Shown: one piece after another, positions 1 to 64,000 of the stretch
Numbering within the stretch: position 1 is the first letter of the stretch
Layout of the letters: every line of letters starts with the position of its first letter
UHGV virus genome: UHGV-0242533
Reading direction: 5' to 3' (one strand)
Length of the DNA: 64,000 nucleotides
Source: a virus
Translations under genes and position numbers: made by a program
The notes under the pieces: generated by a model
The model's input: only the letters and a program-made list of their open reading frames with translations
Databases searched by the model: none
Told to the model about the DNA's origin: nothing

Positions 1-976
1 CACAGACACGTTTCCACGTATCAGGAATTTCGAATGGTTCACATTTAATTGTGTCATCCGATACATCATAAATCAAACCACTTCCTAACAATGGCATACC
101 TTTTGAACGCATTTCTAATTGCCACGCTGGAATACCTTCAGTCATATCTTTTATATCTTGGTCAGTGATATGTCCACCTAGGTCTGCATGAGCATCCCAC
201 CAAGAAGCATTCTGGAAATATAGAGAACCTGTGTTCTCATCCCCTTCACCTTTCATAAATTTATCTACCAGTTCAGTTAAACCGTTCTCTGGTGTAGCCG
301 TAATTGTAACTAGACCTTTAGTTGTGAGTGTACGTGTGACACACTGTGCGAATATAGCCATAGACTCGTATGGATCTTCTTCGTCTAACCAAATGTAGTC
401 AACTGTTGCACCCATCAATGTGTGTTCACCCTGTTGGGTTGAACGGAATTCTAATGTACTTAAACCGTCAAACTCTCCTCTTTCATTTTGATGTTTGATT
501 TGTACGATTTGAAGTTTGTTACCATCTCGTTCTATCGTGTCAATGACGATAGCATCACGAGGAATGACACCTGTCCCTAATAAATTTGTATCCTTTCCGA
601 TAGGTGTACCAAACAATTCCTTTTGCAATACTTTCCTTGTGGAATCCCCTGTAATACCAACTGCCCATGCTAAGATAGGTCTTTTAAATTTATATCCTGT
701 CCACCAAGTTGGGTAGCGACCTGTGACATGACAAGCAAACTCGTATGCCTCGCTATAAGATTTACCAACACGGTTCGCTGCACACAAGAATCTAAAGCGA
801 TGCTTCAATCCTGCTGCATAAAATTTCTTTTGGAAGTCATACGCCTTGAAAGACAAAATCCTATTATACTTCCTCCATTGGTCACGCTCTTTCAACATAT
901 TCAATAGTGCTTTCTTTTCATCTACACTAAGGTTGTTACCAGTTAGAGCTTCATAAATTTGTTTATCTAATGACAT
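1..976 (-). CDS. terminase large subunit, N-terminal ATPase part (partial; 3' end beyond window start)
   Basis: Reverse-strand ORF open from ATG at 976-974 to position 1 (absent from the ORF track because it has no stop in the window); translation MSLDKQIYEAL...; Walker A-like AANRVGKS and Walker B-like IWLDEEDP; GGAGG RBS upstream. Confidence 0.7.
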   Translation of the reverse strand, partial: MSLDKQIYEALTGNNLSVDEKKALLNMLKERDQWRKYNRILSFKAYDFQKKFYAAGLKHRFRFLCAANRVGKSYSEAYEFACHVTGRYPTWWTGYKFKRPILAWAVGITGDSTRKVLQKELFGTPIGKDTNLLGTGVIPRDAIVIDTIERDGNKLQIVQIKHQNERGEFDGLSTLEFRSTQQGEHTLMGATVDYIWLDEEDPYESMAIFAQCVTRTLTTKGLVTITATPENGLTELVDKFMKGEGDENTGSLYFQNASWWDAHADLGGHITDQDIKDMTEGIPAWQLEMRSKGMPLLGSGLIYDVSDDTIKCEPFEIPDTWKRVC

Positions 977-1045
977 ACTTCCTCCAGTTTAAAAATAGAA
1001 AAGGGAAAGTCCCTTCGTCAAAGAACCTCCCCTTCTTTCCTTTAC

Positions 1046-1519
1046 TTAACTCTCGTCCGCTTCCTCCCCCTTTTCAGCGTCCTCAGAGTTGTCTTCTTCT
1101 GGAGGCATAACGTCAACACCAAGTGCTCCAGTCAAGAAGTCCTTGATTTGTGCATTCAATGATTCTTCGTTGATTACATTCTCTTCCTCAATCTTAACTT
1201 CAACAGAGGCCGCCTTAGGATATACCAGATCTGCAACTTTTGATGCAGCCTTGAATCTAAGATCAGGTGGAATATTAGGATCTTCGTAAATTTGAATTAA
1301 CACTTCATCAGGAGACAAATGACTTGCAGCAACACGGTCCAACATTAATTGTGTCAGTTTACCTCTACTACCTTTGGGTCGTCCGAATTTATTTCCCTTT
1401 TGAAACTTCCCATTGCTTGGGTTCATACCACGGCTTTCAAGTTCTTCCGTTACTCCGGGTAATCTTCCTGTAACCTCAGCTACCTGTGCAGGCGTGAGTT
1501 CTCCGTTTTCTCCAAACAT
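1046..1519 (-). CDS. putative terminase small subunit / DNA-binding protein
   Basis: 157-aa ORF immediately upstream of terminase large subunit; basic GRPKGSRGKLT segment, acidic C-terminus. Confidence 0.4.
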   Translation of the reverse strand: MFGENGELTPAQVAEVTGRLPGVTEELESRGMNPSNGKFQKGNKFGRPKGSRGKLTQLMLDRVAASHLSPDEVLIQIYEDPNIPPDLRFKAASKVADLVYPKAASVEVKIEEENVINEESLNAQIKDFLTGALGVDVMPPEEDNSEDAEKGEEADES

Positions 1520-1575
1520 TTTATACTCCTTCTACATTATCAACAACACAAAAAGCCTCCCAACGGAGGCAAATA

Positions 1576-2271
1576 TTACTTACAATCACCAACGGACAGG
1601 TTAAACATCTTACCTAGAGCAATCGTCTCACCTTCCCACGGAAGTTCTGCACCCTTCTCTTCCTCTAAAAGAATAGAGCCGTCGACCAAAAATTTTTCGT
1701 AGTCTCGCAGTGCGTCGTCTACTAACTCACTCTTGTGAATCCACGTAATTGTTTCTGTACCATCCTCTTCGATTCGAACATCACGATGCCATTCATCTTT
1801 GGAGGTAATGTAATCATGGAGCATTTCATATTCAGCTTCTTCAATCATCTCAATCATTGCACGAGCATAGTCAGGGAGGTGATCATGTTTAGTAGATTCG
1901 TATTCAACTACTTCCAGAGTAGAAGGCTTAGCCCGTGCAACTTCTTCAAGTACTTTTGATCGATCTTTGTAGTAGTTCTCATATTTATCACCAATAGTAC
2001 CGACTTGAAGTCCACGGTATTGTTCTACTAAACTCATCATATCTTTCTTCTCCGTAATAGTTGGTTTAAGAATACTTCCACTATATAAATCTTGTACAGC
2101 CAGTCCTGAAACATTTCCCATAGTTTCTAAATGTTGCAAGCTACAACCAGAACGACACAGCTGTGAATTGTAGTCAACCATGTCCATTGCTTTGATGTGG
2201 AAAGGAGAACCAGAAGGGAAACTACCTCCATAAACACCTTCCATGTTAACTGCGATTATTTTATTATTCAT
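1576..2271 (-). CDS. hypothetical protein (231 aa)
   Basis: Long ORF in late operon, overlaps neighbour by 8 nt (translational coupling). Confidence 0.6.
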   Translation of the reverse strand: MNNKIIAVNMEGVYGGSFPSGSPFHIKAMDMVDYNSQLCRSGCSLQHLETMGNVSGLAVQDLYSGSILKPTITEKKDMMSLVEQYRGLQVGTIGDKYENYYKDRSKVLEEVARAKPSTLEVVEYESTKHDHLPDYARAMIEMIEEAEYEMLHDYITSKDEWHRDVRIEEDGTETITWIHKSELVDDALRDYEKFLVDGSILLEEEKGAELPWEGETIALGKMFNLSVGDCK

Positions 2272-2518
2272 TTGTATCTCCCTTGCTGTAATCTTTGTAT
2301 GTTTCTACTTTGTAAGTGCGGAATGCTCTGAAGAAGAGCCAACCTAAGCTACTCACATCAATTGTGATATCGAAATCTGTATCATCATCTAAATCAACAA
2401 GACGACCTAAGCATGTAGCTTCCATCCCTTCTTCAGAGTCACTGTTGACTACGAAAGCGTATGTCTCAGTTCTGAACCGAGGCACCAACTCTGATAAAAA
2501 GTCTAATACTAAATTCAT
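2264..2518 (-). CDS. hypothetical acidic protein (84 aa), first gene of minus-strand operon
   Basis: ORF with AGGAGAAG RBS on minus strand upstream of ATG at 2518. Confidence 0.5.
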   Translation of the reverse strand: MNLVLDFLSELVPRFRTETYAFVVNSDSEEGMEATCLGRLVDLDDDTDFDITIDVSSLGWLFFRAFRTYKVETYKDYSKGDTNE

Positions 2519-2544
2519 AATTCTTCTCCTCTGAATAAAAGTAT

Positions 2545-2672
2545 AAAGGGCACATCATAAGATCAACCCGTAAAGGCCACGTCATACCAACAACCCGTGT
2601 ACGCTGAAGTAAAGGGCATGTCATAAAGGGGACTTCATGTTAAGGCACCCTCACATTAAGGCCATGTCATTA
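2545..2672. repeat. array of five direct repeats, consensus AARGGCMnnTCATA, spaced about 25-40 bp
   Basis: Copies at 2545, 2572, 2611, 2642, 2658 read directly from sequence. Confidence 0.6.
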
Positions 2673-3687
2673 GTCATACTTGATACACCTTGCTATAGAG
2701 AAGCAGATGAATAAACAGAAGACTATTACTAACCAGAATATCCATTCCATTAAGGTCTGTCCATCCATGTGCTGTGTTTAAGCTTACCACATTTACTACA
2801 TCTCCAAGTGGACTTATAAAGGGTGTGAACTCTTTCATCCCCGTAAGCTTTGTGTATCCGATAGTACTCATGATCACATTTGAATTGCTTAATGATTAAC
2901 TTAATTTTCCACATAAATTCTCTTTCAACCTTATATATAAGAGTTTAAAATTCTGATTTGACCGAATGGGGCTAGCCGCTCGCCGCGCGTTTCCTAAAAA
3001 GGGGGAGTCCTCATTTAAAAAAGGGTTATTGGCAATGCCTTTACCTTCCCTTTACATGTTCCACCTTTCCCCGTGCCTACTCCCCGTAGTTATTCCCCCG
3101 TGTATCCACACCACATAAATGGTGGGGCATACTTTTATGCCTCTGTATACTACCCAATACATTACCTACCCGTTTATTTAGTTCCCCTTTAAAGAGTGGA
3201 TGAGAGGCCAGCACTGTATAAAGGTCTGTATAATGATTAGATTAAGGCACTATGAATAAGCTAATAACACCCCCTAGTTACTACCCCATTCCCCCCATAG
3301 TTTGATTGTAAATAGTTTCAATAGTTGTTATTATGAGTGCAATATATGATGGGTGCATGGAATGCACAGCTACGAAGTAGCGTTGTATGTATGTATTAAT
3401 TAAGTGGAAAGATTGATACTTTCTTTTATGTTCTTTCTTTTTCAGCGTACCTGAGCGTAAGCGAAGGGTGAGTACGTAGTACGAACGGTCTTTGATGTTT
3501 GAGTAGATGATTTTGGTTAAGTGGTATATTACTACCGCACTATCTGGCTATCCTTCCCCGTGGTCTGTTCTGCGGTTGTGTGTTCCCCGTCCTATATAGA
3601 TAGTAGAATTAATTCACCCGTGGTCTTGCTTTCCTTATTAGGTAGTGGTAAATTGAATCTATCGATTGAGTGGTTGGAGTAGTAGAA

Positions 3688-3852
3688 ATGATTATCTTAG
3701 TAATGTTGGTGCTGGCTGTAGCGTTTCCTTTGCTTGCTCTGATTGTTTGTGAAGTGGTTGAGTTATTCACTGATAAAGGGTTAGAAGTTGTTGATAAACC
3801 AAGCAAATTTGATGGCGTGAAATTTAGTAAAAAAGTTGAAATTAGTTGTTGA
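3688..3852 (+). CDS. small hydrophobic membrane protein (54 aa)
   Basis: ATG at 3688 with GGAG 10 nt upstream; MIILVMLVLAVAFPLLALIV transmembrane segment. Confidence 0.4.
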   Translation: MIILVMLVLAVAFPLLALIVCEVVELFTDKGLEVVDKPSKFDGVKFSKKVEISC

Positions 3853-3877
3853 CATGTTAGGTAATAAGAAGTATAGT
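3849..3877 (+). promoter_or_regulatory. sigma70-type early promoter (TTGACA-17-TATAGT)
   Basis: AGTTGTTGACA box at 3844-3854, -10 TATAGT at 3872-3877; 41 nt upstream of gene at 3919. Confidence 0.5.
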
Positions 3878-3918
3878 TATCTCATTGAAACGAAGTATAC
3901 TAACTAAAGGGGTCAATC

Positions 3919-4395
3919 ATGAATAAGGCAAACTTTGTAATCGGTGCTCTGGTATTAACCTTCGGTAGTATGGCTATCGCTGACAAGATTGCTAGCGCTC
4001 CAGTTGCTCAAGCTGCTGTAGTTATGACTGATGCTGCTGATACATTCGTTAGCAACGCTCCTAAAGGTTGGATGGTTTGTAAAGGATTGGATTCAGATAA
4101 CGTCACTACGTTGATGAAAGTTAAATTATCTAACGTAACCAATCGTGGTATGATTTTGTCTACTCGTACACTTGACAATCAGAACAATGAGGATATTCTT
4201 CTTTCCCGTAAAGACAATGACCCTGAGTTGATTACCTTTGGCGATGTGCAGACTATCAAAGGTTCTAAAGTTGTGACTAATCTTGTAACGTATGGTACAA
4301 TGCAAGAAACCATGTTAGCCACTTCCGTTTATGCTGCTGATAACAGTATTTGGACGTTCCGCTTTCAGATGGGTGATTGTGTTAAAGCAAAATAG
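3919..4395 (+). CDS. secreted/periplasmic protein with N-terminal signal peptide
   Basis: 158-aa ORF, RBS AAGGGG; MNKANFVIGALVLTFGSMAIA signal-like N-terminus. Confidence 0.7.
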   Translation: MNKANFVIGALVLTFGSMAIADKIASAPVAQAAVVMTDAADTFVSNAPKGWMVCKGLDSDNVTTLMKVKLSNVTNRGMILSTRTLDNQNNEDILLSRKDNDPELITFGDVQTIKGSKVVTNLVTYGTMQETMLATSVYAADNSIWTFRFQMGDCVKAK

Positions 4396-4398
4396 TTG

Positions 4399-4427
4399 TT
4401 GACACGGTTATAGATTGGCAGTATTAT
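4399..4427 (+). promoter_or_regulatory. sigma70-type early promoter (TTGACA-17-TATTAT)
   Basis: Same AGTTGTTGACA box as 3849 promoter; -10 TATTAT at 4422-4427. Confidence 0.5.
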
Positions 4428-4462
4428 TACTTCATCAAGACAACATTAAAGGAATCAAGACA

Positions 4463-4792
4463 ATGAAAACCCTAATCGCATCTGCTCTTTTATCTGTAGC
4501 TGTTCTTTCAACTGTTGGATGTTCTTCTTCTCCGCGTCCTAACGGTTGGTGTGCTCTGGAAGTTGAAGGCACTTGTGTGATGCGTTGGAAAGATGGCGTT
4601 AAGGTTCCTGCTGGTGAGATTGACATGAAGTACGAAGGTGCTAGCTGTTCTAATGGTGGGTCTGTTGATGAAAAAGCCTATCGTGAGCGTGATATGAAAA
4701 CACAAGCCGATTGGAAGAAGTCAGATTTTATCTCCCGAGCAACTCATTGCGGTGGCAATACTTCCGTTAAGGGTAAAGAATGGGACATTTAA
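4463..4792 (+). CDS. lipoprotein (paralogue of 13380..13679)
   Basis: ATG 4463 with AAAGGA RBS; signal peptide ending in lipobox LSTVGC; shares W-C-A-[VL]-[AE]-V-E-G and VP-[AS]-GEIDM and C-G-G motifs with the second copy. Confidence 0.7.
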   Translation: MKTLIASALLSVAVLSTVGCSSSPRPNGWCALEVEGTCVMRWKDGVKVPAGEIDMKYEGASCSNGGSVDEKAYRERDMKTQADWKKSDFISRATHCGGNTSVKGKEWDI

Positions 4793-4896
4793 AAAGATTA
4801 GTTTGCAATACTAGTTCTAACGTACTATCTTTGATTTTCACCGTGATTGCTACTGCAATTGCTTACTATGTTCTTGTTGTTTTGGGAGTGTGACTT

Positions 4897-5160
4897 ATGA
4901 CTAAAGAGTACAGCTACACTATTCCCACCCGTAACTATGGCGATATTGACTTTTCTTACACTGACACATCTGACAAGTGTTTAATCTTGTTCGTTAGTGG
5001 TGATAATATTAATGCGGTGGAGTTTCCTGCTGTTGCTCTAATCATGGATGACGTTAAAGCTGGTCATTATCTAGCGCAACGTGGGGTTCTTCTGTCACTG
5101 GAAGAAATTAAATTGCTTAGAGTATCACTCTTTGAAGGTAAAGGCAACGATGAAGAATGA
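4897..5160 (+). CDS. hypothetical protein (87 aa)
   Basis: ORF in early operon. Confidence 0.55.
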   Translation: MTKEYSYTIPTRNYGDIDFSYTDTSDKCLILFVSGDNINAVEFPAVALIMDDVKAGHYLAQRGVLLSLEEIKLLRVSLFEGKGNDEE

Positions 5161-5446
5161 TTATTTTTGGCGGTGCTTGTTCATTGCTACAGTGGTGCTA
5201 TTCGTCGCTGATATGCTTTACTCTTACGTTCTTTAAGGCCTGAGTGTGCTGTTTTTGTTTGTGTTTGTCGTGGGCTTCATTTCTTTAAATTATTTACTGA
5301 TTGTTGCCGCTCTGGATATTCTTAATCTCAATACTAAAGGTTGATTGCTATGTGGTTTATTAAATTCTTAGGCTTAATCTTTCTTCTTTATTGTGCCGTA
5401 GTCATGCCTATGGTCATAATTTATCTGATTCTATAATCCTTCCTGT

Positions 5447-5470
5447 AAGCCTCCTAGTGAGGCTTTTCTC
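5447..5470 (+). terminator. rho-independent terminator
   Basis: AAGCCTC-loop-GAGGCTT hairpin followed by TTCTCG. Confidence 0.5.
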
Positions 5471-5731
5471 GTTTCTAAGGTGATTGTATGCCTTCCTCCC
5501 TTTTAGCTCGTTGTGATGCTTCTGAGAGCGTCAAATAGTGCTTTACAAGCCTGTTTTAGTGTGTTATTCGCGTGCGCGTTCCTTTATACCTCCCTTCCCT
5601 GAAAAAATAATCGAAATAGGTGTTGCTTTCCTCTATCACTTCCACTATCATCTATTCATCGGTTAAGCAGTACCAAGTAGACAACCTGATAAGTCGTACG
5701 AAAAACAGGTAATCGATAAGAAATAAAAAGA

Positions 5732-5759
5732 TTGACAAGGTATCCAAACGTAGTAAGAT
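5732..5759 (+). promoter_or_regulatory. strong sigma70-type promoter P1 (TTGACA-16-TAAGAT) with A-rich upstream element
   Basis: Exact TTGACA at 5732-5737; AAATAAAAAGA upstream. Confidence 0.55.
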
Positions 5760-5879
5760 GGGTATCAGAAACAAAGCAAGGAAACTTGCAAATGCTCTTT
5801 AAAAACTTATCATCTTGCCCTTTCGCAAAGATTCACGCGAGATAAGGGAAAGGAATTCAAAGAAGATGATAAAAAAGAG

Positions 5880-5907
5880 TTGACAAGGTAATCCAGTGAG
5901 TTATAAT
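5880..5907 (+). promoter_or_regulatory. strong sigma70-type promoter P2 (TTGACA-16-TATAAT)
   Basis: Exact -35 and exact -10 consensus; AAAAAAGAG upstream. Confidence 0.6.
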
Positions 5908-6055
5908 GGTTGCCAGTTAGCAGATACACAGCTAACATGTTCTTTAAAAATATGACCTGATTCACTAGCCTAGCCGCTTAGTAATCCTCAATCAAATATA
6001 GCTGATTGATATATCCTCCCAATAAAGGGAACGACGAAAAAGATTAAAAAGATGG

Positions 6056-6084
6056 TTGACAGGCACTGAGAGTTAGGGCATAAT
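6056..6084 (+). promoter_or_regulatory. strong sigma70-type promoter P3 (TTGACA-17-CATAAT)
   Basis: Exact -35; AAAAAGATTAAAAAGA upstream. Confidence 0.55.
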
Positions 6085-7005
6085 GAGCACATTAGCTAAG
6101 GGAAACATTCCGAAGCGAAGCGAGACAACGGCTAACAGTTGCATAGCGTGAGCAAACACGCTGATAGATTTACCGCTCTTTAACAATATAAACGTTCTTC
6201 TATATCGGTTGAATATGCTTGATGATAATAACCATCGGAAAGCATACCAGATAAAACGGTGTAAGACTCTCTAGACTATCAGAGGAAACAGTCTTGCAAT
6301 CCCTTACTGGAAACGTCACCACTGATAAATGGATTCACTGAGTGCACGCAAAGACTTAAGCTAATCGCCCACGGTTAAGGGTAGCGGCGGTCATCGCTAA
6401 CAAGGCGCTACAGTGAAAGAAGTTAATCAGGGTAGACAAGTCCGACAAATTAACGCCCAATTGAGGGCGGCGGGGAGCGGTTAAAAAGTGGCAAATTGCT
6501 ATTTAACAATAAGGTTTAGTGTGAACGTTTACGATGTGAACGGCTTGAGATTCGTCTTACGATGAAAGTACATAGTCGGTTTATGTAGTAAACTCGCTGA
6601 AAGATATCAAACGTCGGAATACTAGACGGTTAATGACTCTTTCGCAATAGTCTCCCGTAGTGGGCGATGGCTAGCGATTGAGAGTTAATACAAAAGGATA
6701 GGCGAGAGCGAAAGCAAAGTAGACGATATTGCCGACGGTTACAATAACGTAACTAATTAGAGTCGGACACACTGCCTTATTGTGATGATTGATCATCGCT
6801 ATCAGGTCGGCTTTGTTTATAGCGACTAATTAAAGATACCAGATGAAACATCACGGATAAGGAGGCGGCAAGGTTAACTCCTGATAAGACCGCCTCACTT
6901 ACCTGTAACTGCTCAATAATGAGTGGTTAGAGTTAAGTTAATAGTGACTTAAACAAGCTCATAGAGAGCGGGGCATAGTGCCCTAAACATTAAAAGGTAA
7001 ATATC

Positions 7006-7905
7006 ATGGCTAAGATCTTCACTCTGGTTAACGAATCTGGTTTTAACGCTCTGGCTAACAACATCCGCAGCAACAACGCAGCGATTAAGCAAGACGTTTC
7101 TAACTTCCTGTTAGGGCACTTGCAGCACTTCCGTAGCAACGGTAAAAAGCTGGACGTATTACAAGCGGCGGTTGACTTCCTGTTAACTGAACGCTTCCGC
7201 GATATGGATGTTATTGCTACCGCAATCACTTTCTTAACCCCTATCAAGTTTAACACTGATGCGGCGAATGGTCGTAAAAAGTGGATTAATCTGGAAGGCG
7301 AAGCGAAAGCGAAAGAAGATGCGAAAGAAGCGCAAATTAAAACCAAAATGGAACAAAACCGTGCCCGCTGGTCAAACGCTTTCGAAAACTTCGCGTTAGG
7401 TCGTGAAATTGAAGTTGATAACCCTAACTTCTACAAAGGTTGCAATGACAACGTAGCGGCACACCTGCAAATCCCGGCGAAAAACAAGGAAGACTTTAAC
7501 CAAGATATTTACGCTTTGGTTGAACGCTTGAATGCAATCCGTATTGAAGCCAAATTACTGGCTGATGAGCGCAACGGCGCAACTAGCGATAACACTATCG
7601 CCCTGAGTGAAGAAGTTGGGAAGGTTAAAAAGTCCTTTGATTCACTCATCAAGAAAGTCACGGCCTCAACGGTAGCGATCTCGGATGATTATCTGATGAA
7701 CGCATCAAGCAAGGAATTAGAATCACTCGATTCATACGCTGATGAAATGGAAAAGACTGTTGCAGCTATGCAGGAGAAGTTAGAAAGTCTGCGCGGTCGT
7801 ATCTCTTCAACGGTTGCTACCCGTACCGAACAAGCGGCGAAAGCAGAAGAGGAAGAAGTATTGCGTAAAGCGGCTGAAATTATGGCGGCACGTCAGGCGG
7901 CATAA
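7006..7905 (+). CDS. early protein (299 aa), helical/coiled-coil C-terminus, unknown function
   Basis: First ORF downstream of P1-P3 and a 0.9 kb leader; codon usage unlike neighbours (GCG/CGT/CTG rich); followed by strong terminator. Confidence 0.8.
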   Translation: MAKIFTLVNESGFNALANNIRSNNAAIKQDVSNFLLGHLQHFRSNGKKLDVLQAAVDFLLTERFRDMDVIATAITFLTPIKFNTDAANGRKKWINLEGEAKAKEDAKEAQIKTKMEQNRARWSNAFENFALGREIEVDNPNFYKGCNDNVAAHLQIPAKNKEDFNQDIYALVERLNAIRIEAKLLADERNGATSDNTIALSEEVGKVKKSFDSLIKKVTASTVAISDDYLMNASSKELESLDSYADEMEKTVAAMQEKLESLRGRISSTVATRTEQAAKAEEEEVLRKAAEIMAARQAA

Positions 7906-7928
7906 GTAAGACAATTTGAATAAACATA

Positions 7929-7963
7929 AGGCGCTATCTTAACGGGTAGCGCCTTTTCTTTTA
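7929..7963 (+). terminator. rho-independent terminator
   Basis: AGGCGCTA-loop-TAGCGCCT hairpin plus TTTTCTTTT. Confidence 0.65.
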
Positions 7964-8016
7964 TCAGTGCATTGATTCAGTGCATTAATCAAAGAATCTA
8001 ATCAAAGGTGACGATC

Positions 8017-8235
8017 ATGTTAATTACACATACCACGATTTATAGGAATCTTGTCAATGGTCAACATTACCGCCTATCTAAAAAGTATGGCGTTGAATGT
8101 AAATGTGTTATTACCGGTGAATGGTATCCGTCGCCAATGAAGATTGAAACGCTGGAACGTGAAGCGATCAGTTATATTATCACGCAAGAAACAACGTTAG
8201 GCCGTATCTTAAGAAAGCTGGGATTGAGAAAATGA
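8017..8235 (+). CDS. hypothetical protein (72 aa)
   Basis: ATG 8017 with AAAGGTGA RBS. Confidence 0.5.
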   Translation: MLITHTTIYRNLVNGQHYRLSKKYGVECKCVITGEWYPSPMKIETLEREAISYIITQETTLGRILRKLGLRK

Positions 8236-8456
8236 TATTCAGTAGTAATTTTGGCAAGTGTCCTATTTGTGAGAAACATCGCAGCACGGGAAACCATCGC
8301 AAATGTAGTAAGATATTACAGCGCCAACGTGATAACAAACATTGGGATACTGTACACACTAACCAGCGTAAAGAAGAAGTTAGGAAAATGGCTGTTAAAG
8401 CGTCATTTGCTCAATCAACCCGTATTGAACACATTCAAAGGTATCAAGCATCATGA
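8232..8456 (+). CDS. small Cys/His-containing protein (possible zinc finger)
   Basis: CPICEKH...H motif; ATGA overlap with upstream gene. Confidence 0.5.
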   Translation: MIFSSNFGKCPICEKHRSTGNHRKCSKILQRQRDNKHWDTVHTNQRKEEVRKMAVKASFAQSTRIEHIQRYQAS

Positions 8457-8662
8457 TCACTAACATTTCAGAGTTTAAGAAAGCTCCCTCTCGTCTGTTA
8501 GGCCGTCGTGTAGTGTATCTTTATAGCAATAAAGGTAAATGTACAACCGGACGAATTACAACGGTGAGTAGTGCCAATAAGAAACTACTAAAATTATGTG
8601 TAACTATGGATGACGGTACAATCCTTCTACGTAGTTGGAAATCGTTTAGTTTACTTGATTAA
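8453..8662 (+). CDS. hypothetical protein (69 aa)
   Basis: ORF overlapping upstream stop. Confidence 0.5.
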   Translation: MITNISEFKKAPSRLLGRRVVYLYSNKGKCTTGRITTVSSANKKLLKLCVTMDDGTILLRSWKSFSLLD

Positions 8663-8731
8663 GTTATTTGTTCAAGCCTATCGCCTTGATGGGCTTGCCC
8701 GATATAACTTATCACTGAAAGGAATAAGATT

Positions 8732-9175
8732 GTGGCTAAATCTAAAATCAGCATGAAGGGCGGGCGTTGTTTTGCTATCTCTGAACTAGAGAAAGAGAAA
8801 CCGAAGGCAACTAATCACGTTAGTAAGCGTAGTTTAAAACGTCGTGCTGCAAAGGCTGAGGCTGAATCCCATGTTCCTTCCAGTGTGGCAAAGCGTGTAG
8901 GCCATCGTGTCCATCGGGCTGATGCGTTGTTGTTGGCTGATCATAAACGTTCTTTGTTAAAGAGCGGGGGAGCTAAAACAGAAGAGGAGAAGAAGTTAGA
9001 AATCTTCTGTAATGGTCGCACCCGTGGTAAACAGAAGTTTAAAGGTAGCACGAAAGACCCGCAGGCTTTCCCTAAGACAAGCCAGTGTGCACCTGATGTT
9101 TTCTACGCAGATAGTAAACACAAGTGGGGCGTTGAAAAATACATTGACCCCATCAAAGAGGCAAGGGTTAAGTAG
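8732..9175 (+). CDS. basic K/R-rich protein (147 aa)
   Basis: ORF with RBS AAAGGAATAAG. Confidence 0.55.
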   Translation: MAKSKISMKGGRCFAISELEKEKPKATNHVSKRSLKRRAAKAEAESHVPSSVAKRVGHRVHRADALLLADHKRSLLKSGGAKTEEEKKLEIFCNGRTRGKQKFKGSTKDPQAFPKTSQCAPDVFYADSKHKWGVEKYIDPIKEARVK

Positions 9176-9184
9176 TAGGAATAT

Positions 9185-9221
9185 AGCCCCCTCTTTTAGT
9201 ACTATGACGCTCTTTCTGTAG
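9185..9221 (+). repeat. conserved intergenic motif CTCTTTTAGTACTATGACGC (copy 1)
   Basis: Near-identical copy at 16012-16052. Confidence 0.5.
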
Positions 9222-9255
9222 CGTCGTGCCCTCTCCCCATTTGAAGCTTCCGCAT

Positions 9256-9309
9256 AGCCGCCTTTGAGCGGCTTTTTGCGTTACCGCCTCCTTAATTGGA
9301 GGCTTTTTT
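9256..9309 (+). terminator. two tandem rho-independent terminators
   Basis: AGCCGC-loop-GCGGCT+TTTTT and GCCTCC-TTAATT-GGAGGC+TTTTTT. Confidence 0.6.
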
Positions 9310-9335
9310 GTATCTATTATATAGGAAACCATGAA

Positions 9336-17332: not shown

Positions 17333-18529
17333 ATGTTTCCAGTAACATTAGAAGATACTGAAGGTAATGTTTTAACGGTCAACCCTCCTTGTTATGGGTT
17401 CCTTCAACTTCGCAACTATAATGGTGGCGTTGATGAAGACGACGAAGATGATGACTACTTCGACCCTAACATGTATGAGGCAACTCATGGATGGAATATG
17501 CACGTTCGAGTGTGGCATGAAGAAGCTAACGTTCGTAGTGCTGATGGGGAAGAGTTCCTGTTAAGCCGAGAGATGGATATGTGTAAAATCAAGCATATCT
17601 GGAACTCTGGAACTCATATGAAGATGTTAGGTTTTAGACGTTGGCGTGATGAAAAGCATGTAGCTGAAGCTTTAAGTTGGTGTTCGTATGAAGATGAAGA
17701 CACGCCCCCTAAGAATAACATTGAACGTTGGAACGACAAAAATCCTGAACATCAAACCACACCTCGTGCTGTACTGGAAGCTATGGAAGCATTTGTGGAC
17801 AAAGATCGTCCCTCCTGTTTACGCTGGCACGATAAAGGTTTTATGGGGGTAGCAACTGAAAATGTTCCTGCTGATCGTTGTCTATTCTATTTGATGTTAG
17901 ATCGAACCTTCTATTGTGAAGATGAAGAGAGTCAAGTTGAAACCTTCCTCCACAAATGGTTGGTTGAAGGCTGGACAATCCTTCAGGCTTATGTTTACTC
18001 ACGAATGGTTAGCACTTACACTAACCTCTTAGGGGAAACGAAAGCAACTCTGGTTGGTAATGATTGGGATGCTTGTATCTTCCCAGCGTCGCTGTTTACA
18101 GTCGGCATGGCTGATAAATACGCTGAAGCATTTCAAGTGCCTTGGCGTCAACAGTCATACAGAGATGGATGCGGTCACTTTCGTGATGAAGACTTTAAGT
18201 GGATTCATTATGAGAACGACGAAACAGCAGAATTGCGAGTTAACAACTCAATGTTCTTGCCAGTGATGCACCCCGATCTAGTAAAAGATGGGTCAGAGAT
18301 ACTTAAAGGTGATAATCTTTTGGTTAACTTTACCCGTCGCGTGTCTAAAAATGAGAGAACAGCTAACAGGTTAATCTACGGCATTCGTGCCGAGGCTAAA
18401 GACCTGTTCAACATCTACAACATTGTTCAGCGATTTAGTAGTGGAACTCTGGACCAAAGTTCGGAGTATTCAGTGATTCCGTCCTCTGAGTGGGATGGTA
18501 TTATGAGCGGATTATATTTAGGAAAATAA
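17333..18529 (+). CDS. hypothetical protein (398 aa) with acidic DEDDEDDDY patch
   Basis: Long ORF at head of the amidoligase cluster. Confidence 0.75.
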   Translation: MFPVTLEDTEGNVLTVNPPCYGFLQLRNYNGGVDEDDEDDDYFDPNMYEATHGWNMHVRVWHEEANVRSADGEEFLLSREMDMCKIKHIWNSGTHMKMLGFRRWRDEKHVAEALSWCSYEDEDTPPKNNIERWNDKNPEHQTTPRAVLEAMEAFVDKDRPSCLRWHDKGFMGVATENVPADRCLFYLMLDRTFYCEDEESQVETFLHKWLVEGWTILQAYVYSRMVSTYTNLLGETKATLVGNDWDACIFPASLFTVGMADKYAEAFQVPWRQQSYRDGCGHFRDEDFKWIHYENDETAELRVNNSMFLPVMHPDLVKDGSEILKGDNLLVNFTRRVSKNERTANRLIYGIRAEAKDLFNIYNIVQRFSSGTLDQSSEYSVIPSSEWDGIMSGLYLGK

Positions 18530-18539
18530 AAGGTTAGTT

Positions 18540-19511
18540 ATGTCAATCTCCACAACGATCGTACCTCTTAATCTTCAACAAGATTTAGGGGAACAGAAGT
18601 TCTTAGGTCGTGGGTGCTTCGGTATCCACAACTACATGCAAGGCCAGTGTGTAAATGACATTAATGGTGAAGTTATCACGGAAGAAGGGCGCTATCGTCG
18701 CTTCAACCGCGATATCAACTTGCAACTGGAGATGTTGAATTACTGGACTCACTCTTTTCATGGTCATGTTACATCTGATATTGAAAAGAATTTGGTTGAA
18801 ACAGCAGACATTATGAACTCCATGTCTTGCTATCGTGACGTATTTACGATCACTTCAGCGAATAGTGTTGCTGTCAACCTTCGTGAGCATCCAGCAGATC
18901 AGATCTTCACAGGACTTATGCTTTTCCGTAGCATTCTGGAAGGGCAGTATCGTGGAATGGATTTCCTATCAGAAGGAATTGAAGACAGGGAAGAGTGGCT
19001 GAAGCGTAAACGCATCGGCATCGCTCTAGTGTTAGCTGGGTTGGGTCGTGACTTCTTCGGTGGATGGTCTCAACGAGGAAGAGCCAATGGGAGTAGCGAG
19101 AGCACCTCTATTGTTATTAACAACAATATGTCAGCAGCAGCATTCCTTCCTTTGGTTGTAGACTCTGATGAATACACGAAGCAAGTATGGGTTCAAAACC
19201 CCTTCGGTGTTGGCGACAACGAGAATGGTTATGTTCGTAACCATAACCAAGATGCCTTACGAAGATTTGCTCGTGCTAAAGATCAAGACCCGGACGAGTA
19301 TGAAACAATGTCAGAGTGGTTAAGACTCTGGTCCAACTGTTATGGTCACAAACGTGAAGCAATAGACGACAAGTTGGGAAACATTACAGTACAAAACTTT
19401 ACAGCCCGACTGATTCAAAGAACTGGAGCAGATTCCGGTCTTACTCTTGAAGAAGTTGGTAACACAATCTCATCTCTCTTTTCTGAACTAGTGGAGTATT
19501 ACAATGACTAA
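18540..19511 (+). CDS. hypothetical protein (323 aa)
   Basis: Long ORF. Confidence 0.75.
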   Translation: MSISTTIVPLNLQQDLGEQKFLGRGCFGIHNYMQGQCVNDINGEVITEEGRYRRFNRDINLQLEMLNYWTHSFHGHVTSDIEKNLVETADIMNSMSCYRDVFTITSANSVAVNLREHPADQIFTGLMLFRSILEGQYRGMDFLSEGIEDREEWLKRKRIGIALVLAGLGRDFFGGWSQRGRANGSSESTSIVINNNMSAAAFLPLVVDSDEYTKQVWVQNPFGVGDNENGYVRNHNQDALRRFARAKDQDPDEYETMSEWLRLWSNCYGHKREAIDDKLGNITVQNFTARLIQRTGADSGLTLEEVGNTISSLFSELVEYYND

Positions 19512-20310
19512 GCGCAAATTCCTTATCGGCTCTGACCCTGAAATGTTTGTTCGTACTAGCAATGGTATCATCACTTCTGTAGCCGGTTTATTAGGCTGCT
19601 CTAAGGACGATAAGATCGCTCTGGCTAAGGATGTTCGTCTCCAAGAGGACAACGTACTGGCTGAGTTTGATATTGACCCACAGAGCGGTTTTGAAGCGTT
19701 TAACGATAACATGCAACGTGGTATTGATCTCACCAATAATGTCCTGAACAAACTGGACATGGAAACAGCTCCGGGTGTTAGCTCTCACATCTTCACTGAA
19801 GAAGAGATGAAGACCTTTAATGAATCAGCGTTCATCTTCGGGTGCACTCCTGATTTCAACGCCTTCACTGGTCAGAAAAACCCATCCCCGACTTCTCAGA
19901 ATAAGGGACTTCGTACTGCCGGTGGTCACGTACATCTTGGCGTAGTTGGTGCTTTGGATATCACTCTGCAAACTCAGATGATGCTGGGTGTGTTGTGTGA
20001 CTACTTCCTGTCTCTCCCAGCAGTAATTATGGACAAAGATACTCGCCGTAAAGAACTCTACGGTAAAGCATCTGCAATCCGTTATAAAGACTATGGTATT
20101 GAATACCGTTCTCTGTCTAACTTCTGGATTAGTGATCGTGAAAACCGTAAGTTTGTTTACGATCAGGTTGACAAGGTTGTTCAGCAGTGTGATATGTCCA
20201 CCCTGATGGCATTGCACTCTCGCCTTCCGATTGAGAAGCTTCATGAAATCATTAACGGGAACAACGTTAAAGAAGCTGACCAGCAGATCAAACTCCTTCA
20301 GGTAGCATAA
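19504..20310 (+). CDS. amidoligase (carboxylate-amine ligase, glutamine-synthetase-like superfamily), copy 1
   Basis: GSDPEMF (G-x-acidic-x-E), AGGHVHLGV (H-x-H) and GIEYRS (E-x-R) motifs shared with paralogue 20934..22037. Confidence 0.6.
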   Translation: MTKRKFLIGSDPEMFVRTSNGIITSVAGLLGCSKDDKIALAKDVRLQEDNVLAEFDIDPQSGFEAFNDNMQRGIDLTNNVLNKLDMETAPGVSSHIFTEEEMKTFNESAFIFGCTPDFNAFTGQKNPSPTSQNKGLRTAGGHVHLGVVGALDITLQTQMMLGVLCDYFLSLPAVIMDKDTRRKELYGKASAIRYKDYGIEYRSLSNFWISDRENRKFVYDQVDKVVQQCDMSTLMALHSRLPIEKLHEIINGNNVKEADQQIKLLQVA

Positions 20311-20319
20311 GAGGTTATC

Positions 20320-20937
20320 GTGAGCTTAGTAGCTGATTTTTCTCATTACTATAATGGTACATGGATTGCTAAACGAGCAGGCAATATCAACCTTCCGTGT
20401 TTTGTGATTGGTGTTGAGCAGAGCGGTAACTTCCGCAGCGATGACTTCTCGCATGAAGCAGAACAGGCTCTGTATTTTGTTGTAGAGCAGTGGTACAAGA
20501 ACGAGCATGGGAATCTCCGAAACACTACGATGAATATTCCAGTGTTCGACCCAACCTTGATTCTCGAATCACCTGATGTTGGTTATCTGTTCCATAACGG
20601 TAACACTGTAAGCTGGACTCATATCAATCCTGTTCGTCAGAGAGCGAAGGGTTTGATGGGTAACAAGATTCGAAACGCTCCGGGGATTGGTCGTTCGATC
20701 TCTGGTGAAATGGTTTACAGTCTGTTCAATCCTGAATTTGATGGATTGGTTACTCGTTATATTTACATCAATCCTACAGATGGTAAAGTGCATTATAAAG
20801 GTGCACTGGTAGGTCAGGTAGATCTGGAAGCGCCTCGTGACTCTTACGGTCAACAACCGATGCGACTTCTGGAACATTTTCATCACATCTCTGAAAACCT
20901 TAGCAATTATAATATTACGTTGGTGGATTCGTTATGA
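20320..20937 (+). CDS. hypothetical protein (205 aa)
   Basis: ORF. Confidence 0.65.
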   Translation: MSLVADFSHYYNGTWIAKRAGNINLPCFVIGVEQSGNFRSDDFSHEAEQALYFVVEQWYKNEHGNLRNTTMNIPVFDPTLILESPDVGYLFHNGNTVSWTHINPVRQRAKGLMGNKIRNAPGIGRSISGEMVYSLFNPEFDGLVTRYIYINPTDGKVHYKGALVGQVDLEAPRDSYGQQPMRLLEHFHHISENLSNYNITLVDSL

Positions 20938-22037
20938 CAACTGTAGCGCAAACTTTTGGATATCGAGAAGGTCGTTTAACTGAGGCGCATAGTTCAATTG
21001 CACTTCAGTGCGGTGTCGGTATTGAACTTGAACTCGAAGGTTCTGAACATATCGAAGCAGATATGTGGGATTGCACAGAGGATGGTTCCCTGCGTAACGG
21101 TTGTGAAATGGTATGTTCACGACCTTACAACGGACAGGAGTTGTTAGACGCTATCAACAACCTGAGTGAAGCAGTAGCTGAATCGCACGCCGAGGGGACT
21201 TGGCGTTGCTCTACTCACGTTCATATGGATATGAGGGATGCTGATAGTAATATCCTCAAGAAGACCATCCTTGCTTGGACCTTCTATGAAAAGATGCTGT
21301 TCAAGTGTTCAGGCTACCATCGTTACCGTAGCAATTTCTGCCCTGCGTTTGCAGTGGTACAAGCACAGGTAATGAATGCCTCTGACGCATTTAACTACGA
21401 TGGTGAAGAATTCTTCAACCGTCTGGTTCGTTCATGGGATAAATATACATCTCTGAACCTTCTGCCACTTGCCCAATACGGTTCAATTGAGTTCCGTATC
21501 AGTGAGCCTAAGTGGAAACGTGGTCAACTTCTCAATCTGGTTAACCGCTTCTTGATGTTGAAGAAGCTGGCTTTAGATAACGCAGATATGAGCAATGATC
21601 AGTTTATTGAGCACTTAAATACTGTACGATTTGCCCCAATGCTTCCCTACCTTCCTCTGGATTACAATCTGGATGAATCTGATTTGCATTCAGGATATTG
21701 TATGGCCCGTGATGTTTTGTATTGCCGTTCTCATGAAGTAGAACAGTCTGGTCGTATTCGTTTACGTAGAACTAACTCCAACGGAGATGTTCTTGTTGAC
21801 TTACGTCATATGTCAGACTTCTACGGATTCCTTGGATATGTCCGAGGGAACGCTAACAATTTGTACCAAGAGATTCTGGTTATGCTTCGTACAGCAGACC
21901 TATCTCAAGTAAGACACGCTCCAGAACAGCGTATCCGTGCTATTTTTGACTTACTGCGTGAGTCAGGTCACAGTGATAGCAATATCACAGGGTACATTCC
22001 AGACCATCTGGAAAATCAGTTAGAGCAAGCGCTGTAA
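20934..22037 (+). CDS. amidoligase (carboxylate-amine ligase family), copy 2
   Basis: VGIELELEG, STHVHMD, GSIEFRISE motifs. Confidence 0.65.
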   Translation: MTTVAQTFGYREGRLTEAHSSIALQCGVGIELELEGSEHIEADMWDCTEDGSLRNGCEMVCSRPYNGQELLDAINNLSEAVAESHAEGTWRCSTHVHMDMRDADSNILKKTILAWTFYEKMLFKCSGYHRYRSNFCPAFAVVQAQVMNASDAFNYDGEEFFNRLVRSWDKYTSLNLLPLAQYGSIEFRISEPKWKRGQLLNLVNRFLMLKKLALDNADMSNDQFIEHLNTVRFAPMLPYLPLDYNLDESDLHSGYCMARDVLYCRSHEVEQSGRIRLRRTNSNGDVLVDLRHMSDFYGFLGYVRGNANNLYQEILVMLRTADLSQVRHAPEQRIRAIFDLLRESGHSDSNITGYIPDHLENQLEQAL

Positions 22038-22116
22038 TCAATGGGTGCCTCTGACAAAGGGGCACAATTTAAAGGTTAATTAGATGAAAGGGTTTACCCT
22101 TCAGGTGGATTAGAAA

Positions 22117-24147
22117 ATTTGTGGCATCGTATTAGCTGGCGGTAATCTGTCAAGCACTGATTTAGACGTATTCAACCAACTCTTTTATGCTGGAGTATTC
22201 CGAGGACAACATTCCTCCGGCATCTTTGGTCAGCGTAAAAGCACTAAGGAAGTCTTCACTTATAAAGAAGCTCTTCCTTCTTTCGCATTCATCCTACAAG
22301 ATGAGTACAAGAAGCATACCACTGGTGAAACAGCTTACACTGTAGCACCTTCATGGATTGTTGGTCACAGTCGTCATGCAACGAAAGGTGCAGTTAACGC
22401 CAAGAACGCCCATCCTTTCCAACATGGTAACATCACTCTGGTTCATAATGGAACCTTGATGGACCAAGACCTGTTACCTGACAGTAAAAACTTCGAGGTA
22501 GACAGTGAGAACATCTGCCACTCTATTAACACTATTGGTGCAGCAGAGACTATTCAAAAGCTGGATGGTGCTTTCACCTTAATCTGGCATGATGCTTCTG
22601 ATAACCGTCTTCATATCATCCGTAACGAAGAGCGTCCATTCCATCTCGCACGTTGTAACAGAGATTGGTTTGGTGCTTCTGAAGAAGACATGTTGATGTG
22701 GATTCTGAAGCGTTCTAGATCTCACAAGAACCGTATTGATGAGCATTTTGAATGTAAAGTTGGTACAGAATATATCTTTGATATGTCAAACAACAGCATG
22801 ACTCTGGTTGAAGAGGTCGCCCACGAGCTTCCGGTTTTTACGGTAATCAATCGTTGGGGCAATTACTACTCGAACAACTACAGCCAAAGCAACTATCAAA
22901 GTTCCTCAAAAAGCAATACAAGCAATCCTTACGACACGAAGCCGGGAGTGACAGCGGCAGACGTTCGTCGAAGAAACGCAGTGGTAAGTCAAAACAAAAT
23001 CGCAAGCGATCGAAACATTGATATTCGCCGTGATATGACTGTGGAAATCACACCACATGAGTTTGTTCCTTATGCAGCTGCTGGTGCTGTTCCTTCTCGT
23101 GGTAAGATGATCGGTTATATCTACGATGAGAAGTCTCAAGAGTATATCGAAGGTGATGTTCATAATGTAGACATTAAGGCTTATCAGGATGCACTGAAAG
23201 ACCCTAAAATTGTTTACCGTGGAACAGTATCCTGCATCTCCGAAGTTAATGCTATGGTTCGTTTAGTGATCACAGCAGGTCGTTTTGTTGACCCATCTCT
23301 GGAGAAAAAGGAGCCTGAGTCTACTACTGCTGACTTTGATGATGATATCCCTTTTGACATGAATGATAGTTTCGTCAACAAGAATGGCGTTACTATCACT
23401 CGTAAATTCTGGGAAGCACACTCTCATGGTGACTGTGGTGGTTGTGACAAACACATTGATTGGAAGGACGCACCTAAAGCAGTCTTCGCATATCAGTGCT
23501 ACTGGCATCCTGAATGTCTGGAAGGTTTGACTAAACCTAAAGAGGAAGAAGAGGAGGAAACTCCTATTGGTGTTTGTGAAATCTGCGGTGAAGTTAAAAC
23601 AGAGAATGAGTTCGATGATGAACTTAGTCGTCTTCGTGGTGAAGATATCTGTAAAGTCTGCGCTGTAGAAGTAAAGAAGAAAGTATCTAATGCTACGATC
23701 AAAGATGGTTATGTATGGATTAAAGCAACAGATACAACAAACGCCCGTCGTCCTGAATTTGCTTTACGTGTAACTGAAGATATGATTGGTCGTATGACTG
23801 TATTACCTTCCTCAGCGAAACAGACAGGCATCACTCTGGAGGATGTTGTTGATGCTTATGTTGAGAAACGTAGCAACAGTATTTTTGCAATCTCAACTAA
23901 GCCAAAAAAGGAGGAACCTGCTGAGAAAGCAGGTGTGTTTCCTGAATCACGAACAGCTCTCCGAAAAACTGTTGTCAGCTTCGACGGAAACCGAAGCACT
24001 GACTTCACCAAAGCCATGTGGTCAACCCTCGGATACTGCTCAGAGTGTTTTAAGCAGATTCCGTGGCGCGATGCTGAAAGTTGTACGCTTGGTTCTATGA
24101 ATCAAGTTTATTGTAATTCTCCTAAATGTTCATTGAATAGAGGTTAA
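22117..24147 (+). CDS. class-II (Ntn-type) glutamine amidotransferase domain fused to Cys-rich zinc-ribbon-like C-terminal region
   Basis: C-G-I-V at 22120 then FRGQHSSGIFG, HSRHATKG...NAHPF, HNGTL motifs; frame open only from 22114; the codon before Cys is ATT (22117), preceded by in-frame TAG and a 9-codon ATG ORF (22084); the ORF track shows only the 22456..24147 portion. Confidence 0.75.
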   Translation: MCGIVLAGGNLSSTDLDVFNQLFYAGVFRGQHSSGIFGQRKSTKEVFTYKEALPSFAFILQDEYKKHTTGETAYTVAPSWIVGHSRHATKGAVNAKNAHPFQHGNITLVHNGTLMDQDLLPDSKNFEVDSENICHSINTIGAAETIQKLDGAFTLIWHDASDNRLHIIRNEERPFHLARCNRDWFGASEEDMLMWILKRSRSHKNRIDEHFECKVGTEYIFDMSNNSMTLVEEVAHELPVFTVINRWGNYYSNNYSQSNYQSSSKSNTSNPYDTKPGVTAADVRRRNAVVSQNKIASDRNIDIRRDMTVEITPHEFVPYAAAGAVPSRGKMIGYIYDEKSQEYIEGDVHNVDIKAYQDALKDPKIVYRGTVSCISEVNAMVRLVITAGRFVDPSLEKKEPESTTADFDDDIPFDMNDSFVNKNGVTITRKFWEAHSHGDCGGCDKHIDWKDAPKAVFAYQCYWHPECLEGLTKPKEEEEEETPIGVCEICGEVKTENEFDDELSRLRGEDICKVCAVEVKKKVSNATIKDGYVWIKATDTTNARRPEFALRVTEDMIGRMTVLPSSAKQTGITLEDVVDAYVEKRSNSIFAISTKPKKEEPAEKAGVFPESRTALRKTVVSFDGNRSTDFTKAMWSTLGYCSECFKQIPWRDAESCTLGSMNQVYCNSPKCSLNRG

Positions 24148-24149
24148 GT

Positions 24150-24383
24150 ATGGAAATTCGTAAGATGATGCTGGATAATGTTGTAACTACTCGACGTATC
24201 CCGATGACGAGCACAGGATGTGACAACCTTCGTGCAATCCAGAAGTGGATGCAAGCTGGTATTGGTCAAGTACTTGAAACACAGGTTGAGGTTCCTTTCC
24301 CAACGGTGATCAACAACGTGCTTGCTGATTATGTAAAAATCAAAGGCATTAAGGTAGAACCTCATGTCAAATCTGGTTCCTAA
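24150..24383 (+). CDS. hypothetical protein (77 aa)
   Basis: ORF. Confidence 0.5.
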   Translation: MEIRKMMLDNVVTTRRIPMTSTGCDNLRAIQKWMQAGIGQVLETQVEVPFPTVINNVLADYVKIKGIKVEPHVKSGS

Positions 24384-24588
24384 GAAACCAAAGATCACTC
24401 TCCTACAGTATTACATGGGAGTTCATATCGAATTAGTAACGGAGCAGCGAAAGCTGTATCCGTTCGCTTTCGGTCTGATTGATGCACCATCCGATGAAGT
24501 AGAGAACGATGCGTTCAACGACTACTTCGAAATTGAAGCTCAGATTCAAAAAACTCGTAACGAAATTCTTAAACTTAAAGGTATCTAA
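24364..24588 (+). CDS. hypothetical protein (74 aa)
   Basis: ORF. Confidence 0.5.
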   Translation: MSNLVPKKPKITLLQYYMGVHIELVTEQRKLYPFAFGLIDAPSDEVENDAFNDYFEIEAQIQKTRNEILKLKGI

Positions 24589-24590
24589 CA

Positions 24591-25784
24591 ATGACTACTC
24601 GTATCCGTGTTCTTCCTTATGGTCCTTCTGATTCAGTTCGTGAACTTACTTCTGCAATTAACACTAAGATTCAGGAACTTCGCTTAAACGCTAACGTAAT
24701 GTCTCTGGTATCAGAAGGCTCTCGTTATCGTTCTCGAGTTGGTGATATTGTTGTCAACTATGGAAACCGTCGATACAATGATTCTTTCTTTGGTGGGGCA
24801 ACTGTATTGAACTCTGTGGTTGCCTTGAACCGAGCAGCTAATAAGATTGCAGCATTTAACGCATTGCGTTTAGCTGAAGTTAAAACTGTTGAATACACCA
24901 CTGATCGTGAATTAGCTCTGAACTGGAACCAGAACGAAATTGTTTACGAACGTGCAACATTAACTGGTCACTCTGGTGAAGGTATCACTGTTCGTCTTCC
25001 GACAGAAGGTGTTGCAGATGCCCCTCTATACACCAAAGGTATTCAAGGCCCACGTCGTGAATGGCGTGTTCATGTATTTGAAGGTGTTATCACTTACGTT
25101 CAGAAGAAGATTCGTCGTAATGGATACCGTGATCTGTCAACCTATCGTGAAGACATTCGCAATCACCATACTGGTTGGGTTTATTCCTCAAACTTCCAAG
25201 ATGCACCACCTCCTCAAGTATTGATTCAAGCTCACAAAGCTGTAGAAGCTCTTGGATTGAACTTTGGTGCTGTTGATCTAATAAGCAAAGTTTCTAACGC
25301 TTGGGTTCTGGAAGTAAATACTGCTCCTGGGCTGACTGGTACAACTCTGGAAACTTACACTCATAATATTGTTGAGTTTGTTAAGAGCTTCTCTGGAGTT
25401 GATCCTGATTATCGTGTTGCTTACGAACTGCCTGTTGAAGAAGTGGAAGAGTTTGCTGAATCAGCAGATGACGAGAACTTTGCATTGACAGCTGAACCAG
25501 TTGTTGAAGAGTCTTCGGAGCCTGTTCCTGAAACAATGCAAGTGGAAGAACAAGGGTTAGAGATCAACCCTGTCACCCGTCGTACTTTACGTCGTGGTTA
25601 TTACATCGCTAATATCAAGCACCCTGAGAATGGTTCAACTGTAGCAAGTAATGTGATCTTGTTCTTCTGTGGTCGTAACTTCTACCGCTCTGGGTGGAAC
25701 GCACCGATTAGTGATCGCCAGCTTGGTCGTGTGTTGCAGATTAACAGTCTTACTCTGAATGATGGCACTGTTGTAAACTACTAA
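24591..25784 (+). CDS. ATP-grasp ligase (RimK/glutathione-synthetase-like) with acidic C-terminal extension
   Basis: EWRVHVF and AVDLI...VLEVNTAPGL motifs. Confidence 0.7.
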   Translation: MTTRIRVLPYGPSDSVRELTSAINTKIQELRLNANVMSLVSEGSRYRSRVGDIVVNYGNRRYNDSFFGGATVLNSVVALNRAANKIAAFNALRLAEVKTVEYTTDRELALNWNQNEIVYERATLTGHSGEGITVRLPTEGVADAPLYTKGIQGPRREWRVHVFEGVITYVQKKIRRNGYRDLSTYREDIRNHHTGWVYSSNFQDAPPPQVLIQAHKAVEALGLNFGAVDLISKVSNAWVLEVNTAPGLTGTTLETYTHNIVEFVKSFSGVDPDYRVAYELPVEEVEEFAESADDENFALTAEPVVEESSEPVPETMQVEEQGLEINPVTRRTLRRGYYIANIKHPENGSTVASNVILFFCGRNFYRSGWNAPISDRQLGRVLQINSLTLNDGTVVNY

Positions 25785-25790
25785 GGATAT

Positions 25791-26039
25791 ATGGATATGT
25801 TTTCATTGGAAGATCTAGTACAAAATGGAATGATGGAACAAAAAGAGCCTCTTATTGTAGGCTCTCGTAAAGAGTTGCGTAAATTGTGCGAGGAGTGGGG
25901 TATTACTAATCAGCGAATGGTTGGTAATCAATTCTCTGCAATTGTAACTTTCCTAAAACGTGGTGATAAATACTCTATGGAATGTGTAGAACGTATCATC
26001 ACTGAAGCACAACAAGACAAAGGAGTAACATATCTATGA
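25791..26039 (+). CDS. hypothetical protein (82 aa)
   Basis: ORF. Confidence 0.5.
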   Translation: MDMFSLEDLVQNGMMEQKEPLIVGSRKELRKLCEEWGITNQRMVGNQFSAIVTFLKRGDKYSMECVERIITEAQQDKGVTYL

Positions 26040-26221
26040 ATAAGTATAAAGTTCTGTTTAAAGATACCAATGCCGCTGGTGAAATGCGAGCTATGGACCT
26101 AGATGCTGACATGTTTAACTTCTCTGATGGCAAAGTGGCCTTCTTTCAAGGAAGTGAAGCCGTTGCAGTGTTTGAGAGTGCAGCAATCTGTGGTGTAATC
26201 AAAATCTTTATTACAGAGTAA
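26036..26221 (+). CDS. hypothetical protein (61 aa)
   Basis: ORF. Confidence 0.45.
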   Translation: MNKYKVLFKDTNAAGEMRAMDLDADMFNFSDGKVAFFQGSEAVAVFESAAICGVIKIFITE

Positions 26222-26274
26222 TCTGCTTTAGCCTCTTCGAAAGAGGGGGCTAGTTTGGATAAACTGGAGAATAT

Positions 26275-26454
26275 ATGAAACTTTTTGATGAAAAACACAA
26301 AAAGCAAATGGAAGACAACTCTAAGAAGTTGGAATCCAATCTTCGTAAACGTGTAGCCCAAGGCTCGGATGGTTCTCTGTTCGGAAATATCGGATACTCT
26401 TTTGCCAAGAATCTTTTACATAGTATGGAAACCAGAAAAGTGATAAAGAAATAA
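26275..26454 (+). CDS. hypothetical protein (59 aa)
   Basis: Not in ORF track; ATG 26275 with GGAG RBS. Confidence 0.4.
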   Translation: MKLFDEKHKKQMEDNSKKLESNLRKRVAQGSDGSLFGNIGYSFAKNLLHSMETRKVIKK

Positions 26455-26513
26455 AACAGTTTTCTTTATCTACAACTCATGAACAAATTATTTAACATAG
26501 AAAGGTATTTAAA

Positions 26514-26933
26514 ATGTCAGAAGTAATTTACGTAGCAACTTATGGTTCTCTTCGTCGTGGTCAAGCTAACTATTTAGTTAATGATCGAGCTGGTGCTAAG
26601 TCTATTGGCGAGGGTTGGACTGAAGATAACTTCGATCTGTTCCGTTACGGTGGTTCCTACTTCCCGAGCATCTCTCTCGCACACAGCAATAGCAATAAGC
26701 CTGTTCGTGTAGAAGTGTTTGCTACTGACAAAGCAGGTCTGGAAGGTCCATATGACCGACTGGAAGGTTACAACAAACGTAGCCCTGAAGACAGCTTCTA
26801 TCAGCGTACTCAGATTGCTGTTAAGATGGACTCAGGTGAAACTGTTATCGCTTGGATTTATCACATTGACGAAGAACAAGATGTTCTGGTCGAATCTGGC
26901 GACTGGTCAGAGTATCTGAAAAGTGAATCTTGA
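26514..26933 (+). CDS. gamma-glutamyl cyclotransferase-like (AIG2/GGCT fold) protein
   Basis: N-terminal VATYGSLRRG motif. Confidence 0.65.
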   Translation: MSEVIYVATYGSLRRGQANYLVNDRAGAKSIGEGWTEDNFDLFRYGGSYFPSISLAHSNSNKPVRVEVFATDKAGLEGPYDRLEGYNKRSPEDSFYQRTQIAVKMDSGETVIAWIYHIDEEQDVLVESGDWSEYLKSES

Positions 26934-27126
26934 GAAAAGACAGGCTCTTCGGAGACTTGAAGCCAAGTATTTAATGCTACGGTGCAAAATCAACCGACAT
27001 GAACGTTTCGTTGAAGCTGCACAATCTAAAAACTTTGAATCATCAGTGGAGATGTTCAAGACCCAACTTTCTTTTTATAGGAAAGAACAGGAACAAGTGT
27101 GGGATGAAATTCGTTCGTTCTACTAA
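26923..27126 (+). CDS. hypothetical protein (67 aa)
   Basis: ORF. Confidence 0.45.
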   Translation: MNLEKRQALRRLEAKYLMLRCKINRHERFVEAAQSKNFESSVEMFKTQLSFYRKEQEQVWDEIRSFY

Positions 27127-27152
27127 GCTCAAGGATTCCAAGGAGGAAGAGC

Positions 27153-28640
27153 ATGTCAAAGATCATTTTGGGAGACACAGGTTGTAAGGAATGTATCTCT
27201 CATGGTCGTGATAAAACCCACAACCACATGATTCTCTTCCGTAACGAAGAGACAGGTGAGGAGTGGGGGAGTTGTAACCGTTGTGGGAATTACGAAGTGT
27301 TCGAAAAGGGCACTACACCTACTCCAAACGAGAAGAAAGAGCTATCCCCTGAAGAGTTAAGAGAAGTCTTAGACGATTGCTTAGAGCTTCCTCAGGGTGA
27401 ACTTACTCGACGTTTAATCCCTAAAGCCGTATCAGAGCGTTTTGAGTGTCGAATTGGTCTAAGTCAGACTGATGGTCAGACTCCAGACAGCTACTTCTTT
27501 CCTCGTGAACGTGATGGAAACATTGTCGGTTATGAGGTTAAGCTGCTTGACAGTAAGAAGTTCTATTACGTTGGCAGTGTGAAAGAAGCAGATTTATTTG
27601 GTATGGCACAGGCTCAGCGTGGAGATGTGTACAACAAGAAGCTGTTCATTTTTGAAGACCCGCTATCCTGTATGTCAGGTTTCCATGTCCTTACAGCTTT
27701 TACAAATGCAACAAACATTAAACCAGCATGTGTTTCTTTACCGTTCGGTGCAGGTTCAATCTCTTCTGTGTTGTCTCGTAATCGAGACTTCGTAAATGGT
27801 TTTGAGGAGGTTGTGCTCTGCATGGACAATGACGATGCAGGTGAGATAGCTTTAACAAAAGGTCGTTCTTTATTCCCTCATGTCAAGTTTGCTCGTATTC
27901 CTAAAGGAACCTTCCCATACAACGGTGTGGAGAAAGAGATTAAGGATGCGAATGACATGCTTCTGTCTGGTCGTGGTCAGGAGTTATTCAACATTCTCAA
28001 GTATTCAGCAAAGCGAGAATCTCCTGCTGGCGCTGTAACAATCTTTGATTGCCTTGATGATGCTCTGAAGAAAGCGGAGTGGGGTATTCCATATCCGTGG
28101 AAGACTCTGAATGAGATGACCTTTGGTATTCGATGGGGAGAGGTGGTAGCAATCGGTGGTGGTGTAGGTAGTGGTAAGACACTAATTGCTCACGAGCTGG
28201 TTGCTCATCTGTGCTTAGAGCATGGTTTTAATGGGGGTGGCTTCTTCTTGGAAGAGAAGGTAGGCATGTCTGTTAAGAACATCGCTGGTAAGTCAGCATC
28301 AATTCCTTTCCACCGACCTGATGTTGAATATGATGAGGAGGATTTGCGTAATGAAGCACTTCGTTATGCAGACAAATTCTTCTTGTATGACAACTTCGGA
28401 CAGAATGAATGGGAAGACATTAAACAGTGTATCCGTTTCTGGGTAGTTGAAAACCAGTGTAAGTTCATCATCCTTGATAACATTACCGCTCTGGTATCTC
28501 ATTTAACACCTTCAGAGATTAACACTGAAATCAGTAAGATTGCTTCAGAGCTTGCTGGTATGTGTAAAGAGTTAGACTTTACCGCTTTCGTTCTATCTCA
28601 CCTTAATGCTCCGGCAGGTGGTGCTCCTCATGAAGAGGGT
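27153..28640 (+). CDS. DNA primase-helicase (T7 gp4-like), exon 1
   Basis: Zn finger C-x2-C...C-x2-C, primase region, Walker A GGGVGSGKT, SHLN...HEEG motif; the ORF hits a stop (28644-28646) inside the conserved helicase domain. Confidence 0.8.
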
Positions 28641-29436
28641 AAGTAACAAGCCCTCTATAAATTCTGTGAACTCAGGGGAACTCTAGAACAGACAATCCTG
28701 AGCTAAGCCTAGTAATAACCCTCCTATAAGGAGGTAATATGAAACAGTATCTTGGAAAATATACGGTTCATAAAGATGGACGAATAATCAGTCACTATAA
28801 CGGGAAGCCTTTAACCATCTCTCTTTACAAACCAAATAAACAGGGTAAGAAGATTGTTTATCCTAGAGTTAGGCTCTGTATTGACGGGAAAGGTAAATGG
28901 TTTGCACTACACAGGATTATAGCTGAATGCTATATCCCAAATCCAGAAAATCTTCCACATATAAACCATAAAGATGGAAACAGATTGAATAACTCTGTTG
29001 AAAATCTTGAATGGTGCAGTCATCTACAGAATATACGGCATGCCCAAGAACACAACCTCAACCCTAAAGGAGAGAGGCAAGGTATTGCAGTTGCAACTGA
29101 AGAGATTGTAAGGAGAATTAGAAGTTTAAGAAGGGGTGGTATGTCTTATAAAGATATCGCTGAGCTTGTTAAACTTAAGAGAAGAACAGTCGAAGCTATT
29201 GGTTCTTATCAAAACTGGAAACACATAGAGTGAGTGGTTATTACTAGGAAAGTGCAACGACTAGGGTGGGCGTAAGCCCGAAGTACAGCCAAGCGGTGTC
29301 ATTAACATTGACTTAAATGGAAGCGCAGAACCTTCAAATTGAAGTGAAGATATAGTCTGGTCTACATGGGGACATGTAGCAGTTCAGAGATAGAACCTGA
29401 ACGGGGTGTGATTAGCGATCACATCTGAACACAACG
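28641..29436 (+). mobile_element. group I self-splicing intron (about 0.8 kb) carrying an HNH homing-endonuclease ORF
   Basis: Host gene frame shifts by +1 across the insert; 3' region has AAGATATAGTC (near-canonical group I S element), GACTA/TAGTC P7 candidates and three stable hairpins; exon 1 ends in T, insert ends in G; boundaries approximate (+/- 6 nt). Confidence 0.6.
28739..29233 (+). CDS. HNH homing endonuclease (intron-encoded)
   Basis: H-x-H...N...N-x-x-x-N-L-x-W...H-x-x-N pattern (INHKDGNRLNNSVENLEWCSHLQN); strong RBS AAGGAGG. Confidence 0.8.
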   Translation: MKQYLGKYTVHKDGRIISHYNGKPLTISLYKPNKQGKKIVYPRVRLCIDGKGKWFALHRIIAECYIPNPENLPHINHKDGNRLNNSVENLEWCSHLQNIRHAQEHNLNPKGERQGIAVATEEIVRRIRSLRRGGMSYKDIAELVKLKRRTVEAIGSYQNWKHIE

Positions 29437-29739
29437 GGACAGGTACGTGAAGTACAGTTCACTGGCTCTCGTTCTCTTATGCGTTGGTGTCAGTGTATCA
29501 TTGGCTTTGAGCGTGACAAGCAAGCTGACGGCTTAGCTAAGAACCTCTCAGTCATTCGATTACTGAAAGAACGTAACTACGGTCAGACAGGTGTTTGTTA
29601 TACTAAGTATATCAGTGAAACCGGTAGACTTGTAGAAAGGGAAGACTTTGAAGTTGATGAAGATAATCCATTCGTTTTAACTAACGGAGAGGATGCAGCT
29701 TCTCTCGTCAACCAAGCAGATGGAGCTTCACCGTGGTAA
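29437..29739 (+). CDS. DNA primase-helicase, exon 2 (helicase C-terminal motifs)
   Basis: VQFTGSRS...[10 protein letters not shown] resumes the helicase motifs as recalled from T7 gp4; no in-frame start codon before these residues. Confidence 0.6.
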
Positions 29740-30290
29740 AGAAAAAGAAGAAAGTGTTTGCATTCGATATCGAGAGTAATGCACTGTACGATGACATAAC
29801 TAAAGTATGGTGTATTTATATCTTTGATGTTGAAACTGGTGAAAGGTGGGGCTATCGGCCTCACCAAATTGAAGATGGGATTCATAAACTTACAGAAGCA
29901 GATGTGCTCGTGGGTCACAATATTATTGACTTCGACCTTTGTGCTCTGAAGAAAATGTATCCCAATCTAATTGAATATCGTTTTAACGTCTTTGACACTT
30001 TATGTCTTAGTCGATATCTTAAACCTGACCGTATTGGTGACAGTCCTGAGTATCCGAAAGGCGACCCTAGACATGGCCCAAGAGGTCATGGCTTGAAGCA
30101 ATGGGGTGAGTTCTTAGGGGAACTTAAAGGTGATTACGGTGAGCAAGAGGAAGCATGGGATGCTTTCACTGAAGATATGTTTACTTATTGTGAACAGGAC
30201 GTTAACTTAACTGTTAAGGTTTATCTTTTCTTGTGTGAACTCACGGGATTTGACCCTTACGACCCACCTTCATTATATTGGAAAATGTAA
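29733..30290 (+). CDS. DNA polymerase I family, 3'-5' exonuclease domain as a separate gene
   Basis: FDIESNAL (Exo I), HNIIDFD (Exo II), YCEQDV (Exo III); own GTG start and stop. Confidence 0.8.
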
Positions 30291-30291
30291 A

Positions 30292-31662
30292 ATGATTGTT
30301 ATCCCGATTAACCGAATTGAAGATAAGGTTGCTCAACAACCTGATATTGCTGTTGGTCGTCACTTCATTGAACAGTTGATTAACAACAACTTGGTTCCAG
30401 ACGGTATCTGTCCCATCATTACTGGTGGGGCTGTTCGAGATGCTGTGCTTAATAACACAGCTCCACATGACATTGATATCTTTATTGTCAGAGGACAAAC
30501 ACCAAGAACTCAAAACACATTCATCCCAACTGATCGTTGGCAAGCTCTTGGAAGAGAGATTGAAAGTAATGTGAAGGAATGGCTAGAGTCACAAGATATC
30601 GAATATGCATCCCTTCTTGCTGAAGCTACAAACGAATCCTATGCTGGGGGTTCTCAATTAACATTCACTGATATTATTGAGTTTCAGTGGAATGGAACCC
30701 GCATTCAATTCATGTTTAATTATCCTACTTCTATTGAAGAGGTATTGGATAATTTTCCTATGATGTGCCGTGGTGCGATAACTCTTGACAGCTTATTCAT
30801 GACCCCTCATGGATATTTAGCTATGACCGCTCCTTGCCCTGTGGTTGTTTCTAGTCGTGAAATCAGATACGTTCACAAGAAGTGGCCTAATTCACAGGTA
30901 TTAAGATTCTCCGCTCCATCTGTTGCATATCAATATATGGCACAAACTCGATACCTTCCTACACCTCAACCAGTTAGTCATCTGGTCAACGAACGAGGTC
31001 AGGTTGCTCCTGTTGAGGATACAACAAGTGCTCAATATTGTGTTAACCGAGACATGAGTCGATTCTTTGGAATCCCTTACGAAGAAATTCAGTTAATGTC
31101 AAGTGTTCATGGCTCTGGTCAGATTCGTGCGTATTGGTCTGAAGGGTTGACGAATTTAACAACTAATACAGGAGGGGATCTCCTTGGTCGAGAAGAGGAA
31201 CCTAACCGACACAATGCAATTGAAGGGGTGTTTGTAGCCCCTGCAATGCGTCGAGCACAAGAGTCACGAAGAGTAAGCCCTACTCGTAGAACATCTTTTG
31301 AAGAGGCTCTTGGTGTTACTAGCGATTCATTTGAGCAGTGGTTGTCTAGACGTTCTAATGGTCTGTCAAATGGTTTGACTGCTAGCCGTCACCAGTTCTC
31401 TGGTCAGGGTTTTGCTGTTGGTGATATTGACCAAGCTGCTCGTGTTATATGGACTGATGAAGCATCTGCTCAAGATGTGGTTAATAATCTCGCCGATCTT
31501 GATATTCCTTCTCATGGCGAGCTAGCTGAGACTGTCAGTCGTAGTCTCGCTGATCGCTTTGTTGCTGATAACCCTGAAGTATTAGAGCCTCAAACCAATA
31601 CAATTAGTGTTGCTGACGTAGTTGGTGATGGATTCTCTTTTTACGCACGAACAAATAACTAA
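30292..31662 (+). CDS. Pol-beta-superfamily nucleotidyltransferase with CCA-adding-enzyme/poly(A)-polymerase-like head motif
   Basis: GGAVRDAVLNNTAPHDIDIF matches the GG-x-VRD...P-x-D-x-D signature; downstream 400 aa unrecognised. Confidence 0.6.
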   Translation: MIVIPINRIEDKVAQQPDIAVGRHFIEQLINNNLVPDGICPIITGGAVRDAVLNNTAPHDIDIFIVRGQTPRTQNTFIPTDRWQALGREIESNVKEWLESQDIEYASLLAEATNESYAGGSQLTFTDIIEFQWNGTRIQFMFNYPTSIEEVLDNFPMMCRGAITLDSLFMTPHGYLAMTAPCPVVVSSREIRYVHKKWPNSQVLRFSAPSVAYQYMAQTRYLPTPQPVSHLVNERGQVAPVEDTTSAQYCVNRDMSRFFGIPYEEIQLMSSVHGSGQIRAYWSEGLTNLTTNTGGDLLGREEEPNRHNAIEGVFVAPAMRRAQESRRVSPTRRTSFEEALGVTSDSFEQWLSRRSNGLSNGLTASRHQFSGQGFAVGDIDQAARVIWTDEASAQDVVNNLADLDIPSHGELAETVSRSLADRFVADNPEVLEPQTNTISVADVVGDGFSFYARTNN

Positions 31663-31671
31663 GGAATAAGA

Positions 31672-32205
31672 ATGAGTTTACTAGGAAGTGTTGAACTGCA
31701 TGATGTAATTGACAATGGCTATCTGGATGCGGAGCATAAGTATGTTAACGCTGCTAGTGTGGATATCCGTATTGGTGATACTATCCTTGTTGAAGAACAG
31801 GCTGATGGCATCGTTGATATTGATGCGAAAGAGAATCTTCAGTGGAAGGAAGTAAAGATTCCTGAAGAGGGTTTGGTTATCACTCCGGGTCAGTTCTTCT
31901 TGGCTCACTCTATGGAAGAGTTTAATCTTCCAGATAACATCTCAAGTCTGTTTGTCCTGCGTTCGTCTATGGCTCGTTGTGGTTTGAACCACCTTCACGC
32001 CGGTTGGGCAGATGCAGGATTTAATAGCAGTAAGCTGACATTTGAATTCCATAACGTAACCAAGCACCACAGTTTACGAGTTCGTGCTGGTATGCGTGTA
32101 GGTCAGATGGTAATGTTTGAGCACTCTCATGCAGGGGAACACTCCTATGCAGTGAAGGGTCGTTATAATAACTCTGAAGGTGTAGTTGCATCTAAAGGTG
32201 TGTAA
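31672..32205 (+). CDS. dCTP deaminase / dUTPase-superfamily protein
   Basis: LRSSMARCGL and ADAGFNS motifs. Confidence 0.65.
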   Translation: MSLLGSVELHDVIDNGYLDAEHKYVNAASVDIRIGDTILVEEQADGIVDIDAKENLQWKEVKIPEEGLVITPGQFFLAHSMEEFNLPDNISSLFVLRSSMARCGLNHLHAGWADAGFNSSKLTFEFHNVTKHHSLRVRAGMRVGQMVMFEHSHAGEHSYAVKGRYNNSEGVVASKGV

Positions 32206-32403
32206 ATGAAAAAATGGATTGTTCGTGTACATGATAACACGACTGGAGAGTTAGTAGCTGTAGATTTTGTTAAGACTCGAGAGCACGCACGTAGAGTCAA
32301 AAATCAATACAAGTCTACTTTTAGACTTAACAAGGTTACATTAGGAAGGGCTATTGTGAATAGCGAAGGTGCTTTTATTGCCAACAGTAAGGTTTATTAT
32401 TAA
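32206..32403 (+). CDS. small tandem-paralogue protein (copy 1 of 3)
   Basis: About 65 aa, basic, ends VYY. Confidence 0.5.
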   Translation: MKKWIVRVHDNTTGELVAVDFVKTREHARRVKNQYKSTFRLNKVTLGRAIVNSEGAFIANSKVYY

Positions 32404-32612
32404 TGAGACCGATCACTATGAGACAATTTTGGTTAGCAAAGATCAAGTGGGCATCAGGTGGCATGACTATGACTGCACTACCCACTCGCCAACAAGCTCG
32501 AGATTTTAAAAAGACTATGCTTACTGGTGACGTGGTCAATAGTATCAGTATCCATAAGGCCAAGGAGTATTCTTCTGGTCGTATTTATATCAGCGGAAAG
32601 GTGCATTACTAA
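32403..32612 (+). CDS. small tandem-paralogue protein (copy 2 of 3)
   Basis: Ends VHY; start-stop overlap. Confidence 0.5.
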   Translation: MRPITMRQFWLAKIKWASGGMTMTALPTRQQARDFKKTMLTGDVVNSISIHKAKEYSSGRIYISGKVHY

Positions 32613-32821
32613 TGAAAAAGATGTGGGCTATTCGTGTTGTCTGGGAACAGAAACAACACTTAGGTAAAGATAATATCAAACTGTTTAACACTCGCAAAGA
32701 GGCTCGTGTCGCTAAAAAGAATATGAAAGCTCTAATAGGAACTGTTAAAAGTGCTGACATTCATCGCTGGTATGAAGACCCTAGCTCGGGTTCTTTTATG
32801 TCTAAAGTAATTTATTACTGA
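32612..32821 (+). CDS. small tandem-paralogue protein (copy 3 of 3)
   Basis: Ends IYY; start-stop overlap. Confidence 0.5.
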   Translation: MKKMWAIRVVWEQKQHLGKDNIKLFNTRKEARVAKKNMKALIGTVKSADIHRWYEDPSSGSFMSKVIYY

Positions 32822-32845
32822 TTGGTAGTAGATATGGTAACTCTC

Positions 32846-32854
32846 AAATGTATA
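32846..32854 (+). promoter_or_regulatory. phage-type promoter-like element AAATGTATA
   Basis: One mismatch to TAATGTATA; 40 nt upstream of gene 32894. Confidence 0.3.
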
Positions 32855-32893
32855 TAGAGTACAATAAGAATTTGTATTTTACAGGAGAGAGTT

Positions 32894-33223
32894 ATGTTAG
32901 ATTTGAGTAAAGTGGCCCCGCCCACTGAAGAGATTACAAAATCCAAGGTGATGCAACAGTTTTATCATCGTGATATGCTTGGTCGCTTTATCAAGAATCG
33001 TGATGTTGTTGCTTGGTCTATTGGTAATCAGGGATATCTGTTGAAGGTTCTTCAGGTTACAGGTTCAACTGCTAAGCGAGTTAAGGTGTATGACCCTGAA
33101 ATGGGGCGTTCTAAGTCAGTAGACCCACAGAACTGCATCGTAATTACCCAGCAGGTAATGGATAATATTGCACGTAACGTTGCTAACTCAGTTGAACTTG
33201 ATGGAGAAAACCCAAATGCATAA
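32894..33223 (+). CDS. hypothetical protein (109 aa)
   Basis: ORF. Confidence 0.6.
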   Translation: MLDLSKVAPPTEEITKSKVMQQFYHRDMLGRFIKNRDVVAWSIGNQGYLLKVLQVTGSTAKRVKVYDPEMGRSKSVDPQNCIVITQQVMDNIARNVANSVELDGENPNA

Positions 33224-33779
33224 GAATGTTTTTGATTTACCTGATATTGGTCGTTCAGAATATAACATGTTAGACCGGTCTGAGCTTTCAATCTCTCGCC
33301 TTGAAACAATGCAGGGTATGATTAGTGGAAACAGCCTAGAACACATCCTGAGCTGCTTGCAAGCTAACATGGAACTCTTGCATATCAAAGCTAAAAACTA
33401 CCACTGGAACGTCTCTGGTGCAGGATTTCAGGGTGTTCATGGTATGTTTGACGAGCTGGAAGATTACGCACGACAGGTAGGAGATCGTATTGCTGAACGT
33501 ATGCGTTACCACTGTGTTAAAGTGGACGCTACAGCAGCTAACTACCTCTCTCATGCTTGGTTCTCAGAGGGTAACGCTGATCTAGACATGGACGGTATGC
33601 TCTCTGATATGTGCATGACCTTGATGTGTATTATTGAGAAGATGGATGAGTTTGATGGCGATTTAGCCACTTACCCTGTCGATCAGAGTATGCTTCAAGA
33701 AATTAATGAAGGTCTTGGCAAGTATTGCTACTTCGTCAAGAGCAACATGTCCCATTCAAGTGGTGACGTGTCTTACTAA
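33216..33779 (+). CDS. Dps-like ferritin-superfamily protein
   Basis: KAKNYHWNVSGAGFQGVHGMFDE...DRIAER signature; ATG 33216 with GGAG RBS. Confidence 0.65.
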   Translation: MHKNVFDLPDIGRSEYNMLDRSELSISRLETMQGMISGNSLEHILSCLQANMELLHIKAKNYHWNVSGAGFQGVHGMFDELEDYARQVGDRIAERMRYHCVKVDATAANYLSHAWFSEGNADLDMDGMLSDMCMTLMCIIEKMDEFDGDLATYPVDQSMLQEINEGLGKYCYFVKSNMSHSSGDVSY

Positions 33780-33839
33780 AACCTCCGCCCTGTCTCCTAA
33801 CCCGAGGTGGGGCGAACTTATTTATAAGGATATAGATAT

Positions 33840-34019
33840 ATGTTATCAGCAATCGTATGGGGTATTTGGGCTATCTTTATCGGTGGTGGTATTTATTGGG
33901 CTTCTGGTAAGCTTATTGAAGAAACTCCTGATAAGAAAGGTGAGATTCAAACAGCATCAACCATCATGGTTATCGTAGCTGTTGTTATCCCGTTCCTGCT
34001 TCACCTCCTGACTGCATAA
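33840..34019 (+). CDS. small two-TM membrane protein (59 aa)
   Basis: Not in ORF track; hydrophobic segments. Confidence 0.4.
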   Translation: MLSAIVWGIWAIFIGGGIYWASGKLIEETPDKKGEIQTASTIMVIVAVVIPFLLHLLTA

Positions 34020-34027
34020 GGATTTAC

Positions 34028-34303
34028 ATGTCTAAAGTAATTAAGTTTTATAGTGATCAGTGTGCTCCATGTAAAGCAATGGCTCCTACCTTTGAGAAGG
34101 TTGTTAAGGAGTTTGATGTAGAAGTGGAAGAGATTAACATCCTTGAAGGTGATGGTCGTGAACAAGCTGTTAAGTATGGTGTACGAAGCATCCCTGCTTT
34201 CGTTGTGCCTGACCGTAACAGTGGTGCACACTACAGCCTCTCTGGTATGCAGACTGAAGCAAACCTGAAAGCATTTTTGGACACAGCCCTGAGCAATAAG
34301 TAA
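34028..34303 (+). CDS. thioredoxin-like protein (CAPC active site)
   Basis: FYSDQCAPCK, SIPAFVV motifs; 91 aa. Confidence 0.7.
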   Translation: MSKVIKFYSDQCAPCKAMAPTFEKVVKEFDVEVEEINILEGDGREQAVKYGVRSIPAFVVPDRNSGAHYSLSGMQTEANLKAFLDTALSNK

Positions 34304-34318
34304 TAAGGATATTCACGG

Positions 34319-34975
34319 ATGAATGAACAACTACAAGCAACATTAATCGAAGCTATGGGAAGCGATCGTAGCGTAGTAAACGCAGCTCGAGTTTCCTTTG
34401 GCGTAACCCGTGAAGGTGATTTAAATGAACGTGATGAACGTCTCATCAACTTCCTCGCAAGAGAGAAGCATGTTACCCCATTCCGACATCCGCAAGTCAG
34501 TTTCCGATGCAAAGCACCTATCGCAATTGCGAGACAGTTGGGCAAGCATCAGGTTGGATTCTCGTGGAACGAAATGTCCCGGCGGTATAAAGATGGAGAA
34601 GTTGAAGTCTTCATCCCTAAAGAGATTTTTGCGAGACCTTCGGACCTCCATGCAGGTTCAGGGACACAGCTCATCGACGGAGAACGAGCTGAAGCATTAA
34701 TGTTGATTAACGATGCATATGAAGCTTCTCTAGCAGCATATGACAAGTTGATTGAGTTTATTGCACCAGAGCAAGCTCGATTTGTTCTTCCTCAGGGAAT
34801 GATTACTGAGTGGGTGTGGACTGGTTCTTTGTATGGATGGTTTGAGTTGTGCCGTCAACGACTCTCCTCTCATGCTCAGTATGAAGTTCGAGTGTTTGCT
34901 AAATCCTTAGATGAAGAAATGGCTAAACTCTACCCAATCTCATGGGCAGCTCTGAAGAAAACCTTGGAGAATTAA
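34319..34975 (+). CDS. thyX: flavin-dependent thymidylate synthase ThyX-like protein (variant signature KHQ-x7-S-x-RY)
   Basis: FRHP...QLGKHQVGFSWNEMSRRY and RFVLPQG...YEVR regions. Confidence 0.65.
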   Translation: MNEQLQATLIEAMGSDRSVVNAARVSFGVTREGDLNERDERLINFLAREKHVTPFRHPQVSFRCKAPIAIARQLGKHQVGFSWNEMSRRYKDGEVEVFIPKEIFARPSDLHAGSGTQLIDGERAEALMLINDAYEASLAAYDKLIEFIAPEQARFVLPQGMITEWVWTGSLYGWFELCRQRLSSHAQYEVRVFAKSLDEEMAKLYPISWAALKKTLEN

Positions 34976-35120
34976 TATTGGAAGAAGATGATGATGTGTT
35001 CTGCACTAAATGTGGGATGACAGTTGAGGATGCATATGACCCAAGTGTAGAAATTTGTCCATGTTGCGGAGTATGTGAATATTGCTGTTCCAACAACTCA
35101 GAGGATTAGCAGGAGAAAGA

Positions 35121-35306
35121 ATGGATAAGAAAGTGTGCAGCTTCTGTAAGAAAGAGAAGCCTATCGCCAACTTTAAGTTTAATCCTGTAACCGGTTTGAC
35201 TCATGTCATGTGTCACTCTTGCAGGATATACCTTGAAACAAAGCACACCATTAACAGGTTGCACTATTATCACCCAACAACATTCAAATTTAAGGTTGTG
35301 AAATGA
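35121..35306 (+). CDS. small zinc-finger protein
   Basis: CSFC...CHSC; start ambiguous (track 35082). Confidence 0.45.
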   Translation: MDKKVCSFCKKEKPIANFKFNPVTGLTHVMCHSCRIYLETKHTINRLHYYHPTTFKFKVVK

Positions 35307-35632
35307 TTGACAGTAATACATTTAGGACTTCAAATGGAAGTGAGATAAGTCCCGCTGAAGTAATTAATCGGCACAGAAGGCAATTGATCATCCATTCCTA
35401 TTTGTATTACTGGTTGGATGACCCTATCTGGTCTGACGATAAATGGCAACAAGTTGCTAATGACCTAGTGGAGCTGCAAGCCCTGTATCCAGAGCCTACT
35501 GGAGTCTTTGACAATGAATTCAAAGATTGGGATGGTTCTACAGGGATGCACTTCCCACACAATGAGGCTGTTGCTTGTATGGCGACAGCTGTTTACAGGA
35601 TTCATAAAGATATGAACCATGAAGTGCTCTAG
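35303..35632 (+). CDS. small protein resembling the N-terminal (Ia) domain of NAD-dependent DNA ligase
   Basis: HSYLYYWLDDPIWSDDKWQQVANDLVELQALYPEP resembles the LigA N-terminus as recalled. Confidence 0.4.
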   Translation: MIDSNTFRTSNGSEISPAEVINRHRRQLIIHSYLYYWLDDPIWSDDKWQQVANDLVELQALYPEPTGVFDNEFKDWDGSTGMHFPHNEAVACMATAVYRIHKDMNHEVL

Positions 35633-35804
35633 ATGTGAAGGAACAAACCTTCATTTAAGTAACAAGGTTATCAGAGAGCTTGCCAAAGGCTCTCCAACCA
35701 AAGGGAAGAACAAACGATTTACTAACGTCAGGGTTTATACAGCAATCTGTAAAGACTGCTTAACCACTGAGTGTCATTACGAAGAAATTGGAGAGCGTAA
35801 ATGA
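35619..35804 (+). CDS. small zinc-ribbon protein
   Basis: CSRC...CKDC. Confidence 0.45.
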   Translation: MKCSRCEGTNLHLSNKVIRELAKGSPTKGKNKRFTNVRVYTAICKDCLTTECHYEEIGERK

Positions 35805-36538
35805 GTCGTCGTCAATCACGGAAAGAATCACGGAAAGACCTTCGTCGGGAAGCACTTGTTACTCGTAAGGGTAAGCGAGAGTATGAAGAGGTGGTTTTAG
35901 CAAAGCCTGTAGTCCCTCAGAACCAGTTTCAGTCTGAGCTACTCAATGCTATTAAGACTAAACAAGTTGTGTTCACAGACGCTCCTGCGGGCTGTGGTAA
36001 GACCTTTGTAATCACTTCCACGGTTATCGATGCACTGAAGAGTGGTAAGATTCAGAAGATCATCCTGAGTCGACCTTCAGTTGGCATGGGTAACTCTCTT
36101 GGGTTACTTCCGGGAGGAATGCGTGAGAAGTTTGAACCATACCTGATGCCTATCATTGATGTTATTACTCAGCGATACGGTAAGGGATTCTATGAATGCC
36201 AAATCGGAAATGGTAACATTGAATTTGTACCTCTGGAATATCTCCGTGGTCGCTCTTTCAATGATGCCATTGTTATCGTAGATGAGTTCCAGAACACAAC
36301 TAAGGATGAAGCCTTCTCCATCATGACTCGATTGGGAGAAACCTCTCAATTGTTCTGTATGGGTGATACAAACCAGCATGATATGCGTGGTCGCGAGAGT
36401 GGTCTAACTTGGGCTACTAACTTTATTGATGAACACGATCTGTATGAGTTTGCTGAGATTGTAGATGGTGAATCAGATGATATTGTTCGTTCTGGTTTCT
36501 GTAAGGCGATTGTTAAAGCAATGGAAAAGAAAGCTTAA
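35801..36538 (+). CDS. phoH: PhoH-like ATPase
   Basis: Walker A APAGCGKTF, Walker B IVIVDEFQN, GDTNQHD. Confidence 0.75.
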   Translation: MSRRQSRKESRKDLRREALVTRKGKREYEEVVLAKPVVPQNQFQSELLNAIKTKQVVFTDAPAGCGKTFVITSTVIDALKSGKIQKIILSRPSVGMGNSLGLLPGGMREKFEPYLMPIIDVITQRYGKGFYECQIGNGNIEFVPLEYLRGRSFNDAIVIVDEFQNTTKDEAFSIMTRLGETSQLFCMGDTNQHDMRGRESGLTWATNFIDEHDLYEFAEIVDGESDDIVRSGFCKAIVKAMEKKA

Positions 36539-36549
36539 ACAGTAACTTA

Positions 36550-36558
36550 TAATGTATA
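36550..36558 (+). promoter_or_regulatory. phage-type promoter element TAATGTATA
   Basis: Exact 9-mer 37 nt upstream of ATG 36595; same 9-mer at 41307 and on the minus strand at 50680. Confidence 0.45.
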
Positions 36559-36594
36559 CTCCTTAGTGTACACTGATATATTAAGGAGTTCTAA

Positions 36595-36912
36595 ATGGCA
36601 GACCATGTAGGAAAGAGAGATTATGCACAAGAAAGACGTACCGCAATTGCCCGTGGTGAAACAGGCGTTGGGAGCAAGAGCGGAGATGCTCAGCGCCACC
36701 GTGCACGTCGCATCGTTGAAAAGCGCGATGGAAAAGCTGCTGTCAGAGGTAAAGACGTTGGACACAAACGAGCTGTCAAGTCTGGAGGCTCTAATGCGTC
36801 AAGCAACTTACGTGTTGAATCAGTCAGCTCAAACCGTTCAAACGGCGGCAAAAGTGGTGATCGAGCTGGAAAAGCAGCTGGAGCACGCAAAGGGGCTTTA
36901 AGCTCATCGTAA
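36595..36912 (+). CDS. basic Gly/Ser/Arg/Lys-rich low-complexity protein (105 aa)
   Basis: ATG with AAGGAG RBS directly after promoter element; an overlapping ORF in another frame (36623..36901) also looks protein-like. Confidence 0.45.
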   Translation: MADHVGKRDYAQERRTAIARGETGVGSKSGDAQRHRARRIVEKRDGKAAVRGKDVGHKRAVKSGGSNASSNLRVESVSSNRSNGGKSGDRAGKAAGARKGALSSS

Positions 36913-36917
36913 TATGA

Positions 36918-36950
36918 GGCTACCCAAATGGGTGGCCTTTTCTTTTATAT
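36918..36950 (+). terminator. rho-independent terminator
   Basis: GGCTACCC-AAAT-GGGTGGCC + TTTTCTTTT. Confidence 0.6.
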
Positions 36951-36980
36951 AAACCAAAATAAACTTCTTAGGTAATAAAT

Positions 36981-37235
36981 ATGTCTATTGTAAAAATCGT
37001 AAATATTTTTGATGTAACCAGAGATGGCAAGATTGTTAAGTGGACTTTCACTAACCACCACAACAAATCAAACAAGATCATCGAACGGATGATTGAGATT
37101 AACCCAAAAACAGCTCGCACTAACGTACTCCTTCGCGGAGCTGATGGAAAATTTATCTCTTATAAGAATAAGAACGTAGAAAAATCTTTCCGTGTTGCAG
37201 TAGAAAATCTCATCCCATTCCCTAAAGGAGTTTAA
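36981..37235 (+). CDS. tandem-paralogue protein (copy 1 of 2)
   Basis: KTARTNVLLRGADGKFISY...AVENLIPFPKG. Confidence 0.6.
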   Translation: MSIVKIVNIFDVTRDGKIVKWTFTNHHNKSNKIIERMIEINPKTARTNVLLRGADGKFISYKNKNVEKSFRVAVENLIPFPKGV

Positions 37236-37236
37236 T

Positions 37237-37521
37237 ATGAATAAGTTAGCTATGGTTCAAATTCGGGACACATACACTAACCGCCCGGAGCAGAAACCGC
37301 GTACTTGGTCTTATCTGTTGGCTGAAAGTAAGACTATTGACAAATACGCTGTAGGGATTGATACTATTCCAACTAGTGTCACATTACTCCCTCACAAAAC
37401 AGCCAGAACTAATGTGATGTTACGTGATAGCAAAGGTAAGTTTATCTCTTATCGTGATTCAAGAATCAATAATGAAATTAAATCTGCTGTGGAATTTTTG
37501 ATGCCATTCCCAAGAGGTTGA
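37237..37521 (+). CDS. tandem-paralogue protein (copy 2 of 2)
   Basis: KTARTNVMLRDSKGKFISY...AVEFLMPFPRG. Confidence 0.6.
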   Translation: MNKLAMVQIRDTYTNRPEQKPRTWSYLLAESKTIDKYAVGIDTIPTSVTLLPHKTARTNVMLRDSKGKFISYRDSRINNEIKSAVEFLMPFPRG

Positions 37522-37524
37522 GTT

Positions 37525-37938
37525 ATGCCATTACCAGCTAGACACCAAAACCGTTTCCTAGTTCTAAAGTGGGATGATATTGAAATGAATCTCACTGAGC
37601 ACGAACTAGATTTGTTCCATGAATTATTATCAGAGATTCGCTCTGGTATTCCTGAACGTCAGTATGTTGTTATCAGTGATAAACACCCTCAAGAGTTTGA
37701 AGAAGCTTGGGGCATGAAGCTGGCCTACATTCAGAGAGCTATTAGAGAAAGAGAAGAAGTTGCTAATCAGAGGGTTGTGGCCCATCTGGTACGAGAGCAG
37801 CCTCGTGGGGTTAGGTCTTCTTATTCTCCATCTACTTGGGCACAAACAAATGCAGCAATGAGATCATATGCTGTTGATTCCACATCATTGGATGTAGTAG
37901 AAGATAACCAAGCATTTACAGATTTACTTTACCAATAA
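37525..37938 (+). CDS. hypothetical protein (137 aa)
   Basis: ORF. Confidence 0.6.
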   Translation: MPLPARHQNRFLVLKWDDIEMNLTEHELDLFHELLSEIRSGIPERQYVVISDKHPQEFEEAWGMKLAYIQRAIREREEVANQRVVAHLVREQPRGVRSSYSPSTWAQTNAAMRSYAVDSTSLDVVEDNQAFTDLLYQ

Positions 37939-37954
37939 TTTAAAGGAGTATAAA

Positions 37955-39799
37955 GTGAGCAACCCGGACGCTCTTCCATTTTTGACAGAGATGACTGTCG
38001 CTGATATAATCTCTAAGCAAGCAAAGCACGGAGTGAGTTTCAACCGAAGAAATGCTCGGTGGTATGTTCACCTCCTTAAAGAGATTATTGTTAATATTGA
38101 CAGAGAGTTGATTCCTCTCTTACCTAAGATGAGATTAGATGGCTCTACTTACATGAAGCCGTTTAAGAAGTCTGGAGCTTTACAGAAGTGGCCTCAAGCC
38201 TATTGTGATAGGGTTGGGCTGAAGAGAGAAGATATTGGTGGAGCTTTCACCTGTGTCGAATACGTAGACTTTGACCCATCGAAAGATGCACGAGTTAAAG
38301 AAGCTCTTATGGATGAGGGCTTTCTTCCTCCAGAGTTTAACGTATCTAAGAAGCCTTGGAATACTTTCGAAATTAAGAAAGATATGAGAAAGTATGGAAC
38401 ATACCAAGCATGGTATACTGCTTGGATGCGAGGTAATGCTAAGCAAAAACAGACAGCCGAGATGGTTGACGCTGATATTAAGAAGTTCTTAGAAAAGCAT
38501 TTCAGGTTTAAGACTAAGAATTACATGAAGGCTTACGTATTTGGTTTGGGGTTGAACCCTAATCGCCGTAATCCTGTAACGTTTGATGAGATTAAGAAAG
38601 CACTAGCCACATCAAACAAGTGGCCTACAGCTCCTACAAACCTCGAGGAGACTCTTGAAGAAGGGTTAGGGGGTGAGCTAGGGAGTGTCGGAAGTTTGCT
38701 TAAGAAACGCGTTGTAGCGGCTCACAGGCTAGGTCTTATCAGTGGACTCATAGCAAAGGAGCGCGAAGATGGTAAACTTTCGGCAGAAGCTAACAGCTGC
38801 GCTACGCCGACTTTTCGATTCAAACATCGTATCGTGGTTAATATTCCCTCCCGTGGTCTGTTTGGTCACGAGTGTCGCAGTTTGTTTGAGTCTGACTATA
38901 ACTCAGACAGTGATCACTCTCGTCCTTTCGTTATTACTAACGTTGTTCCTGATGGTTGTTATATACGAAAGGGTACTAACGTAATTTACGAGAAAGGTAA
39001 GCCGGGGAAGAAAGACAAACCTGTAGGTGCTTACAAATATTACATACCCGCTGGTAAAGAAGTATTCTTAGGGTATGATGGTTCTGGACTTGAACTTCGT
39101 ATGCTCGCTCACTACCTCATCAAAGAGTGTAGAGATATGCTTGCTGAAGCAATCGAAGAGAACAATCCAGCTAAGAAAGCTCTGGCAGAACGCGGTCTAG
39201 CTTCTGCTATTATGTATCGTGATATTCTCCTTGAAGGTGATATCCACTCCCACAACCAGAAACTTGCTGGTCTTCCTACTCGTGACAATGCTAAGACATT
39301 TATCTATGCATTCAACTACGGTGCTGGTGATGCTAAGCTTGGTTCAATTGTAGGTGGTGGGGCTGACGAAGGTTCAGTGATGCGAGCACGTTTCTTAGCA
39401 GAGAACCCATGTATTGCAATCCTCATTGATCGCATGACAGAGAAAGCTGCTCAAGGATACTTGATTGGTGTTGATGGTCGTAAGATTACAATGAGACGAG
39501 ATGCCACTGGTAAAGTTATGGTTCATAAAGCCCTTAATACACTCCTGCAATGTGCTGGTGCTGTTGTTATGAAATATGCTATGATGTTCCTTAACAAGTG
39601 GATTGAGAAGGATGGGGTTCGTTGTGCTAAGGTAATTGATATGCACGATGAAGGCCAGTTCTCAGTGAATCGTAATGATGTACAGAAACTCAAAGAGCAC
39701 ACTGAGCTTTGTGTTAAGAAGGCTGGTGAGTACTTGAACATGGAATGTCCTCTGGCTTCTGATTGTCAGATTGGATTAAATTGGATGCATACGCACTAA
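37955..39799 (+). CDS. DNA polymerase I family, polymerase domain as a separate gene
   Basis: Motif A DGSGLELR, motif B RDNAKTFIYAFNYGAG, motif C HDEGQF; GTG start with AAAGGAG RBS. Confidence 0.85.
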   Translation: MSNPDALPFLTEMTVADIISKQAKHGVSFNRRNARWYVHLLKEIIVNIDRELIPLLPKMRLDGSTYMKPFKKSGALQKWPQAYCDRVGLKREDIGGAFTCVEYVDFDPSKDARVKEALMDEGFLPPEFNVSKKPWNTFEIKKDMRKYGTYQAWYTAWMRGNAKQKQTAEMVDADIKKFLEKHFRFKTKNYMKAYVFGLGLNPNRRNPVTFDEIKKALATSNKWPTAPTNLEETLEEGLGGELGSVGSLLKKRVVAAHRLGLISGLIAKEREDGKLSAEANSCATPTFRFKHRIVVNIPSRGLFGHECRSLFESDYNSDSDHSRPFVITNVVPDGCYIRKGTNVIYEKGKPGKKDKPVGAYKYYIPAGKEVFLGYDGSGLELRMLAHYLIKECRDMLAEAIEENNPAKKALAERGLASAIMYRDILLEGDIHSHNQKLAGLPTRDNAKTFIYAFNYGAGDAKLGSIVGGGADEGSVMRARFLAENPCIAILIDRMTEKAAQGYLIGVDGRKITMRRDATGKVMVHKALNTLLQCAGAVVMKYAMMFLNKWIEKDGVRCAKVIDMHDEGQFSVNRNDVQKLKEHTELCVKKAGEYLNMECPLASDCQIGLNWMHTH

Positions 39800-39992
39800 A
39801 TTCAGAACTGAAAGACCGGAACACAAATGAACTAGTCTTATTGAGTAGTTCATCATAAGGAGATTGAAGTGGAAGAGATGCCATCGGATTGGTGTTATCG
39901 TCAAAGCGCCATCTGTAGTGAACAAGGACGTGCTGATGAAGCACAATACTATTTAGAATTAGCTGAATTATGGAAAGAGAGAGAGGAAAAGA

Positions 39993-40169
39993 ATGACTGC
40001 AACTGAACTAAAAGAAACCCTATCAACTGAAGAAGGTAAAGCTTTCTTCTTATCTCAAGTACACTCTATGGGTAAAGATGCCCTTCGCCAAGCAGTCGTT
40101 GAGTTAACTGGTGTAGTGATTGATTTGAGTATTGAAAATGAGACACTTGAAGCTAAAGTGAATAATTAA
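39993..40169 (+). CDS. hypothetical small protein (58 aa)
   Basis: Not in ORF track; ATG with GAGGAAAAG upstream. Confidence 0.35.
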   Translation: MTATELKETLSTEEGKAFFLSQVHSMGKDALRQAVVELTGVVIDLSIENETLEAKVNN

Positions 40170-40215
40170 ATAAGAAGCTGCCTTAGGGCGGCTTTTCTTG
40201 TCTAAAGGATTTGAC

Positions 40216-40608
40216 ATGAATATTGGTTTAGATTATGATGACACTTACACAGCAGATAGACGTCTGTGGAGAGATGTGATAGGCTTGATGAAAGAGTACG
40301 GACATGATGTAAGATTCGTGACTTTCCGTTTCTCAGAGCCTAATGGTTATGATAATGTAGATATCCTCTACGATGCAGAAACCCTGCAAATTCCTGTCAT
40401 CTTTTGTAATGGTGTGCAGAAGGATGAGGTATGTCGACAGTTAGGTTTCTTTGTAGATATCTGGATTGACGACTTCCCTGTTGGAATCCCCAAAAAGGAC
40501 CACCTAGATGGGATGCTGAAGGGAGTAAGACTTAACGACCTTAGGGCAGCACCTCCTGTAGAAATACCCGCCCCTGTGTACTCTGAAGAGCCGTTGGTGA
40601 TACGTTAA
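40216..40608 (+). CDS. HAD-superfamily phosphatase (5'(3')-deoxyribonucleotidase-like)
   Basis: Motif I IGLDYDDT near N-terminus, IWIDD later. Confidence 0.5.
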   Translation: MNIGLDYDDTYTADRRLWRDVIGLMKEYGHDVRFVTFRFSEPNGYDNVDILYDAETLQIPVIFCNGVQKDEVCRQLGFFVDIWIDDFPVGIPKKDHLDGMLKGVRLNDLRAAPPVEIPAPVYSEEPLVIR

Positions 40609-40757
40609 TAAGGAAGAAGAATGATTTGGGTTCACACATATAAGATTGGAAAGAAAGAGATGACCGTTGTACATCACTCCGAAGAAAGCGCTAATGCTTC
40701 CAAGGTAATCCTTAAGGGAGAAGTTAAAGTATACGCTGAAGTAAAAGGAACAGAAAA

Positions 40758-40946
40758 ATGATCAATAAAATTAAAGATAATGAATACATACTTAATTCTT
40801 CTATTTTAGATAATGGAAATATTATTGATTTCATTACTCTTTCAGAGCTAAAAGAGTTAGTAGATTCTTTATACTCAGAGGAACAAAATCGCTTGTTACA
40901 AGAGTCTCTCAGTGGGGACTATGTTTGTGATGGTTGTTTAATTTAA
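40758..40946 (+). CDS. hypothetical protein (62 aa)
   Basis: ORF. Confidence 0.45.
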   Translation: MINKIKDNEYILNSSILDNGNIIDFITLSELKELVDSLYSEEQNRLLQESLSGDYVCDGCLI

Positions 40947-41306
40947 CTTTCTTTATATTAGGTAATAAGTAATGAGTATTTATAAGAAGTTTCTTATCTT
41001 TGTTTCAGTCTGTTTAGTGTTAGATATAATAATTATTTATTCTTTTAAATAGAGAATCAAAGTCCCTAGGAGTCCCTACAACCTAAATCAAGGATTCCTT
41101 AATTCTCTATTTTTATCTCGCAGGTGGCTCCTGCCCTTCCGGTAGTCTCTCAATTTCTTACAAACTTATGAGAGGTTGTCGTCTGCGCCTTATCGTCGTC
41201 AGTCCCGTGCAATAACTTTATCAGCTATACAATATATACATTACTAGTGTGTTATATCTACTACCAAAGATACTTATATTATATAGTACTCTTATCGGTA
41301 TAAGCA

Positions 41307-41315
41307 TAATGTATA
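41307..41315 (+). promoter_or_regulatory. phage-type promoter element TAATGTATA
   Basis: Exact 9-mer 59 nt upstream of ATG 41374. Confidence 0.45.
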
Positions 41316-41373
41316 CTATACATAACCGCTCAAAGAGAGCAACAATCTTTCAAATTAAATAAGGAAATTAGTA

Positions 41374-42120
41374 ATGAGCATGATTCCAACTATCGCAACT
41401 TCTTCCCGTAAGTCCAACTACGATGTAATCCCTGATGGTGAGTACGAAGCACGTATTGTTCGTGTAGTAGGTTTGGGTGTTCACAATCGTGACCCTTGGA
41501 TTGACCCGAAGACCAAAGCAGTAACTCCTAAGAATCCAGCTTTCCGTATGGATTTAGCTTTCGAGCTGATTGGTGTTGATGCTACTGGTAAAGATTCCGA
41601 TGGTAAGGCATTAGAACCACGTCCGGCTTGCCAGTTCAAGAGCTATGATGTAAACCCACGAGCTAAGAACTCTGGTATTCTTGATCTTTGCAAGATGATT
41701 GACCCAAGTATTCAAGCACTGAAAGGTGATCTGTCTTGGTTCAAGGATGTTCTGTTAGGACAGCCTGTTAACATTCTGGTTAACTCTTACACTAACAAAG
41801 CTGGTGAAGTTAAAAACTCCATCAAAACCATTTCTCCAATCCCAACCAAATATCGTGCAGCAGTTGGTGAAGCTCGTAGTCCTCTGGTATTCTTCGAACC
41901 GTATGCTGAAACCGATGAGAACGTAGCATCCTATCAACTGATGTTCCCGTTCCAGCGCAACCTGCTTACCCAAGCTAATGACGCTAAGAACATGCCTCTG
42001 GCTGGTCGTGAAATTACTCGTGCTTCTGAGACAGAACAGAAAGAAGCTACTCCTTCAATCCCTACGATTGATAAAGAGCCTGCTTCTACTTATGAAGACG
42101 ACAACGATTCGCCTTTTTGA
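41374..42120 (+). CDS. putative single-stranded DNA-binding protein
   Basis: Acidic C-terminal tail ending EDDNDSPF (compare SSB DDDIPF); position in replication module. Confidence 0.5.
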   Translation: MSMIPTIATSSRKSNYDVIPDGEYEARIVRVVGLGVHNRDPWIDPKTKAVTPKNPAFRMDLAFELIGVDATGKDSDGKALEPRPACQFKSYDVNPRAKNSGILDLCKMIDPSIQALKGDLSWFKDVLLGQPVNILVNSYTNKAGEVKNSIKTISPIPTKYRAAVGEARSPLVFFEPYAETDENVASYQLMFPFQRNLLTQANDAKNMPLAGREITRASETEQKEATPSIPTIDKEPASTYEDDNDSPF

Positions 42121-42129
42121 GGATAAATA

Positions 42130-42543
42130 ATGGAAGAAATCTGGAAAGATCACCCCCATCACGATTTCCTTTCCGTATCATCTTTTGGTAGAGTTAAGAT
42201 TAAGCCTTTCACAGCCATAACAAATAATGGTGGAGTCAGGCTTTTCGTAGGAAAACCATACAGCGGATACAGAGAGAAAGATGGAAGGATGGTATTTATA
42301 AACAGGAAAAGGAAGTTTAGGAAAAGGGTTCATATCTTAGTGTGTGAAACTTTTCATGGTGAGAAACCTTTCCCTAGAGCTGTTGTGATGCATCTGGATG
42401 ATAATCCGAGCAACAATAGAGCAGATAATCTTCAGTGGGGTTCCCAAAAAGATAACCTCAATACTGAATCTTTTATCGCCTACTGCAAATCGAGAGTTGG
42501 TGATGATAACCCTCGTATCAAAGGTATGCAGAAATTCATATAA
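42130..42543 (+). CDS. free-standing HNH endonuclease
   Basis: MHLDDNPSNNRADNLQWGSQKDN. Confidence 0.7.
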   Translation: MEEIWKDHPHHDFLSVSSFGRVKIKPFTAITNNGGVRLFVGKPYSGYREKDGRMVFINRKRKFRKRVHILVCETFHGEKPFPRAVVMHLDDNPSNNRADNLQWGSQKDNLNTESFIAYCKSRVGDDNPRIKGMQKFI

Positions 42544-42565
42544 ATAACTCTCCTTGTTATAACTT

Positions 42566-42589
42566 AGCCACCTCCGGGTGGCTTTTTTC
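42566..42589 (+). terminator. rho-independent terminator
   Basis: AGCCACC-TCCG-GGTGGCT + TTTTTT. Confidence 0.6.
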
Positions 42590-42836
42590 GTTGGAGACAA
42601 CATGCAAAACACATTAAGTGATAACTTAGGGTTTATCATTTTCTCAGCTCTTGTATTCTTTGGTGGTATGAAGTTTAACGAATATCAAACAGACAGCAGT
42701 AATCTGGACAAAGAGAAGCACCAGCAAGAGTTAGAGATTGAAAGAAATAGAGCAGCTGATGAAGTTGCTCAGAGGGTTCTTACTGGTTTATCTAACTGGA
42801 AGAAGAACACGGAAACTGTTTATAAAGAGATGCACT

Positions 42837-43741
<905 letters not shown>

Positions 43742-43811
43742 GAAGTCAGAATAAACCAGCAATACTCCTTACTAAGAAAGTAGATAAAGCAGATATGGAA
43801 ATCACTGGAGA

Positions 43812-44426
43812 GTGAAAATGATTAGTGAGTCTAAACCTTTAGTAGTAATTCTCAATGGACCTCCGGGTTGTGGTAAAGATACGATAGCCGAAGAATGGTT
43901 ACTAAAATCCCACATTGCATCTTATTCTCGTTATGTTAAATCCTTTAAAGAACCTATGTACAAAGTAGCCTCCGCAGCATTAGGTTTGCAGTTGGAGGAT
44001 TTTCTGGAATTATATAAAGACCGAGACTGGAAAGAAAAGGCTAGACCTGAATGGGGAGGTAGATCTGTTAGGGATTTAATGATTTCCACAAGTGAGGATT
44101 ACTTAAAACCTATGTTTGGTGAGAACTACATGGGAACCCAAGCAGTAAATAGTATCAAGTCAGAAGGAAGGAATCACAATGATGTTATCCTGTTTACAGA
44201 TGGTGGGTTTGAAGCAGAGATAAGAGAATTAGAGAAGTCTTTCAATGTAGTAGTAGTTCAAGTCAGTAGAGATGGATGTGATTTTTCTGGAGATTCTAGG
44301 AATTATATAGAAGGAAATCAGTTAGAAACTTGCAGATTGTCAAATAACCGGACTATTTCGGAAGCTCGATATTACTTGGATTGGATTATTGCTCAAGTTA
44401 GGGATGATATTTATGGAAGAAGTTAA
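43812..44426 (+). CDS. P-loop kinase (deoxynucleoside monophosphate kinase-like)
   Basis: VVILNGPPGCGKDTIAE Walker A. Confidence 0.6.
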   Translation: MKMISESKPLVVILNGPPGCGKDTIAEEWLLKSHIASYSRYVKSFKEPMYKVASAALGLQLEDFLELYKDRDWKEKARPEWGGRSVRDLMISTSEDYLKPMFGENYMGTQAVNSIKSEGRNHNDVILFTDGGFEAEIRELEKSFNVVVVQVSRDGCDFSGDSRNYIEGNQLETCRLSNNRTISEARYYLDWIIAQVRDDIYGRS

Positions 44427-45231
44427 GCTCCCTGAAGTTGCTCTAGTGGATGCTGACGTTCTTCGATACGAGGTAGGTGCTCTTACTCAGGAGCATCCCT
44501 TCCTTGACACAGGACGTGTTCCAGTTGATTATAATTTCATGATTGAACGACTTCAGTATAAGATTGATACAATCATAGCTCGCTCAGGTTGTAGTAATGT
44601 TGTGTTCTACTTCAGCGAAGGTGGTAACTTCCGTTTCGATATTGCTAAGCAACAAGATTATAAAGGTAATCGGGCGATATATGAGAAACCCTTCCACTGG
44701 AAAGCGGTCGGAGATTACATCAAAGAGCACTATGAGTATGTTGACGTCTTTGGTAGAGAAGCGGATGACGCTCTAGCTGAGAGGCAGCGTAGAGACAAGA
44801 ACACTATCATTTGTACTAGAGACAAAGATTTATTAATAACCCCCGGATGGCACTATCGCTGGGCTTGTGGAGAAAGGCAGAAAGAGGTTCCCCCTCACTA
44901 TGTATCTGATTTAGTCTCATGGCAAAACTTCTTCTATCAAATGTTGATTGGAGATGGTACGGATAATATCCCCGGATGTGGGGAACGTAAAGAAGTTATG
45001 TGGGGCGGTAAGCTTCAGCTTCGACGTCAAGGCATAGGGAAGAAGGCAGCAGCTAAGTTACTGGCTGATGTTACAGATAAGTGGACCATGTATCATATAG
45101 TACGAATGGAATATTATAAGAAGTTCGATACTGAAGATGAAGAGAAAATGCTTGAGAATGCTCGGCTGCTCTTTGTTGGTCAGACTCCTGAAGACCTGTT
45201 CGACTGGACATGGTTAGATAAATCTTGGTAA
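44404..45231 (+). CDS. 5'-3' exonuclease / flap endonuclease (FEN family)
   Basis: VALVDADVL, READDALA, TRDKDLL, LIGDGTDNIPGCG motifs. Confidence 0.75.
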   Translation: MIFMEEVKLPEVALVDADVLRYEVGALTQEHPFLDTGRVPVDYNFMIERLQYKIDTIIARSGCSNVVFYFSEGGNFRFDIAKQQDYKGNRAIYEKPFHWKAVGDYIKEHYEYVDVFGREADDALAERQRRDKNTIICTRDKDLLITPGWHYRWACGERQKEVPPHYVSDLVSWQNFFYQMLIGDGTDNIPGCGERKEVMWGGKLQLRRQGIGKKAAAKLLADVTDKWTMYHIVRMEYYKKFDTEDEEKMLENARLLFVGQTPEDLFDWTWLDKSW

Positions 45232-45244
45232 TAAGGATATTATA

Positions 45245-45424
45245 ATGGGTAAATTTGATTATCGTTCATATGATGAAAACTCCTCCAATCGTGAATCTCG
45301 TAAAGACCAAAAGATCAAACATCAACTGTTTGATCAGCGGACTGGTCGTATTCCTCGTGAGGGAAAAGTGAGCCATCGTGTAAACAAACGAGTTTGGGAA
45401 GAAGCTGATTATGGCGAAGTCTGA
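45245..45424 (+). CDS. hypothetical small protein (59 aa)
   Basis: Not in ORF track; ATG 45245. Confidence 0.35.
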   Translation: MGKFDYRSYDENSSNRESRKDQKIKHQLFDQRTGRIPREGKVSHRVNKRVWEEADYGEV

Positions 45425-45812
45425 GAAGACACGCTGTAGTGGAACGTGGACTGAAGCTCGTTATAACTCTTTCATCAAGTCAGGGATTCGTTCTCTGACT
45501 AGAAAGTGGAAGCCCATGTTCGATGCACTAGCAGACGCCAAGACAGAGCAGAAGATTAATCCAAAGACAGGTAGACTGGCAATGCACTTTAAGTGTGCCA
45601 TGTGTGGTTCTGACCACCCTGTAAAGGACATGGCTATCGACCATATAAATCCTATCGTACCTCTTGACCATGAAGCAACTTGGGATGAAATAATCTCTCG
45701 TGCTCTGTGTGAGAAAGAGGGTTTTCAGGTTCTGTGTAAAGACCCTTGTCATAAACTAAAAACTAAGACGGAAAATGATGCAAGAAAACAATTCAAAAAA
45801 GGAAAAGAGTGA
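45411..45812 (+). CDS. His-Me finger (HNH-like) endonuclease, possibly endonuclease VII-like resolvase
   Basis: C-x2-C...DH...H...LC...C pattern (CAMCGSDHP...IDHINP...LCEKE...CKDPCH). Confidence 0.5.
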   Translation: MAKSEKTRCSGTWTEARYNSFIKSGIRSLTRKWKPMFDALADAKTEQKINPKTGRLAMHFKCAMCGSDHPVKDMAIDHINPIVPLDHEATWDEIISRALCEKEGFQVLCKDPCHKLKTKTENDARKQFKKGKE

Positions 45813-46032
45813 TGATCAAAAATATACGCAACAAGTGCTTCGCTTTCGCTATCGTAATTGGAGAGGCGAGGTTGCTGACCGGTCCGTTATTCCACTCCGA
45901 ACCTCCGTTGCTAGCTCCCGTTTTCATAACGGTGGCAAACCTTGTTGGATTATGACAGCGATTGATGTAGATAAAGATGAGATTCGAGAGTTCAAGCTCT
46001 CAGATATTATTCAATACTACGATTTGATTTAG
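45775..46032 (+). CDS. hypothetical protein (85 aa)
   Basis: ORF; start uncertain. Confidence 0.45.
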   Translation: MMQENNSKKEKSDDQKYTQQVLRFRYRNWRGEVADRSVIPLRTSVASSRFHNGGKPCWIMTAIDVDKDEIREFKLSDIIQYYDLI

Positions 46033-46040
46033 GAGGAAAT

Positions 46041-46166
46041 ATGATCTATAATCAAGATATTCTAGACGAATTGCTTAAAATGGCAAATCGCCTTACAGCT
46101 ATTATTGAAGAAATAAAAGCCAGAGAAGAGTCTTACTTGGCAGCCGAGGAAAATTGGGATGTATGA
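46041..46166 (+). CDS. hypothetical small protein (41 aa)
   Basis: Not in ORF track; AGGAGG RBS 5 nt upstream of ATG. Confidence 0.4.
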   Translation: MIYNQDILDELLKMANRLTAIIEEIKAREESYLAAEENWDV

Positions 46167-46287
46167 GGATGAATTTGATGGATTTTGAAAAGATAAAACA
46201 GAGCAAAATTGATATGATGAAAAAGTTCAAAGCGGCTTATGATAAAGCTGTTAAAGAAGGAACTATCACTTACAAGAAAATCTAGAA

Positions 46288-46330
46288 ATAAATAAAGCCC
46301 TCTTGGATTGCTCCTTGAGGGCTTTTTCTT
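46288..46330. terminator. bidirectional rho-independent terminator between convergent plus and minus blocks
   Basis: AAAGCCCTC-loop-GAGGGCTTT flanked by A-tract and T-tract. Confidence 0.65.
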
Positions 46331-46333
46331 TTA

Positions 46334-49300
46334 TCACTCCTTAGGTCGAACTCTTACACGGAGTCTTGATTGACGCTTACTGCGTTCAAGCTTCTCTGAC
46401 AATGAGCCACGTTTAATCTTCGGCTTCCCTTCGTCATTAAACTTCTCCAAGAACTGCAAGTACTCAGTACGATTCGTTGTCTTGTAAGAAGGAATCTTAA
46501 TATCAGGGTTCTCTTCAATCACACGTCTCATCTTCGCTACATCATCCCTACCAAGCAACTTACTCTTAGCCTGTTCAGCTGTAGAACCAAAGATCTTCTC
46601 CAGTGCTCTGGATTTGTTACCACCTGCGGAAGAAGCACCAAGTTTAGCAATGGCAGAATAATCATCAGCACTAAACCAAGCTACTGGATTATCACCATAC
46701 TTCTTCTTGTTTTCAGCAGCAGTCTGCAATGCACGTACAAAGCGACGGTTGTTACCAGCCTTATCTGCACCATGAACTCTGTCTAAAACTTCAGCCACAC
46801 TGACTAACTCATCCAAGCTTTTCCCACTCAAGAAAGCTTTCTCTACTTTATCAGCAAAGACCTCTTCCTGTTGTTTAATGCTTTCCAAGATATCAGAACT
46901 TGCTTGAGATCTTTCATCATCAGGCAGAGCAGAACGAATCTTCTCCATCTCCAATTCTTCCTCTTGCAGTTTCTTAATATCAGAGTCAACCTTCTGAGCT
47001 TCCTCAATAGCCTTCCTAGTATCCGCATCCAAGTTATCAAGCCTGCCTTCAGTATCTCCAGTAACTTTAACAATCTCTTTCTCGATAGGAGTCATTGATT
47101 CATACTTCTTAGCGAATTTCTCAACATCAGCTTCGATACGAGAGCGAGCATTCTGATGTTCAGTCGGAGTCATAGGCTTCTCAAGAAGTGCATAACGGTT
47201 ATCCATATAGGAACCAGCAAATGCTTCAGCATCCTCTCTAGATATGCCCTTATCTTCCATAGTACGCATCAGGCGGCGATGAATGTCATCACGTTGACGT
47301 TGTACTGCCATAAGGTCATTCTCACGCTCTTGGGCTGCTTTAAGCTCTTCACTGCGCTTAACTCTCTTGTCCACATCAAACTTACGATTCATCTCTTCCG
47401 CTTGCTCATACATCTTGTTCCACTTAGCCTGACGAGCATCTTCCTCTGCATCAGTTAAACGACGCTGACGATCAAGGTAATCTGACTCGGCGTTATGGAT
47501 ACGTTCAATGTAACTACGGAACTTCTCTGGAGGAACTGGAGAGTTCTTATCATGGTGAGCAGCCAACTGTTTCAATGTACGAGATTCCTGAGCCTCACGA
47601 ACAGGTTTAGGTAAACCTTCCATCATCTTCTCAATCTCACTCTTCTGAGCTGCAATAGCCTCGAGAGTTTTACGTTCATTCTCAACAGCAGCCTTAGCAT
47701 CTGAACGAGCCTGAGCTTTATTTTTCAGAGTAGCAAGACGTTCTTCACGAGCCTGTATGTGTTTAGCAAAAGCTTCGTACTGAGAATTCTTGTTAGCTCT
47801 GTTGAAGGCATTCACTTCTCTGTTATAGGTATTAATAAACCCATCCCAAATATCCTTCATCTGACCAACTTCCAAAGCCTCTTCCCTACCAGCCTTCTCT
47901 GAAGATTTAAACTTCCCATCTACAAAGTCATTCATCAGCTTACGCATAGCATCTTTCTGAGCAGGACGTAAAGGTTCTGAATCAATCAAAGCATCAATCT
48001 CAGACTGAAGTTCTTTCTTCTGGTCAACCAGTTTAGGAGCATCTTTCTTATCAAAAGCTTTGTTCTCTTCTAGAGCTTGTTGATACAGCCTATCAAACTC
48101 ATCCTCACGCTGCTTCTGATACAACCTTTCTGCACGACGTTTCAGACTATCCAAGTTAGTTACGTTCCCACCTAAACCTTTCTCTTCAGCACGTAATGCC
48201 TTAGTAGCAATGTCTTCTGGTAGGCCACGTGCCTTAACCCATTCAGCAAAATTAGTTCGTACAGTATTATTCTTAGCAGTAGCAATGCCTTGCTGAGAAG
48301 CTAGCTGATTACGAGCCATTTCTTCATGACGTTCAGTGTTGATAGCATTGTCTTCCTGACGAATACGACGCATCAATTCCTTAGGGTCACCTTTATAAGC
48401 CAAGAAGTTTTCAGCAGTAGCTTTAGCCTTAGCAGCCTTAGAGTACAGAGAACGAGCAAAGCGTTCTGCACGATCTTTAGTAGCCTGACGAGCAGCACTA
48501 GACATAGCAGCTAAACGTTCTACACCACTTGCCGGTTTAACGTCCTGTACAGCTTCCTTAGGAGCTTTAGGAGCACGGGCAGGTAATGGCTCAGCTTTGA
48601 TTGTTGGTTCCTCTACGGTCGATTCTGGAGCTTGTGCGGCCTCTTCTTGAGCACGACGCTGTTCCACCTGTTTAACTGCACGTCTTTGAGCAACTAAATC
48701 ACGAGCCGTAAGAGGGGCTTCTTGAGGAGCAGAAGAAGGAAGATTTTCTTCCGTCACAGTACTAGAAGAAGGCTCCCGAACCGGTTCGGTTTCTACGTCA
48801 TTTTGCGTCTTAAATTTAATGTCATCAACAACTGGTTCTTCTTCCATCTTAGCACGAGCTTCATCAGCAGCAGATTTAGCACGAGCAACTTCCAAATCAC
48901 CACGAGCAAGAGAGCGGATAGCTTCACTGTTAGATTCTTGTTGCTTAACACGTTGGGAACGAGCACGCTGGGAAGAGAAGCGATTCAGAGCATATTTAGC
49001 AGCACCCAGTGTGTTCATGACCAGACTAGGTGAAGAAGCCTCACGGAAGCCATCATCAGTCAGGGAAGTCCAGCCACGATCTTGGTTGCTCATGAACTTA
49101 GCTGTATTGTTCAGAGTGTAAGCATCTTGGATAGGATTAAAACCTTCAGGCATACCTTTCAGTTTCTTCAACCCACCGATAGCTTTCTTCATCTCTGGAG
49201 AAACATTATCAGCCATCTTCTGTAGTTCAGCAGCTTTCTCTACAAAGTTATTAAAGTCTTCACCATCACGAGCTTTGAATCGATTTGCTTCATTGTAGAA

Positions 49301-50641
49301 AGTCTTGTAGGCATCAATGAAGTCACGGTCAGCTTGTGTACGATTCTTAATATCGATCGGACTACCAGTAAAATCACCAGAAGCTCGGAGAGAAGTTAAT
49401 TCACGATCTAGGTTATCCAGAACATCTGTAAGAGCTTTCGTGTTGTCTTTGGTGTAGTCAGCCATTGCATCCTTCATAGCAACAGCCTGCTTCTGGTTGT
49501 GCTCATTATCAGCGAAGGCTTTACCACGAGTCTTAGCCGGAGAAGCTAAAGGGTTAAGGCCCGGAATGTTGGAATGTTCTTTCTGAACAGAAGCAGCTTT
49601 CTCAGCACGAGCTTGGTCAGTATTAAGAATACGCTGAGCAGCAGGAGAATCTACAGCAACAGCATCTGTGATACGGAATCCGTTCTCGTCGAGAAGGTTC
49701 AGAGCAGAAGCAGCATTAGCAGTTTCAGCTTTAGAGTAAGCCTCTTTCAATTCATCAATATTTTTAGCACTACGAATCAGTTCGTCATCAGCAGCAATAT
49801 CAGTCTTCGCATACTCTGGAGTGTTCTTGAAGACAGCAGAATTCGGACGGCTAATCAAACCATGAACACCACCAACTGCACCACCAAATGCAGCACCCAT
49901 AGCCCCTTCTTCGATAACACCTTCCAATGTCTTAGCTAGATCATTGTCATCACCATACTTGTTCTGAACTTCAGCAGCACCAACAAGAGCACCGCCTTTA
50001 GCACCAGCAACTGCGTTACTAGCAACGTTCTGACCAATACGACCAAGAGCTGATTCAGCTGTCCCAACAGCACCCGGAAGGATTCTTTGAGCTGCATAGT
50101 TAGCACCACCAACTAAGGCTGCATCTAGAACAGACTTACCTTCTCCCTCTTCAGGGGTTTGGTCTGCATACGCACGACCGGTCTCACGACCTGCGATGAT
50201 AGCAGCGGCAGCTAATGGGTTAGCAACTGTCAGACCAATGTCGGCAACCACCCCAGCATACTGACCAGCAGATTTACCAATCCCATCCTCAATCTTATCC
50301 ATACGTTCTTTCAAGAGATTTTGAGCGTTCTCTTGCATACGCTTCCCGTAACCGGTTTGTGCTCCAGTTAGATCTTCACCAATCTCAACTAAGCCTCCAA
50401 TACCCCTAGCAAGATTAGCAGAGATGTTAGCACTGCCGGACTGAAGAGCATTTGACACACCTTGAGCAAACTCACCTATAGCACCACGTTCTTCTTGTTG
50501 TGGTTGTGCTACTGGCTGTTCCTCAGGAATAGAGCCACCTGCTGCCTTATATTGTTCTCTCATTCGAGCTTGTTGCTCCGGAGAGGCATTCAGATACGCA
50601 GGAGCTTTGGAAGCTTCTTCCCACGGTTTAATGTTAGCCAT
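46334..50641 (-). CDS. large virion protein (1436 aa), internal core/ejection-protein-like
   Basis: True start ATG at 50641 (MANIKPW) with AAGGAG RBS; the track start at 50686 lies inside the promoter element; long helical A/K/E-rich regions. Confidence 0.8.
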   Translation of the reverse strand: MANIKPWEEASKAPAYLNASPEQQARMREQYKAAGGSIPEEQPVAQPQQEERGAIGEFAQGVSNALQSGSANISANLARGIGGLVEIGEDLTGAQTGYGKRMQENAQNLLKERMDKIEDGIGKSAGQYAGVVADIGLTVANPLAAAAIIAGRETGRAYADQTPEEGEGKSVLDAALVGGANYAAQRILPGAVGTAESALGRIGQNVASNAVAGAKGGALVGAAEVQNKYGDDNDLAKTLEGVIEEGAMGAAFGGAVGGVHGLISRPNSAVFKNTPEYAKTDIAADDELIRSAKNIDELKEAYSKAETANAASALNLLDENGFRITDAVAVDSPAAQRILNTDQARAEKAASVQKEHSNIPGLNPLASPAKTRGKAFADNEHNQKQAVAMKDAMADYTKDNTKALTDVLDNLDRELTSLRASGDFTGSPIDIKNRTQADRDFIDAYKTFYNEANRFKARDGEDFNNFVEKAAELQKMADNVSPEMKKAIGGLKKLKGMPEGFNPIQDAYTLNNTAKFMSNQDRGWTSLTDDGFREASSPSLVMNTLGAAKYALNRFSSQRARSQRVKQQESNSEAIRSLARGDLEVARAKSAADEARAKMEEEPVVDDIKFKTQNDVETEPVREPSSSTVTEENLPSSAPQEAPLTARDLVAQRRAVKQVEQRRAQEEAAQAPESTVEEPTIKAEPLPARAPKAPKEAVQDVKPASGVERLAAMSSAARQATKDRAERFARSLYSKAAKAKATAENFLAYKGDPKELMRRIRQEDNAINTERHEEMARNQLASQQGIATAKNNTVRTNFAEWVKARGLPEDIATKALRAEEKGLGGNVTNLDSLKRRAERLYQKQREDEFDRLYQQALEENKAFDKKDAPKLVDQKKELQSEIDALIDSEPLRPAQKDAMRKLMNDFVDGKFKSSEKAGREEALEVGQMKDIWDGFINTYNREVNAFNRANKNSQYEAFAKHIQAREERLATLKNKAQARSDAKAAVENERKTLEAIAAQKSEIEKMMEGLPKPVREAQESRTLKQLAAHHDKNSPVPPEKFRSYIERIHNAESDYLDRQRRLTDAEEDARQAKWNKMYEQAEEMNRKFDVDKRVKRSEELKAAQERENDLMAVQRQRDDIHRRLMRTMEDKGISREDAEAFAGSYMDNRYALLEKPMTPTEHQNARSRIEADVEKFAKKYESMTPIEKEIVKVTGDTEGRLDNLDADTRKAIEEAQKVDSDIKKLQEEELEMEKIRSALPDDERSQASSDILESIKQQEEVFADKVEKAFLSGKSLDELVSVAEVLDRVHGADKAGNNRRFVRALQTAAENKKKYGDNPVAWFSADDYSAIAKLGASSAGGNKSRALEKIFGSTAEQAKSKLLGRDDVAKMRRVIEENPDIKIPSYKTTNRTEYLQFLEKFNDEGKPKIKRGSLSEKLERSKRQSRLRVRVRPKE

Positions 50642-50679
50642 AACGTCTCCTTTTATAAATAAAAATGTCCTACCCCCTA

Positions 50680-50688
50680 TATACATTA
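50680..50688 (-). promoter_or_regulatory. phage-type promoter element TAATGTATA
   Basis: Exact 9-mer on minus strand 38 nt upstream of ATG 50641. Confidence 0.45.
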
Positions 50689-50708
50689 TAGAAGGCAGGA
50701 CTTAGGTC

Positions 50709-52364
50709 TTATTGAGTGAACCAGCTAGTGTCTTCGACAGCCGATAAAGCACCATTAAGCTTAGGATTGGTTGCTGCACCACCAACAGATTCTTCTGCTT
50801 GTTCAGAGAAAACACCGAGTGGGTCATAGAAACCGCCAGAAGGGATTGCACGGTTGACCAATGCAGTAGCCCTCTTCTTATCCATACCAGAACCGATGTA
50901 CGCTTCGATAGTAGCTTTCTTAGCATCAGCAACACCTTTCATTGCAGAGGTGTGACCAACGTTAGCCTGCTTACGAGCATAAGAAAGAGCAGCATCAGTA
51001 GGACGCCATCCTGACTTCAGCGCAAACTTGTTACCAACACGAACAAAGATTGATGGGTCTTCTGCAAAATGTCCCAAGTCTTCTTCAGTAAGAGAACGAG
51101 TAGCACCGATTTCAGCCCTTGCGGAGTTCATGATAGCCTGCATGTAAGCAGAGCGAGCTGTCTGATAGTCTTTCTCTTTAACTGCTTTGTCAGCCAAATC
51201 CAAGTCTTTGTTGGACTGGTTAAACAGACCACCTTTCTCTGCCCACTGCTTAGCAACTGTGCCTTCAGCTGTGTTCTGAGCAAGACGAACTTCTTTCGGG
51301 TTAAAGTTAAAACTCTGAGCAGCTTGTTCAGCACGTTCAGCCTTAACCTTATCACGATAACTAATCAACTCTTTCTGACGTTCAAAGTTCATGTCAGCCC
51401 TCTTTTCAGCGGCACGACGAGTTTCATCAGCACGCTCACGCATAGTTTGCTCTTGAATCTGTTGACGTCTATCCCATTCAGCATTTTGTCGTTCTTCACG
51501 AGCAGCATACAGCGCTTCTTTCTGAGCAGGGTCTACAGCTCTCATCTTCAGTAGAGATGGGTCTCCGTTAGCAATAGCAGCTGCAATTGAGTCTTGAGAG
51601 AAGCCTTGTTCAATCAAAGCATCACGGTTAGCTTCCAGTTGCTTCTTAGTCTCATCTTGATTAGCCATTCCCTGACCGATCTGGAAAGCTTCGATAGGAG
51701 ACTTACCTGACATGATTGAAAGACCTACACCCATCAAACCTGTATAGAAGCTAGAGTTCTGATAGAAAGGCTCTTTCTGTAGTTTATTCCAAGCTTCTGA
51801 AGGGTCTTTAGCTTTCGCAACTTGCAAGATATCGTTGTTAACACGTTCCTGATCTTTAGCACGAGTAGCAGCAGCCATCCCATCACCAGTGTCTTGTCCT
51901 TGAGCAAGAGTGTTAATCACACCCTGTGCCTGTTCCACCTGAGAAGGAGTAAACTCCATAGGACCAGCTTCTAACGGTTTAGTAGGAGGTGTTACCGGAA
52001 GAGGGTCACTAGGCATAAGCCCAGCATCCTGTAAACCTTGATCAGTGGATAGGTTAGGGTTAGACGCTACAGGGGCCGGTGCTCCAATATCAATACCCTG
52101 AAGACTGGTAGAAGTTCCTTGATTCTGCTGTTCCATAAGACGTTGCTGAAATCCCGGATTAACCATAGCATTCTGATCTTCTTCTGCCTGAGAGACAAGA
52201 CCCGCAAGAGATGAAGGTACAGCAGGACGTTGATACATAGAAATATCTGCTGTCTGAGTTGGTCTAGCCATATAAGGAGAGGCCGAAGCCGCTCCCGGAT
52301 TAACACCATAGAAAGTATTTCTCGGGTCACGACTTCTGACCTGAGCGTAAGTTGTCTGTTGCAT
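50709..52364 (-). CDS. virion structural protein (551 aa)
   Basis: Long ORF in late block. Confidence 0.75.
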   Translation of the reverse strand: MQQTTYAQVRSRDPRNTFYGVNPGAASASPYMARPTQTADISMYQRPAVPSSLAGLVSQAEEDQNAMVNPGFQQRLMEQQNQGTSTSLQGIDIGAPAPVASNPNLSTDQGLQDAGLMPSDPLPVTPPTKPLEAGPMEFTPSQVEQAQGVINTLAQGQDTGDGMAAATRAKDQERVNNDILQVAKAKDPSEAWNKLQKEPFYQNSSFYTGLMGVGLSIMSGKSPIEAFQIGQGMANQDETKKQLEANRDALIEQGFSQDSIAAAIANGDPSLLKMRAVDPAQKEALYAAREERQNAEWDRRQQIQEQTMRERADETRRAAEKRADMNFERQKELISYRDKVKAERAEQAAQSFNFNPKEVRLAQNTAEGTVAKQWAEKGGLFNQSNKDLDLADKAVKEKDYQTARSAYMQAIMNSARAEIGATRSLTEEDLGHFAEDPSIFVRVGNKFALKSGWRPTDAALSYARKQANVGHTSAMKGVADAKKATIEAYIGSGMDKKRATALVNRAIPSGGFYDPLGVFSEQAEESVGGAATNPKLNGALSAVEDTSWFTQ

Positions 52365-52377
52365 ATTTATCTCCTAA

Positions 52378-53346
52378 TTAAGTACTAGCCAACCCACCGA
52401 TTACACCCCCAGCTAATGCACCCCAAGGCCCAAAGGAAGAGCCAGCTGCTGCACCACTCATAGCTCCACCAAGGAAACCACCTTTGCCACCAGATGTTTT
52501 AGTAGTTGTAGTTTGTCCGAGAGCACCATTAAGTACACCTGCTGCACCGAGTTGGTTATTGATATCTTGCCATCCCCAGTTAGCTGCGTTCTGAGCATTC
52601 TGGTAGGCATTATCATATTCATTCTGTTGTTGCTGTTGTTGCTGCAACCCTGCATTCCATTGATTCATCATTTGTTGTTGAGACAAATTAGCACCCTGCT
52701 GACCTAGGTTAGAAAGGTTAGAACCAATATTGGAAAGACCAGAGAGAGCAGCTGCCTGATTCTGTCTATTACCAGAGAGAATGCTTTCAGCTTGGCTGAT
52801 AGCCGAGTTGTAGGCACTGTTGGTAATGTCTGTTGCTTGACCTTGCATCTGATTCAGAGCATCACCTTGGGCAAAAGACTTAGCCATACGAGCACCTGAG
52901 CCTTGTTGACCAGCAAACTGTTGAGCTAATTGAGGAAGAGCATTACGTGCCAAGTTCTGTTGAACCTGCTCGTTATTAGCTGTAATAGCTGCTTGCACAG
53001 CGTCATCATCATACAGCTGACCAGCGAGAGCACCAATTTGTTCTCCAGTAATCCCACCTTGTCCAGAGAGGCTCTGATAGCCTTTATAGGCATTATCTAG
53101 ATAACCCAAGCCTTGACCTGCTGCATCCATATATTGCTGTGAGAGAGTACCTAGGGCGCCAGATTGTGCTAAGTTGCTAAGTGCCTCTGTCTGGTTGTTA
53201 TTAAACCCTACATTATCTCGATAAACATAATCCCCTGAACTGGTATTACCAATCTGCTTATTGAGTTGGTCAATATACTGTTGAATGTATTCAGGGCGAA
53301 TCATTTGGGAAGTAGTTTTACTTCCGCCTCCACCAAAAAGTGACAT
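52378..53346 (-). CDS. Q/N/G-rich virion protein (paralogue A)
   Basis: Begins MSLFGGGGSKTT; shares start and composition with neighbour. Confidence 0.7.
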   Translation of the reverse strand: MSLFGGGGSKTTSQMIRPEYIQQYIDQLNKQIGNTSSGDYVYRDNVGFNNNQTEALSNLAQSGALGTLSQQYMDAAGQGLGYLDNAYKGYQSLSGQGGITGEQIGALAGQLYDDDAVQAAITANNEQVQQNLARNALPQLAQQFAGQQGSGARMAKSFAQGDALNQMQGQATDITNSAYNSAISQAESILSGNRQNQAAALSGLSNIGSNLSNLGQQGANLSQQQMMNQWNAGLQQQQQQQNEYDNAYQNAQNAANWGWQDINNQLGAAGVLNGALGQTTTTKTSGGKGGFLGGAMSGAAAGSSFGPWGALAGGVIGGLAST

Positions 53347-53358
53347 AGATATTCTCCT

Positions 53359-54411
53359 TTAGTTTGCTCCAAATGCCCCTAAGACACCACCTAAGATATT
53401 ACTACCTGCTGTGGATAACCAGTTAGACTGACCTCTCTGTTGAGAAAGATTAGAACCTCCAATCATAGGACCAGCCATGCCAGATTGCCCACCTGAGTTG
53501 TTATAGGAACTCCAAGCATTCTGAGTCTGTTGGTTAGGAGAGAAAGCGCCCATACGACCTGCAATACCTAAACCAGTGATACCAGCACCTAGGAGCTGTT
53601 GTCCTACGTTAACGCCCGGAGCGGCATTCTTAATTGTATATCCAGCCATTGGACTTACACTATTTAATACATTAAGTTGGTTGTTAAGCTGATTCCATCC
53701 ATACTGCTGAGAGCCAATAGCGTTCTGCCAATTGATATCAGCTTGTGCTTGAGCCTGTTGCTGTTGTAGATTGCCAGCCATAAGTTGATTCTGAATAGCT
53801 TGTTGAGTTGCCTGAACACCTTGAGCACCAAGATTGAGATTCTGTCCAGCTAGACCAGACTGAGCACCAAGCAAACCTCTCTGGAAGTTCTGGTCTTGTT
53901 GCAGGGCACTGATTCCCATATTCTTGCCACTGATAGTACGAGCTAAGTTTGTATTAGCACCGTTCAGAGCAGCACCTTGAGCAGCAGCCCTACGGAGAGA
54001 ACCTGAGTCAGAACCATTTCCGAGAGATACATTAGAAGCTGCTTTACTAGTTGCTTGAGCAAGAGCAGAATTATTTAACCCTTTACTGAAGTTATTAACA
54101 CCCTCGGCTGTCACTCCACCACCATTGACAATATTCTGATACTGCTGGGCAAGGGAATTCAGTTGGTCCAAACCTTGCTGCGTGCGAGGTGTGTACATGT
54201 CAGCCAATTGCTTTTGAGTTGTAGAAGAAGCTAGGTTATTCAGAGCACCCTGTTGGTTACTGTTAAACCCAGCCAGTTGTTGGGAAATAAATCCCTGATC
54301 ATTGTTCTGCATCTTCTGAGCATTAGCAACAATCTGCTTCAGCAATGCATCAACCTGAGAGGAAGGAGCCACTGTGGTTTTGCTAGAAGCTGATTTTCCA
54401 AATAAAGACAT
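53359..54411 (-). CDS. Q/N/G-rich virion protein (paralogue B)
   Basis: Begins MSLFGKSASSKTT. Confidence 0.7.
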   Translation of the reverse strand: MSLFGKSASSKTTVAPSSQVDALLKQIVANAQKMQNNDQGFISQQLAGFNSNQQGALNNLASSTTQKQLADMYTPRTQQGLDQLNSLAQQYQNIVNGGGVTAEGVNNFSKGLNNSALAQATSKAASNVSLGNGSDSGSLRRAAAQGAALNGANTNLARTISGKNMGISALQQDQNFQRGLLGAQSGLAGQNLNLGAQGVQATQQAIQNQLMAGNLQQQQAQAQADINWQNAIGSQQYGWNQLNNQLNVLNSVSPMAGYTIKNAAPGVNVGQQLLGAGITGLGIAGRMGAFSPNQQTQNAWSSYNNSGGQSGMAGPMIGGSNLSQQRGQSNWLSTAGSNILGGVLGAFGAN

Positions 54412-54430
54412 AAGTCCTCCTTAAAGATTA

Positions 54431-55213
54431 TTACTTTACACCAATGCTAGCCAAACGTCTGAGCACTGCTTGTGTTTGTGGACTGTACTGAGAACCTGCT
54501 GCATGTGGTGCACTTGCCCTCTGAACTGTTTGAGAAGTAGGGGGCTTACCAGCAAGCATAGCAGCTACTCCTAATACTGCATTACCAAAGTTCTGTTGAG
54601 GCTTCTGGTCTTCTCCTTCCTGCACTTCATCAGAGTAGAACTCTACCGGATTACCTCCTAAAGCTCCCGTCTTAGAAGCAGTAATCTCCGCCTGAGTTGA
54701 AGCTTGTGCAGCTTTCTCTCTGTCTAGTAAGTCAGGACTAAACTGATTGACTGGTTGGACAGCTTGTAAAGCTCCAATAGGGTTAGCAATCTGAGAAGCT
54801 GCATCACCATAGAAAGGAAGGAAGTGTTTGTTGTTCATAGAGTCAAGGGCCTGAGGAGTAAACCCCCTTTTACCAGCGAACATCTGCTTAGCTCCACCAA
54901 TACCTTCTGAATAACCAACCATTGCTTTCTTAACATCACCATTAAAAGCTTTAAGGTTGTCTCTGATATAGCGAGCACCCATGTCGATATTCTTGGCTGG
55001 GTCAAGCCTGTCTTCTAGTTTATAACCATAATCTTTAGCTAACCCTTTACTGATCTGCATCAAACCAACAGGACCAGTTCCGGAAGCCACCTTAGGACGA
55101 CCACTAGACTCTCTTTGAATTACAGCATGAATCAAAGCAGCTGGGATTCCATACTTCTTTGAAGCCTGTTGAACCATCGGGTCTAGTTCTTCTATACCCA
55201 TTCTAATTGTCAT
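54431..55213 (-). CDS. virion-associated lytic transglycosylase (SLT domain)
   Basis: QRESSGRP...GPVGLMQI...Y motif pattern. Confidence 0.7.
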   Translation of the reverse strand: MTIRMGIEELDPMVQQASKKYGIPAALIHAVIQRESSGRPKVASGTGPVGLMQISKGLAKDYGYKLEDRLDPAKNIDMGARYIRDNLKAFNGDVKKAMVGYSEGIGGAKQMFAGKRGFTPQALDSMNNKHFLPFYGDAASQIANPIGALQAVQPVNQFSPDLLDREKAAQASTQAEITASKTGALGGNPVEFYSDEVQEGEDQKPQQNFGNAVLGVAAMLAGKPPTSQTVQRASAPHAAGSQYSPQTQAVLRRLASIGVK

Positions 55214-55222
55214 AAGTTCTCC

Positions 55223-56257
55223 TTATTGTATGCTTCTAAAAATCTTCCTAGCATCTAGGACTGGAATTTGAAGGGAGATAGCCCCACCACCACCCATATC
55301 GTAGTTCCTATCCCACTGGAACATATATCGACCATACCCTGTACTAAAAGAAGACCCATTCATTATATGAGACCTTGCGTGTTGGAAATACCAACTACCA
55401 GCTTGACCTCTAATTGAACCAGCCCCACTAGTCAGAGGAATCATGGGGTACGTAAGCGTGGTGTTTCCACCGCTCATAGGCATAAATCGGTCAACCATAA
55501 AAGGTGTTCTGTAAGTAGAGAATACACACTGAGACCCGTTAGGTGAGTAAATATTCAATCCACCATTGTGAGTAGGAACTCCAGCTCCATTACAAAACAC
55601 GGCAATCCTTACGTTATTGATTGTTCCTGTCTGGTTATTGTTTCCGTTATCATATGTTCTATTTTGGTAAACACTAATAGTACGACTTCCTGAGTCATAT
55701 AGAAGTCCCTGACCTCCAGACCAGTTAGCAAACACAGAAGCTCTTGACATATCAAAACCACTGATTGCTGGAATTTGCATAGAACCATTAATGTTTCCTT
55801 CCCAAGCCCAAATACATTGACCAACAACTCCAGCATCTGATATAGAGAAGTAATCAGCTGTGTTTGAAAAGGTTATCCCGTAGTTCCTATTAGCTCTAGG
55901 CCATATTTGATATACGTTGAAAGCTACATCAAACAGTGGATTACTTCCGGGATCCATGTTTATACTAACCCTGAAAGTGGTATTGTTCACAACACTGATG
56001 TTACTTACAACATACACATCAGGGACAAGGTTAGGAGGGACTTCCCATTGCCAACACAAAGACCCGGTTGGGACTATAATGATTTGGCCTGAGCCATCCC
56101 ATCCAGAAATAGGGAAATCTCTACTACCTCCATTAAAGTTATAATTGCCACTAACCCTGTTTTTAAATTGAGGGAAAGTAGAATCACTGTCAATAAAAAG
56201 CTCAGCCGGAGAAGCTGGTCCCGGTCCGACTGGCGTTGTCCATATTCCATATGCCAT
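55223..56257 (-). CDS. virion/tail protein (344 aa)
   Basis: ORF in late block. Confidence 0.7.
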   Translation of the reverse strand: MAYGIWTTPVGPGPASPAELFIDSDSTFPQFKNRVSGNYNFNGGSRDFPISGWDGSGQIIIVPTGSLCWQWEVPPNLVPDVYVVSNISVVNNTTFRVSINMDPGSNPLFDVAFNVYQIWPRANRNYGITFSNTADYFSISDAGVVGQCIWAWEGNINGSMQIPAISGFDMSRASVFANWSGGQGLLYDSGSRTISVYQNRTYDNGNNNQTGTINNVRIAVFCNGAGVPTHNGGLNIYSPNGSQCVFSTYRTPFMVDRFMPMSGGNTTLTYPMIPLTSGAGSIRGQAGSWYFQHARSHIMNGSSFSTGYGRYMFQWDRNYDMGGGGAISLQIPVLDARKIFRSIQ

Positions 56258-56258
56258 A

Positions 56259-57227
56259 TTACCAACTCCCTATTCTAATACGGAGTGTACCACTTGCATC
56301 ATAGAAATCGATACGACTACCGTTCATCCAAAGCTGAGAGCTAGAAGTACTACCCAAAACAAAATCACCACCAACCGTAAGACGCCAATTAGTCCCTGAC
56401 ATTGACCCAGCTGTTATCTTATCAGCGGACAAACTTGTAATCTGTGCGCTTGTTATGCTAACGTTATCAATTTGTGCCCACTGAATCCTTGCCGTTGCTA
56501 TCTGAGCCGTTGTGATGACAACGTTAGTAATATCAGCAAACTCCATAACTGCCCTTCCGCCAACTACCTTAAAAGGAGTACTCCCTTCTGTTCCATTGGA
56601 AACAAGGAATTTATCAGCAGTGACTTGGAACTGGCTTACAGAGCCATTGTTTGTTAGTTTTACCCCTGCTGTCTTGCCGTTCACTGTGGAGTTAACGCCC
56701 CAAGTAGCTTCGTATTCAGTAAGCTTCATATACTGAGATGCACTACCTGTTCCGTTTGTCAGATCAGATTGAATAAGAGCTATCTCTTGTCCTTGGTCAT
56801 TAACAATGCCTTCAACAGTCTGTATAGATGCTGTGTTACCTTCTATAGAAGTTTTAATACCAGACATAGTTGAATCTAATTTGACAGGGGGGCTAACTGA
56901 ATTATCCCAAATATCATCGGTGGATAGGTTACCCATTTGTGTTATGATATCTGCAATGGCAGTCTCAATCTCTGTCGTAACACGGTTCTCTAGTTCATCA
57001 AATTGCAAATTCATAGCATGAAGAGCTTTAATACGAACATCAATCTCCTCATGGATTTCATCTATAGCTTGGAACATTTGATTGGTTGCAGTACTGATAT
57101 TCTGGAGTTCATCATATATCGCAACGTTGTTAGTTTCTACACTCTCAGAGGTGTTTAGAAATCCCACACTATAAGGTTGTGTTGTGTTGTTTCTTCCGGT
57201 ATTCTTACGAAAGCCACCAGCACCCAT
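56259..57227 (-). CDS. virion/tail protein (322 aa)
   Basis: ORF in late block. Confidence 0.7.
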   Translation of the reverse strand: MGAGGFRKNTGRNNTTQPYSVGFLNTSESVETNNVAIYDELQNISTATNQMFQAIDEIHEEIDVRIKALHAMNLQFDELENRVTTEIETAIADIITQMGNLSTDDIWDNSVSPPVKLDSTMSGIKTSIEGNTASIQTVEGIVNDQGQEIALIQSDLTNGTGSASQYMKLTEYEATWGVNSTVNGKTAGVKLTNNGSVSQFQVTADKFLVSNGTEGSTPFKVVGGRAVMEFADITNVVITTAQIATARIQWAQIDNVSITSAQITSLSADKITAGSMSGTNWRLTVGGDFVLGSTSSSQLWMNGSRIDFYDASGTLRIRIGSW

Positions 57228-57237
57228 AGACCCTCCT

Positions 57238-57275
57238 TATAATAAACAAGAAAAGGGAGCACGAAGCTCCCTTGT
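57238..57275 (-). terminator. rho-independent terminator
   Basis: Minus-strand AACAAGGGAGC-TTCG-TGCTCCCTTTTCTTGTT. Confidence 0.55.
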
Positions 57276-57277
57276 TA

Positions 57278-60235
57278 TTATCTTCGCCCGCCAACAGCAA
57301 ACTCAATAGTTAATCCATTGATAGCTGCATTACTGTTAACATCATTATCTATAACATTATAGAATAGATACGGATGGTTCAGTCGGACACCTACATGTCT
57401 GTCAACACCAATTGTATAAGACTTTTCACTGTGAATATGCCTATCCTCCTGATCAGAATACTGACTACCACCAGCTTGGAATATGTATGTACCTGACCCT
57501 GTTACTTGTGGACGGAACCTGTTTATGTGCTTCTGATTCCATTCATTAGTTACATTGTCAAAGTCTATACCAGTTCTCTCCAATCTCATCTCTAAGGGCT
57601 TCTTGACAACAACATCATTCAACCTATCATAAGAATAATCATAAGGGCCTATATCCACTTGGTAAAAACCTTTCATCCAAGAACCTACTACAGTAACTCT
57701 CTGACGGAAGTTAGTAGAATCCTTTCTCCACACAAGTTCATTGATTGATGGATCATCCCAAGTATACTCTTGGAAGTCAACCCAAGTGGGACCTTTCTCT
57801 AGAGTTGGAGGATCAACTAAACCAATACAATGAGAGAATGGGATTGTACGGAAAGACCATGTATCAAACTCGTAATTCCATACAGCTGCTTTAGTACAAG
57901 CAAAACTACCAGCAGGCTCTCCGGGTCCAACATAGAGAATCCAAACCTCTTTCTTATCTTGATGTAGATGAACCTTAGTGGCTAAAGGGTTTACTAAACA
58001 CACTTCGTTGATAAGCATATTCTTGACCCTGTTAGATGCAATAGACTTCTTGGTTGCACCATTGTGCAGAATAACGTCATTCTGAGTAACAACAAAATGA
58101 CCACTCTCAACTTCAACTACACACTCAGGTGCTAAGATTCCAGAATCATTGAAAAGCTTCTTGAACATTAGAGGTTGATATGTGTTGTTAGTTGGGGATC
58201 CGATGTAAGTCTCAAACTCTGTGTAGATAAATAGATAATCCTTAAGGGGGAGAATCTCAACTAAGCTGCCGTTTGAGTCAGCTAAATCTATATACCCGGC
58301 ATATCCATTTTCTAAAGCCTCAGTCTGGCCTACAACGTTTGCTGCTAAGTCTGAAGTCACATATCTATCATAAGCAAAGTCATCCCATAAAGTAGGTGCC
58401 TTGTTCTCATTAGCATAGTTAGACCAGCGAAGACGAAGTGGATAATGAGTAGTAACCCCTGATGCATTAGATTCTCGCATATTAAGAGCAAATAGTCGAT
58501 TATTAAATGCACGAATCCTTTCGCACTTCCAGTTATATTTTACAACAGAAGGGTTCCCATTAGCATCAACTATCGTCTGCTCTCCCCACCCCGGAAGATC
58601 TGTGAAGTATTCAGAGGCAAACTCTTTTACTTGAGGTGTTTCGTAGTGAGTGGTGAATACTGCGCAGTTAGAGATAATCGTATTATACCAAGGATATTCT
58701 TCAAATGCTTCATAATCTCTACGAGCTACCTGACTAGCAGTACAGGTTATCTTTACTTTGCCAGTCTTAATAGCAGTTAAGGTAAAGGTAGGCTCGGTAG
58801 TGGAAGTAGAGGATATGTACCCCGGCTGATCTACCACCCAACTGTAAAGATACTCTCCCTCAGGGAATGCAGTTGCAGTTATTACTAATTCATCTCCAAC
58901 ATCAATTTCAGTATCCACAATGTCCAGAGTTAAGGTTTCAAGCTGAGTTGACCTTGACATGGCTGCATTTATAGAATAAGCTTCAACGCCATCAACCATA
59001 GAGTAATCATAAAAAGGGTTTCCCTCTGACATTGCTGAGGTGTCGATATCTGAATCCGCAGAACTGGATTCTTCAGAAGGAGCTGATGCAGCGGCAAAAA
59101 GAGTCCTACTTGATAGCTCAACCCTGACATTACAAGTGGCTGTTCTCTCACCTTCTTCTGAAGTTGCTGTTATAACTGTAAATCCAGCTGTAAGCCCAGA
59201 GATAGTACCTTGAAGACCTGTTCCTGAAACAGTTGCAACATTTGGATTAGAAGAAGTCCAAGTTATTCTCTGATTTGCAGCGTTTGATGGGATTAAACTA
59301 GCATATAAAACATAGGAAGTCCCCCGGTTAATTTGTAAATCTGTTTGACTTAAAGATATGCTGTCAATCTGATTAATAACAGTAACAGAACATTCCGAGG
59401 TCTTAGACCCATTGCTTACAGTAATTAGTGCATTGCCTACCCCTTGAGCGGTTAGTACTGCTGTAGTAGTGTCACCGTTCGGCGCTACAGAGATAATTGA
59501 TGGATTAGAAGAAGTCCAAGTTAGTGGGGTCTTACTTGTTGTGGCTGTGAGCGTAGTTGTTCCACCTTTTCGAAGTTGAACAGAATCTCGGTTAAGAAAA
59601 ATACCAGAATCTGAATCGACAACCCTTACGGAAATACTGGCAGTAACAGACTCATCTTCATTAGAGATTGTAACAGTGAAGCTCCCCTCATTAGATAAGA
59701 CGCTCAATGTAGCTTTCTTACTGTCGTCAGGGTCAACTAATATTGAACCATAAGAAGGGTTACTAACCTCCCATACAAGAGATGGAGCAGTAACACCCTC
59801 CGGAAGAAGAGATACCTCGAGAGTCTTGCTTTCATTAAAACTCATAATAACAGATGTTTCTTTGGGGACAATCTCTGTTAGAACAGGGTTTATCTTAATA
59901 TAAGACACAGCTTTTTTGGTGACTGTAGCCACTCTTCGACTTACATCAACCATAGATTCATTATTTAGTCTAAAAATACTCTTATCTGTACCTACCAATA
60001 AGAAGCTATTATTAGCACTGAAGTAGTCAAAAGGCATTGAAGTGAATGATAGGGGTTTTATCTCTTTATCACTCTCAACGTAGGAAAGAGGGGCAGAGCC
60101 CCCCGTTTTAAATACACGCTGTTCTACAAACCGAGCGTTTATTGCATTGGTGAATGCATTAGGAGCCAGATCTGTAGGAGATTGGTCAGCAATAACACCA
60201 ACCGCACCCAAAGATTTTATTGGGTAGAGAGCCAT
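57278..60235 (-). CDS. large virion protein (985 aa) with three tandem bacterial Ig-like (BIG2-type) domains
   Basis: Three repeats ending SFTVTISNE...SISVRVV, ALITVSNGSKTSECSVTVI, FTVITATSEEGERTATCNVRVEL. Confidence 0.75.
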   Translation of the reverse strand: MALYPIKSLGAVGVIADQSPTDLAPNAFTNAINARFVEQRVFKTGGSAPLSYVESDKEIKPLSFTSMPFDYFSANNSFLLVGTDKSIFRLNNESMVDVSRRVATVTKKAVSYIKINPVLTEIVPKETSVIMSFNESKTLEVSLLPEGVTAPSLVWEVSNPSYGSILVDPDDSKKATLSVLSNEGSFTVTISNEDESVTASISVRVVDSDSGIFLNRDSVQLRKGGTTTLTATTSKTPLTWTSSNPSIISVAPNGDTTTAVLTAQGVGNALITVSNGSKTSECSVTVINQIDSISLSQTDLQINRGTSYVLYASLIPSNAANQRITWTSSNPNVATVSGTGLQGTISGLTAGFTVITATSEEGERTATCNVRVELSSRTLFAAASAPSEESSSADSDIDTSAMSEGNPFYDYSMVDGVEAYSINAAMSRSTQLETLTLDIVDTEIDVGDELVITATAFPEGEYLYSWVVDQPGYISSTSTTEPTFTLTAIKTGKVKITCTASQVARRDYEAFEEYPWYNTIISNCAVFTTHYETPQVKEFASEYFTDLPGWGEQTIVDANGNPSVVKYNWKCERIRAFNNRLFALNMRESNASGVTTHYPLRLRWSNYANENKAPTLWDDFAYDRYVTSDLAANVVGQTEALENGYAGYIDLADSNGSLVEILPLKDYLFIYTEFETYIGSPTNNTYQPLMFKKLFNDSGILAPECVVEVESGHFVVTQNDVILHNGATKKSIASNRVKNMLINEVCLVNPLATKVHLHQDKKEVWILYVGPGEPAGSFACTKAAVWNYEFDTWSFRTIPFSHCIGLVDPPTLEKGPTWVDFQEYTWDDPSINELVWRKDSTNFRQRVTVVGSWMKGFYQVDIGPYDYSYDRLNDVVVKKPLEMRLERTGIDFDNVTNEWNQKHINRFRPQVTGSGTYIFQAGGSQYSDQEDRHIHSEKSYTIGVDRHVGVRLNHPYLFYNVIDNDVNSNAAINGLTIEFAVGGRR

Positions 60236-60244
60236 ACTTCCTCC

Positions 60245-61048
60245 TTAACTGATACGTCTCCAGATATAAGCTGCACGGAATGGTGGTAACGTATTTATAG
60301 GTTGACGAGATACATCATCATAGCCAAATGTTGCACTACCCGTGATAGAGTGGGTGTGAGTATCAGAGCTTGTTACAGCAGAGTACCCACTACCGGGGCT
60401 GTACCAGTTAGGGGAGCTGTTATGACCACTAGCATCCCCTCGTCCAAATGTTGTAGTATGAGCGTGTGTATAATTAGAAAGAGAGAAACTAGAACCAGAG
60501 ATTGTAGTCAATGGCAAATTCTCAGTCTTAACAGTATTATAAACACGACCGCCAGTAGCACCCGCAGTAAACTCCACACGCTGAGCATTAGGGACTGTCC
60601 CATCAGGATTCACAATCCCAGCACCCATGATAACACCAGTAACAGCTGTCCAGATACCGAACCCTAAAGATGTAGAATCTCCCGGGTTAATATCTTCCTC
60701 AGTGATGTAATAAGACCCAACCCTGTAAATCTTATTTTGCATCCAGTTAAGCATAAAAGCTTCCATTTGAGCTTTGGTGGTAAAGTCATTATTACCAGTG
60801 CCTGCTGTGCCATTTTTAATCATTAGGCCACCAACATCCATATAATCTCCAGCAAAAGAAATTTTGTCAGAGATAGCGGCTAGTGTGTCAGAATCTACAG
60901 TCATAGGTTCTGTCAGATTGGGGAATGTGTTCTGTAATACCTGTTTAACTAGGCGCAGCTGGGCCGCACCCTCATAGATATAATCTCTATCACGAGGATA
61001 GAGAGGGTTTAAGTCGGTAACTACTACCGCATTAGTTTCAATAGCCAA
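60245..61048 (-). CDS. tail fibre-like protein with His-rich (H-x-H) motifs
   Basis: LSNYTHAHT and SSDTHTHSITG motifs near C-terminus. Confidence 0.55.
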   Translation of the reverse strand: MAIETNAVVVTDLNPLYPRDRDYIYEGAAQLRLVKQVLQNTFPNLTEPMTVDSDTLAAISDKISFAGDYMDVGGLMIKNGTAGTGNNDFTTKAQMEAFMLNWMQNKIYRVGSYYITEEDINPGDSTSLGFGIWTAVTGVIMGAGIVNPDGTVPNAQRVEFTAGATGGRVYNTVKTENLPLTTISGSSFSLSNYTHAHTTTFGRGDASGHNSSPNWYSPGSGYSAVTSSDTHTHSITGSATFGYDDVSRQPINTLPPFRAAYIWRRIS

Positions 61049-61060
61049 AAGGCACCTCCA

Positions 61061-61552
61061 TTAATATTTACCTTCGGTATAAAGATCAGCTTCTGCAACC
61101 CTTCTGTTATGAAGACCCTGACTTCTCCGCTTCTCTCCCTTGACCGTTATCTTATCCCAACGAAGAAACTCCGAGTATACATCACCTTTGACCTCTCCAT
61201 TGATAACCTTCCTTAACTTAGATGTGCTCAGTGCCCCACTGCCAACGTTGAAGTTGAAAGAGGTGAGTGCATCGAACTCATGAACGAGCAAAGGAACCTT
61301 TATGTTTTTTTGAGTAGCACGAACAGAGTCTTGTGTGTCTCTATCTAGCAGAGCTAGACAATCCTCTATAGAATATGTTAATCCTTGCCTAACCGGATAA
61401 CCATTCATATCGCGCGTAGCCCCTACACATATTGTCCAGATACCTGCGGAATCTTTATAAGCCTTAGTTCTCATACCCTCATGCTTCATGATGAATTCCA
61501 TTCCAGCTGGGCTTAAGTTTAAATGTACAGGTGGCAATGCGACGTTATCCAT
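61061..61552 (-). CDS. endolysin, GH24 lysozyme family
   Basis: FIMKHEGMRTKAYKDSAGIWTICVGAT signature. Confidence 0.75.
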   Translation of the reverse strand: MDNVALPPVHLNLSPAGMEFIMKHEGMRTKAYKDSAGIWTICVGATRDMNGYPVRQGLTYSIEDCLALLDRDTQDSVRATQKNIKVPLLVHEFDALTSFNFNVGSGALSTSKLRKVINGEVKGDVYSEFLRWDKITVKGEKRRSQGLHNRRVAEADLYTEGKY

Positions 61553-61581
61553 TTCTAACCTCCTTTTATGTTCCCTTTAAA

Positions 61582-61800
61582 TTAAGGTAGTATCTTTCTC
61601 AGAGCGTTAGATTCAGCATCAGGACAAATAACAACCAAGTTATTTTGAATAGTTCGCTGCTTGCATTGAGAGCTAAGTTTCTCAACAGGAGCTGGTGCTG
61701 TGACTAATGGATGGACTGCGTTAACAGGAACTGCTGTAGAGACTACAACCCCTGCACCTAAACAGGCTAAACCATAAACAGCTTGTTTCATCATTTTCAT
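61582..61800 (-). CDS. small secreted/membrane-anchored Cys-containing protein (possible lysis accessory)
   Basis: Signal-like N-terminus; adjacent to endolysin; GGAG RBS. Confidence 0.45.
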   Translation of the reverse strand: MKMMKQAVYGLACLGAGVVVSTAVPVNAVHPLVTAPAPVEKLSSQCKQRTIQNNLVVICPDAESNALRKILP

Positions 61801-61812
61801 TTATATGTCTCC

Positions 61813-61821
61813 TATACATCA
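61813..61821 (-). promoter_or_regulatory. phage-type promoter-like element TGATGTATA
   Basis: One mismatch to TAATGTATA on minus strand upstream of gene 61582..61800. Confidence 0.3.
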
Positions 61822-61901
61822 ACCTCTTTGGATATATTAGTTTCATTATCTATTAACCCTGTTTACTACTAACCCCCCTTTTTTCAGAGGGGTTATTTTC
61901 C

Positions 61902-63989
61902 TTAGCAGTATGAAAGTATAAACATTGACAGTTCATCATATCGGATACCATATCGATCACCCGCAGTGATTGTAACATTTCCTTCAGCATCTCTTTCGTC
62001 ATCCCACGTATCGTGACACCAGAAAGCGTAATCTTCAGGTCTCAACCCGTGTTTAGTGAGTATTGCAGCCACAGTCTGTGCGCCGACACCGAAATGTATA
62101 CGCGCGTCACGTTCACCTTTAATCGACACGCTATCTGCGAATTTAAATCTATAAATACTTGACTTAATCTCGCGAGCGGCCAGGGCTTCGGCTTCGGTAT
62201 TATCGTCAACGTGAACAATCTTGAGTCTCTCATCAGATGTATTAATCGTACCGGTACCTGCGTACACAGTCCCCCATCGCGTACTCGCCGCTCCAAGGTT
62301 GATATTGTTATCAGAACGAGGTTGAAAGTTAGTTCTATTCATACGAAGCTTTTCGTAACCACCTATCGCAAACGAATGATAGCCTGCTGAACTTACGGCG
62401 TTATACCACAGTTGTACATTAGGTTTAATACCACATTCAGAGATTAACTCCGAACCGCGATACACATGTTCAAGGTATGTACCAAGGTTGTTAGTATCAC
62501 TCACTCGGAAGTTTTTGATAACACGAGATTTGCCCGGGTAGCACTGGTTCCCTCCGCCGAAAACGAAGGCTGGCACGTCGCTATCTGTATCGGTGAATCC
62601 TGATGCTATAATTTTGTCCGTAGCGGCATTGATGTTTTTGAAATAAAATCCTGCCGCCAGTATCGCTGGCATTGATGCGTACGCACCACTGAAGCGGATA
62701 TGAGCGAGTGACTCACCACCTACAGGATATATGCCCACAGTGTCAAAATACAAACCTTGTACATTCTGACTGATTTGAACGCCTATGTTTCCTGCACGAA
62801 CGCCTATATGAGATGACACTAGTGAACAATCTCGGACAATGCCGTCGTTGCCGCCGAACTGAATATCAGCGTATACACCATTGGCATTCAGACTGTTTGA
62901 CTCGGCGTAAACCCCAATGAGAGAAACTACTGAAGATTCAATGTTCATGAAACCAGTTGGAATTGTTGCAGTCGCCGTTATGATAGCACCTTGTTCGCCG
63001 TTGTTTTCGATAGAGCCTTTCACCGTTACAGCAGCGGCGTTACGAATGTACAACCCTATCCCAGTGTTGTGTGACCACATACCTTCCCAGTGAGTGTTAT
63101 TGTTGTCACCTTCGAGACGTAAACCACCGCCACCGTTGTTGCGACAAACCAGTCCGCGAGCGAAAGTAGACCAACCGCGAGTGTGCACCATACCATGGCT
63201 AATTGCACCTGTCACAACAACATCATTGATGAAATCTGGTGACTGTGATGCGCAGGTAATGAAGGTGTTGGTTACTTTATTATTACCGTCCAATGTCAAA
63301 CTTTGCACAGATATGCGTTCGCGAACTGTTGCCAGATTGGTGAGACTTCCGCCAATCTTCAACAAGTAAGCACCTGTTTTATTCGCTCGAATCTTAGTTG
63401 CGGAGCTACCCTGACCTATAAGATAAATATCGTCGACAGAGGTTGTAATCTGCTGAACGTCATAGGTTTTCCCCATCAACTGGACTCGGCCGTTCACAGC
63501 AAGTGCTCGTTCAAATGCTCCCGTCCAGTCAGCTTCACCTGCTATGAAATGTTTCTCTGGTGTTTCGAAATCGATATAGTTGTTGAATATTTCGGCACGA
63601 AGTGTCAATGATGTACGGTCGGTCCATTGGGGGTCAGTAGGTGCACTTCCCGGTGCTACAACTTTAGGGTATGTACCTGCCCACGAGTAGGCACGCTGGT
63701 TAGTGACGTCGAGCAGAACATCAGTATATGAATTGAGGGTACCACCTTCTTCAAAACTACCAGTGACTAGGTTCATACCTACTTCGGCTAAGGAGTGTCT
63801 CCAAAGCGCTTTATCATAAGTGTTCATTGAGGTTTTAACTGCATTCAACTGACCTACTGTCACAGCATTACCCTCTTCTATACCATCTGGGATATTAATT
63901 GGTTGGGTAAAAGTTATGCTGTTGGTGAACGAGGTTATATCGGAATTCTCTCCACTCTTCGCAGCTACAAGGGCTAATCTAGCATTCAT
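61902..63989 (-). CDS. tailspike / tail fibre with beta-helix region and C-terminal intramolecular chaperone (peptidase S74-like) domain
   Basis: C-terminal ...NINLGAASTRW...SDERLK...GIRYDELSMFILSY chaperone-like region; N-terminus may extend past the window. Confidence 0.65.
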   Translation of the reverse strand: MNARLALVAAKSGENSDITSFTNSITFTQPINIPDGIEEGNAVTVGQLNAVKTSMNTYDKALWRHSLAEVGMNLVTGSFEEGGTLNSYTDVLLDVTNQRAYSWAGTYPKVVAPGSAPTDPQWTDRTSLTLRAEIFNNYIDFETPEKHFIAGEADWTGAFERALAVNGRVQLMGKTYDVQQITTSVDDIYLIGQGSSATKIRANKTGAYLLKIGGSLTNLATVRERISVQSLTLDGNNKVTNTFITCASQSPDFINDVVVTGAISHGMVHTRGWSTFARGLVCRNNGGGGLRLEGDNNNTHWEGMWSHNTGIGLYIRNAAAVTVKGSIENNGEQGAIITATATIPTGFMNIESSVVSLIGVYAESNSLNANGVYADIQFGGNDGIVRDCSLVSSHIGVRAGNIGVQISQNVQGLYFDTVGIYPVGGESLAHIRFSGAYASMPAILAAGFYFKNINAATDKIIASGFTDTDSDVPAFVFGGGNQCYPGKSRVIKNFRVSDTNNLGTYLEHVYRGSELISECGIKPNVQLWYNAVSSAGYHSFAIGGYEKLRMNRTNFQPRSDNNINLGAASTRWGTVYAGTGTINTSDERLKIVHVDDNTEAEALAAREIKSSIYRFKFADSVSIKGERDARIHFGVGAQTVAAILTKHGLRPEDYAFWCHDTWDDERDAEGNVTITAGDRYGIRYDELSMFILSYC

Positions 63990-64000
63990 AGCAGAAGTTG

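What the first reader, a model, noticed from the sequence alone, without database searches (positions are those of the whole stretch)
2520..3690. Probable genome terminus / packaging region between divergent late and early blocks
Five direct repeats (AARGGCMnnTCATA, 2545-2672) lie next to the terminase operon and are followed by pyrimidine-rich low-complexity DNA with CCGTGGTCT repeats and no credible ORFs. This would be the physical genome end with terminase recognition repeats; the inward-facing strong promoters just to the right fit transcription-assisted genome entry as in T7.
Basis: inference. Interest (0 to 1): 0.45.

Follow-up and report, generated by a model that had tools for sequence, protein, structure and literature searches.

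The report
Phage genome end with repeat array
This stretch is the place where the two ends of a phiEco32-like (Kuravirus) coliphage chromosome meet, a known kind of short terminal repeat, and next to it lies a conserved, apparently undescribed array of short repeats that probably marks the DNA for the packaging enzyme.

Summary
The window comes from a Kuravirus (phiEco32-like) coliphage. By homology to the experimentally mapped 193-bp direct terminal repeat (DTR) of phiEco32, YF01 and Paul, a single collapsed DTR copy lies at 2974-3209. It is 236 bp here because of a private 43-bp insertion. Both boundaries carry GGCY|AG.

The repeats at 2544-2670 are real. There are five good copies and one weak copy of a 15-bp unit, found nowhere else in the 64 kb. 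They sit 304-430 bp inside the terminase-side arm. On the TerS strand the unit is bipartite, ATGA-N5-CCTTTA. It occurs in all 17 Kuravirus-like genomes examined. A related ATGA-N5-CAT form occurs in six more distant phages. In each case it lies between a DTR-end-like element and the small-terminase gene.

My best reading is a TerS docking array, like lambda cosB or a pac site (about 0.4, inferred). A transcriptional operator is the main rival.

"No credible ORFs" is wrong: a conserved 54-aa zinc-ribbon gene (2750-2914, minus strand) lies in the region. Strong inward-facing sigma-70 promoters on the early side are confirmed.

The terminus itself is already known for this genus. The repeat array is the only possibly new element.

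The parts
1..975 (-). Large terminase (TerL), N-terminal part; the gene runs off the window start
   Evidence: Collinear with phiEco32 phi32_7 'terminase large subunit'. ATG at 975 preceded by GGAGGA.
1046..1519 (-). Small-terminase-like protein (phiEco32 gp6 homologue, 157 aa)
   Evidence: 99.4% identical to phi32_6. Annotated as putative TerS in YF01 (PMC9965538). A profile of 8 homologues hits the PaP3 and NV1 TerS structures 6W7T and 7JOQ at E = 0.003-0.005. Weak DUF5681 match.
1531..1570 (-). Late promoter P6 (TAATGTAGA, with G at -37 and A at -34), overlapping the terminator hairpin that follows gp5
   Evidence: Motif hit. phiEco32 gp36 promoters were mapped upstream of gene 6 (PMC4331800). 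The -37G and -34A contacts are described in PMC12276001. Spacing counted from the sequence.
1576..2518 (-). gp5 (231 aa, database label 'ABC transporter') and gp4 (84 aa) homologues; these left-arm genes lie between the repeat array and TerS
   Evidence: phrog_12176, phrog_12698.
2544..2670 (-). Array of six direct repeats. Units start at 2544, 2571, 2610, 2624, 2640 (weak) and 2656. On the TerS strand the unit is bipartite, ATGA-N5-CCTTTA.
   Evidence: statistics; conservation and logo in 17 Kuravirus-like genomes; related arrays in more distant phages.
2670..2750 (-). 26-aa hydrophobic ORF (MEWIFWLVIVFCLFICFSIARCIKYD). Its start overlaps the stop of the upstream gene (TAATG). Present in only a subset of relatives, as an indel.
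2750..2914 (-). 54-aa zinc-ribbon-like protein (CxH...CxxC). This is the real gene of the interval.
   Evidence: Protein-level conservation across two nucleotide haplotypes. phrog_7696 at E = 4.5e-16. tblastn finds it in YF01, Paul and SU7 but not in the end regions of 7-11, GAP52 or Privateer.
2932..2973 (.). Nearly invariant non-coding block just outside the DTR on the left-arm side (TATATATAAGAGTTTAAAATTCTGATTTGACCGAATGGGGCT)
   Evidence: Alignment of 14 genomes.
2974..3209 (.). Single collapsed copy of the direct terminal repeat. The virion left end would start at 3209 and read leftward. The right end would stop at 2974.
   Evidence: Maps to phiEco32, YF01 and Paul DTR positions 193 to 1. 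Boundary motifs GGCT|AG (2970-2975) and GGCC|AG (3206-3211). Only one copy in the window.
3101..3143 (.). Private 43-bp insertion inside the DTR that folds as two adjacent short hairpins
   Evidence: Absent from 13 aligned relatives and from all 50,697 phage records. DNA fold -8.6 kcal/mol.
3156..3186 (-). gp36-type promoter-like sequence inside the DTR, facing the late arm (TAATGTATT, with G at -37 and A at -34)
   Evidence: Spacing counted from the sequence, compared with PMC12276001. Conserved in relatives. No mapped phiEco32 gp36 promoter is listed there (PMC4331800).
3210..3687 (+). Non-coding early-side leader with conserved blocks. These include a promoter-like site at 3306-3334, TTCAGCGTA at 3441-3449, a conserved block at 3513-3578 holding the CCGTGGTCT hairpin, and a second CCGTGGTCT at 3618. 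A private 39-bp double-hairpin insertion lies at 3345-3383.
   Evidence: No Rfam family or tRNA.
3688..3852 (+). First early-arm ORF (54 aa, hydrophobic N-terminus)
3849..4427 (+). Two near-consensus sigma-70 promoters that read inward from the right genome end (TTGACA-17-TATAGT at 3849-3877; TTGACA-17-TATTAT at 4399-4427)

Best explanation
The interval is the concatemer junction of a Kuravirus (phiEco32-like) podophage. The assembly holds it as one collapsed copy of the short direct terminal repeat.

Genome ends (shown by homology to mapped ends):
- The DTR is at 2974-3209. The two cuts fall at GGCT|AG (2973|2974) and GGCC|AG (3209|3210).
- The left virion end reads leftward from 3209. It passes the DTR, a conserved flank block, a zinc-ribbon gene, the repeat array, gp4, gp5, and then TerS and TerL.
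- The right virion end arrives from the early arm and stops at 2974.

Repeat array (inferred):
- The six bipartite repeats (ATGA-N5-CCTTTA on the TerS strand) are most likely the sequence-specific docking array for the ring-shaped small terminase gp6. That would make them a cosB- or pac-type recognition element.
- They sit on the arm that is packaged first. From there TerS would position TerL to cut at the DTR boundary.

DNA entry (inferred):
- The early arm, with its inward-facing sigma-70 promoters, is probably the end that enters the cell first. That would make the terminase arm the first to be packaged.

Confidence by part: terminus and DTR assignment about 0.9; array as a functional conserved cis-element about 0.85; TerS as its ligand about 0.4.
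For: Terminus:
- The phiEco32 ends are identical over 193 bp and map to 2974-3209.
- YF01 and Paul carry annotated 193-bp DTRs at the same place.
- The ends were determined experimentally in those phages and in SU10 (PMC9965538, PMC4281155).
- Both boundaries and their flanks are conserved in 14 genomes.

Array is real and under constraint:
- It has 5 copies at 2 or fewer mismatches, against 0.8 expected, and it is unique in the 64 kb.
- It is present in all 17 Kuravirus and Suseptimavirus genomes examined, with 2-6 scored copies each, on the same strand and in the same place.
- The half-sites are invariant (information content 2.0 bits) while spacers, copy number and intervening indels vary.

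Link to the end and to TerS:
- Related ATGA-N5-(G/C)CAT arrays occur in 7-11, GAP52, Privateer, Csa009, LAh_8 and Vp_R1. In Vp_R1 they have an 11-bp period.
- In each they lie downstream of a CCCCCTTTT...GCT|AG DTR-end-like element and upstream of the TerS homologue.
- In Kuravirus, gp4, gp5, a terminator and promoter P6 separate the array from TerS. The array still stays 226-304 bp from the DTR boundary. It therefore tracks the genome end, not the TerS promoter.
- The TerS core (residues 39-107) is highly conserved across all these genera. Its profile matches solved PaP3-type TerS nonamers. PaP3 TerS binds its site specifically through N-terminal HTH motifs (PMC7672466).
- The second half-site changes to CCTTTA in the same lineage where TerS gains a roughly 20-aa N-terminal extension.

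Early promoters.
Against: - No binding, footprint or packaging data exist for the array. The link to TerS rests only on position and co-occurrence.
- The array is 300 bp or more from the nearest cut, with a gene in between. That is farther than lambda cosB is from cosN.
- The nearly invariant block that straddles the DTR boundary (2932-3050) is an equally good or better candidate for the primary terminase site.
- In the distant relatives the unit is close to a palindrome (ATGACA|TGGCAT) and is interleaved with T-tract + CAGTGTA motifs that resemble phage-sigma -10 elements. This would also fit a dimeric regulator acting on late promoters.
- The window holds one DTR copy and no read data, so duplication at both ends of this phage's DNA, and the 236-bp length, are inferred.
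- The original phiEco32 papers (Savalia 2008, Pavlova 2012) could not be read. They may already discuss these repeats or the timing of the left-arm genes.
Confidence: 0.6

Rival explanations
1. The array is an operator for a phage-encoded (or host) sequence-specific regulator. Such a regulator would control transcription of the left arm, meaning gp4-gp5 here and the TerS operon in the Grimontviridae, rather than packaging.
For: - The unit is bipartite, with half-sites about one helical turn apart. It is near-palindromic in Privateer, Csa009 and Vp_R1 (ATGACATGGCAT), as is typical of dimeric HTH regulators.
- In 7-11, GAP52, Privateer and Csa009 a composite TATGA-N4-CCCATC-TA(T/G)-CAGTGT recurs at fixed spacing. 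AGTGTA resembles the gp36 -10 element AATGTA (PMC12276001).
- In the window the array lies directly upstream of the gp4 start. TTCAGCGTA and TTCAGAGGA motifs are interleaved with it.
Against: - The motif occurs at a single locus in 64 kb, so it is not a general late-gene regulator site.
- In Kuravirus the array is not at the mapped late promoter P6. It stays near the DTR.
- Spacing between units and the CAGTGTA-like motifs is otherwise variable (17-43 bp; counted).
- No candidate regulator was identified. The adjacent zinc-ribbon gene is missing from the end regions of the distant phages that keep the motif.
Confidence: 0.25
2. The array is a set of iterons of a replication origin, or of another replication or recombination site, placed near the genome end.
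For: - It is a unique cluster of same-strand direct repeats in non-coding DNA.
- The related phage GAP52 has a cluster of consensus DnaA boxes in its terminal non-coding region.
Against: - Spacing is irregular (14-39 bp) rather than the regular pitch typical of iterons.
- No AT-rich unwinding element flanks it: GC is 0.36-0.43, about the genome average.
- No DnaA-box cluster occurs near the array in the window.
- The GAP52 DnaA boxes lie on the early-arm side, not at its ATGA array.
- The replication genes are far away.
Confidence: 0.08
3. The repeats have no function of their own. They would be a decaying tandem duplication or recombination scar in a variable intergenic region, and the genome uses some other packaging signal.
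For: The interval is very indel-prone among relatives, with 100-bp insertions in phiEco32 and MN03 and hairpin insertions in others.
Against: - Half-sites are invariant across 49 distinct site sequences while the spacers drift.
- The array survives in genera whose TerS is only 41-51% identical. Neutral repeats would not persist that long.
Confidence: 0.05

Closest known systems
phiEco32 / Kuravirus 193-bp direct terminal repeat (also YF01, Paul, SU10)
   Same: - Homologous sequence, with about 95% identity over most of it.
- Same boundaries (record orientation AGCC... to ...GGCT).
- Same position between the TerS/TerL arm and the early arm.
   Different: - 236 bp here, because of a 43-bp double-hairpin insertion (3101-3143) found in no other phage record.
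- One boundary base differs (GGCC|AG instead of GGCT|AG).
- Only one copy is present in the window, so duplication is inferred.
Lambda cosB (R1-R3 sites bound by gpNu1) and SPP1 pacL/pacR (TerS boxes)
   Same: - Several copies of a 15-16-bp element.
- They lie between the cut site and the terminase genes, on the arm that is probably packaged first.
- The cluster is unique in the genome.
- The comparison draws on my own knowledge of lambda and SPP1 and on PMC7672466.
   Different: - The ends are a blunt 200-bp DTR, not cohesive ends or headful packaging.
- All units have the same orientation.
- The array is 300-430 bp from the nearest cut, with a gene between.
- No binding data exist.
T7 concatemer junction: 160-bp DTR flanked by arrays of short CCTAAAG repeats, followed by early promoters A1-A3
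   Same: - A short DTR with an array of short same-strand repeats just inside one end (T7 nt 175-345).
- Strong host-RNAP promoters face inward from one end.
- A 37-nt block upstream of a window early promoter is about 95% identical to the T7 A1-A2 spacer.
   Different: - In T7 the repeat array and the early promoters are on the same (left) end. Here the array is on the terminase end and the promoters are on the opposite end.
- The unit is 15 bp and bipartite, not a heptamer.
- These phages have no RNA polymerase of their own (PMC4281155), so the T7 link between polymerase and terminase cannot apply directly.
PaP3-type small terminase (PDB 6W7T, 7JOQ)
   Same: - The gp6 profile matches the oligomerisation core at E = 0.003-0.005.
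- The gene lies directly upstream of TerL.
- PaP3 TerS binds its packaging site sequence-specifically through N-terminal HTH motifs (PMC7672466).
   Different: - The match is weak and covers only the C-terminal core.
- The N-terminal DNA-binding part is not alignable.
- PaP3 TerS was tested on a single 20-mer, not on a repeat array.

Membership tests
Kuravirus-type direct terminal repeat (genome end) | Sequence homologous to the experimentally mapped 193-bp DTR of phiEco32, YF01 and Paul | tested here: met
   Window 2974-3209 aligns to DTR positions 193 to 1. Identity is about 95% over 3105-2750 and 92-97% over 3198-3160, interrupted by a 43-bp insertion.
Kuravirus-type direct terminal repeat (genome end) | Conserved boundary sequences at both edges of the repeat | tested here: met
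   GGCT|AG at 2970-2975 and GGCC|AG at 3206-3211. The same GGCT|AG occurs at both edges in nearly all of the 13 aligned relatives.
Kuravirus-type direct terminal repeat (genome end) | The repeat is physically present at both ends of virion DNA, with defined blunt ends | not testable with these tools
   No reads or virion DNA are available. The window holds one copy only. This is known for relatives from PMC9965538 and PMC4281155.
Kuravirus-type direct terminal repeat (genome end) | Lies between the TerS/TerL late arm and the divergent early arm | tested here: met
TerS recognition array (cosB / pac type) | Clustered repeated elements near the cut site, on the terminase-gene side, unique in the genome | tested here: met
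   Six units at 2544-2670, 304-430 bp from the 2973|2974 boundary. No other copy at 2 or fewer mismatches in 64 kb.
TerS recognition array (cosB / pac type) | Co-occurrence with the cognate TerS lineage and with the genome end across relatives | tested here: met
   Present in all 23 genomes examined that encode a gp6-type TerS, always between a DTR-end-like element and TerS. This is correlative only.
TerS recognition array (cosB / pac type) | Specific binding by the small terminase | not testable with these tools
   Needs EMSA or footprinting with purified gp6.
TerS recognition array (cosB / pac type) | Required in cis for packaging initiation | not testable with these tools
   Needs a deletion or a plasmid-transduction assay.
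gp36 (phage sigma) promoters, as an identity for the repeats | AATGTA centred at -11.5, with G at -37 and A at -34 | tested here: not met
   No unit has AATGTA at the required distance (spacing counted). By contrast, P6 (1531-1562) and a DTR-internal site (3156-3186) do meet it.
Iteron-type replication origin | Regularly spaced iterons with an adjacent AT-rich unwinding element and/or DnaA boxes | tested here: not met
   Spacings are 27, 39, 14, 16 and 16 bp. Flanking GC is 0.36-0.43. There is no DnaA-box cluster.
T7-type transcription-assisted genome entry | Strong host-RNAP promoters close to one end that read inward | tested here: met
   Sites at 3849 and 4399 (11 of 12 consensus positions), 5732 (10 of 12), 5880 (12 of 12) and 6056 (11 of 12), all on the + strand, 0.6-2.9 kb from the DTR.
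T7-type transcription-assisted genome entry | That end enters first, and internalisation depends on transcription | not testable with these tools
   Needs time-resolved entry assays with and without rifampicin.

The most novel reading that the evidence does not exclude
The ATGA-N5-CCTTTA / ATGA-N5-CAT array may be the packaging-recognition element of the whole clade of prolate (C3-morphotype) podophages: Kuravirus, Suseptimavirus, Grimontviridae and Lahexavirus. In this reading a PaP3-like TerS nonamer binds it through multiple HTH motifs. It would then be the first defined multi-site TerS recognition array for a phage with short blunt direct terminal repeats. It would explain how these phages, which lack a T7-type RNA polymerase, choose where to cut concatemers.
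Probability: 0.35. Interest if true: 0.5.

Novelty: new member of a known kind. Interest (0 to 1): 0.33.

Why it matters
- The practical result is correct placement of the genome ends for this phage. The DTR is at 2974-3209 and the cut motif is GGCY|AG. This is needed for proper linearisation, annotation and engineering of Kuravirus therapy candidates.
- It also corrects the local gene calls. The real gene is the zinc-ribbon ORF, not the phi32_1-3-type frames.
- The conserved repeat array gives a concrete, cheap experiment (gp6 EMSA, array deletion) on an open point. [quoted passage not shown]
- If the array is the TerS site, it would also be a handle for building packaging or transduction vectors for this phage group.

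Tried and rejected
1. Repeats as gp36 promoters: rejected. No AATGTA or -37G/-34A geometry is present.
2. Repeats as sigma-70 promoters: rejected. ATGACA resembles a -35 element, but no conserved -10 lies 16-18 bp downstream (manual reading; one search lists none there).
3. The adjacent zinc-ribbon protein as the repeat binder: unlikely. tblastn finds no homologue in the end regions of 7-11, GAP52 or Privateer, which keep the motif. A copy elsewhere in those genomes was not excluded.
4. Structured RNA or tRNA in 2200-6200: none found.
5. DnaA-box origin near the array: none found.
6. phi32_1-type frame (2674-2877, 67 aa) as the gene: rejected in favour of the 2750-2914 frame, which is the conserved one.
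7. IMG/VR scan for two adjacent units: 27 loci, of which only 2 were Kuravirus-like and the rest chance hits. It was uninformative.
8. Single-sequence PDB search with gp6: nothing found. Only the profile search reached TerS structures.
9. The original phiEco32 papers (PMC2587145, PMC3275717) are not held. Whether they mention the repeats is unknown.
10. Literature searches for phiEco32 direct repeats and Kuravirus terminase recognition found no description of the array.
Full report
**What the window is.** A megablast of 2000-4500 hits about 96 phage records. All are Escherichia or Shigella phages of the phiEco32 group (Gordonclarkvirinae, Kuravirus). The window's plus strand corresponds to the minus strand of the phiEco32 record.
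- To the left lie, on the minus strand, the N-terminal part of TerL (1-975), the gp6 small-terminase-like gene (1046-1519), gp5 (1576-2271) and gp4 (2264-2518).
- To the right, from 3688, lie plus-strand early genes.

**Check of the observation.**
- The repeat is real. TAAAGGSCAYRTCAT occurs five times with at most 2 mismatches (2544, 2571, 2610, 2624, 2656) and nowhere else in 64 kb. Shuffles give 0.8 +/- 0.95, and none of 100 reaches five.
- A weaker sixth copy is at 2640-2654.
- CCGTGGTCT occurs at 3558 and 3618. It is part of a strongly strand-biased CCCGT motif: 10 plus-strand copies fall in 2567-3617 and no minus-strand copy does.
- Pyrimidine richness is modest, at most 0.64.
- The claim of no credible ORFs fails for 2670-2914. 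The frame at 2750-2914 (minus strand) encodes a 54-aa CxH...CxxC protein. It is conserved at protein level between two nucleotide haplotypes that are only about 70% identical, and it matches phrog_7696 at E = 4.5e-16.
- A 26-aa hydrophobic ORF follows at 2670-2750, coupled by a TAATG overlap. It is present only in some relatives.

**Where the end is.**
- The phiEco32 record carries identical 193-bp sequences at its two ends. YF01 and Paul have annotated 193-bp DTRs.
- All three map to window 2974-3209.
- The literature reports these ends as experimentally determined. Restriction mapping, primer walking and subcloning were used for phiEco32, full-length nanopore reads for YF01, and PhageTerm for Paul. 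SU10 showed sharp read drop-offs that indicate blunt ends (PMC9965538, PMC4281155).
- In a 14-genome alignment both DTR boundaries are conserved and share one short motif: GGCT|AG at 2970-2975 and GGCC|AG at 3206-3211.
- The window's copy is 236 bp. It contains a 43-bp insertion (3101-3143) that folds into two adjacent hairpins. That insertion is absent from the 13 aligned relatives and from every record of the phage collection.
- A second private insertion with the same double-hairpin look lies at 3345-3383.
- The window contains only one DTR copy. The source assembly therefore runs through a collapsed junction. Duplication in virion DNA is inferred from the relatives.

**The repeat array.** The array lies outside the DTR, 304-430 bp into the terminase-side arm.
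- Read on the TerS strand, the unit is bipartite: (A/G)TGA, five weakly constrained bases, then CCTT(T/A)A. Both half-sites are invariant across 49 distinct site sequences from 17 Kuravirus and Suseptimavirus genomes. Flanks, spacers, copy number (2-6 scored copies per genome) and intervening indels vary.
- More distant phages that encode a homologous TerS (41-51% identity) have related arrays, (T)ATGA-N5-(G/C)CAT(C/G).
  - 7-11 has five units and GAP52 three.
  - Privateer and Cronobacter phage 009 have five each.
  - Aeromonas LAh_8 has about six.
  - Vibrio Vp_R1 has a dozen, partly at an exact 11-bp period.
- In each of these genomes the array lies downstream of a CCCCCTTTT...GCT|AG-like element that resembles the inner end of the Kuravirus DTR, and upstream of TerS.
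- In Kuravirus, gp4, gp5, a terminator and the mapped late promoter P6 (TAATGTAGA at 1531-1539, with G at -37 and A at -34, as in PMC12276001; promoter list in PMC4331800) lie between the array and TerS. The array still stays 226-304 bp from the DTR boundary. The element that stays constant next to it is therefore the genome end.

**What the array most likely does.**
- gp6 is a small terminase by position and by annotation in YF01 (PMC9965538). A profile match to the PaP3 and NV1 TerS structures supports this (E = 0.003-0.005).
- PaP3 TerS is a nonamer whose N-terminal HTH motifs bind its packaging site specifically (PMC7672466).
- The array is a unique cluster of same-orientation sites. It lies between the cut and the terminase genes, and it persists in the same lineages as a strongly conserved TerS core. 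This is what a TerS docking array would look like. Lambda cosB and SPP1 pacL/pacR are the textbook parallels (my own knowledge).
- One further correlation is weak but consistent. The second half-site is CCTTTA only in the lineage whose TerS has an extra N-terminal segment of about 20 aa.
- I put this reading at about 0.4.

**Rivals and caveats.**
- The main rival, at about 0.25, is an operator for a dimeric regulator. The distant versions of the unit are near-palindromic. They are also interleaved with T-tract + CAGTGTA motifs that resemble the phage-sigma -10 element.
- An iteron origin is unlikely. Spacing is irregular, and there are no AT-rich or DnaA elements.
- The units are not gp36 promoters.
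- The nearly invariant block that straddles the DTR boundary (2932-3050) may be the primary cleavage or recognition site. The array could be an accessory to it.

**The early side and the T7 comparison.**
- The stretch 3210-3687 is non-coding but contains conserved blocks. No Rfam family or tRNA matches it.
- Near-consensus sigma-70 promoters face inward at 3849 and 4399. Three more, at 5732, 5880 and 6056, lie in a 1.5-kb non-coding leader. This matches the SU10 description of three promoters between genes 120 and 121 (PMC4281155).
- A 37-nt block at 5675-5711 is about 95% identical to the spacer between the T7 A1 and A2 promoters. It is shared with hundreds of T7-like genomes.
- This layout fits entry of the early end first, and hence packaging of the terminase end first. 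That is inference; no tool here can test it.
- T7 also has an array of short repeats just inside its DTR, but on the early end.

**Verdict.**
The terminus is a known Kuravirus DTR, and it lies at 2974-3209, not at the repeats.
- The repeat array is a real, deeply conserved cis-element. I could find no description of it in the literature available here. The two original phiEco32 papers could not be read.
- Its function is unproven. The most likely one is TerS recognition.

Noticed in passing
window 5675-5711: A 37-nt block (AAGTAGACAACCTGATAAGTCGTACGAAAAACAGGTA) upstream of a strong early promoter is 92-97% identical to the A1-A2 promoter spacer of T7, T3 and about 450 other T7-like phages. Those phages are otherwise unrelated to this one.
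   Followed up: partly
window 3101-3143 and 3345-3383: Two private insertions (43 and 39 bp), each folding into two adjacent short hairpins. They are absent from all aligned relatives and from the phage collection. A similar GCTAC-GNA-GTAGC hairpin is inserted at a different non-coding site in Bas94, and GTCATC-AAA-GATGAC hairpins sit inside the repeat array of several relatives.
   Followed up: partly
window 2750-2914 (-); phiEco32 record about 253-417: The conserved gene here is a 54-aa zinc-ribbon protein. The phiEco32 annotations phi32_1, phi32_2 and phi32_3 use other frames or run across the repeat array, and they are probably wrong. Many relatives annotate nothing here.
   Followed up: yes
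window 3156-3186 (-): Inside the DTR, facing the late arm, is a sequence with the full gp36-promoter geometry (TAATGTATT, G at -37, A at -34). It is conserved in relatives. No mapped phiEco32 gp36 promoter is listed there in the paper I could read. It could drive transcription across the junction into the left arm.
   Followed up: partly
window 2567-3617 (+): CCCGT occurs 10 times on the plus strand and never on the minus strand across the DTR and both flanks, about a 13-fold enrichment. The copies are conserved in relatives. SU7 has AYGGGTA in the equivalent places. This is a second repeat family at the junction, of unknown function.
   Followed up: partly
window 2600-2608 (-) and 3441-3449 (+): TTCAGCGTA occurs once on each side of the DTR, each time pointing away from it. 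Related T-tract + CAGTGTA motifs recur upstream of TerS in 7-11, GAP52, Privateer, LAh_8 and Vp_R1. They may be variant phage-sigma promoters.
   Followed up: no
window 5460-7005: A 1.5-kb stretch with no ORF call of any size. It carries three near-consensus sigma-70 promoters (5732, 5880, 6056) and a roughly 900-nt leader before the next gene at 7006.
   Followed up: no
L016 (GAP52) about 1216-1256; L020 (Privateer) about 2015-2065; L015 (7-11) about 1200-1260: These records contain an internal element that resembles the inner end of the Kuravirus DTR (CCCCCTTTT...GCT|AG). Their physical ends are therefore probably about 1.2-1.3 kb inside the deposited start (GAP52, 7-11), or otherwise not at the record ends (Privateer).
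   Followed up: partly
L016 (GAP52) 400-640: A cluster of consensus DnaA boxes (ACTTATCCACAGG three times, plus variants) in the terminal non-coding region of GAP52. It is a possible host-DnaA-dependent origin. No equivalent cluster occurs in the window.
   Followed up: no
window 1550-1570 (-): The terminator hairpin after gp5 overlaps the -35 region (GGGA at -37 to -34) of the late promoter P6, which drives TerS.
   Followed up: no

What the first reader, a model, noticed from the sequence alone, without database searches (positions are those of the whole stretch)
4463..4792. Two paralogous early lipoproteins (second copy 13380..13679)
Both have lipobox signal peptides and share mature-region motifs. 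Small early lipoproteins in virulent phages commonly block the phage's own receptor or DNA entry; two diverged copies could target two receptors.
Basis: partly seen in the sequence, partly recalled or inferred. Interest (0 to 1): 0.5.

Follow-up and report, generated by a model that had tools for sequence, protein, structure and literature searches.

The report
Two LptD-blocking phage exclusion lipoproteins
A phiEco32-like (Kuravirus) E. coli phage carries two diverged copies of a small lipoprotein from the Rtp45 family, which shuts the LptD outer-membrane receptor from inside the cell, and it also carries a homolog of the matching LptD-binding tail protein, so LptD may be the still-unknown final receptor of these phages.

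Summary
ORFs 4463..4792 (109 aa, copy A) and 13380..13679 (99 aa, copy B) are real paralogs (40% identity, E=3e-24). Both have lipoprotein signal peptides and both lie in the sigma-70-driven early region of a Kuravirus genome.

They are not an unknown kind. Both belong to Pfam PF24052. Both match Rtp45 by sequence and by predicted fold. Rtp45 is the siphophage superinfection-exclusion lipoprotein solved bound to the periplasmic face of LptDE (PDB 9RPS).

Copy B is the conserved ortholog of phiEco32 gp106. Copy A is a rare ~400-bp promoter-plus-gene insertion, absent from the 60 best-matching deposited relatives and found in one other metagenomic genome.

The copies share the Rtp45 core (60% identity). 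They differ almost completely (15%) in a cysteine-bracketed insert that the models place at the tip of a long hairpin.

The window also encodes a DUF6453 homolog of the LptD-binding RBP (55223..56257, the ortholog of SU10 gp19). It lies directly after a tail needle that carries a lambda-J tip domain.

Most likely both lipoproteins block LptDE, not two different receptors. LptD as the terminal receptor of Kuraviruses is a new, testable prediction. The main evidence against it is that gp19 was not detected in SU10 virions.

The parts
4399..4427 (+). Near-consensus sigma-70 promoter (TTGACA-17-TATTAT, 11/12) dedicated to copy A
   Evidence: It is one of seven >=11/12 matches in the window, all on the + strand (1.6 expected on both strands). 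It lies inside the ~400-bp insertion that relatives lack.
4463..4792 (+). Copy A: 109-aa Rtp45-family lipoprotein. Signal peptide is 1-19 and the lipid Cys is 20. Core is 20-62 with Cys30/Cys38. A 33-aa insert (63-95) is bracketed by Cys62/Cys96. C-terminus is GKEWDI.
   Evidence: PF24052 E=1.7e-30. PDB 9rps_D E=5e-21. BLASTP to Rtp45 gives 51% over 65 aa, E=8e-26. AF2 model pLDDT is 84, and its only PDB fold match is 9rps_D with TM 0.78. dN/dS is 0.18.
4396..4795 (+). Extent of the promoter-plus-gene cassette ('moron') that carries copy A. It is inserted between the 158-aa secreted ORF and the 37-aa membrane ORF.
   Evidence: Alignment with XT73 and EcM-vB1, which lack it, and with Logan contig L004, which has it. 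No DNA donor above 69% identity was found in the phage collection.
13380..13679 (+). Copy B: 99-aa Rtp45-family lipoprotein, the conserved ortholog of phiEco32 gp106. Lipid Cys is 22. It has Cys31/Cys39 and a 24-aa insert bracketed by Cys63/Cys88. C-terminus is GKEW.
   Evidence: PF24052 E=4.3e-34. PDB 9rps_D E=6e-13. It sits at the same place after tRNA-Arg as phi32_106 'putative phage lipoprotein'. It is 91-96% identical in many Kuraviruses. AF2 model pLDDT is 77, and 9rps_D matches with TM 0.72.
13283..13359 (+). tRNA-Arg(TCT), 20 nt upstream of copy B. It is context that marks the conserved B locus.
   Evidence: ARAGORN. The arrangement is the same in phiEco32.
55223..56257 (-). 344-aa DUF6453 protein, the ortholog of SU10 gp19. 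It is a homolog of the LptD-binding receptor-binding proteins Rtp44 and RBP-Oekolampad and is the candidate cognate RBP.
   Evidence: tblastn with Rtp44 gives E=2.6e-11 over 302 aa. PF20051 scores 88 bits, E=8e-25, above the cut-off of 25. Its only PDB match is 9rpt_C, E=1.8e-9, residues 77-334 against 72-315. Position confirmed as SU10_019.
56259..57227 (-). 322-aa tail needle (ortholog of SU10 gp18) carrying a lambda-J 'Phage_Tail_Tip' domain. It is the likely docking partner of the DUF6453 protein.
   Evidence: 7z4b_EA E=5e-168. PF09327 E=2.4e-21. Residues 50-317 align to the C-terminal part of Rtp43, the J-like fibre of Rtp, E=2.7e-4.

Best explanation
Both genes encode outer-membrane lipoproteins of the Rtp45 family, made from host-RNAP early transcripts right after infection. 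[quoted passage not shown] Each would then push a long beta-hairpin up the LptD lumen, as Rtp45 does. This forces the extracellular loops (EL4/EL5) into a shape that LptD-binding phage RBPs cannot engage. The infected cell and its later debris therefore stop adsorbing LptD-dependent phages.

The phage carries a homolog of the LptD-binding RBP (gp19, DUF6453) right behind a tail needle with a J-tip domain. Its own progeny are therefore probably among the excluded phages, and LptD is probably its terminal receptor after O-antigen binding.

The two copies share the docking core. They differ in a disulfide-closed hypervariable insert that the models place at the hairpin tip. Copy A also has its own strong promoter at the head of the early region. 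I infer that copy A adds immediate-early expression and a second 'tip' type, which broadens or hardens exclusion against LptD-binding competitors. I do not think it adds a second receptor.

Shown: homology, fold prediction, gene context, promoter, selection. Inferred: LptDE binding by these two proteins, self-exclusion, the orientation of the insert, and the role of the second copy.
For: - **Family membership.** PF24052 is hit at E=1.7e-30 and 4.3e-34. Direct phmmer hits to Rtp45 in 9RPS are E=5e-21 and 6e-13. Predicted folds match only 9rps_D, with prob 1.00 and TM 0.78 / 0.72.
- **Mechanism of the founder.** Rtp45 binds closed LptDE near strands 5-8, has a Cys30-Cys38 disulfide, sends a hairpin up the lumen, and displaces EL4 by up to 20 A, which blocks the RBP (PMC12685063).
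- **Conserved features.** Cys30/Cys38, the KVP(A/S)GE(I/V)D motif and the C-terminal G(S/K)KEW are conserved in A, B, Rtp45 and Lpp021.
- **A second tested member.** Lpp021 excludes mEp021 and mEp515 (PMC11893012). Its neighbouring gene is a strong LptD-RBP homolog (E=8.8e-46).
- **Co-occurrence with the RBP family.** The lipoprotein and a DUF6453 RBP are adjacent in Rtp, mEp021, Oekolampad, EK99P-1, JL1, bov25_1D and AV129. They lie in the same genome in Klebsiella weberviruses and in every Gordonclarkvirinae record that appears in both sets of lists.
- **This window.** It holds the DUF6453 gene next to a needle with a J-tip domain.
- **Early expression.**
- **Purifying selection.**
- **Insert anatomy.** Cys62 and Cys96 are both present in 22 of 25 sequences, both absent in 3, and never present singly. 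The insert is 8-33 aa long with 26% mean pairwise identity, against 66% for the core.
Against: - No binding or exclusion data exist for any Kuravirus lipoprotein.
- SU10 Supplementary Table 1 scores gp19 'no / no', like holin and lysin, so it was not detected among virion proteins. Only major gel bands were analysed, however.
- The published view is that Gordonclarkvirinae depend on O-antigen, with short tail fibres touching the cell surface. No protein receptor is known (PMC11990801). Some phiEco32-like phages are thought to use the LPS outer core (PMC6393563).
- gp19 is only ~24% identical to the LptD RBPs, below the 30% within-family threshold used for receptor assignment in the 2026 preprint.
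- Lipoprotein allele type and gp19 allele type do not co-vary across relatives.
- The Rtp45 authors report that AF3 mispredicts Rtp45 itself, so the models are weak evidence for where the insert points.
- E. coli LptD is highly conserved, so why the insert is hypervariable remains unexplained.
Confidence: 0.65

Rival explanations
1. Competitor exclusion only. The lipoproteins block LptDE to keep LptD-dependent siphophages (Rtp-like, Dhillonvirus and similar) out of the infected cell. The Kuravirus itself does not use LptD, and gp19 has another, non-virion role.
For: gp19 was not detected among SU10 virion proteins. Published work finds only O-antigen dependence for these phages. Lipoprotein and gp19 alleles reassort independently. 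The lipoprotein gene is far from the tail genes and is early, like a host-takeover gene.
Against: The tail needle with a J-tip domain, followed directly by a DUF6453 gene, reproduces the siphophage J-RBP pairing. gp19 is conserved in all listed Gordonclarkvirinae inside the tail/ejection operon. A tip protein present at 1-3 copies is easily missed by band-excision MS.
Confidence: 0.2
2. Two receptors. The two copies have diverged to bind two different outer-membrane proteins, matching two receptor specificities of the phage.
For: The copies are only 40% identical overall, and their inserts are unrelated (15% identity). The phage has several fibre types.
Against: The part of Rtp45 reported to dock on LptD (residues 30-35, the disulfide and the following strands) is the best-conserved part of both copies. 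Every family member with receptor evidence or a recognisable RBP partner points to LptD. The family is tiny, with 18 clusters among 1.84 billion representatives, and no sign of other partners. Only one RBP-family homolog was found in the window with Rtp44 as query.
Confidence: 0.07
3. LPS-export modulators. By plugging LptDE the lipoproteins mainly stop insertion of new LPS and O-antigen. This would change the surface that the phage's long fibres recognise, or weaken the outer membrane before lysis, rather than block an RBP site.
For: The Rtp45 hairpin occupies the LptD lumen. These phages need O-antigen. Kuravirus versions carry a bulky extra insert in the hairpin region.
Against: The Rtp45 paper reports good expression of Rtp45 and co-overexpression with LptDE, and the passages read describe no growth defect. 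Existing O-antigen would persist through a short lytic cycle, and PMC11990801 considers complete O-antigen modification during lytic infection likely futile. No data link any family member to LPS transport arrest.
Confidence: 0.06
4. Lysis lipoproteins (o-spanin or u-spanin), as one database record annotates a homolog.
For: They are small lipoproteins. A homolog in phage Chapo is annotated 'u-spanin'.
Against: They are in the early region, not in the lysis cassette (holin and lysin are SU10 gp14/15). They have no C-terminal transmembrane segment. phiEco32, NJ01, ECBP2 and KBNP1711 are already assigned a two-component spanin (PMC6139136). Homology to Rtp45 is strong.
Confidence: 0.01

Closest known systems
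Rtp45 of siphophage Rtp (PDB 9RPS chain D; Pfam PF24052 'Phage_lipoprotein')
   Same: Same family by HMM, by direct sequence match and by predicted fold. Same lipobox type, the same Cys30-Cys38 pair, the same KVPAGE(V/I)D strand and the same C-terminal G(S/K)KEW. Copy A is 51% identical over the first 65 residues.
   Different: Rtp45 is 76 aa and has no second cysteine pair. The two window proteins carry a 24- or 33-aa hypervariable insert closed by an extra cysteine pair. Rtp45 is encoded directly upstream of its RBP, convergent with gpJ, in a siphophage. Here the genes lie in the early region of a podophage, 42-51 kb from the RBP homolog, and there are two of them.
Lpp021 (gp81) of temperate phage mEp021
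   Same: It is a family member (CATSAYGVC...KVPSGE...GSKEWY) with four mature-region cysteines. It has been shown experimentally to exclude its own phage.
   Different: It is prophage-encoded, lies next to its RBP, and is 72 aa long. The authors link it to OmpA-dependent phages, although the adjacent gene is a strong LptD-RBP homolog.
phiEco32 gp106 / SU10 'putative lipoprotein' (B-locus orthologs in all Gordonclarkvirinae)
   Same: Copy B is this gene: same position after tRNA-Arg and the same N-terminal half.
   Different: The insert type differs between lineages: 18, 24 or 33 aa within Gordonclarkvirinae, and 8-33 aa across the whole family. None of the 60 best-matching deposited genomes has a second copy. 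No function has been assigned in the literature searched.
Llp of phage T5 and Cor of T1/phi80 (FhuA-blocking lipoproteins)
   Same: Same logic: an early small outer-membrane lipoprotein that inactivates the phage's receptor from the periplasmic side. This protects against superinfection and against loss of progeny on debris.
   Different: No sequence relationship was detected; Pfam returned only PF24052. The target differs (FhuA, a TonB-dependent transporter). For Llp the mechanism also differs: long-range allostery rather than physical displacement of loops.

Membership tests
Rtp45 / PF24052 phage superinfection-exclusion lipoproteins | Scores above the Pfam gathering threshold over the full model | tested here: met
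   A scores 105.3 bits and B 116.7 bits against a cut-off of 27, covering model positions 1-80 of 80.
Rtp45 / PF24052 phage superinfection-exclusion lipoproteins | Lipoprotein signal peptide with a lipobox Cys and a non-Asp +2 residue (outer-membrane sorting) | tested here: met
   The PS51257 pattern matches in both. Cys20 and Cys22 are the lipid cysteines, and +2 is Ser or Val. Pattern rules only; no SignalP/LipoP run.
Rtp45 / PF24052 phage superinfection-exclusion lipoproteins | Conserved disulfide pair (Rtp45 Cys30-Cys38), the following W...VP(A/S)GE(I/V)D strands and the C-terminal G-x-K-E-W | tested here: met
   These are invariant or nearly invariant columns in alignments A1 and A2, and they are shared with Rtp45 and Lpp021.
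Rtp45 / PF24052 phage superinfection-exclusion lipoproteins | Fold of Rtp45 as solved in 9RPS | tested here: met
   AF2 models match 9rps_D as the only meaningful PDB hit: prob 1.00, TM (target-normalised) 0.78 for A and 0.72 for B. This is a prediction, not a structure.
Rtp45 / PF24052 phage superinfection-exclusion lipoproteins | Encoded next to the cognate DUF6453 RBP at the gpJ locus (siphophage arrangement) | tested here: not met
   Both copies are in the early region, and the DUF6453 gene is 42-51 kb away on the other strand. Klebsiella weberviruses are also unlinked, by about 10 kb, so adjacency is common but not universal.
Rtp45 / PF24052 phage superinfection-exclusion lipoproteins | Binds the periplasmic face of LptDE and abolishes RBP binding / phage plating | not testable with these tools
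   Needs co-purification or cryo-EM, plus plating and adsorption assays.
DUF6453 LptD-binding receptor-binding proteins (Rtp44, RBP-Oekolampad), applied to ORF 55223..56257 | Pfam PF20051 above threshold and a match to the solved RBP | tested here: met
   88.2 bits against a cut-off of 25. 9rpt_C matches at E=1.8e-9 over nearly full length.
DUF6453 LptD-binding receptor-binding proteins (Rtp44, RBP-Oekolampad), applied to ORF 55223..56257 | More than 30% identity and >99% coverage to known LptD RBPs (criterion of the 2026 receptor-prediction preprint) | tested here: not met
   About 24% identity over 302 aa to Rtp44. It is a remote member, so specificity is not assured.
DUF6453 LptD-binding receptor-binding proteins (Rtp44, RBP-Oekolampad), applied to ORF 55223..56257 | Encoded next to a J-type tail-tip protein and present in the virion | tested here: inconclusive
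   It is adjacent to the needle, which carries a Phage_Tail_Tip domain. SU10 gp19, however, is listed as not detected among structural proteins.
Spanins (o-spanin / u-spanin) | Located in the lysis cassette with or inside an i-spanin gene, or carrying a C-terminal transmembrane segment | tested here: not met
   Early-region location, no C-terminal hydrophobic segment, and phiEco32-type phages already have a two-component spanin.

The most novel reading that the evidence does not exclude
[quoted passage not shown] They would do so through gp19 (DUF6453) sitting on the tip of the tail needle, a module shared with small siphophages. The early lipoprotein would be its cognate exclusion factor. The disulfide-stapled hypervariable insert, placed at the tip of the hairpin that enters the LptD lumen, would be the interface of an arms race among phages that compete for LptD. 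This lineage would have acquired a second, differently tipped and separately promoted copy to widen the set of LptD-binding rivals, or escape variants, that it shuts out.
Probability: 0.35. Interest if true: 0.75.

Novelty: new variant of a known kind. Interest (0 to 1): 0.58.

Why it matters
The terminal receptor of the phiEco32/SU10 group is unknown. These phages are widely isolated and are being used against pathogenic E. coli. Structural work on SU10 left gp19 unassigned.

Three parts of the siphophage LptD module are present in this genome: a needle with a J-tip domain, a DUF6453 RBP homolog and Rtp45-type lipoproteins. Together they give a concrete, cheaply testable receptor hypothesis involving an essential, drug-relevant outer-membrane machine.

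The two-copy state and the cysteine-bracketed hypervariable insert offer a natural series for asking two questions. How do small lipoproteins reshape LptD from the inside? Do exclusion proteins diversify in response to competing phages?

If the prediction fails, the result is still useful. A podophage would then be carrying dedicated weapons against siphophages that use a receptor it does not use itself.

Tried and rejected
- **Recent in-genome duplication: rejected.** Copy A is closer to Rtp45 (51%) and, in its insert, to SU7-type alleles (about 68%) than to its own copy B (40%). No DNA donor above 69% identity exists in the phage collection.
- **Spanin: rejected**.
- **Phage-sigma (gp36) promoter TAATGTATA near either copy: none found.** The motif is not enriched at 1 mismatch, and exact sites lie at 36550 and beyond.
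- **Designed armadillo-repeat hits to copy B in the PDB search: spurious.** They are repeat summations with no significant single stretch.
- **NCBIfam:** no hit for either lipoprotein, gp19 or the 158-aa ORF.
- **Exact-sequence look-up of copy A:** not on record.
- **The word-indexed homolog search returned few proteins** (3, 9 and 23). Family size was therefore taken from the exhaustive search, which found 18 clusters.
- **Coupling between lipoprotein allele and gp19 allele: none seen** (Paul: gp19 95%, copy B 75%; copy B 96% in EcK-vB, gp19 68% in its close relative EcP-vB).
- **Literature linking Kuravirus or phiEco32 to LptD or to a lipoprotein function: none found**.
- **Fig. S16 of the Rtp45 paper (contact table) is held only as an image.** Residue-by-residue conservation of contacts could not be checked.
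- **Local BLAST against loci L002/L003 failed** because the files were not exported. It was replaced by DNA alignment.

Full report
**What the window is.** Megablast of 3000..15000 against deposited phages gives 91-96% identity over about 65-70% of the query to phiEco32-like podoviruses: EcK-vB, EcM-vB1, ES17, phiEco32 and SU10 (genus Kuravirus, subfamily Gordonclarkvirinae). The + strand from about 3.8 kb onward corresponds to the rightward early block of phiEco32 (genes 128 down to 69). In phiEco32 these genes are transcribed by host sigma-70 RNA polymerase, before the phage sigma factor gp36 takes over from TAATGTATA promoters upstream of genes 68, 58 and 40 and the late genes (PMC8948821). 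Exact TAATGTATA sites in the window lie only at 36550 and beyond.

**The observation.** ORF 4463..4792 (copy A, 109 aa) and ORF 13380..13679 (copy B, 99 aa) are present as described.
- They align with 40% identity, E=3e-24.
- Both fit the PROSITE lipoprotein pattern, with the lipid cysteine at position 20 (A) and 22 (B). Each has a hydrophobic h-region and a non-Asp +2 residue, which predicts outer-membrane sorting.
- Both have plausible Shine-Dalgarno sequences.
- The comparison with a second genome that carries both copies gives dN/dS of 0.18 for A (0.09 in the mature part) and 0.21 for B. Both are therefore maintained by selection.

**What they are.** Both proteins hit a single Pfam family, PF24052 'Phage_lipoprotein', over the whole model (E=1.7e-30 and 4.3e-34), and PHROG 4281.
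- A sequence search of the PDB gives one true match for each: chain D of 9RPS, 'Phage lipoprotein', at E=5e-21 (A) and 6e-13 (B).
- That chain is Rtp45, the superinfection-exclusion lipoprotein of siphophage Rtp.
- According to the paper, Rtp45 binds closed LptDE at the periplasmic membrane interface near strands 5-8, sandwiched between LptE and LptM.
- Rtp45 has a Cys30-Cys38 disulfide, and its residues 30-35 pair with LptD 318-323.
- It sends a long hairpin up the LptD lumen and displaces extracellular loop 4 by up to 20 A, so that the phage RBP can no longer bind (PMC12685063).
- Copy A is 51% identical to Rtp45 over its first 65 residues (E=8e-26), which is closer than it is to copy B. Copy B is 45% identical over 55 residues.
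- The two cysteines, the W...KVP(A/S)GE(I/V)D stretch and the C-terminal G(S/K)KEW motif are shared by A, B, Rtp45 and Lpp021 of mEp021.
- AlphaFold2 models (pLDDT 84 for A and 77 for B) have 9rps_D as their only meaningful PDB fold match: probability 1.00, target-normalised TM 0.78 and 0.72.
- A second family member has functional data. Plasmid-borne Lpp021 excludes mEp021 and mEp515 (PMC11893012).
- The family is very small. An exhaustive profile search of 1.84 billion representative proteins found 18 clusters.

**How the two copies differ.** A 25-sequence alignment shows a conserved core (residues 20-62 of A) and a conserved C-terminus (96-107). Between them lies an insert that is absent from Rtp45.
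- Copy A and copy B are 60.5% identical in the core and 58% in the C-terminus, but only 15% in the insert.
- Across the family the insert is 8-33 aa long, with 26% mean pairwise identity against 66% for the core.
- The insert is bracketed by two cysteines. They are both present in 22 sequences, both absent in 3, and never present singly. This argues for a second disulfide that closes the variable loop.
- In both models the flanking strands (51-65 with 93-106 in A; 52-65 with 86-98 in B) form a long hairpin with the insert at its tip.
- If this hairpin is the one that enters the LptD lumen in Rtp45, the hypervariable loop would sit where the protein meets the extracellular loops. This is an inference. 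I could not inspect coordinates, and the Rtp45 authors caution that AF3 mispredicts Rtp45 itself.

**Where the two copies come from.**
- *Copy B* is the conserved gene. It follows tRNA-Arg(TCT) exactly as phi32_106 'putative phage lipoprotein' does. It is 91-96% identical in many Kuraviruses and present in all Gordonclarkvirinae listed.
- *Copy A* is accessory. No deposited phage has a match above 69% identity, and none of the 60 best-matching records has two places.
- Alignment with XT73 and EcM-vB1 shows that about 400 bp (4396..4795) is inserted between the conserved 158-aa secreted ORF and a conserved 37-aa membrane ORF. The insertion holds a TTGACA-17-TATTAT promoter, a ribosome-binding site and copy A.
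- The promoter is one of seven >=11/12 sigma-70 matches in the window. All seven are on the + strand, and 1.6 are expected by chance. Four lie at the head of the early region.
- Copy A is thus a classic promoter-plus-gene 'moron'.
- It is not a recent duplicate of B. Its N-terminal half is most like siphophage alleles, and its insert is most like the SU7-type B-locus allele (P0008). DNA identity reaches only 67-69%.
- The same two-copy layout occurs in one 74-kb metagenomic contig (Logan SRR26073952, 90% identity). Copy-A-like proteins also occur on two short contigs.

**The surroundings that change the interpretation.** Published work treats Gordonclarkvirinae as O-antigen-dependent, with no known protein receptor. 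The short fibres and the needle are thought to touch the cell surface (PMC11990801; PMC9509320). I asked whether the partner of Rtp45 is also present.
- tblastn with Rtp44 hits the window at 56152..55259 on the minus strand, E=2.6e-11 over 302 aa.
- The ORF there (55223..56257, 344 aa) passes the Pfam threshold for DUF6453 at 88 bits, the family of Rtp44. Its only PDB match is 9rpt_C, the Oekolampad RBP solved on LptDE, at E=1.8e-9 over nearly full length.
- It is the ortholog of SU10 gp19, a 'hypothetical protein' between the tail needle gp18 and the transglycosylase gp20.
- The needle itself (56259..57227; 7z4b_EA, E=5e-168) carries the lambda-J 'Phage_Tail_Tip' domain and aligns weakly with the C-terminal part of Rtp43.
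- The genome therefore has all three parts of the siphophage LptD module: J-type tip, DUF6453 RBP and Rtp45-type lipoprotein.
- Across the phage collection, remote homologs of gp19 occur in the same groups that carry the lipoprotein. These include Oekolampad, Bas83/84, EK99P-1, JL1, AV129 and bov25_1D (adjacent genes), Klebsiella weberviruses (about 10 kb apart), and the listed Gordonclarkvirinae.
- mEp021's lipoprotein neighbour is also a strong LptD-RBP homolog, E=8.8e-46.
- I found no paper that links Kuraviruses to LptD.

**Caveats.**
- SU10's table of structural proteins scores gp19 'no / no', although only major gel bands were analysed.
- gp19 is only about 24% identical to known LptD RBPs.
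- gp19 alleles (the window's is 'Paul-type': 95% to Paul, 68-73% to most others) do not co-vary with lipoprotein alleles.

LptD as the phage's own receptor is therefore a prediction, not a result.

**Verdict.** The two genes are real, paralogous, early, selected lipoproteins of a known kind, the Rtp45 family of LptDE-binding exclusion factors. The 'two receptors' idea is not supported, because both copies keep the LptD-docking core.

Three things are new here:
- the form of the proteins, with a cysteine-stapled hypervariable insert, found in a podophage and unlinked from the RBP gene;
- the rare second, separately promoted copy;
- the inference that Kuraviruses carry a complete LptD recognition and exclusion module.

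I rate it a new variant of a known kind, with moderate-to-good interest because it makes the open question of the Kuravirus terminal receptor directly testable.

Noticed in passing
window 55223..56257 (-): The SU10 gp19 ortholog is annotated 'hypothetical' or 'membrane protein' in relatives and was left unassigned in the SU10 virion structure. It is a DUF6453 homolog of the LptD-binding RBPs of small siphophages and lies directly after a tail needle with a J-tip domain.
   Followed up: yes
L005 (mEp021) 1762..2915: The gene next to the exclusion lipoprotein Lpp021 (mEp021_80, 'virion structural protein') matches the LptD-binding RBP of Oekolampad at E=8.8e-46. The published work assigns OmpA as receptor for this phage group. 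LptD, being essential, may have been missed.
   Followed up: partly
window 3919..4395 (+), promoter 3849..3877: A 158-aa protein with a cleavable-looking signal peptide (PHROG 21410, unknown function) sits just upstream of copy A, behind its own near-consensus sigma-70 promoter (TTGACA-17-TATAGT). It is a second early protein aimed at the envelope and is conserved in relatives that lack copy A.
   Followed up: partly
window 4780..4893 (+): A 37-aa single-pass membrane ORF overlaps the end of copy A by 13 nt. In XT73 its homolog directly follows the 163-aa secreted ORF, so the copy A cassette was inserted at, and reshaped, its 5' end.
   Followed up: partly
window, whole (+ strand): 3849, 4399, 5880, 6056, 37982, 40211, 57603: All seven >=11/12 matches to the sigma-70 consensus are on the + strand (1.6 expected on both strands). 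Four cluster at 3849..6084, the head of the early region. The one at 57603 lies inside the late nozzle gene, on the opposite strand to it.
   Followed up: no
window 5068..6500 versus L001 (phiEco32) 1533..5344: Segments of this stretch each match two or three different places in the right end of phiEco32 at 78-96% identity. This points to a set of dispersed or tandem repeats among the first early genes, possibly promoter/terminator modules.
   Followed up: no
L001 (phiEco32 RefSeq) and relatives: Many tiny early ORFs (70-120 aa) carry implausible names such as 'terminase', 'polymerase', 'DNA helicase', 'tail protein' and 'DNA polymerase B region'. These look like propagated annotation errors.
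   Followed up: no
Klebsiella phage records (e.g. OX335404, OV877387, PQ571295, MZ428223): In Klebsiella weberviruses the PF24052 lipoprotein (93% coverage of copy B, including the C-terminal part) lies about 10 kb from the DUF6453 RBP homolog. Separation of the two genes is therefore not unique to Kuraviruses.
   Followed up: partly
L008-L010 (metagenomic contigs with an SU10-type portal), gene at 8001..8264: A more distant SU10-like podophage lineage carries a single 87-aa family member near the very start of its early region, a position like that of copy A rather than copy B.
   Followed up: no
P0034 (966 aa) and P0037 (747 aa): Two large proteins give repeated weak matches (12 and 3 stretches) to profile positions of about 28-73 of the lipoprotein family. 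This may be a repeated beta-hairpin motif or a chance resemblance.
   Followed up: no
window 55223..56257 versus relatives: The gp19 alleles fall into discrete classes. The window's allele is 92-95% identical to Paul, 1-6af and Ptacy1532, but only 68-73% identical to most Kuraviruses. That group includes the phages closest to the window in the early region, which indicates recombinational exchange of this gene.
   Followed up: partly

What the first reader, a model, noticed from the sequence alone, without database searches (positions are those of the whole stretch)
5480..7005. 1.5 kb ORF-free region: three tandem strong promoters then a 0.9 kb stop-codon-dense structured leader
Three near-consensus sigma70 promoters with A-rich upstream elements are spaced about 150-175 bp apart, but the first ORF starts only at 7006. 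The leader is saturated with stops in all frames, contains several hairpins (6381-6399, 6455-6471, 6858-6895, 6970-6983) and recurring ACGGTTA and GGTTAA words. It may encode an abundant early non-coding RNA, hold processing sites, or serve DNA entry or replication.
Basis: seen in the sequence. Interest (0 to 1): 0.55.

Follow-up and report, generated by a model that had tools for sequence, protein, structure and literature searches.

The report
Phage rRNA-operon-like promoters driving giant folded RNA
A group of E. coli phages (phiEco32/Kuravirus) starts its main early operon with a cassette built like a host ribosomal RNA operon, with tandem strong promoters each followed by the host anti-termination signal boxA, which drives a conserved, intricately folded, non-coding RNA of about 800 bases that nobody has annotated and whose function is unknown.

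Summary
Window 5480-7005 is the "spacer between genes 120 and 121" of phiEco32/SU10-like Kuraviruses. The three sigma70 promoters (5732, 5880, 6056) were already published for SU10.

Two things are new as far as I could check.

1. Each promoter is followed, 25-84 nt after its start site, by a small hairpin. After the hairpin comes an exact match to the functional gamma-proteobacterial boxA consensus GYTCTTTAANA. This is the layout of E. coli rrn leaders. The motif occurs 95 times in 25 related genomes. It follows 53 of 69 promoter-like sites there and 0 of 17 elsewhere in the window.

2. The stretch 6187-6984 is not junk leader.
- It is present in all 98 related phage records and in more distant metagenomic relatives.
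- It diverges at under half the rate of third codon positions.
- It has no coding signal.
- It folds at z = -8.
- It has 235 predicted pairs in 38 helices, 77 of them with compensatory changes (shuffles 39 +/- 3.6; slid controls 5-10).
- It matches no Rfam family.

Best reading: a Nus-factor-antiterminated, rRNA-operon-like unit makes a large functional RNA ahead of the first gene. The RNA's role is unknown. DNA-entry or replication roles have no direct support.

The parts
5447..5465 (+). Intrinsic terminator that ends the upstream early operon and marks the left boundary of the unit
   Evidence: One search finds a stem of 7 pairs followed by a T run. The stem is conserved and the loop varies in relatives. 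SU10 annotates a terminator at the same place.
5707..5759 (+). Promoter P1: A-rich UP-like tract (5707-5731), -35 TTGACA, 16-nt spacer, -10 TAAGAT
   Evidence: scores it 10/12. One search gives 60% A upstream.
5776..5789 (+). boxB-like hairpin 1 (GCAAG-GAAA-CTTGC), 4 nt before boxA1
   Evidence: At the same place relatives carry unrelated hairpins (GTCA-GCGA-TGAC, GGCAC-TTA-GTGCC, CGCCG...CGGCG).
5794..5805 (+). boxA1, GCTCTTTAAAAA, about +28 from the P1 start site
   Evidence: Exact match to the consensus GYTCTTTAANA. It is invariant in relatives.
5807..5872 (+). Conserved stem (5807-5816 with 5863-5872) between boxA1 and P2
   Evidence: repeat I10: 10 nt, 100% complementary. One compensatory change can be read in L005 in alignment A1. 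Its role is unknown.
5855..5907 (+). Promoter P2: A-rich tract, TTGACA, 16-nt spacer, TATAAT
   Evidence: scores it 12/12. One search covers the A-rich tract. It is homologous to the SU10 promoter listed at 73668.
5916..5936 (+). boxB-like hairpin 2 (GTTAGC-AGATACACA-GCTAAC), 2 nt before boxA2
   Evidence: Read from the sequence and folded.
5939..5950 (+). boxA2, GTTCTTTAAAAA, about +25 from the P2 start site
   Evidence: Exact match to GYTCTTTAANA.
6031..6084 (+). Promoter P3: A-rich tract, TTGACA, 17-nt spacer, CATAAT
   Evidence: scores it 11/12. It is conserved in all relatives. It corresponds to the SU10 promoter at 73511.
6145..6162 (+). boxB-like hairpin 3 (AGCGTG-AGCAAA-CACGCT), 12 nt before boxA3
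   Evidence: Helix 3 of the fold: 3 of 6 pairs carry compensatory changes (GCGTG/CACGC, GTGTG/CACAC, ACGTG/CACGT, AGGTG/CACCT). Distant relatives carry an unrelated hairpin there.
6175..6186 (+). boxA3, GCTCTTTAACAA, identical to the E. coli rrn boxA core, about +84 from the P3 start site
   Evidence: It is kept 901-936 nt before the ATG even in relatives whose protein is only 47-70% identical.
6187..6485 (+). Folded RNA, domain I, closed by helix 6187-6200 with 6472-6485 and containing 11 inner helices
6486..6504 (+). Hairpin carrying a boxA-like word (6498 GCTATTTAACAA) that fails the consensus at the critical C4; part of an invariant 45-nt block
   Evidence: In PMC5725501 a boxA carrying C4T together with T6C lost SuhB association.
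6506..6783 (+). Folded RNA, domain II, closed by the long-range helix 6506-6515 with 6774-6783; holds the most strongly covarying helices
   Evidence: Helix 6593-6598/6701-6706 has compensatory changes in 6 of 6 pairs.
6784..6984 (+). Folded RNA, 3' series of eight hairpins, including the most conserved block 6862-6896 (GGCGGCAAGGTTAACTCCTGATAAGACCGCC)
6994..7905 (+). Shine-Dalgarno AAGGT (6994-6998) and the first gene, a 299-aa protein of unknown function that always accompanies the leader
   Evidence: phrog_13018, unknown function. The gene is found in the same 98 records as the leader. There is no Pfam, PDB or fold match.
7928..7955 (+). Strong intrinsic-terminator-like hairpin after the gene; a possible 3' end of a unit of about 2 kb
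   Evidence: 12-pair stem followed by TTCTTTT.

Best explanation
The region is the start of the main early transcription unit of a phiEco32-like phage, and it is built like a host rRNA operon.

Host sigma70 RNA polymerase starts at three tandem strong promoters that carry A-rich upstream tracts. Within 25-84 nt, each transcript carries a small hairpin followed by a consensus boxA.

By analogy with rrn leaders and with boxA-equipped CRISPR arrays, boxA RNA should bind NusB-NusE. With NusA, NusG and SuhB it should convert the polymerase into a Rho-resistant complex that also chaperones folding.

That lets the polymerase cross 0.9-1.2 kb of RNA that no ribosome protects, and probably continue far into the early operon.

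The untranslated stretch itself (6187-6984) is a product, not a spacer. It is an RNA of about 800 nt that folds into two closed multi-helix domains plus a 3' row of hairpins, kept by selection across the whole phage group.

Shown here:
- the promoter, hairpin and boxA anatomy and its conservation;
- the absence of coding signal;
- purifying selection on the leader;
- a fold supported by covariation on the + strand.

Inferred:
- Nus factor binding;
- resistance to Rho;
- the role of the RNA.

For the role of the RNA my split is about 0.45 that it acts as an RNA in its own right (scaffold, decoy or ribonucleoprotein, possibly after processing). It is about 0.3 that it acts only in cis on the stability or translation of the 299-aa gene. 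The rest goes to other roles.
For: Identity of the region: 97-98 Kuravirus-type records match it. The promoters are published for SU10, and stated there to be as in phiEco32.

boxA:
- The published functional consensus GYTCTTTAANA (PMC5725501) has only 4 exact matches in 64 kb on both strands (0.48 expected).
- Three of them lie on the + strand within 392 bp, one after each promoter. The fourth is not conserved in relatives and so is chance.
- In 25 related genomes there are 95 boxA sites. 53 of 69 promoter-like sites are followed by one within 10-120 nt, against 0 of 17 promoter-like sites elsewhere in the window.
- The 12-mer is invariant while the hairpin in front of it is replaced by unrelated hairpins.
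- The E. coli rrnG leader, fetched for comparison, has the same layout. It has tandem promoters about 120 bp apart with an A/T-rich upstream tract at P1. After P2 come a hairpin, 2 nt and TGCTCTTTAACAA, then a large untranslated RNA.
- There is a precedent for boxA protecting long untranslated RNA from Rho: CRISPR arrays (PMC7665894).

The RNA:
- The leader is found in all 98 records at 76-94% identity, with a near-constant length of about 888 nt.
- Pairwise divergence is 0.12-0.15, against 0.31 at third codon positions of the adjacent gene.
- There is no 3-nt periodicity, indels are mostly 1 nt, and there is no conserved ORF.
- The minimum free energy is -253 kcal/mol, z = -8.1.
- RNAalifold on 22 sequences gives 235 pairs in 38 helices, with 99.2% of cells paired.
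- 77 of those pairs carry compensatory changes, against 39.1 +/- 3.6 in shuffles (0/500) and 5-10 when partners are slid.
- With four distant relatives added, 112 of 187 pairs carry compensatory changes.

Strand:
- G-U 537 vs A-C 11 cells overall.
- 364 vs 9 in helices that already have at least 2 compensatory pairs.
- The + strand alignment fold is better than the - strand fold: -451 vs -374, with 2% vs 4.5% broken cells.
Against: - No experiment bears on it here. No transcript ends, no Nus binding and no Rho dependence are known for this region. The two primary phiEco32 papers could not be read.
- No GU-rich boxC follows boxA1-3.
- The body of the leader is G-rich over C (35 of 90 windows have G-C of at least 8%, and 6 the reverse) and is highly structured. 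It may therefore be a poor Rho substrate anyway, so boxA may matter more for downstream genes, or for something else.
- In suhB, a boxA represses rather than promotes expression.
- The fold comes from RNAalifold on closely related sequences. Individual helices without covariation, such as 6383-6398, are unproven.
- The predicted pairing of 6168-6174 with the Shine-Dalgarno region is not kept in distant relatives.
- Phage 7-11 has an equally long leader without any boxA.
Confidence: 0.62

Rival explanations
1. This is an ordinary, if very long, cis-acting 5' untranslated leader. The fold only stabilises the early mRNA or times the translation of the 299-aa gene, and no RNA with a role of its own exists.
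For: - The leader and the gene are found in the same 98 records.
- They stay adjacent even where the protein is only 47-70% identical. The last helix always ends about 20 nt before the start codon.
- No terminator separates them.
Against: - About 800 nt with 38 helices and conserved unpaired segments (divergence 0.132 unpaired vs 0.142 paired) is far beyond known bacterial or phage cis-regulatory leaders. That comparison is from my own knowledge.
- The one predicted contact with the Shine-Dalgarno region is not conserved.
Confidence: 0.3
2. The boxA copies act mainly as a sponge. Massive early transcription of 3-5 boxA sites per transcript titrates NusB, NusE and SuhB away from the host rrn operons. 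This contributes to host shut-off rather than, or besides, protecting phage transcription.
For: - There are several boxA copies per genome behind near-consensus promoters: 95 sites in 25 genomes.
- Nus factors are autoregulated through boxA, which suggests their levels are limiting (PMC5725501).
Against: - This is pure inference.
- One boxA per transcript would do for antitermination, but the multiplicity is equally explained by one site per promoter.
- Nothing in the sequence separates the two ideas.
Confidence: 0.1
3. The region works at the DNA level. It could be a replication origin activated or primed by transcription, in the manner of ColE1 RNA II or the T7 primary origin. It could also be a promoter cluster whose job is to let RNA polymerase pull the genome into the cell, as with T7 A1-A3.
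For: - Tandem strong promoters lie a few kb from the genome end that carries the early genes (SU10 coordinates).
- ColE1 RNA II is also a long folded untranslated RNA (my own knowledge).
Against: - Compensatory changes with G-U but not A-C tolerance show selection on a + strand transcript.
- There are no iterons or AT-rich unwinding repeats; the repeat search found only short chance-like families.
- The minimum of cumulative GC skew lies near 3000, not in this region.
- A genome-entry role would explain neither the conserved fold nor its length.
Confidence: 0.1
4. The region hides unannotated small protein genes.
For: Some depositors small ORFs here (for example CHD5UKE1 and EK5).
Against: - There is no ATG ORF of 12 aa or more on the + strand.
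- GTG and TTG ORFs lack ribosome-binding sites and are broken in several relatives.
- There is no codon periodicity and indels are 1 nt long.
- Stop codons are enriched.
Confidence: 0.02

Closest known systems
E. coli rrn operon leader (P1/P2 promoters, boxB-boxA-boxC, Nus-factor/SuhB antitermination complex)
   Same: - Tandem strong sigma70 promoters 120-175 bp apart with A/T-rich upstream tracts.
- A hairpin followed after 2-12 nt by the boxA core GCTCTTTAA(C/A)AA, within about 30-85 nt of the start site.
- A long, untranslated, highly structured RNA downstream.

These were compared directly with the rrnG leader.
   Different: - The element is carried by a virulent phage.
- There are 3-5 promoter-hairpin-boxA modules rather than two promoters sharing one boxA.
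- There is no recognisable boxC.
- There is no GC-rich discriminator after the -10.
- The RNA is not rRNA (no Rfam match) and runs straight into a protein gene.
[quoted passage not shown] 2020, PMC7665894) and the boxA in the suhB leader (Baniulyte et al. 2017, PMC5725501)
   Same: - A consensus boxA sits upstream of a long non-coding transcript to prevent Rho termination.
- The same consensus, GYTCTTTAANA, applies.
   Different: - Those are chromosomal host loci, each with a single boxA.
- Here the element is viral, multiplied, and coupled to very strong promoters.
- In suhB the boxA represses.
Lambda-type nut sites (boxA + boxB with protein N)
   Same: A phage uses host Nus factors through a boxA RNA for processive antitermination.
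   Different: - In nut sites boxA comes before boxB, and boxB has a defined loop bound by N (my own knowledge).
- Here the hairpin precedes boxA, as in rrn.
- The loop and stem of the hairpin differ between modules.
- The boxA is the full rrn-type sequence rather than CGCTCTTA.
T7 early promoters A1-A3 and the gene 0.3 leader
   Same: Three tandem strong host-polymerase promoters at the start of the early region of a virulent podophage, followed by an untranslated leader (my own knowledge).
   Different: - The T7 leader is about 0.4 kb with an RNase III site and has no boxA.
- No large conserved fold is known for it.
Large structured non-coding RNAs linked to phages or prophages (GOLLD, ROOL) and phi29 pRNA
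   Same: - The size class, several hundred nt up to about 800 nt.
- Many covarying helices and conserved loops.
- A viral context; pRNA is also an early transcript from a genome end (my own knowledge).
   Different: - There is no covariance-model match to any Rfam family.
- It is located as the 5' leader of an mRNA.
- There is no evidence yet for a discrete stable RNA or for multimers.

Membership tests
rrn-type (N-independent) boxA / Nus-factor antitermination site | RNA-strand match to the functional gamma-proteobacterial boxA consensus GYTCTTTAANA | tested here: met
   There are three exact matches, at 5794, 5939 and 6175 on the + strand. Only 4 occur in the window, against 0.48 expected. 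The consensus comes from PMC5725501.
rrn-type (N-independent) boxA / Nus-factor antitermination site | Position in the transcript soon after a promoter, on the transcribed strand | tested here: met
   The sites lie about +28, +25 and +84 from the inferred start sites. 53 of 69 promoter-like sites in 25 genomes are followed by a boxA, against 0 of 17 controls. The start sites are inferred, not mapped.
rrn-type (N-independent) boxA / Nus-factor antitermination site | rrn order of elements: boxB hairpin upstream of boxA | tested here: met
   A hairpin lies 2-12 nt before every boxA. Its sequence varies and it covaries. The rrnG leader has the same order.
rrn-type (N-independent) boxA / Nus-factor antitermination site | GU-rich boxC downstream of boxA | tested here: inconclusive
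   No GT-rich run follows boxA1-3. One (GTTTAGTGTG) follows only the non-consensus word at 6498.
rrn-type (N-independent) boxA / Nus-factor antitermination site | Binding of NusB-NusE and recruitment of NusA, NusG and SuhB | not testable with these tools
   This needs ChIP, CLIP or in vitro binding.
rrn-type (N-independent) boxA / Nus-factor antitermination site | Confers resistance to Rho-dependent termination | not testable with these tools
   This needs reporter fusions with boxA mutants, with and without bicyclomycin.
Lambda-type nut site | boxA followed by a boxB hairpin of defined loop that is bound by a phage N protein | tested here: not met
   The hairpin is upstream of boxA, and its loops differ between modules (GAAA, AGATACACA, AGCAAA, GCGA, TTA). 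An N-like protein was not searched for.
Any described RNA family (Rfam 15, including rRNA, RNase P, group I/II introns, GOLLD, ROOL, OLE, HEARO, 6S, tmRNA, ribosomal-protein leaders) | Covariance-model match | tested here: not met
   cmscan of 4500-8000 on both strands gave no match at E of 1 or less. ARAGORN found nothing.
Structured functional RNA (generic) | Conserved secondary structure supported by compensatory changes beyond controls | tested here: met
   77 of 235 pairs carry compensatory changes, against 39.1 +/- 3.6 in shuffles and 5-10 in slid controls. With distant relatives the figure is 112 of 187. The fold has z = -8.1.
sigma70 promoter with UP element (rrn P1 type) | -35 and -10 hexamers at 16-18 nt spacing, with an A/T-rich tract upstream of the -35 | tested here: met
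   The scores are 10/12, 12/12 and 11/12. The 25 nt upstream are 68-76% A+T and 56-60% A.
sigma70 promoter with UP element (rrn P1 type) | GC-rich discriminator and short-lived open complex (growth-rate and ppGpp control) | tested here: inconclusive
   The sequences after the -10 are GGGTATC, GGTTGCC and GAGCACA, which are not the GCGC-type discriminator. Kinetics are not testable here.
Protein-coding gene or small ORF | Conserved open frame, codon periodicity, indels in multiples of three | tested here: not met
Replication origin or primer RNA (ColE1 RNA II type) | Site of initiation of DNA synthesis; R-loop and RNase H processing | not testable with these tools
   There are only indirect arguments against it.

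The most novel reading that the evidence does not exclude
Kuraviruses make their own "rRNA-like" molecule. It would be a large (about 800 nt) functional RNA that is a ribonucleoprotein scaffold, a decoy for a host factor or defence system, a self-assembling RNA in the manner of ROOL/GOLLD, or a ribozyme. It would be produced at very high level in the first minutes of infection by copying the host's rRNA production line: UP-element promoters, and boxA/Nus antitermination that also chaperones folding. This would be the first large structured RNA class of a virulent coliphage, and the first N-independent use of rrn-type boxA by a lytic phage.
Probability: 0.35. Interest if true: 0.85.

Novelty: new variant of a known kind. 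Interest (0 to 1): 0.72.

Why it matters
phiEco32 is a model for phage control of host RNA polymerase (gp36 sigma, gp79), yet 2% of its genome, sitting behind its strongest promoters, has been left blank in about 100 deposited genomes.

If the boxA modules work, it would show a virulent phage borrowing the host's rRNA antitermination machinery without an N-type protein. It would give a concrete candidate for the undefined antitermination that the phage 7-11 study invokes for its own early transcription (PMC8948821), though 7-11's own leader has no boxA.

If the folded RNA acts on its own, it adds a new, experimentally very accessible member (E. coli host, many isolates, BASEL collection phages) to the small set of very large bacterial and phage RNAs whose functions are mostly unknown.

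In practice, the cassette is also a natural, compact "strong promoter + anti-Rho" module for expressing long non-coding RNAs. The leader should be taken into account when Kuraviruses are engineered for therapy.

Tried and rejected
- Rfam at a permissive threshold: no match.
- tRNA or tmRNA search: nothing.
- Fourth boxA-like word at 6498: it fails the consensus at C4 and is buried in helices 17/18, so it is not counted as a Nus site.
- Exact boxA on the minus strand at 8955: it lies inside an ORF and is not conserved in relatives, so it is chance.
- Predicted helix pairing 6168-6174 with the Shine-Dalgarno region: it shows no covariation and is lost in distant relatives, so it was dropped.
- Search for pseudoknots among unpaired columns: only 5-nt A/U runs without covariation.
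- gp36 (phage sigma) promoter motif TAATGTATA near 5481: not within 1 mismatch.
- Homology of the leader to the 1-kb leader of Salmonella phage 7-11: none by nhmmer, and there is no boxA there.
- Function of the downstream 299-aa protein:
  - PHROG of unknown function;
  - no Pfam hit above threshold;
  - no PDB sequence hit;
  - AF2 model with pLDDT 72.5 and no fold match outside its own family.
- Its relation to 7-11 gp151: none.
- Repeat search for iterons: only short families.
- Literature:
  - Savalia 2008 and Pavlova 2012 are not held.
  - No paper combines Kuravirus with "non-coding".
  - No paper combines boxA, Nus factor and lytic phage.
  - No phiEco32 RNA-seq was found.
  - The svsR paper is unrelated to this region.
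- Three soil metagenome hits to the 20-mer probe (L013, L014, L017) were chance matches.
Full report
WHAT THE WINDOW IS. The region matches 97-98 records of Escherichia and Shigella phages of the phiEco32/SU10 type (Gordonclarkvirinae: Kuravirus, Nieuwekanaalvirus, SU7-like). In SU10 it is the spacer between CDS121 and CDS120, a few kb from the right genome end, in the early region. [quoted passage not shown] Its Table S2 lists them. Two of the listed promoters are the homologues of the window's P2 and P3. Almost every depositor leaves the rest of the spacer unannotated.

CHECK OF THE OBSERVATION.
- The upstream operon ends at an intrinsic terminator (5447-5465).
- The next real gene starts at 7006 (299 aa).
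- Nothing longer than 51 aa is open in between on either strand.
- The three promoters are at 5732-5759 (10/12), 5880-5907 (12/12) and 6056-6084 (11/12). They are 148 and 176 bp apart, each behind a tract that is 56-60% A.
- Promoter-like matches are not more frequent than chance in the region or in the window. The evidence for the promoters is therefore their quality, clustering, strand, conservation and the literature.
- Stop codons (81 vs 62 +/- 4.7) and the words GGTTAA (4 vs 0.38) and ACGGTTA (3 vs 0.09) are enriched over dinucleotide shuffles.

THE boxA MODULES. The repeat search grouped short words after each promoter (families D1 and D10). They read TGCTCTTTAAAAA (5793), TGTTCTTTAAAAA (5938) and CGCTCTTTAACAA (6174). 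The last is the E. coli rrn boxA core.

Baniulyte et al. derived a functional consensus, GYTCTTTAANA, for gamma-proteobacteria. It has four exact matches in the 64-kb window on both strands, against 0.48 expected. Three of them are these sites, on the + strand, within 392 bp. The fourth (8955, minus strand, inside an ORF) is not conserved in relatives and is chance.

Each boxA is preceded, 2-12 nt upstream, by a small hairpin (5776-5789, 5916-5936, 6145-6162). It lies about +28, +25 and +84 from the inferred start sites.

In 22 related genomes every copy of the cassette shows the same pattern. The 12-mer is invariant, while the hairpin in front of it is exchanged for unrelated hairpins. The number of promoter-hairpin-boxA modules varies from 3 to 5.

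Counted over 25 genomes there are 95 consensus boxA sites. 53 of 69 promoter-like sites are followed by one within 10-120 nt, against 0 of 17 promoter-like sites elsewhere in the window.

For a direct comparison I fetched an E. coli rrn leader. The 45-mer around boxA is present in all 5426 genomes at a median of 7 copies. The copy between clpB and 16S rRNA shows P1 and P2 about 120 bp apart and an A/T-rich tract before P1. Its boxB hairpin is followed after 2 nt by TGCTCTTTAACAA, about 30 nt from the P2 start. The large untranslated RNA comes next. The phage cassette has the same layout.

It differs from a lambda nut site. There boxA precedes boxB, and boxB has a defined loop for protein N.

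A fourth boxA-like word (6498, GCTATTTAACAA) fails the consensus at C4. In the suhB boxA, a C4T/T6C double change abolished SuhB association. This word lies inside helices of the fold, so I do not count it.

THE LEADER IS A CONSERVED FOLDED RNA. From window 6118 to 7005 the sequence is present in all 98 records at 76-94% identity, with a nearly constant length of about 888 nt.

Mean pairwise divergence in the leader is 0.12-0.15. In the adjacent gene it is 0.09, 0.06 and 0.31 at codon positions 1, 2 and 3. The leader therefore evolves at less than half the rate of third codon positions.

It is not coding.
- There is no ATG ORF of 12 aa or more on the + strand.
- The GTG and TTG ORFs lack ribosome-binding sites and are broken in relatives.
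- Divergence shows no 3-nt periodicity (0.126, 0.151, 0.135).
- Indels are almost all 1 nt long.

The single sequence 6187-6984 folds to -253 kcal/mol, z = -8.1. The opposite strand gives -218.5 kcal/mol, z = -6.4.

RNAalifold on 22 distinct sequences predicts 235 pairs in 38 helices. Counting on that structure gives these results:
- 99.2% of cells form standard pairs.
- 77 pairs show changes on both sides.
- Column shuffles give 39.1 +/- 3.6, and none of 500 reaches 77.
- Sliding the partners by 1-3 columns gives only 5-10.

Several helices are compensated at almost every position. Helix 6593-6598/6701-6706 is compensated at 6 of 6 pairs and 6862-6868/6890-6896 at 5 of 7.

The architecture is as follows:
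- Domain I is closed by 6187-6200/6472-6485.
- A hairpin follows at 6486-6504.
- Domain II is closed by the long-range helix 6506-6515/6774-6783.
- A 3' row of eight hairpins runs to 6984, about 20 nt before the start codon.

Unpaired columns are as conserved as paired ones (0.132 vs 0.142), as expected if loops and junctions matter.

G-U pairs outnumber A-C pairs 537 to 11. In helices that are independently supported by at least two compensatory pairs the count is 364 to 9. The plus-strand alignment fold is better than the minus-strand one. The selected molecule is therefore the + strand transcript.

No Rfam family matches at E of 1 or less, and no tRNA-like gene is found.

MORE DISTANT RELATIVES. 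The 299-aa protein has homologues only in this phage group among deposited phages, in the same 98 records. In the large protein collection there are also members at 67-70% and 47-49% identity, from assembled sequencing runs.

Their contigs carry a leader homologue detectable by a profile of the alignment (E from 1e-104 to 1e-18). Each has two or three exact boxA sites, the last one 901-936 nt before the ATG. Adding four of them raises the share of pairs with compensatory changes to 112 of 187.

HOW IT MOST LIKELY WORKS. Rho terminates untranslated transcripts. rRNA operons and many CRISPR arrays escape through boxA and the Nus factor complex.

A phage transcript that stays untranslated for 0.9 kb (from P3) to 1.24 kb (from P1) has the same problem, and it carries the same signal at the same place.

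I therefore propose that boxA RNA recruits NusB-NusE. With NusA, NusG and SuhB, these would render the early elongation complexes Rho-resistant. As described for rRNA, they would also help the nascent RNA fold. This step is inference; nothing here measures binding or termination.

There are caveats.
- There is no boxC.
- The leader body is G-rich and folded, and so perhaps a poor Rho substrate by itself. The main benefit may then lie further downstream, in a long operon of many short genes.
- In suhB, a boxA acts negatively.

The role of the folded RNA is unknown. Its size and complexity are those of RNAs that act in their own right. Its fixed position against the first gene is what one expects of a cis leader. 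I put about 0.45 on the former and about 0.3 on the latter.

A strong terminator-like hairpin right after the gene (7928-7955) suggests that promoters, leader and gene may form a unit of about 2 kb.

The protein gives no help. It has no Pfam or PDB match, and the AF2 model (pLDDT 72.5), which is mostly helical, has no fold match outside its own family.

RIVALS.
- A purely cis-acting leader remains possible.
- A Nus-factor sponge that starves host rrn operons is an attractive extra, but it is untested.
- A DNA-level role (origin, priming, transcription-driven genome entry) is not excluded as an addition. It does not explain strand-specific compensatory evolution, and it has no support from repeats or skew.
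- Hidden small genes are rejected.

NOVELTY AND LIMITS. The promoters are known. I found no mention of boxA or of a conserved folded RNA in this spacer in the papers I could read or in full-text searches. However, the two primary phiEco32 papers (Savalia 2008, Pavlova 2012) are not held and may contain remarks or primer-extension data on this region.

I class the finding as a new variant of known kinds. It combines rrn-type boxA antitermination moved into a virulent phage and multiplied, with a new large structured RNA family that has about 100 known members, all in phages of Escherichia and Shigella.

Noticed in passing
window 7928-7955: A strong intrinsic-terminator-like hairpin (12-pair stem plus a T run) lies directly after the 299-aa gene. 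The promoter cluster, leader and this one gene may therefore be a separate unit of about 2 kb, with downstream early genes depending on read-through.
   Followed up: no
L031 (Salmonella phage 7-11) 8865-9917, minus strand: An unrelated ORF-free stretch of about 1 kb lies before the first early gene, gp151. It folds well (z = -4.5), has no boxA and no sequence homology to the Kuravirus leader. It may be a positional analogue.
   Followed up: partly
L032, L033, L035, L037 (Logan assemblies), about 950-4000: Distant relatives have about 3 kb without any called gene between the divergently transcribed genes and the leader gene. In L037, 1053-2477 has no ORF of 45 aa or more. I did not look at what lies upstream of the boxA modules.
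   Followed up: partly
window 5476-5520: The block AAGGTGATTGTATGCCTTCCTCCCTTTTAGCTCG, just after the upstream terminator, is nearly invariant in relatives, although the surrounding promoter region is mosaic. The short ATG ORF it could start is not conserved (ATA in many relatives). It is not a match to the gp36 promoter motif.
   Followed up: partly
window 8955-8965, minus strand: An exact boxA consensus lies antisense inside ORF 8732-9175. It is not conserved in relatives (GCTCTGTAACA or GTTGGTTAACA), so it is a chance match.
   Followed up: yes
window 9264-10058: An ORF in the early gene block matches tail-fibre and adhesin PHROG families with collagen-like repeats. The homologous position in a distant relative carries Collagen and YadA_anchor Pfam hits (L032 6842-7690).
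   Followed up: no
L001 2456-2821 (SU10 gp121), L028 3-329 (Bas88): A small ORF upstream of the spacer is annotated "terminase" in several records, which looks like an over-call. The window lacks this ORF; its similarity to those relatives starts only at 5361.
   Followed up: no
window 5351-5437: A small hydrophobic ORF (MWFIKFLGLIFLLYCAVVMPMVIIYLIL) sits just before the terminator at 5447. It is conserved at the DNA level in relatives.
   Followed up: no
window 6862-6896: The most conserved block of the leader carries the palindrome GUUAAC at a hairpin loop. The related words ACGGTTA and GGTTAA recur at 6373, 6479, 6628, 6737, 6872 and 6925 in different structural contexts. These could be a protein-binding or loop-loop contact motif.
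   Followed up: partly
whole window: Near-consensus sigma70-like sites (10/12 or better) show a strong strand bias, 18 on the + strand against 2 on the - strand. Their total number (20) is not above chance (25.5 expected).
   Followed up: no

What the first reader, a model, noticed from the sequence alone, without database searches (positions are those of the whole stretch)
17333..26933. Phage-borne amide-bond-forming enzyme cluster: two amidoligases, class-II glutamine amidotransferase, ATP-grasp ligase, GGCT-like protein
Five enzymes that make or break amide/peptide bonds sit in one co-directional block with several unknown ORFs (17333, 18540, 20320, 24150, 24364, 25791, 26036). This combination has been noted bioinformatically in phages (Iyer, Aravind and colleagues, as I recall) but has no demonstrated substrate or product. 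It could build a peptide-like metabolite, add an amino-acid tag to a phage or host protein, or feed a nucleic-acid modification, given the nucleotide-metabolism genes nearby.
Basis: partly seen in the sequence, partly recalled or inferred. Interest (0 to 1): 0.85.

Follow-up and report, generated by a model that had tools for sequence, protein, structure and literature searches.

The report
Known phage gamma-glutamyl amide-ligase cassette
This is the phiEco32-type gene cassette (three ATP-dependent amide-bond ligases, a glutamine amidotransferase and a gamma-glutamyl cyclotransferase) that hundreds of podophages of Gram-negative bacteria carry just upstream of their DNA-replication genes; it is real, tightly conserved and described since 2009, but what it makes or modifies is still unknown.

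Summary
The window is a Kuravirus (about 96% identical to phiEco32 and SU10). The block 17333-26933 corresponds to phiEco32 gp88-gp77.

The clustering is not chance. In 66 of 68 unrelated viral contigs found through one ligase, the second ligase, the amidotransferase and the ATP-grasp lie within about 4.8 kb. They are on one strand, almost always in the same order, and upstream of primase/helicase and DNA polymerase.

The cassette is already in the literature (Iyer/Aravind 2009; Hardies 2013; "peptidoglycan modification cassette"). I found no experimental substrate in papers up to 2026.

- Four "unknown" ORFs (17333, 18540, 20320, 24150) are conserved cassette members with no Pfam or PDB relatives.
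- ORF 25791 is gp79, the known sigma-70 inhibitor, and is not part of the cassette.
- The amidotransferase starts at an ATT codon (22117) directly before its catalytic Cys, so gene callers truncate it.
- Instead of a synthase domain it carries an OB/S1-like domain and zinc-ribbon-like modules.

Best reading: an early-expressed, cytoplasmic pathway that builds and trims gamma-glutamyl-type amide bonds on one unidentified acceptor.

The parts
17333..18529 (+). gp88-like protein (398 aa), 'X' family. Unknown function; distant paralogue of the next gene.
   Evidence: No Pfam, NCBIfam or PDB hit. PHROG 13063, unknown function. hhalign of the Y family against the X family gives probability 91%, E 1e-6, over 126 columns. 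Positional equivalents sit upstream of the ligases in 7-11, GAP52 and LAh_9.
18540..19511 (+). gp87-like protein (323 aa), 'Y' family. Conserved unknown with an enzyme-like pattern of invariant residues.
   Evidence: An iterated profile reaches 7-11 gp106, GAP52 gp029 and LAh_9 gp057. hhalign against the ~306-aa family directly upstream of the ligase in 26 marine contigs gives probability 96.7%, E 4.6e-10. Invariant residues are C26, F27, D120, R130, Q219 and Y231. No Pfam or PDB relative.
19504..20310 (+). Carboxylate-amine ligase, Pfam COOH-NH2_lig ('phiEco32-like type 2'). Called L2 in this report.
   Evidence: PF14395, 34 bits against cut-off 25. PHROG 3815. Orthologues in all 7 distant phages examined and in 307 phage records. 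Its start overlaps the stop of gp87 by 8 nt.
20320..20937 (+). gp85 family (205 aa, GTG start). Universal unknown protein sandwiched between the two ligases; probably a non-catalytic partner.
20934..22037 (+). Carboxylate-amine ligase, Pfam Amidoligase_2. Called L1 in this report.
   Evidence: PF12224, 33.7 bits against cut-off 22. PHROG 7469. Invariant E31/E33/E35, H95/H97, R130, E186/R188 across 8 distant orthologues. Found in 302 phage records.
22117..24147 (+). Class-II (Ntn) glutamine amidotransferase, 676 codons. ATT start codon, Cys codon at 22120, Shine-Dalgarno AGGTGG at 22103-22108. The C-terminal half is a helix plus an OB/S1-like barrel plus three zinc-ribbon-like modules, with no known synthase domain.
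24150..24383 (+). DUF7195 small protein (77 aa, gp82). Conserved between the GATase and the ATP-grasp.
   Evidence: PF23825, E 5e-17. The iterated profile reaches 7-11, GAP52, LAh_9, LUZ24 gp20 and tf_23, always at the same position.
24591..25784 (+). RimK-like ATP-grasp ligase (397 aa) with an acidic linker and an extra ~80-aa C-terminal domain.
   Evidence: A profile of 8 orthologues against PDB hits RimK and alpha-L-glutamate ligases at E 8.6e-7 to 2.3e-6 over positions 36-254. NCBIfam RimK-family and MptN hits lie far below cut-off. PHROG 2599 plus PHROG 20552 for the C-terminal domain.
26514..26933 (+). Gamma-glutamyl(amine) cyclotransferase, GGACT/AIG2-like (139 aa).
   Evidence: PF06094, E 4.3e-17. 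Y10-G11-x-L13 and D81-x-L83-E84-G85 conserved in 48 non-redundant orthologues.
24364..24588 (+). gp81 (74 aa). No homologue outside the phiEco32-like loci; not a conserved cassette member.
   Evidence: Homologues were found only in phiEco32-like loci.
25791..26039 (+). gp79 (82 aa). Known RNA-polymerase-binding inhibitor of sigma-70 transcription and activator of the phage sigma factor; embedded in the block but functionally unrelated to it.
   Evidence: Corresponds to phi32_79. Function described in PMC12276001 and PMC8948821. Absent from 7-11 and GAP52, which keep the cassette.
26036..26221 (+). gp78 (61 aa). No homologue outside the phiEco32-like loci; not a conserved cassette member.
26275..26454 (+). 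59-aa ORF inside a ~235-bp insertion that phiEco32 lacks. Homologue of 7-11 gp087, which also sits directly upstream of that phage's GGACT gene.
   Evidence: phmmer E 3.6e-16. The blastn gap against phiEco32 places the insertion at window ~26265-26501.

Best explanation
The block is the Kuravirus copy of a vertically conserved, early-expressed, cytoplasmic multi-enzyme module. It builds and then trims gamma-glutamyl-type amide (isopeptide) bonds on one common acceptor.

Proposed steps (all inferred from family chemistry):
1. The two glutamine-synthetase/GCS-fold carboxylate-amine ligases (L2, L1) are translated together with the gp85 partner that always lies between them. Each activates a carboxylate with ATP and joins it to an amine, making two different amide bonds. 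At least one is probably a gamma-glutamyl link.
2. The RimK-like ATP-grasp extends a free alpha-carboxylate with an amino acid, most likely Glu.
3. The Cys1 Ntn amidotransferase keeps every residue that holds the alpha-amino and alpha-carboxyl groups of a glutamine or gamma-glutamyl moiety. It either delivers NH3 to amidate a carboxylate in trans or, like EgtC, hydrolyses a gamma-glutamyl amide.
4. The GGACT enzyme removes a gamma-glutamyl group as 5-oxoproline. In many marine relatives a Peptidase_C26 gamma-glutamyl hydrolase is also present.

A ligase-plus-remover logic in one operon is what known pathways use when gamma-glutamyl serves as a transient handle (EgtA/EgtC, BtrJ/BtrG, PuuA/PuuD).

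The acceptor is not identified. My ranking:
- a small peptide-like metabolite or amine, about 0.25;
- cytoplasmic murein-peptide precursors, as the literature proposes, about 0.2;
- a phage or host protein, about 0.2;
- a nucleic acid, about 0.12;
- metabolite-pool management, about 0.1.

Shown here: the folds, the catalytic residues, the gene order, the co-occurrence and the absence of membrane segments. Inferred: every chemical step and the gamma-glutamyl theme.
For: - Folds and catalytic residues are established.
- One functional unit: 66 of 68 contigs carry L1, the GATase and the ATP-grasp beside L2 within a median 4.8 kb. Gene order is fixed in 62 of 68, all on one strand. The same order holds from Kuravirus to Bruynoghevirus, Krylovvirus, Grimontviridae, Lahexavirus, Zobellviridae and phiM6.
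- Translational coupling: overlapping or near-abutting junctions gp87/L2, L2/gp85 and gp85/L1.
- Gamma-glutamyl theme, from four independent families of gamma-glutamyl-bond enzymes. These are GGACT; the class-II GATase, whose closest folds include the gamma-glutamyl amidohydrolase EgtC; Peptidase_C26 in 26 related loci and phiM6; and GCS-type ligases.
- Cytoplasmic: no 19-residue segment in any cassette protein exceeds Kyte-Doolittle 1.6.
- Early expression: SU10 assigns CDS 69-125 to the early class and detected the ATP-grasp, GATase and GGACT proteins by mass spectrometry. No phage-sigma promoter consensus lies within the block.
Against: - No substrate, product or phenotype is known. All chemistry is extrapolated from distant relatives (15-22% identity to solved GATases; ATP-grasp E about 1e-6).
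- Neither ligase has a solved relative detectable by sequence, so their carboxylate and amine specificities are unknown.
- The GATase carries an OB/S1-like domain and zinc-ribbon-like modules where a synthase domain would be. gp85 may have an SH3/Tudor-like domain. These features fit a macromolecular acceptor better than a small molecule.
- The GGACT gene was not detected within the flanks in 22 of 68 contigs, so trimming by this enzyme may be dispensable.
- Four conserved proteins (X, Y, gp85, DUF7195) have no assigned role in the scheme.
Confidence: 0.55

Rival explanations
1. Peptidoglycan-peptide remodelling, the hypothesis in the literature. The ligases, amidotransferase and cyclotransferase would alter the unusual linkages of the murein stem peptide (gamma-D-Glu-mDAP, amidation, added residues) in cytoplasmic precursors. 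This would change the cell surface and exclude superinfecting phages, or tune lysis.
For: - Proposed by Iyer et al. 2009 and Hardies et al. 2013, as relayed in PMC5498523 and PMC10580990.
- Every host named among the listed hits for the full cassette is a Gram-negative proteobacterium with mDAP-type murein; the tool's counts lump a further 15 organism names and 87 host entries that I did not inspect.
- From established knowledge, murein biosynthesis uses ATP-grasp (Ddl) and class-II GATase (AsnB-type mDAP amidation) enzymes.
Against: - No cassette protein has a signal peptide, a membrane segment or a recognisable murein-binding or Mur-ligase domain.
- The cassette is always linked to primase/helicase and DNA polymerase, not to lysis genes.
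- Amidoligase plus GATase pairs are reported in viruses of archaea that lack murein (PMC11706807).
- No experiment supports it.
Confidence: 0.2
2. Modification of a macromolecule. The enzymes would add and remove a glutamyl or peptide tag on a phage or host protein (as RimK does on S6, or PafA/Dop with Pup), or on DNA/RNA during replication. The OB/S1-like and zinc-ribbon modules of the amidotransferase and the gp85 adaptor would hold the polymer.
For: - The OB-like part is conserved in LUZ24, tf and Vibrio orthologues.
- The closest solved relatives of the ATP-grasp are RimK protein-glutamate ligases.
- The N-terminal domain of gp85 resembles SH3/Tudor adaptors (weak).
- The position immediately upstream of the replication genes is fixed.
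- Gordonclarkvirinae are reported as remarkably resistant to restriction-modification systems without a known DNA-modification pathway (PMC11990801). Yet this window contains 12 EcoRI, 27 EcoRV, 9 EcoKI and 101 EcoP1I sites.
Against: - GGACT enzymes are known to act on free gamma-glutamyl-amines, not on polymers (established knowledge).
- None of the signature genes of known DNA hypermodification pathways is annotated in phiEco32, which does encode a thymidylate synthase.
- Strong avoidance of CCWGG, CTGCAG, GAGCTC and CCATGG suggests the DNA is exposed to at least some restriction enzymes.
- I know of no report of modified DNA or modified virion proteins in phiEco32, SU10 or LUZ24.
Confidence: 0.3
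3. Auxiliary metabolism. The genes would simply redirect host nitrogen and thiol pools (glutamine to glutamate plus NH3, glutathione or gamma-glutamyl-polyamine synthesis and breakdown) to support nucleotide synthesis during infection, with no dedicated new product.
For: - Each enzyme family has a housekeeping counterpart in the glutathione cycle (GCS-type ligase, ATP-grasp GshB, ChaC/GGCT) or in polyamine catabolism (PuuA, Peptidase_C26 PuuD); this is established knowledge.
- The cassette lies near nucleotide-metabolism genes. In 7-11, GAP52 and LAh_9 it lies near NAD-salvage genes.
- Several papers label the genes as AMGs.
Against: - The proteins are far from any housekeeping equivalog. The GATase scores 42 bits against a GlmS cut-off of 381, and the ATP-grasp 19.9 bits against a RimK cut-off of 331.
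- Neither ligase hits any NCBIfam model.
- Four phage-restricted unknown proteins are co-conserved in fixed order. That is not expected for borrowed housekeeping enzymes.
Confidence: 0.1
4. No functional unit: a chance run of unrelated early genes that happen to have amide-bond folds.
For: Unrelated genes (gp79, gp78, gp81, and homing-endonuclease ORFs in relatives such as UFV-P2 and phiM6) are interspersed.
Against: Co-occurrence and fixed order hold in 62-66 of 68 contigs from very different phage lineages. The same positional unknown families recur.
Confidence: 0.02

Closest known systems
phiEco32-type phage amidoligase cassette (Iyer, Abhiman, Burroughs & Aravind 2009; Hardies et al. 2013; called 'peptidoglycan modification cassette' in Duhaime et al. 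2017, PMC5498523)
   Same: It is this system. The genes are about 96% identical to phiEco32 gp88-gp77. The same enzyme set and order are found in 7-11, GAP52, LUZ24, tf, Vibrio/Zobellviridae phages and phiM6.
   Different: Nothing essential differs. This genome has a 235-bp insertion with a small ORF before the GGACT gene, and an HNH insertion in the neighbouring primase/helicase.
Ergothioneine pathway EgtA (gamma-glutamyl-cysteine ligase) plus EgtC (class-II GATase-fold gamma-glutamyl amidohydrolase)
   Different: There are no EgtB/EgtD homologues. Sequence identity is 16-18%. The phage enzyme has an OB/S1-like domain and zinc-ribbon-like modules. The NCBIfam EgtC model scores 20 bits against a cut-off of 219.
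Butirosin BtrJ (ATP-grasp gamma-glutamyl ligase) plus BtrG (AIG2/GGCT-fold gamma-glutamyl cyclotransferase)
   Same: An ATP-grasp ligase and a GGCT-fold enzyme sit in one cluster. In butirosin biosynthesis the cyclotransferase removes a protective gamma-glutamyl group (established knowledge). InterPro labels the tf orthologue 'BtrG-like'.
   Different: There is no acyl carrier protein or aminoglycoside gene. The phage ATP-grasp is closest to RimK-type alpha-L-glutamate ligases, not to BtrJ.
RimK, ribosomal protein S6 : L-glutamate ligase (the name RefSeq gives gp80)
   Same: ATP-grasp fold, and RimK is the best solved relative (E 8.6e-7 over the catalytic core).
   Different: It scores 19.9 bits against an equivalog cut-off of 331 and 28.4 bits against a RimK-family cut-off of 143. 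It has an extra C-terminal domain. No evidence points to S6 as substrate.
GlmS, glutamine:fructose-6-phosphate aminotransferase (the name RefSeq gives gp83)
   Same: The N-terminal glutaminase domain fold and its catalytic residues.
   Different: Only profile positions 2-199 of 601 match, at 42 bits against a cut-off of 381. There are no SIS isomerase domains; the C-terminal half is OB-like plus zinc-ribbon-like modules. The annotation is an over-call.
Pupylation (PafA ligase / Dop deamidase-depupylase)
   Same: A glutamine-synthetase-fold ligase forms a gamma-glutamyl-lysine isopeptide, and a partner enzyme deamidates and reverses it. This is the analogy made by the Aravind group for such systems.
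   Different: There is no Pup-like protein with a conserved C-terminal Gln/Glu. The conserved small protein DUF7195 has a variable C-terminus. There is no proteasome link, and Dop is not a class-II GATase.

Membership tests
Class-II (Ntn) glutamine amidotransferase | Catalytic Cys as the first residue after the initiator | tested here: met
   ATT(22117)-TGT(22120), with a stop codon two codons upstream and a Shine-Dalgarno AGGTGG 8 nt upstream. 46 related loci have ATG-Cys and 8 sequences (7 related loci plus the window) have ATT-Cys. The consensus N-terminus of 120 homologues is MCGIV.
Class-II (Ntn) glutamine amidotransferase | Glutamine-binding and oxyanion residues (Arg, Asn-Gly, Asp) and the four-layer Ntn fold | tested here: met
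Class-II (Ntn) glutamine amidotransferase | A fused synthase/acceptor domain that receives NH3 (PRTase, SIS, AsnB-type PP-loop, GltS) | tested here: not met
   No Pfam domain lies beyond residue ~240 in the query or in any of the 120 listed homologues. The model shows an OB/S1-like barrel plus zinc-ribbon-like modules.
GlmS (RefSeq product name of phiEco32 gp83) | Full-length match including the two SIS isomerase domains | tested here: not met
   NF001484 scores 42.1 bits against cut-off 381 and matches only positions 2-199 of 601. TIGR01135 scores 35.7 bits against 418.
ATP-grasp ligases | ATP-grasp core with the conserved Mg/ATP-binding C-terminal motif | tested here: met
   The profile against PDB hits RimK at 8.6e-7 over positions 36-254, then Ddl and cyanophycin synthetase. 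Invariant D229, E241 and N243 across 8 orthologues. The single sequence alone falls below Pfam gathering scores.
RimK, S6:glutamate ligase (RefSeq product name of phiEco32 gp80) | Equivalog-level similarity, with S6 as substrate | tested here: not met
   NF007764 scores 19.9 bits against 331. TIGR00768 rimK_fam scores 28.4 bits against 143. The substrate cannot be tested with these tools.
Amidoligase_2 (PF12224) | Score above the Pfam gathering threshold; conserved acidic, His and Arg residues of the GS/GCS-like active site | tested here: met
   33.7 bits against 22. Invariant E31/E33/E35, H95/H97, R130 and E186/R188. ATP-dependent ligase activity itself cannot be tested here.
COOH-NH2_lig, phiEco32-like type 2 (PF14395) | Score above the Pfam gathering threshold | tested here: met
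   34 bits against 25. 52% mean column identity across 8 distant phages, with invariant D11, E13, H142, H144, E200 and R202.
GGACT/AIG2-like gamma-glutamyl cyclotransferase (PF06094) | Pfam match plus the YGSL substrate-binding motif and the catalytic Glu | tested here: met
   63.2 bits against 22.8. Y10, G11, L13 and E84 (in D-x-L-E-G) are conserved in at least 85% of 48 sequences.
phiEco32-type amidoligase cassette | Co-occurrence and conserved order of two COOH-NH2 ligases, GAT-II, ATP-grasp and GGCT in phage genomes | tested here: met
   66 of 68 contigs have L1, GAT and ATP-grasp with L2. 45 of 68 also have GGACT within the flanks. The order is conserved in 62 of 68.
Known phage DNA hypermodification pathways (5-hmdU-derived thymidine hypermodification; 7-deazaguanine) | Signature genes: dUMP hydroxymethylase plus 5-HMUDK plus amino-acid:DNA transferase, or DpdA/QueC/QueD/QueE | tested here: inconclusive
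   None is annotated in phiEco32. The record lists a thymidylate synthase, a dCTP deaminase, a dNMP-kinase-like ATPase and a nucleotidyltransferase. I read the annotation only and did not run profile searches on those genes.
Peptidoglycan-modifying systems | Export signal, membrane anchoring or murein/Mur-ligase domains, or a demonstrated change in muropeptides | tested here: not met
   No hydrophobic segment above Kyte-Doolittle 1.6 in any cassette protein. No murein-related Pfam domain. Action on cytoplasmic precursors cannot be tested with these tools.

The most novel reading that the evidence does not exclude
The cassette acts on a polymer at the replication fork rather than on a metabolite. 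The amidotransferase would be held on DNA/RNA, or on a nucleic-acid-bound protein, by its conserved OB/S1-like domain and zinc-ribbon-like modules. Together with the three ligases it would install a reversible glutamyl or amide adduct. That adduct would be the missing explanation for why Gordonclarkvirinae resist EcoRI, EcoRV, EcoKI and EcoP1 although their genomes are full of those sites. It would be a new class of ATP-dependent, amino-acid-based nucleic-acid or replisome modification.
Probability: 0.12. Interest if true: 0.85.

Novelty: already known. Interest (0 to 1): 0.4.

Why it matters
The cassette is one of the most widespread conserved gene sets of unknown function in virulent podophages. 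It occurs in about 300 sequenced isolates of Escherichia, Pseudomonas, Vibrio, Aeromonas, Salmonella, Proteus and Cronobacter phages, many of them therapy candidates, and in hundreds of marine viral contigs.

Its eight or nine genes amount to roughly 10% of a 77-kb genome. A phage would not keep that much without a strong benefit. Knowing its product would reveal either a new phage-made metabolite, a new post-translational or nucleic-acid modification, or a new way of rewiring the host envelope.

Kuraviruses that plate on E. coli K-12 now exist (BASEL Bas86-93), so the question is experimentally tractable.

For annotation practice, this case also shows three recurring errors. The amidotransferase is truncated because of its ATT start. 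It is also mis-named GlmS, and the ATP-grasp is mis-named RimK.

Tried and rejected
- **Ligase profiles against PDB.** Sequence profiles of both ligases gave no significant hit.
- **gp85 and gp87 families against Pfam, PDB and NCBIfam.** Nothing was found.
- **Domain fusions of gp85.** A search of 1.84 billion representatives found only 64 relatives, all stand-alone. The one long hit, P0215, is a false positive on a repeated 'YINSSDGKxYYKG' motif.
- **Profile-profile comparison of the unknown families with the five enzyme families.** No relationship appeared, so the unknowns are not degenerate extra ligases. LUZ24 gp14 and gp15 could not be linked to gp88 and gp87.
- **DUF7195 as a Pup/LysW-like carrier.** Rejected for now, because the C-terminus is not conserved.
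- **Restriction resistance explained by site avoidance.** Rejected for EcoRI, EcoRV, EcoKI and EcoP1I, whose sites are present at expected numbers. Avoidance is real for CCWGG, CTGCAG, GAGCTC and CCATGG.
- **A phage-sigma (TAATGTATA) promoter inside the block.** None was found beyond chance.
- **Primary papers not held in the library.** Iyer 2009 (PMC3268129) and Savalia 2008 (PMC2587145) could not be read. Their content is cited second-hand.
- **Pfam scan of all 120 GATase homologues.** The precomputed Pfam columns served instead.

Full report
**What the window is.** The 9.6-kb region matches 99 phage records, 66 of them over at least 80% of its length. Among the best are phiEco32, SU10, KM01 and the BASEL isolates Bas90 and Bas91, at 95.5-96.6% identity. 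The window is therefore a Kuravirus (Gordonclarkvirinae). The block 17333-26933 corresponds gene for gene to phiEco32 gp88 to gp77.

**Checking the observation.**
- All genes in the block are on the + strand. Junctions are overlaps or gaps of 2-10 nt, apart from a 79-nt gap before the amidotransferase and two gaps of 53 and 59 nt around the small ORF before the cyclotransferase.
- Pfam assigns 19504-20310 to COOH-NH2_lig, a family named after phiEco32. It assigns 20934-22037 to Amidoligase_2 and 26514-26933 to GGACT, all above the curated cut-offs.
- The amidotransferase looked truncated at first. ORF finders start it at TTG 22456, and only the last third of the domain matched.
- Reading the DNA shows an open frame from 22117, where ATT is followed by TGT (Cys). 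A stop lies two codons upstream and AGGTGG lies 8 nt upstream. phiEco32 is annotated the same way.
- With the full N-terminus, GATase_6 scores E 1e-14.
- An alignment of 120 homologues has the consensus N-terminus MCGIV. G82, H83, R85, N110, G111 and D128 are invariant. From established knowledge of GlmS and PurF, these are the glutamine-binding Arg, the oxyanion Asn-Gly and the Asp that holds the alpha-amino group.
- The ATP-grasp is weak as a single sequence (below Pfam cut-offs; PDB E 0.018). A profile of eight phage orthologues matches RimK-type alpha-L-glutamate ligases at E 8.6e-7 across the catalytic core.
- The cyclotransferase keeps the YGSL motif and the catalytic Glu in 48 non-redundant relatives.
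- So the five folds are real.

**Clustered or scattered.**
- Annotated regions of LUZ24, 7-11, GAP52, tf, a Vibrio Zobellviridae phage, Aeromonas LAh_9 and Sinorhizobium phiM6 share the same layout. Two ~300-aa unknowns are followed by the COOH-NH2 ligase, a ~200-aa unknown, Amidoligase_2, the GATase, a ~73-aa protein, the ATP-grasp and the GGCT. Primase/helicase and the DNA polymerase exonuclease subunit come next.
- A scan of IMG/VR with the COOH-NH2 ligase profile returned 309 relatives, of which I kept 79 loci.
- Among the 68 loci with at least 8 kb downstream, 67 have Amidoligase_2, 68 the GATase, 67 the ATP-grasp and 46 the GGACT.
- 66 have the first three within a median 4.8 kb, and 62 keep the same order.
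- The neighbours downstream are DnaB-type helicase, DNA polymerase A with its exonuclease, and ribonucleotide reductase.

**The 'unknown' ORFs.**
- *gp85 (20320-20937).* It belongs to a family that fills the slot between the two ligases. An iterated profile reaches 76 of 79 positional ORFs and nothing outside that slot. The family is small and phage-restricted, with 64 cluster representatives among 1.84 billion proteins and no informative fusions. It has no Pfam or PDB relative. Its few conserved residues (D6, Y11, R106, G111, G165) and a tentative SH3/Tudor-like N-terminal domain (low-confidence model) suggest an adaptor rather than an enzyme.
- *gp87 (18540-19511).* It is homologous to the protein directly upstream of the ligase in Grimontviridae, Lahexavirus and 26 marine contigs (hhalign 96.7%, E 4.6e-10). 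It has invariant C26, F27, D120, R130, Q219 and Y231. That pattern is enzyme-like, with no known relative.
- *gp88 (17333-18529).* It is a distant paralogue of gp87 (91%, E 1e-6).
- *gp82 (24150-24383).* It is DUF7195 and keeps its place between the GATase and the ATP-grasp as far as LUZ24 and tf.
- *Not part of the cassette.* gp81 and gp78 have no detectable homologue outside the phiEco32-like loci. gp79 (25791-26039) is the characterised inhibitor of sigma-70 transcription. It is absent from 7-11 and GAP52, which nevertheless keep the cassette.

**The amidotransferase C-terminal half.**
- Canonical class-II amidotransferases carry a synthase domain. This one has none detectable.
- The model shows a helix, then a five-stranded barrel with a helix between strands 3 and 4. 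Three CxxC-rich modules follow.
- The OB-like segment is conserved in LUZ24, tf and Vibrio orthologues. The zinc-ribbon-like modules are largely confined to the C3-morphotype phages, though a few other contigs match through the first of them.
- This is fold-level evidence only. It still argues that the enzyme is tethered to a polymer or partner rather than fused to a classical acceptor site.

**What is known.**
- The combination was described by Iyer et al. 2009 and Hardies et al. 2013. It is called a 'peptidoglycan modification cassette', conserved in RIO-1, phiEco32, 7-11, PA11, tf, MR299-2, LUZ24, PaP3 and CW02 (PMC5498523).
- Later papers repeat the superinfection-exclusion or secondary-metabolite ideas and state that the function remains to be explored (PMC10580990, PMC11706807).
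- Searches for the family names and for the enzyme combinations found no experimental study up to mid-2026.
- SU10 places these genes in the early class. It also detected the ATP-grasp, the GATase and the GGACT by mass spectrometry in its phage preparation.
- No phage-sigma promoter motif lies inside the block.

**Mechanism.**
- I commit to a single early cytoplasmic pathway centred on gamma-glutamyl-type amide bonds.
- Three ATP-dependent ligases make bonds. The Cys1 enzyme either supplies NH3 in trans or hydrolyses a gamma-glutamyl amide as EgtC does. GGACT removes gamma-glutamyl as 5-oxoproline, and in 26 related loci and phiM6 a Peptidase_C26 is also present.
- No cassette protein has a membrane segment.
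- Pairing a gamma-glutamyl ligase with a gamma-glutamyl remover is the signature of pathways that use gamma-glutamyl as a transient handle. Known examples are EgtA/EgtC, BtrJ/BtrG and PuuA/PuuD.
- The acceptor is unknown.
- The murein-precursor idea has no direct support. It fits poorly with the invariable linkage to replication genes and with reports of amidoligase-GATase pairs in archaeal viruses.
- The macromolecule idea gains some support from the OB/S1-like domain, the RimK affinity and the possible adaptor gp85.
- Gordonclarkvirinae are reported to resist restriction-modification systems without a known modification pathway (PMC11990801). This window carries 12 EcoRI, 27 EcoRV, 9 EcoKI and 101 EcoP1I sites. 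Nothing yet links that resistance to this cassette.
- The genome also strongly avoids CCWGG, CTGCAG, GAGCTC and CCATGG.

**Annotation notes.**
- RefSeq names gp83 'L-glutamine-D-fructose-6-phosphate aminotransferase' and gp80 'ribosomal protein S6 glutaminyl transferase'.
- Both fail the curated NCBIfam cut-offs by an order of magnitude (42 against 381 bits; 19.9 against 331 bits). The GlmS match covers the glutaminase domain only.
- The 563-aa truncated GATase (P0020, 211 member sequences) is an artefact of the ATT start.

**Verdict.** The real interest is the unsolved function, which is now testable in K-12-plating Kuraviruses.

Noticed in passing
window 22103-22122: The class-II amidotransferase gene starts with ATT, directly before the catalytic Cys codon, behind a strong Shine-Dalgarno (AGGTGG). 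The ATT is conserved in all Kuravirus-like loci and occurs independently in one unrelated contig (L030); 46 other loci use ATG. Gene callers therefore report a 563-aa truncated protein lacking the catalytic Cys (P0020, 211 member sequences). A rare AUU start suggests IF3-sensitive, throttled translation.
   Followed up: partly
window 27153-29739: The primase/helicase gene, uninterrupted in phiEco32 gp75 (596 aa), is split here by an insertion of about 796 bp (about 28641-29437). The insertion carries an HNH endonuclease ORF (28739-29233). The flanking parts match gp75 residues 1-485 (100%) and 482-596 (89%). It may be a homing-endonuclease insertion or a group I intron; I did not test for an intron fold.
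   Followed up: partly
window 26265-26501: A 235-bp insertion relative to phiEco32 lies between gp78 and the GGACT gene. It holds a 59-aa ORF (26275-26454) homologous to Salmonella phage 7-11 gp087 (E 3.6e-16), which also lies directly upstream of that phage's GGACT gene.
   Followed up: partly
whole window (64 kb): Restriction-site content is uneven. EcoRI (12), EcoRV (27), EcoKI (9) and EcoP1I (101) sites occur at about the expected numbers, although this phage group is reported to resist those systems. By contrast, CCWGG (3 against ~72 expected), CTGCAG (0), GAGCTC (0), CCATGG (1) and GATC (133 against 237) are strongly avoided.
   Followed up: partly
window 25791-26039: This 'unknown ORF' is phiEco32 gp79, the RNA-polymerase-binding protein that shuts off sigma-70 transcription and supports the phage sigma factor (PMC12276001, PMC8948821). 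It sits inside the enzyme block but is absent from 7-11 and GAP52, which keep the cassette.
   Followed up: yes
L001 (phiEco32 RefSeq record), genes phi32_83 and phi32_80: The product names 'L-glutamine-D-fructose-6-phosphate aminotransferase' and 'ribosomal protein S6 glutaminyl transferase' are over-annotations. Scores are 42 against 381 bits and 19.9 against 331 bits against the NCBIfam models, and there are no SIS domains.
   Followed up: yes
L003 1-1684, L004 1-587, L007 15130-18268: In 7-11, GAP52 and Aeromonas LAh_9, nicotinamide phosphoribosyltransferase and ribose-phosphate pyrophosphokinase genes (NAD salvage) lie within a few kb of the cassette. GAP52 also has TerD/TerZ-like genes there. 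No equivalent is annotated in the phiEco32 region matching this part of the window.
   Followed up: no
L008 5213-5818; L030 8927-9607; L084 8630-9274, and about 23 further loci: A Peptidase_C26 / class-I GATase-like gamma-glutamyl hydrolase gene lies just upstream of the COOH-NH2 ligase in 26 loci, which include phiM6 and several viral-metagenome contigs. phiM6 also has a second class-II GATase. Kuraviruses lack this gene.
   Followed up: partly
window 16760-16786 and 16615-16644: A terminator-like hairpin (GACTCTTTTCGGAGAGTC followed by a T-run) and a weak sigma-70-like promoter lie in the 236-nt gap upstream of the gp90-gp89-gp88 run. These may mark the 5' boundary of the transcription unit that contains the cassette.
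   Followed up: no
L005 (phage tf) 1084-14681: The tf record annotates ten localized single-strand nicks (consensus TACT/RTGMC) across the region that includes its copy of the cassette. LUZ24-type phages share this feature. I did not check whether Kuravirus DNA has such motifs.
   Followed up: no
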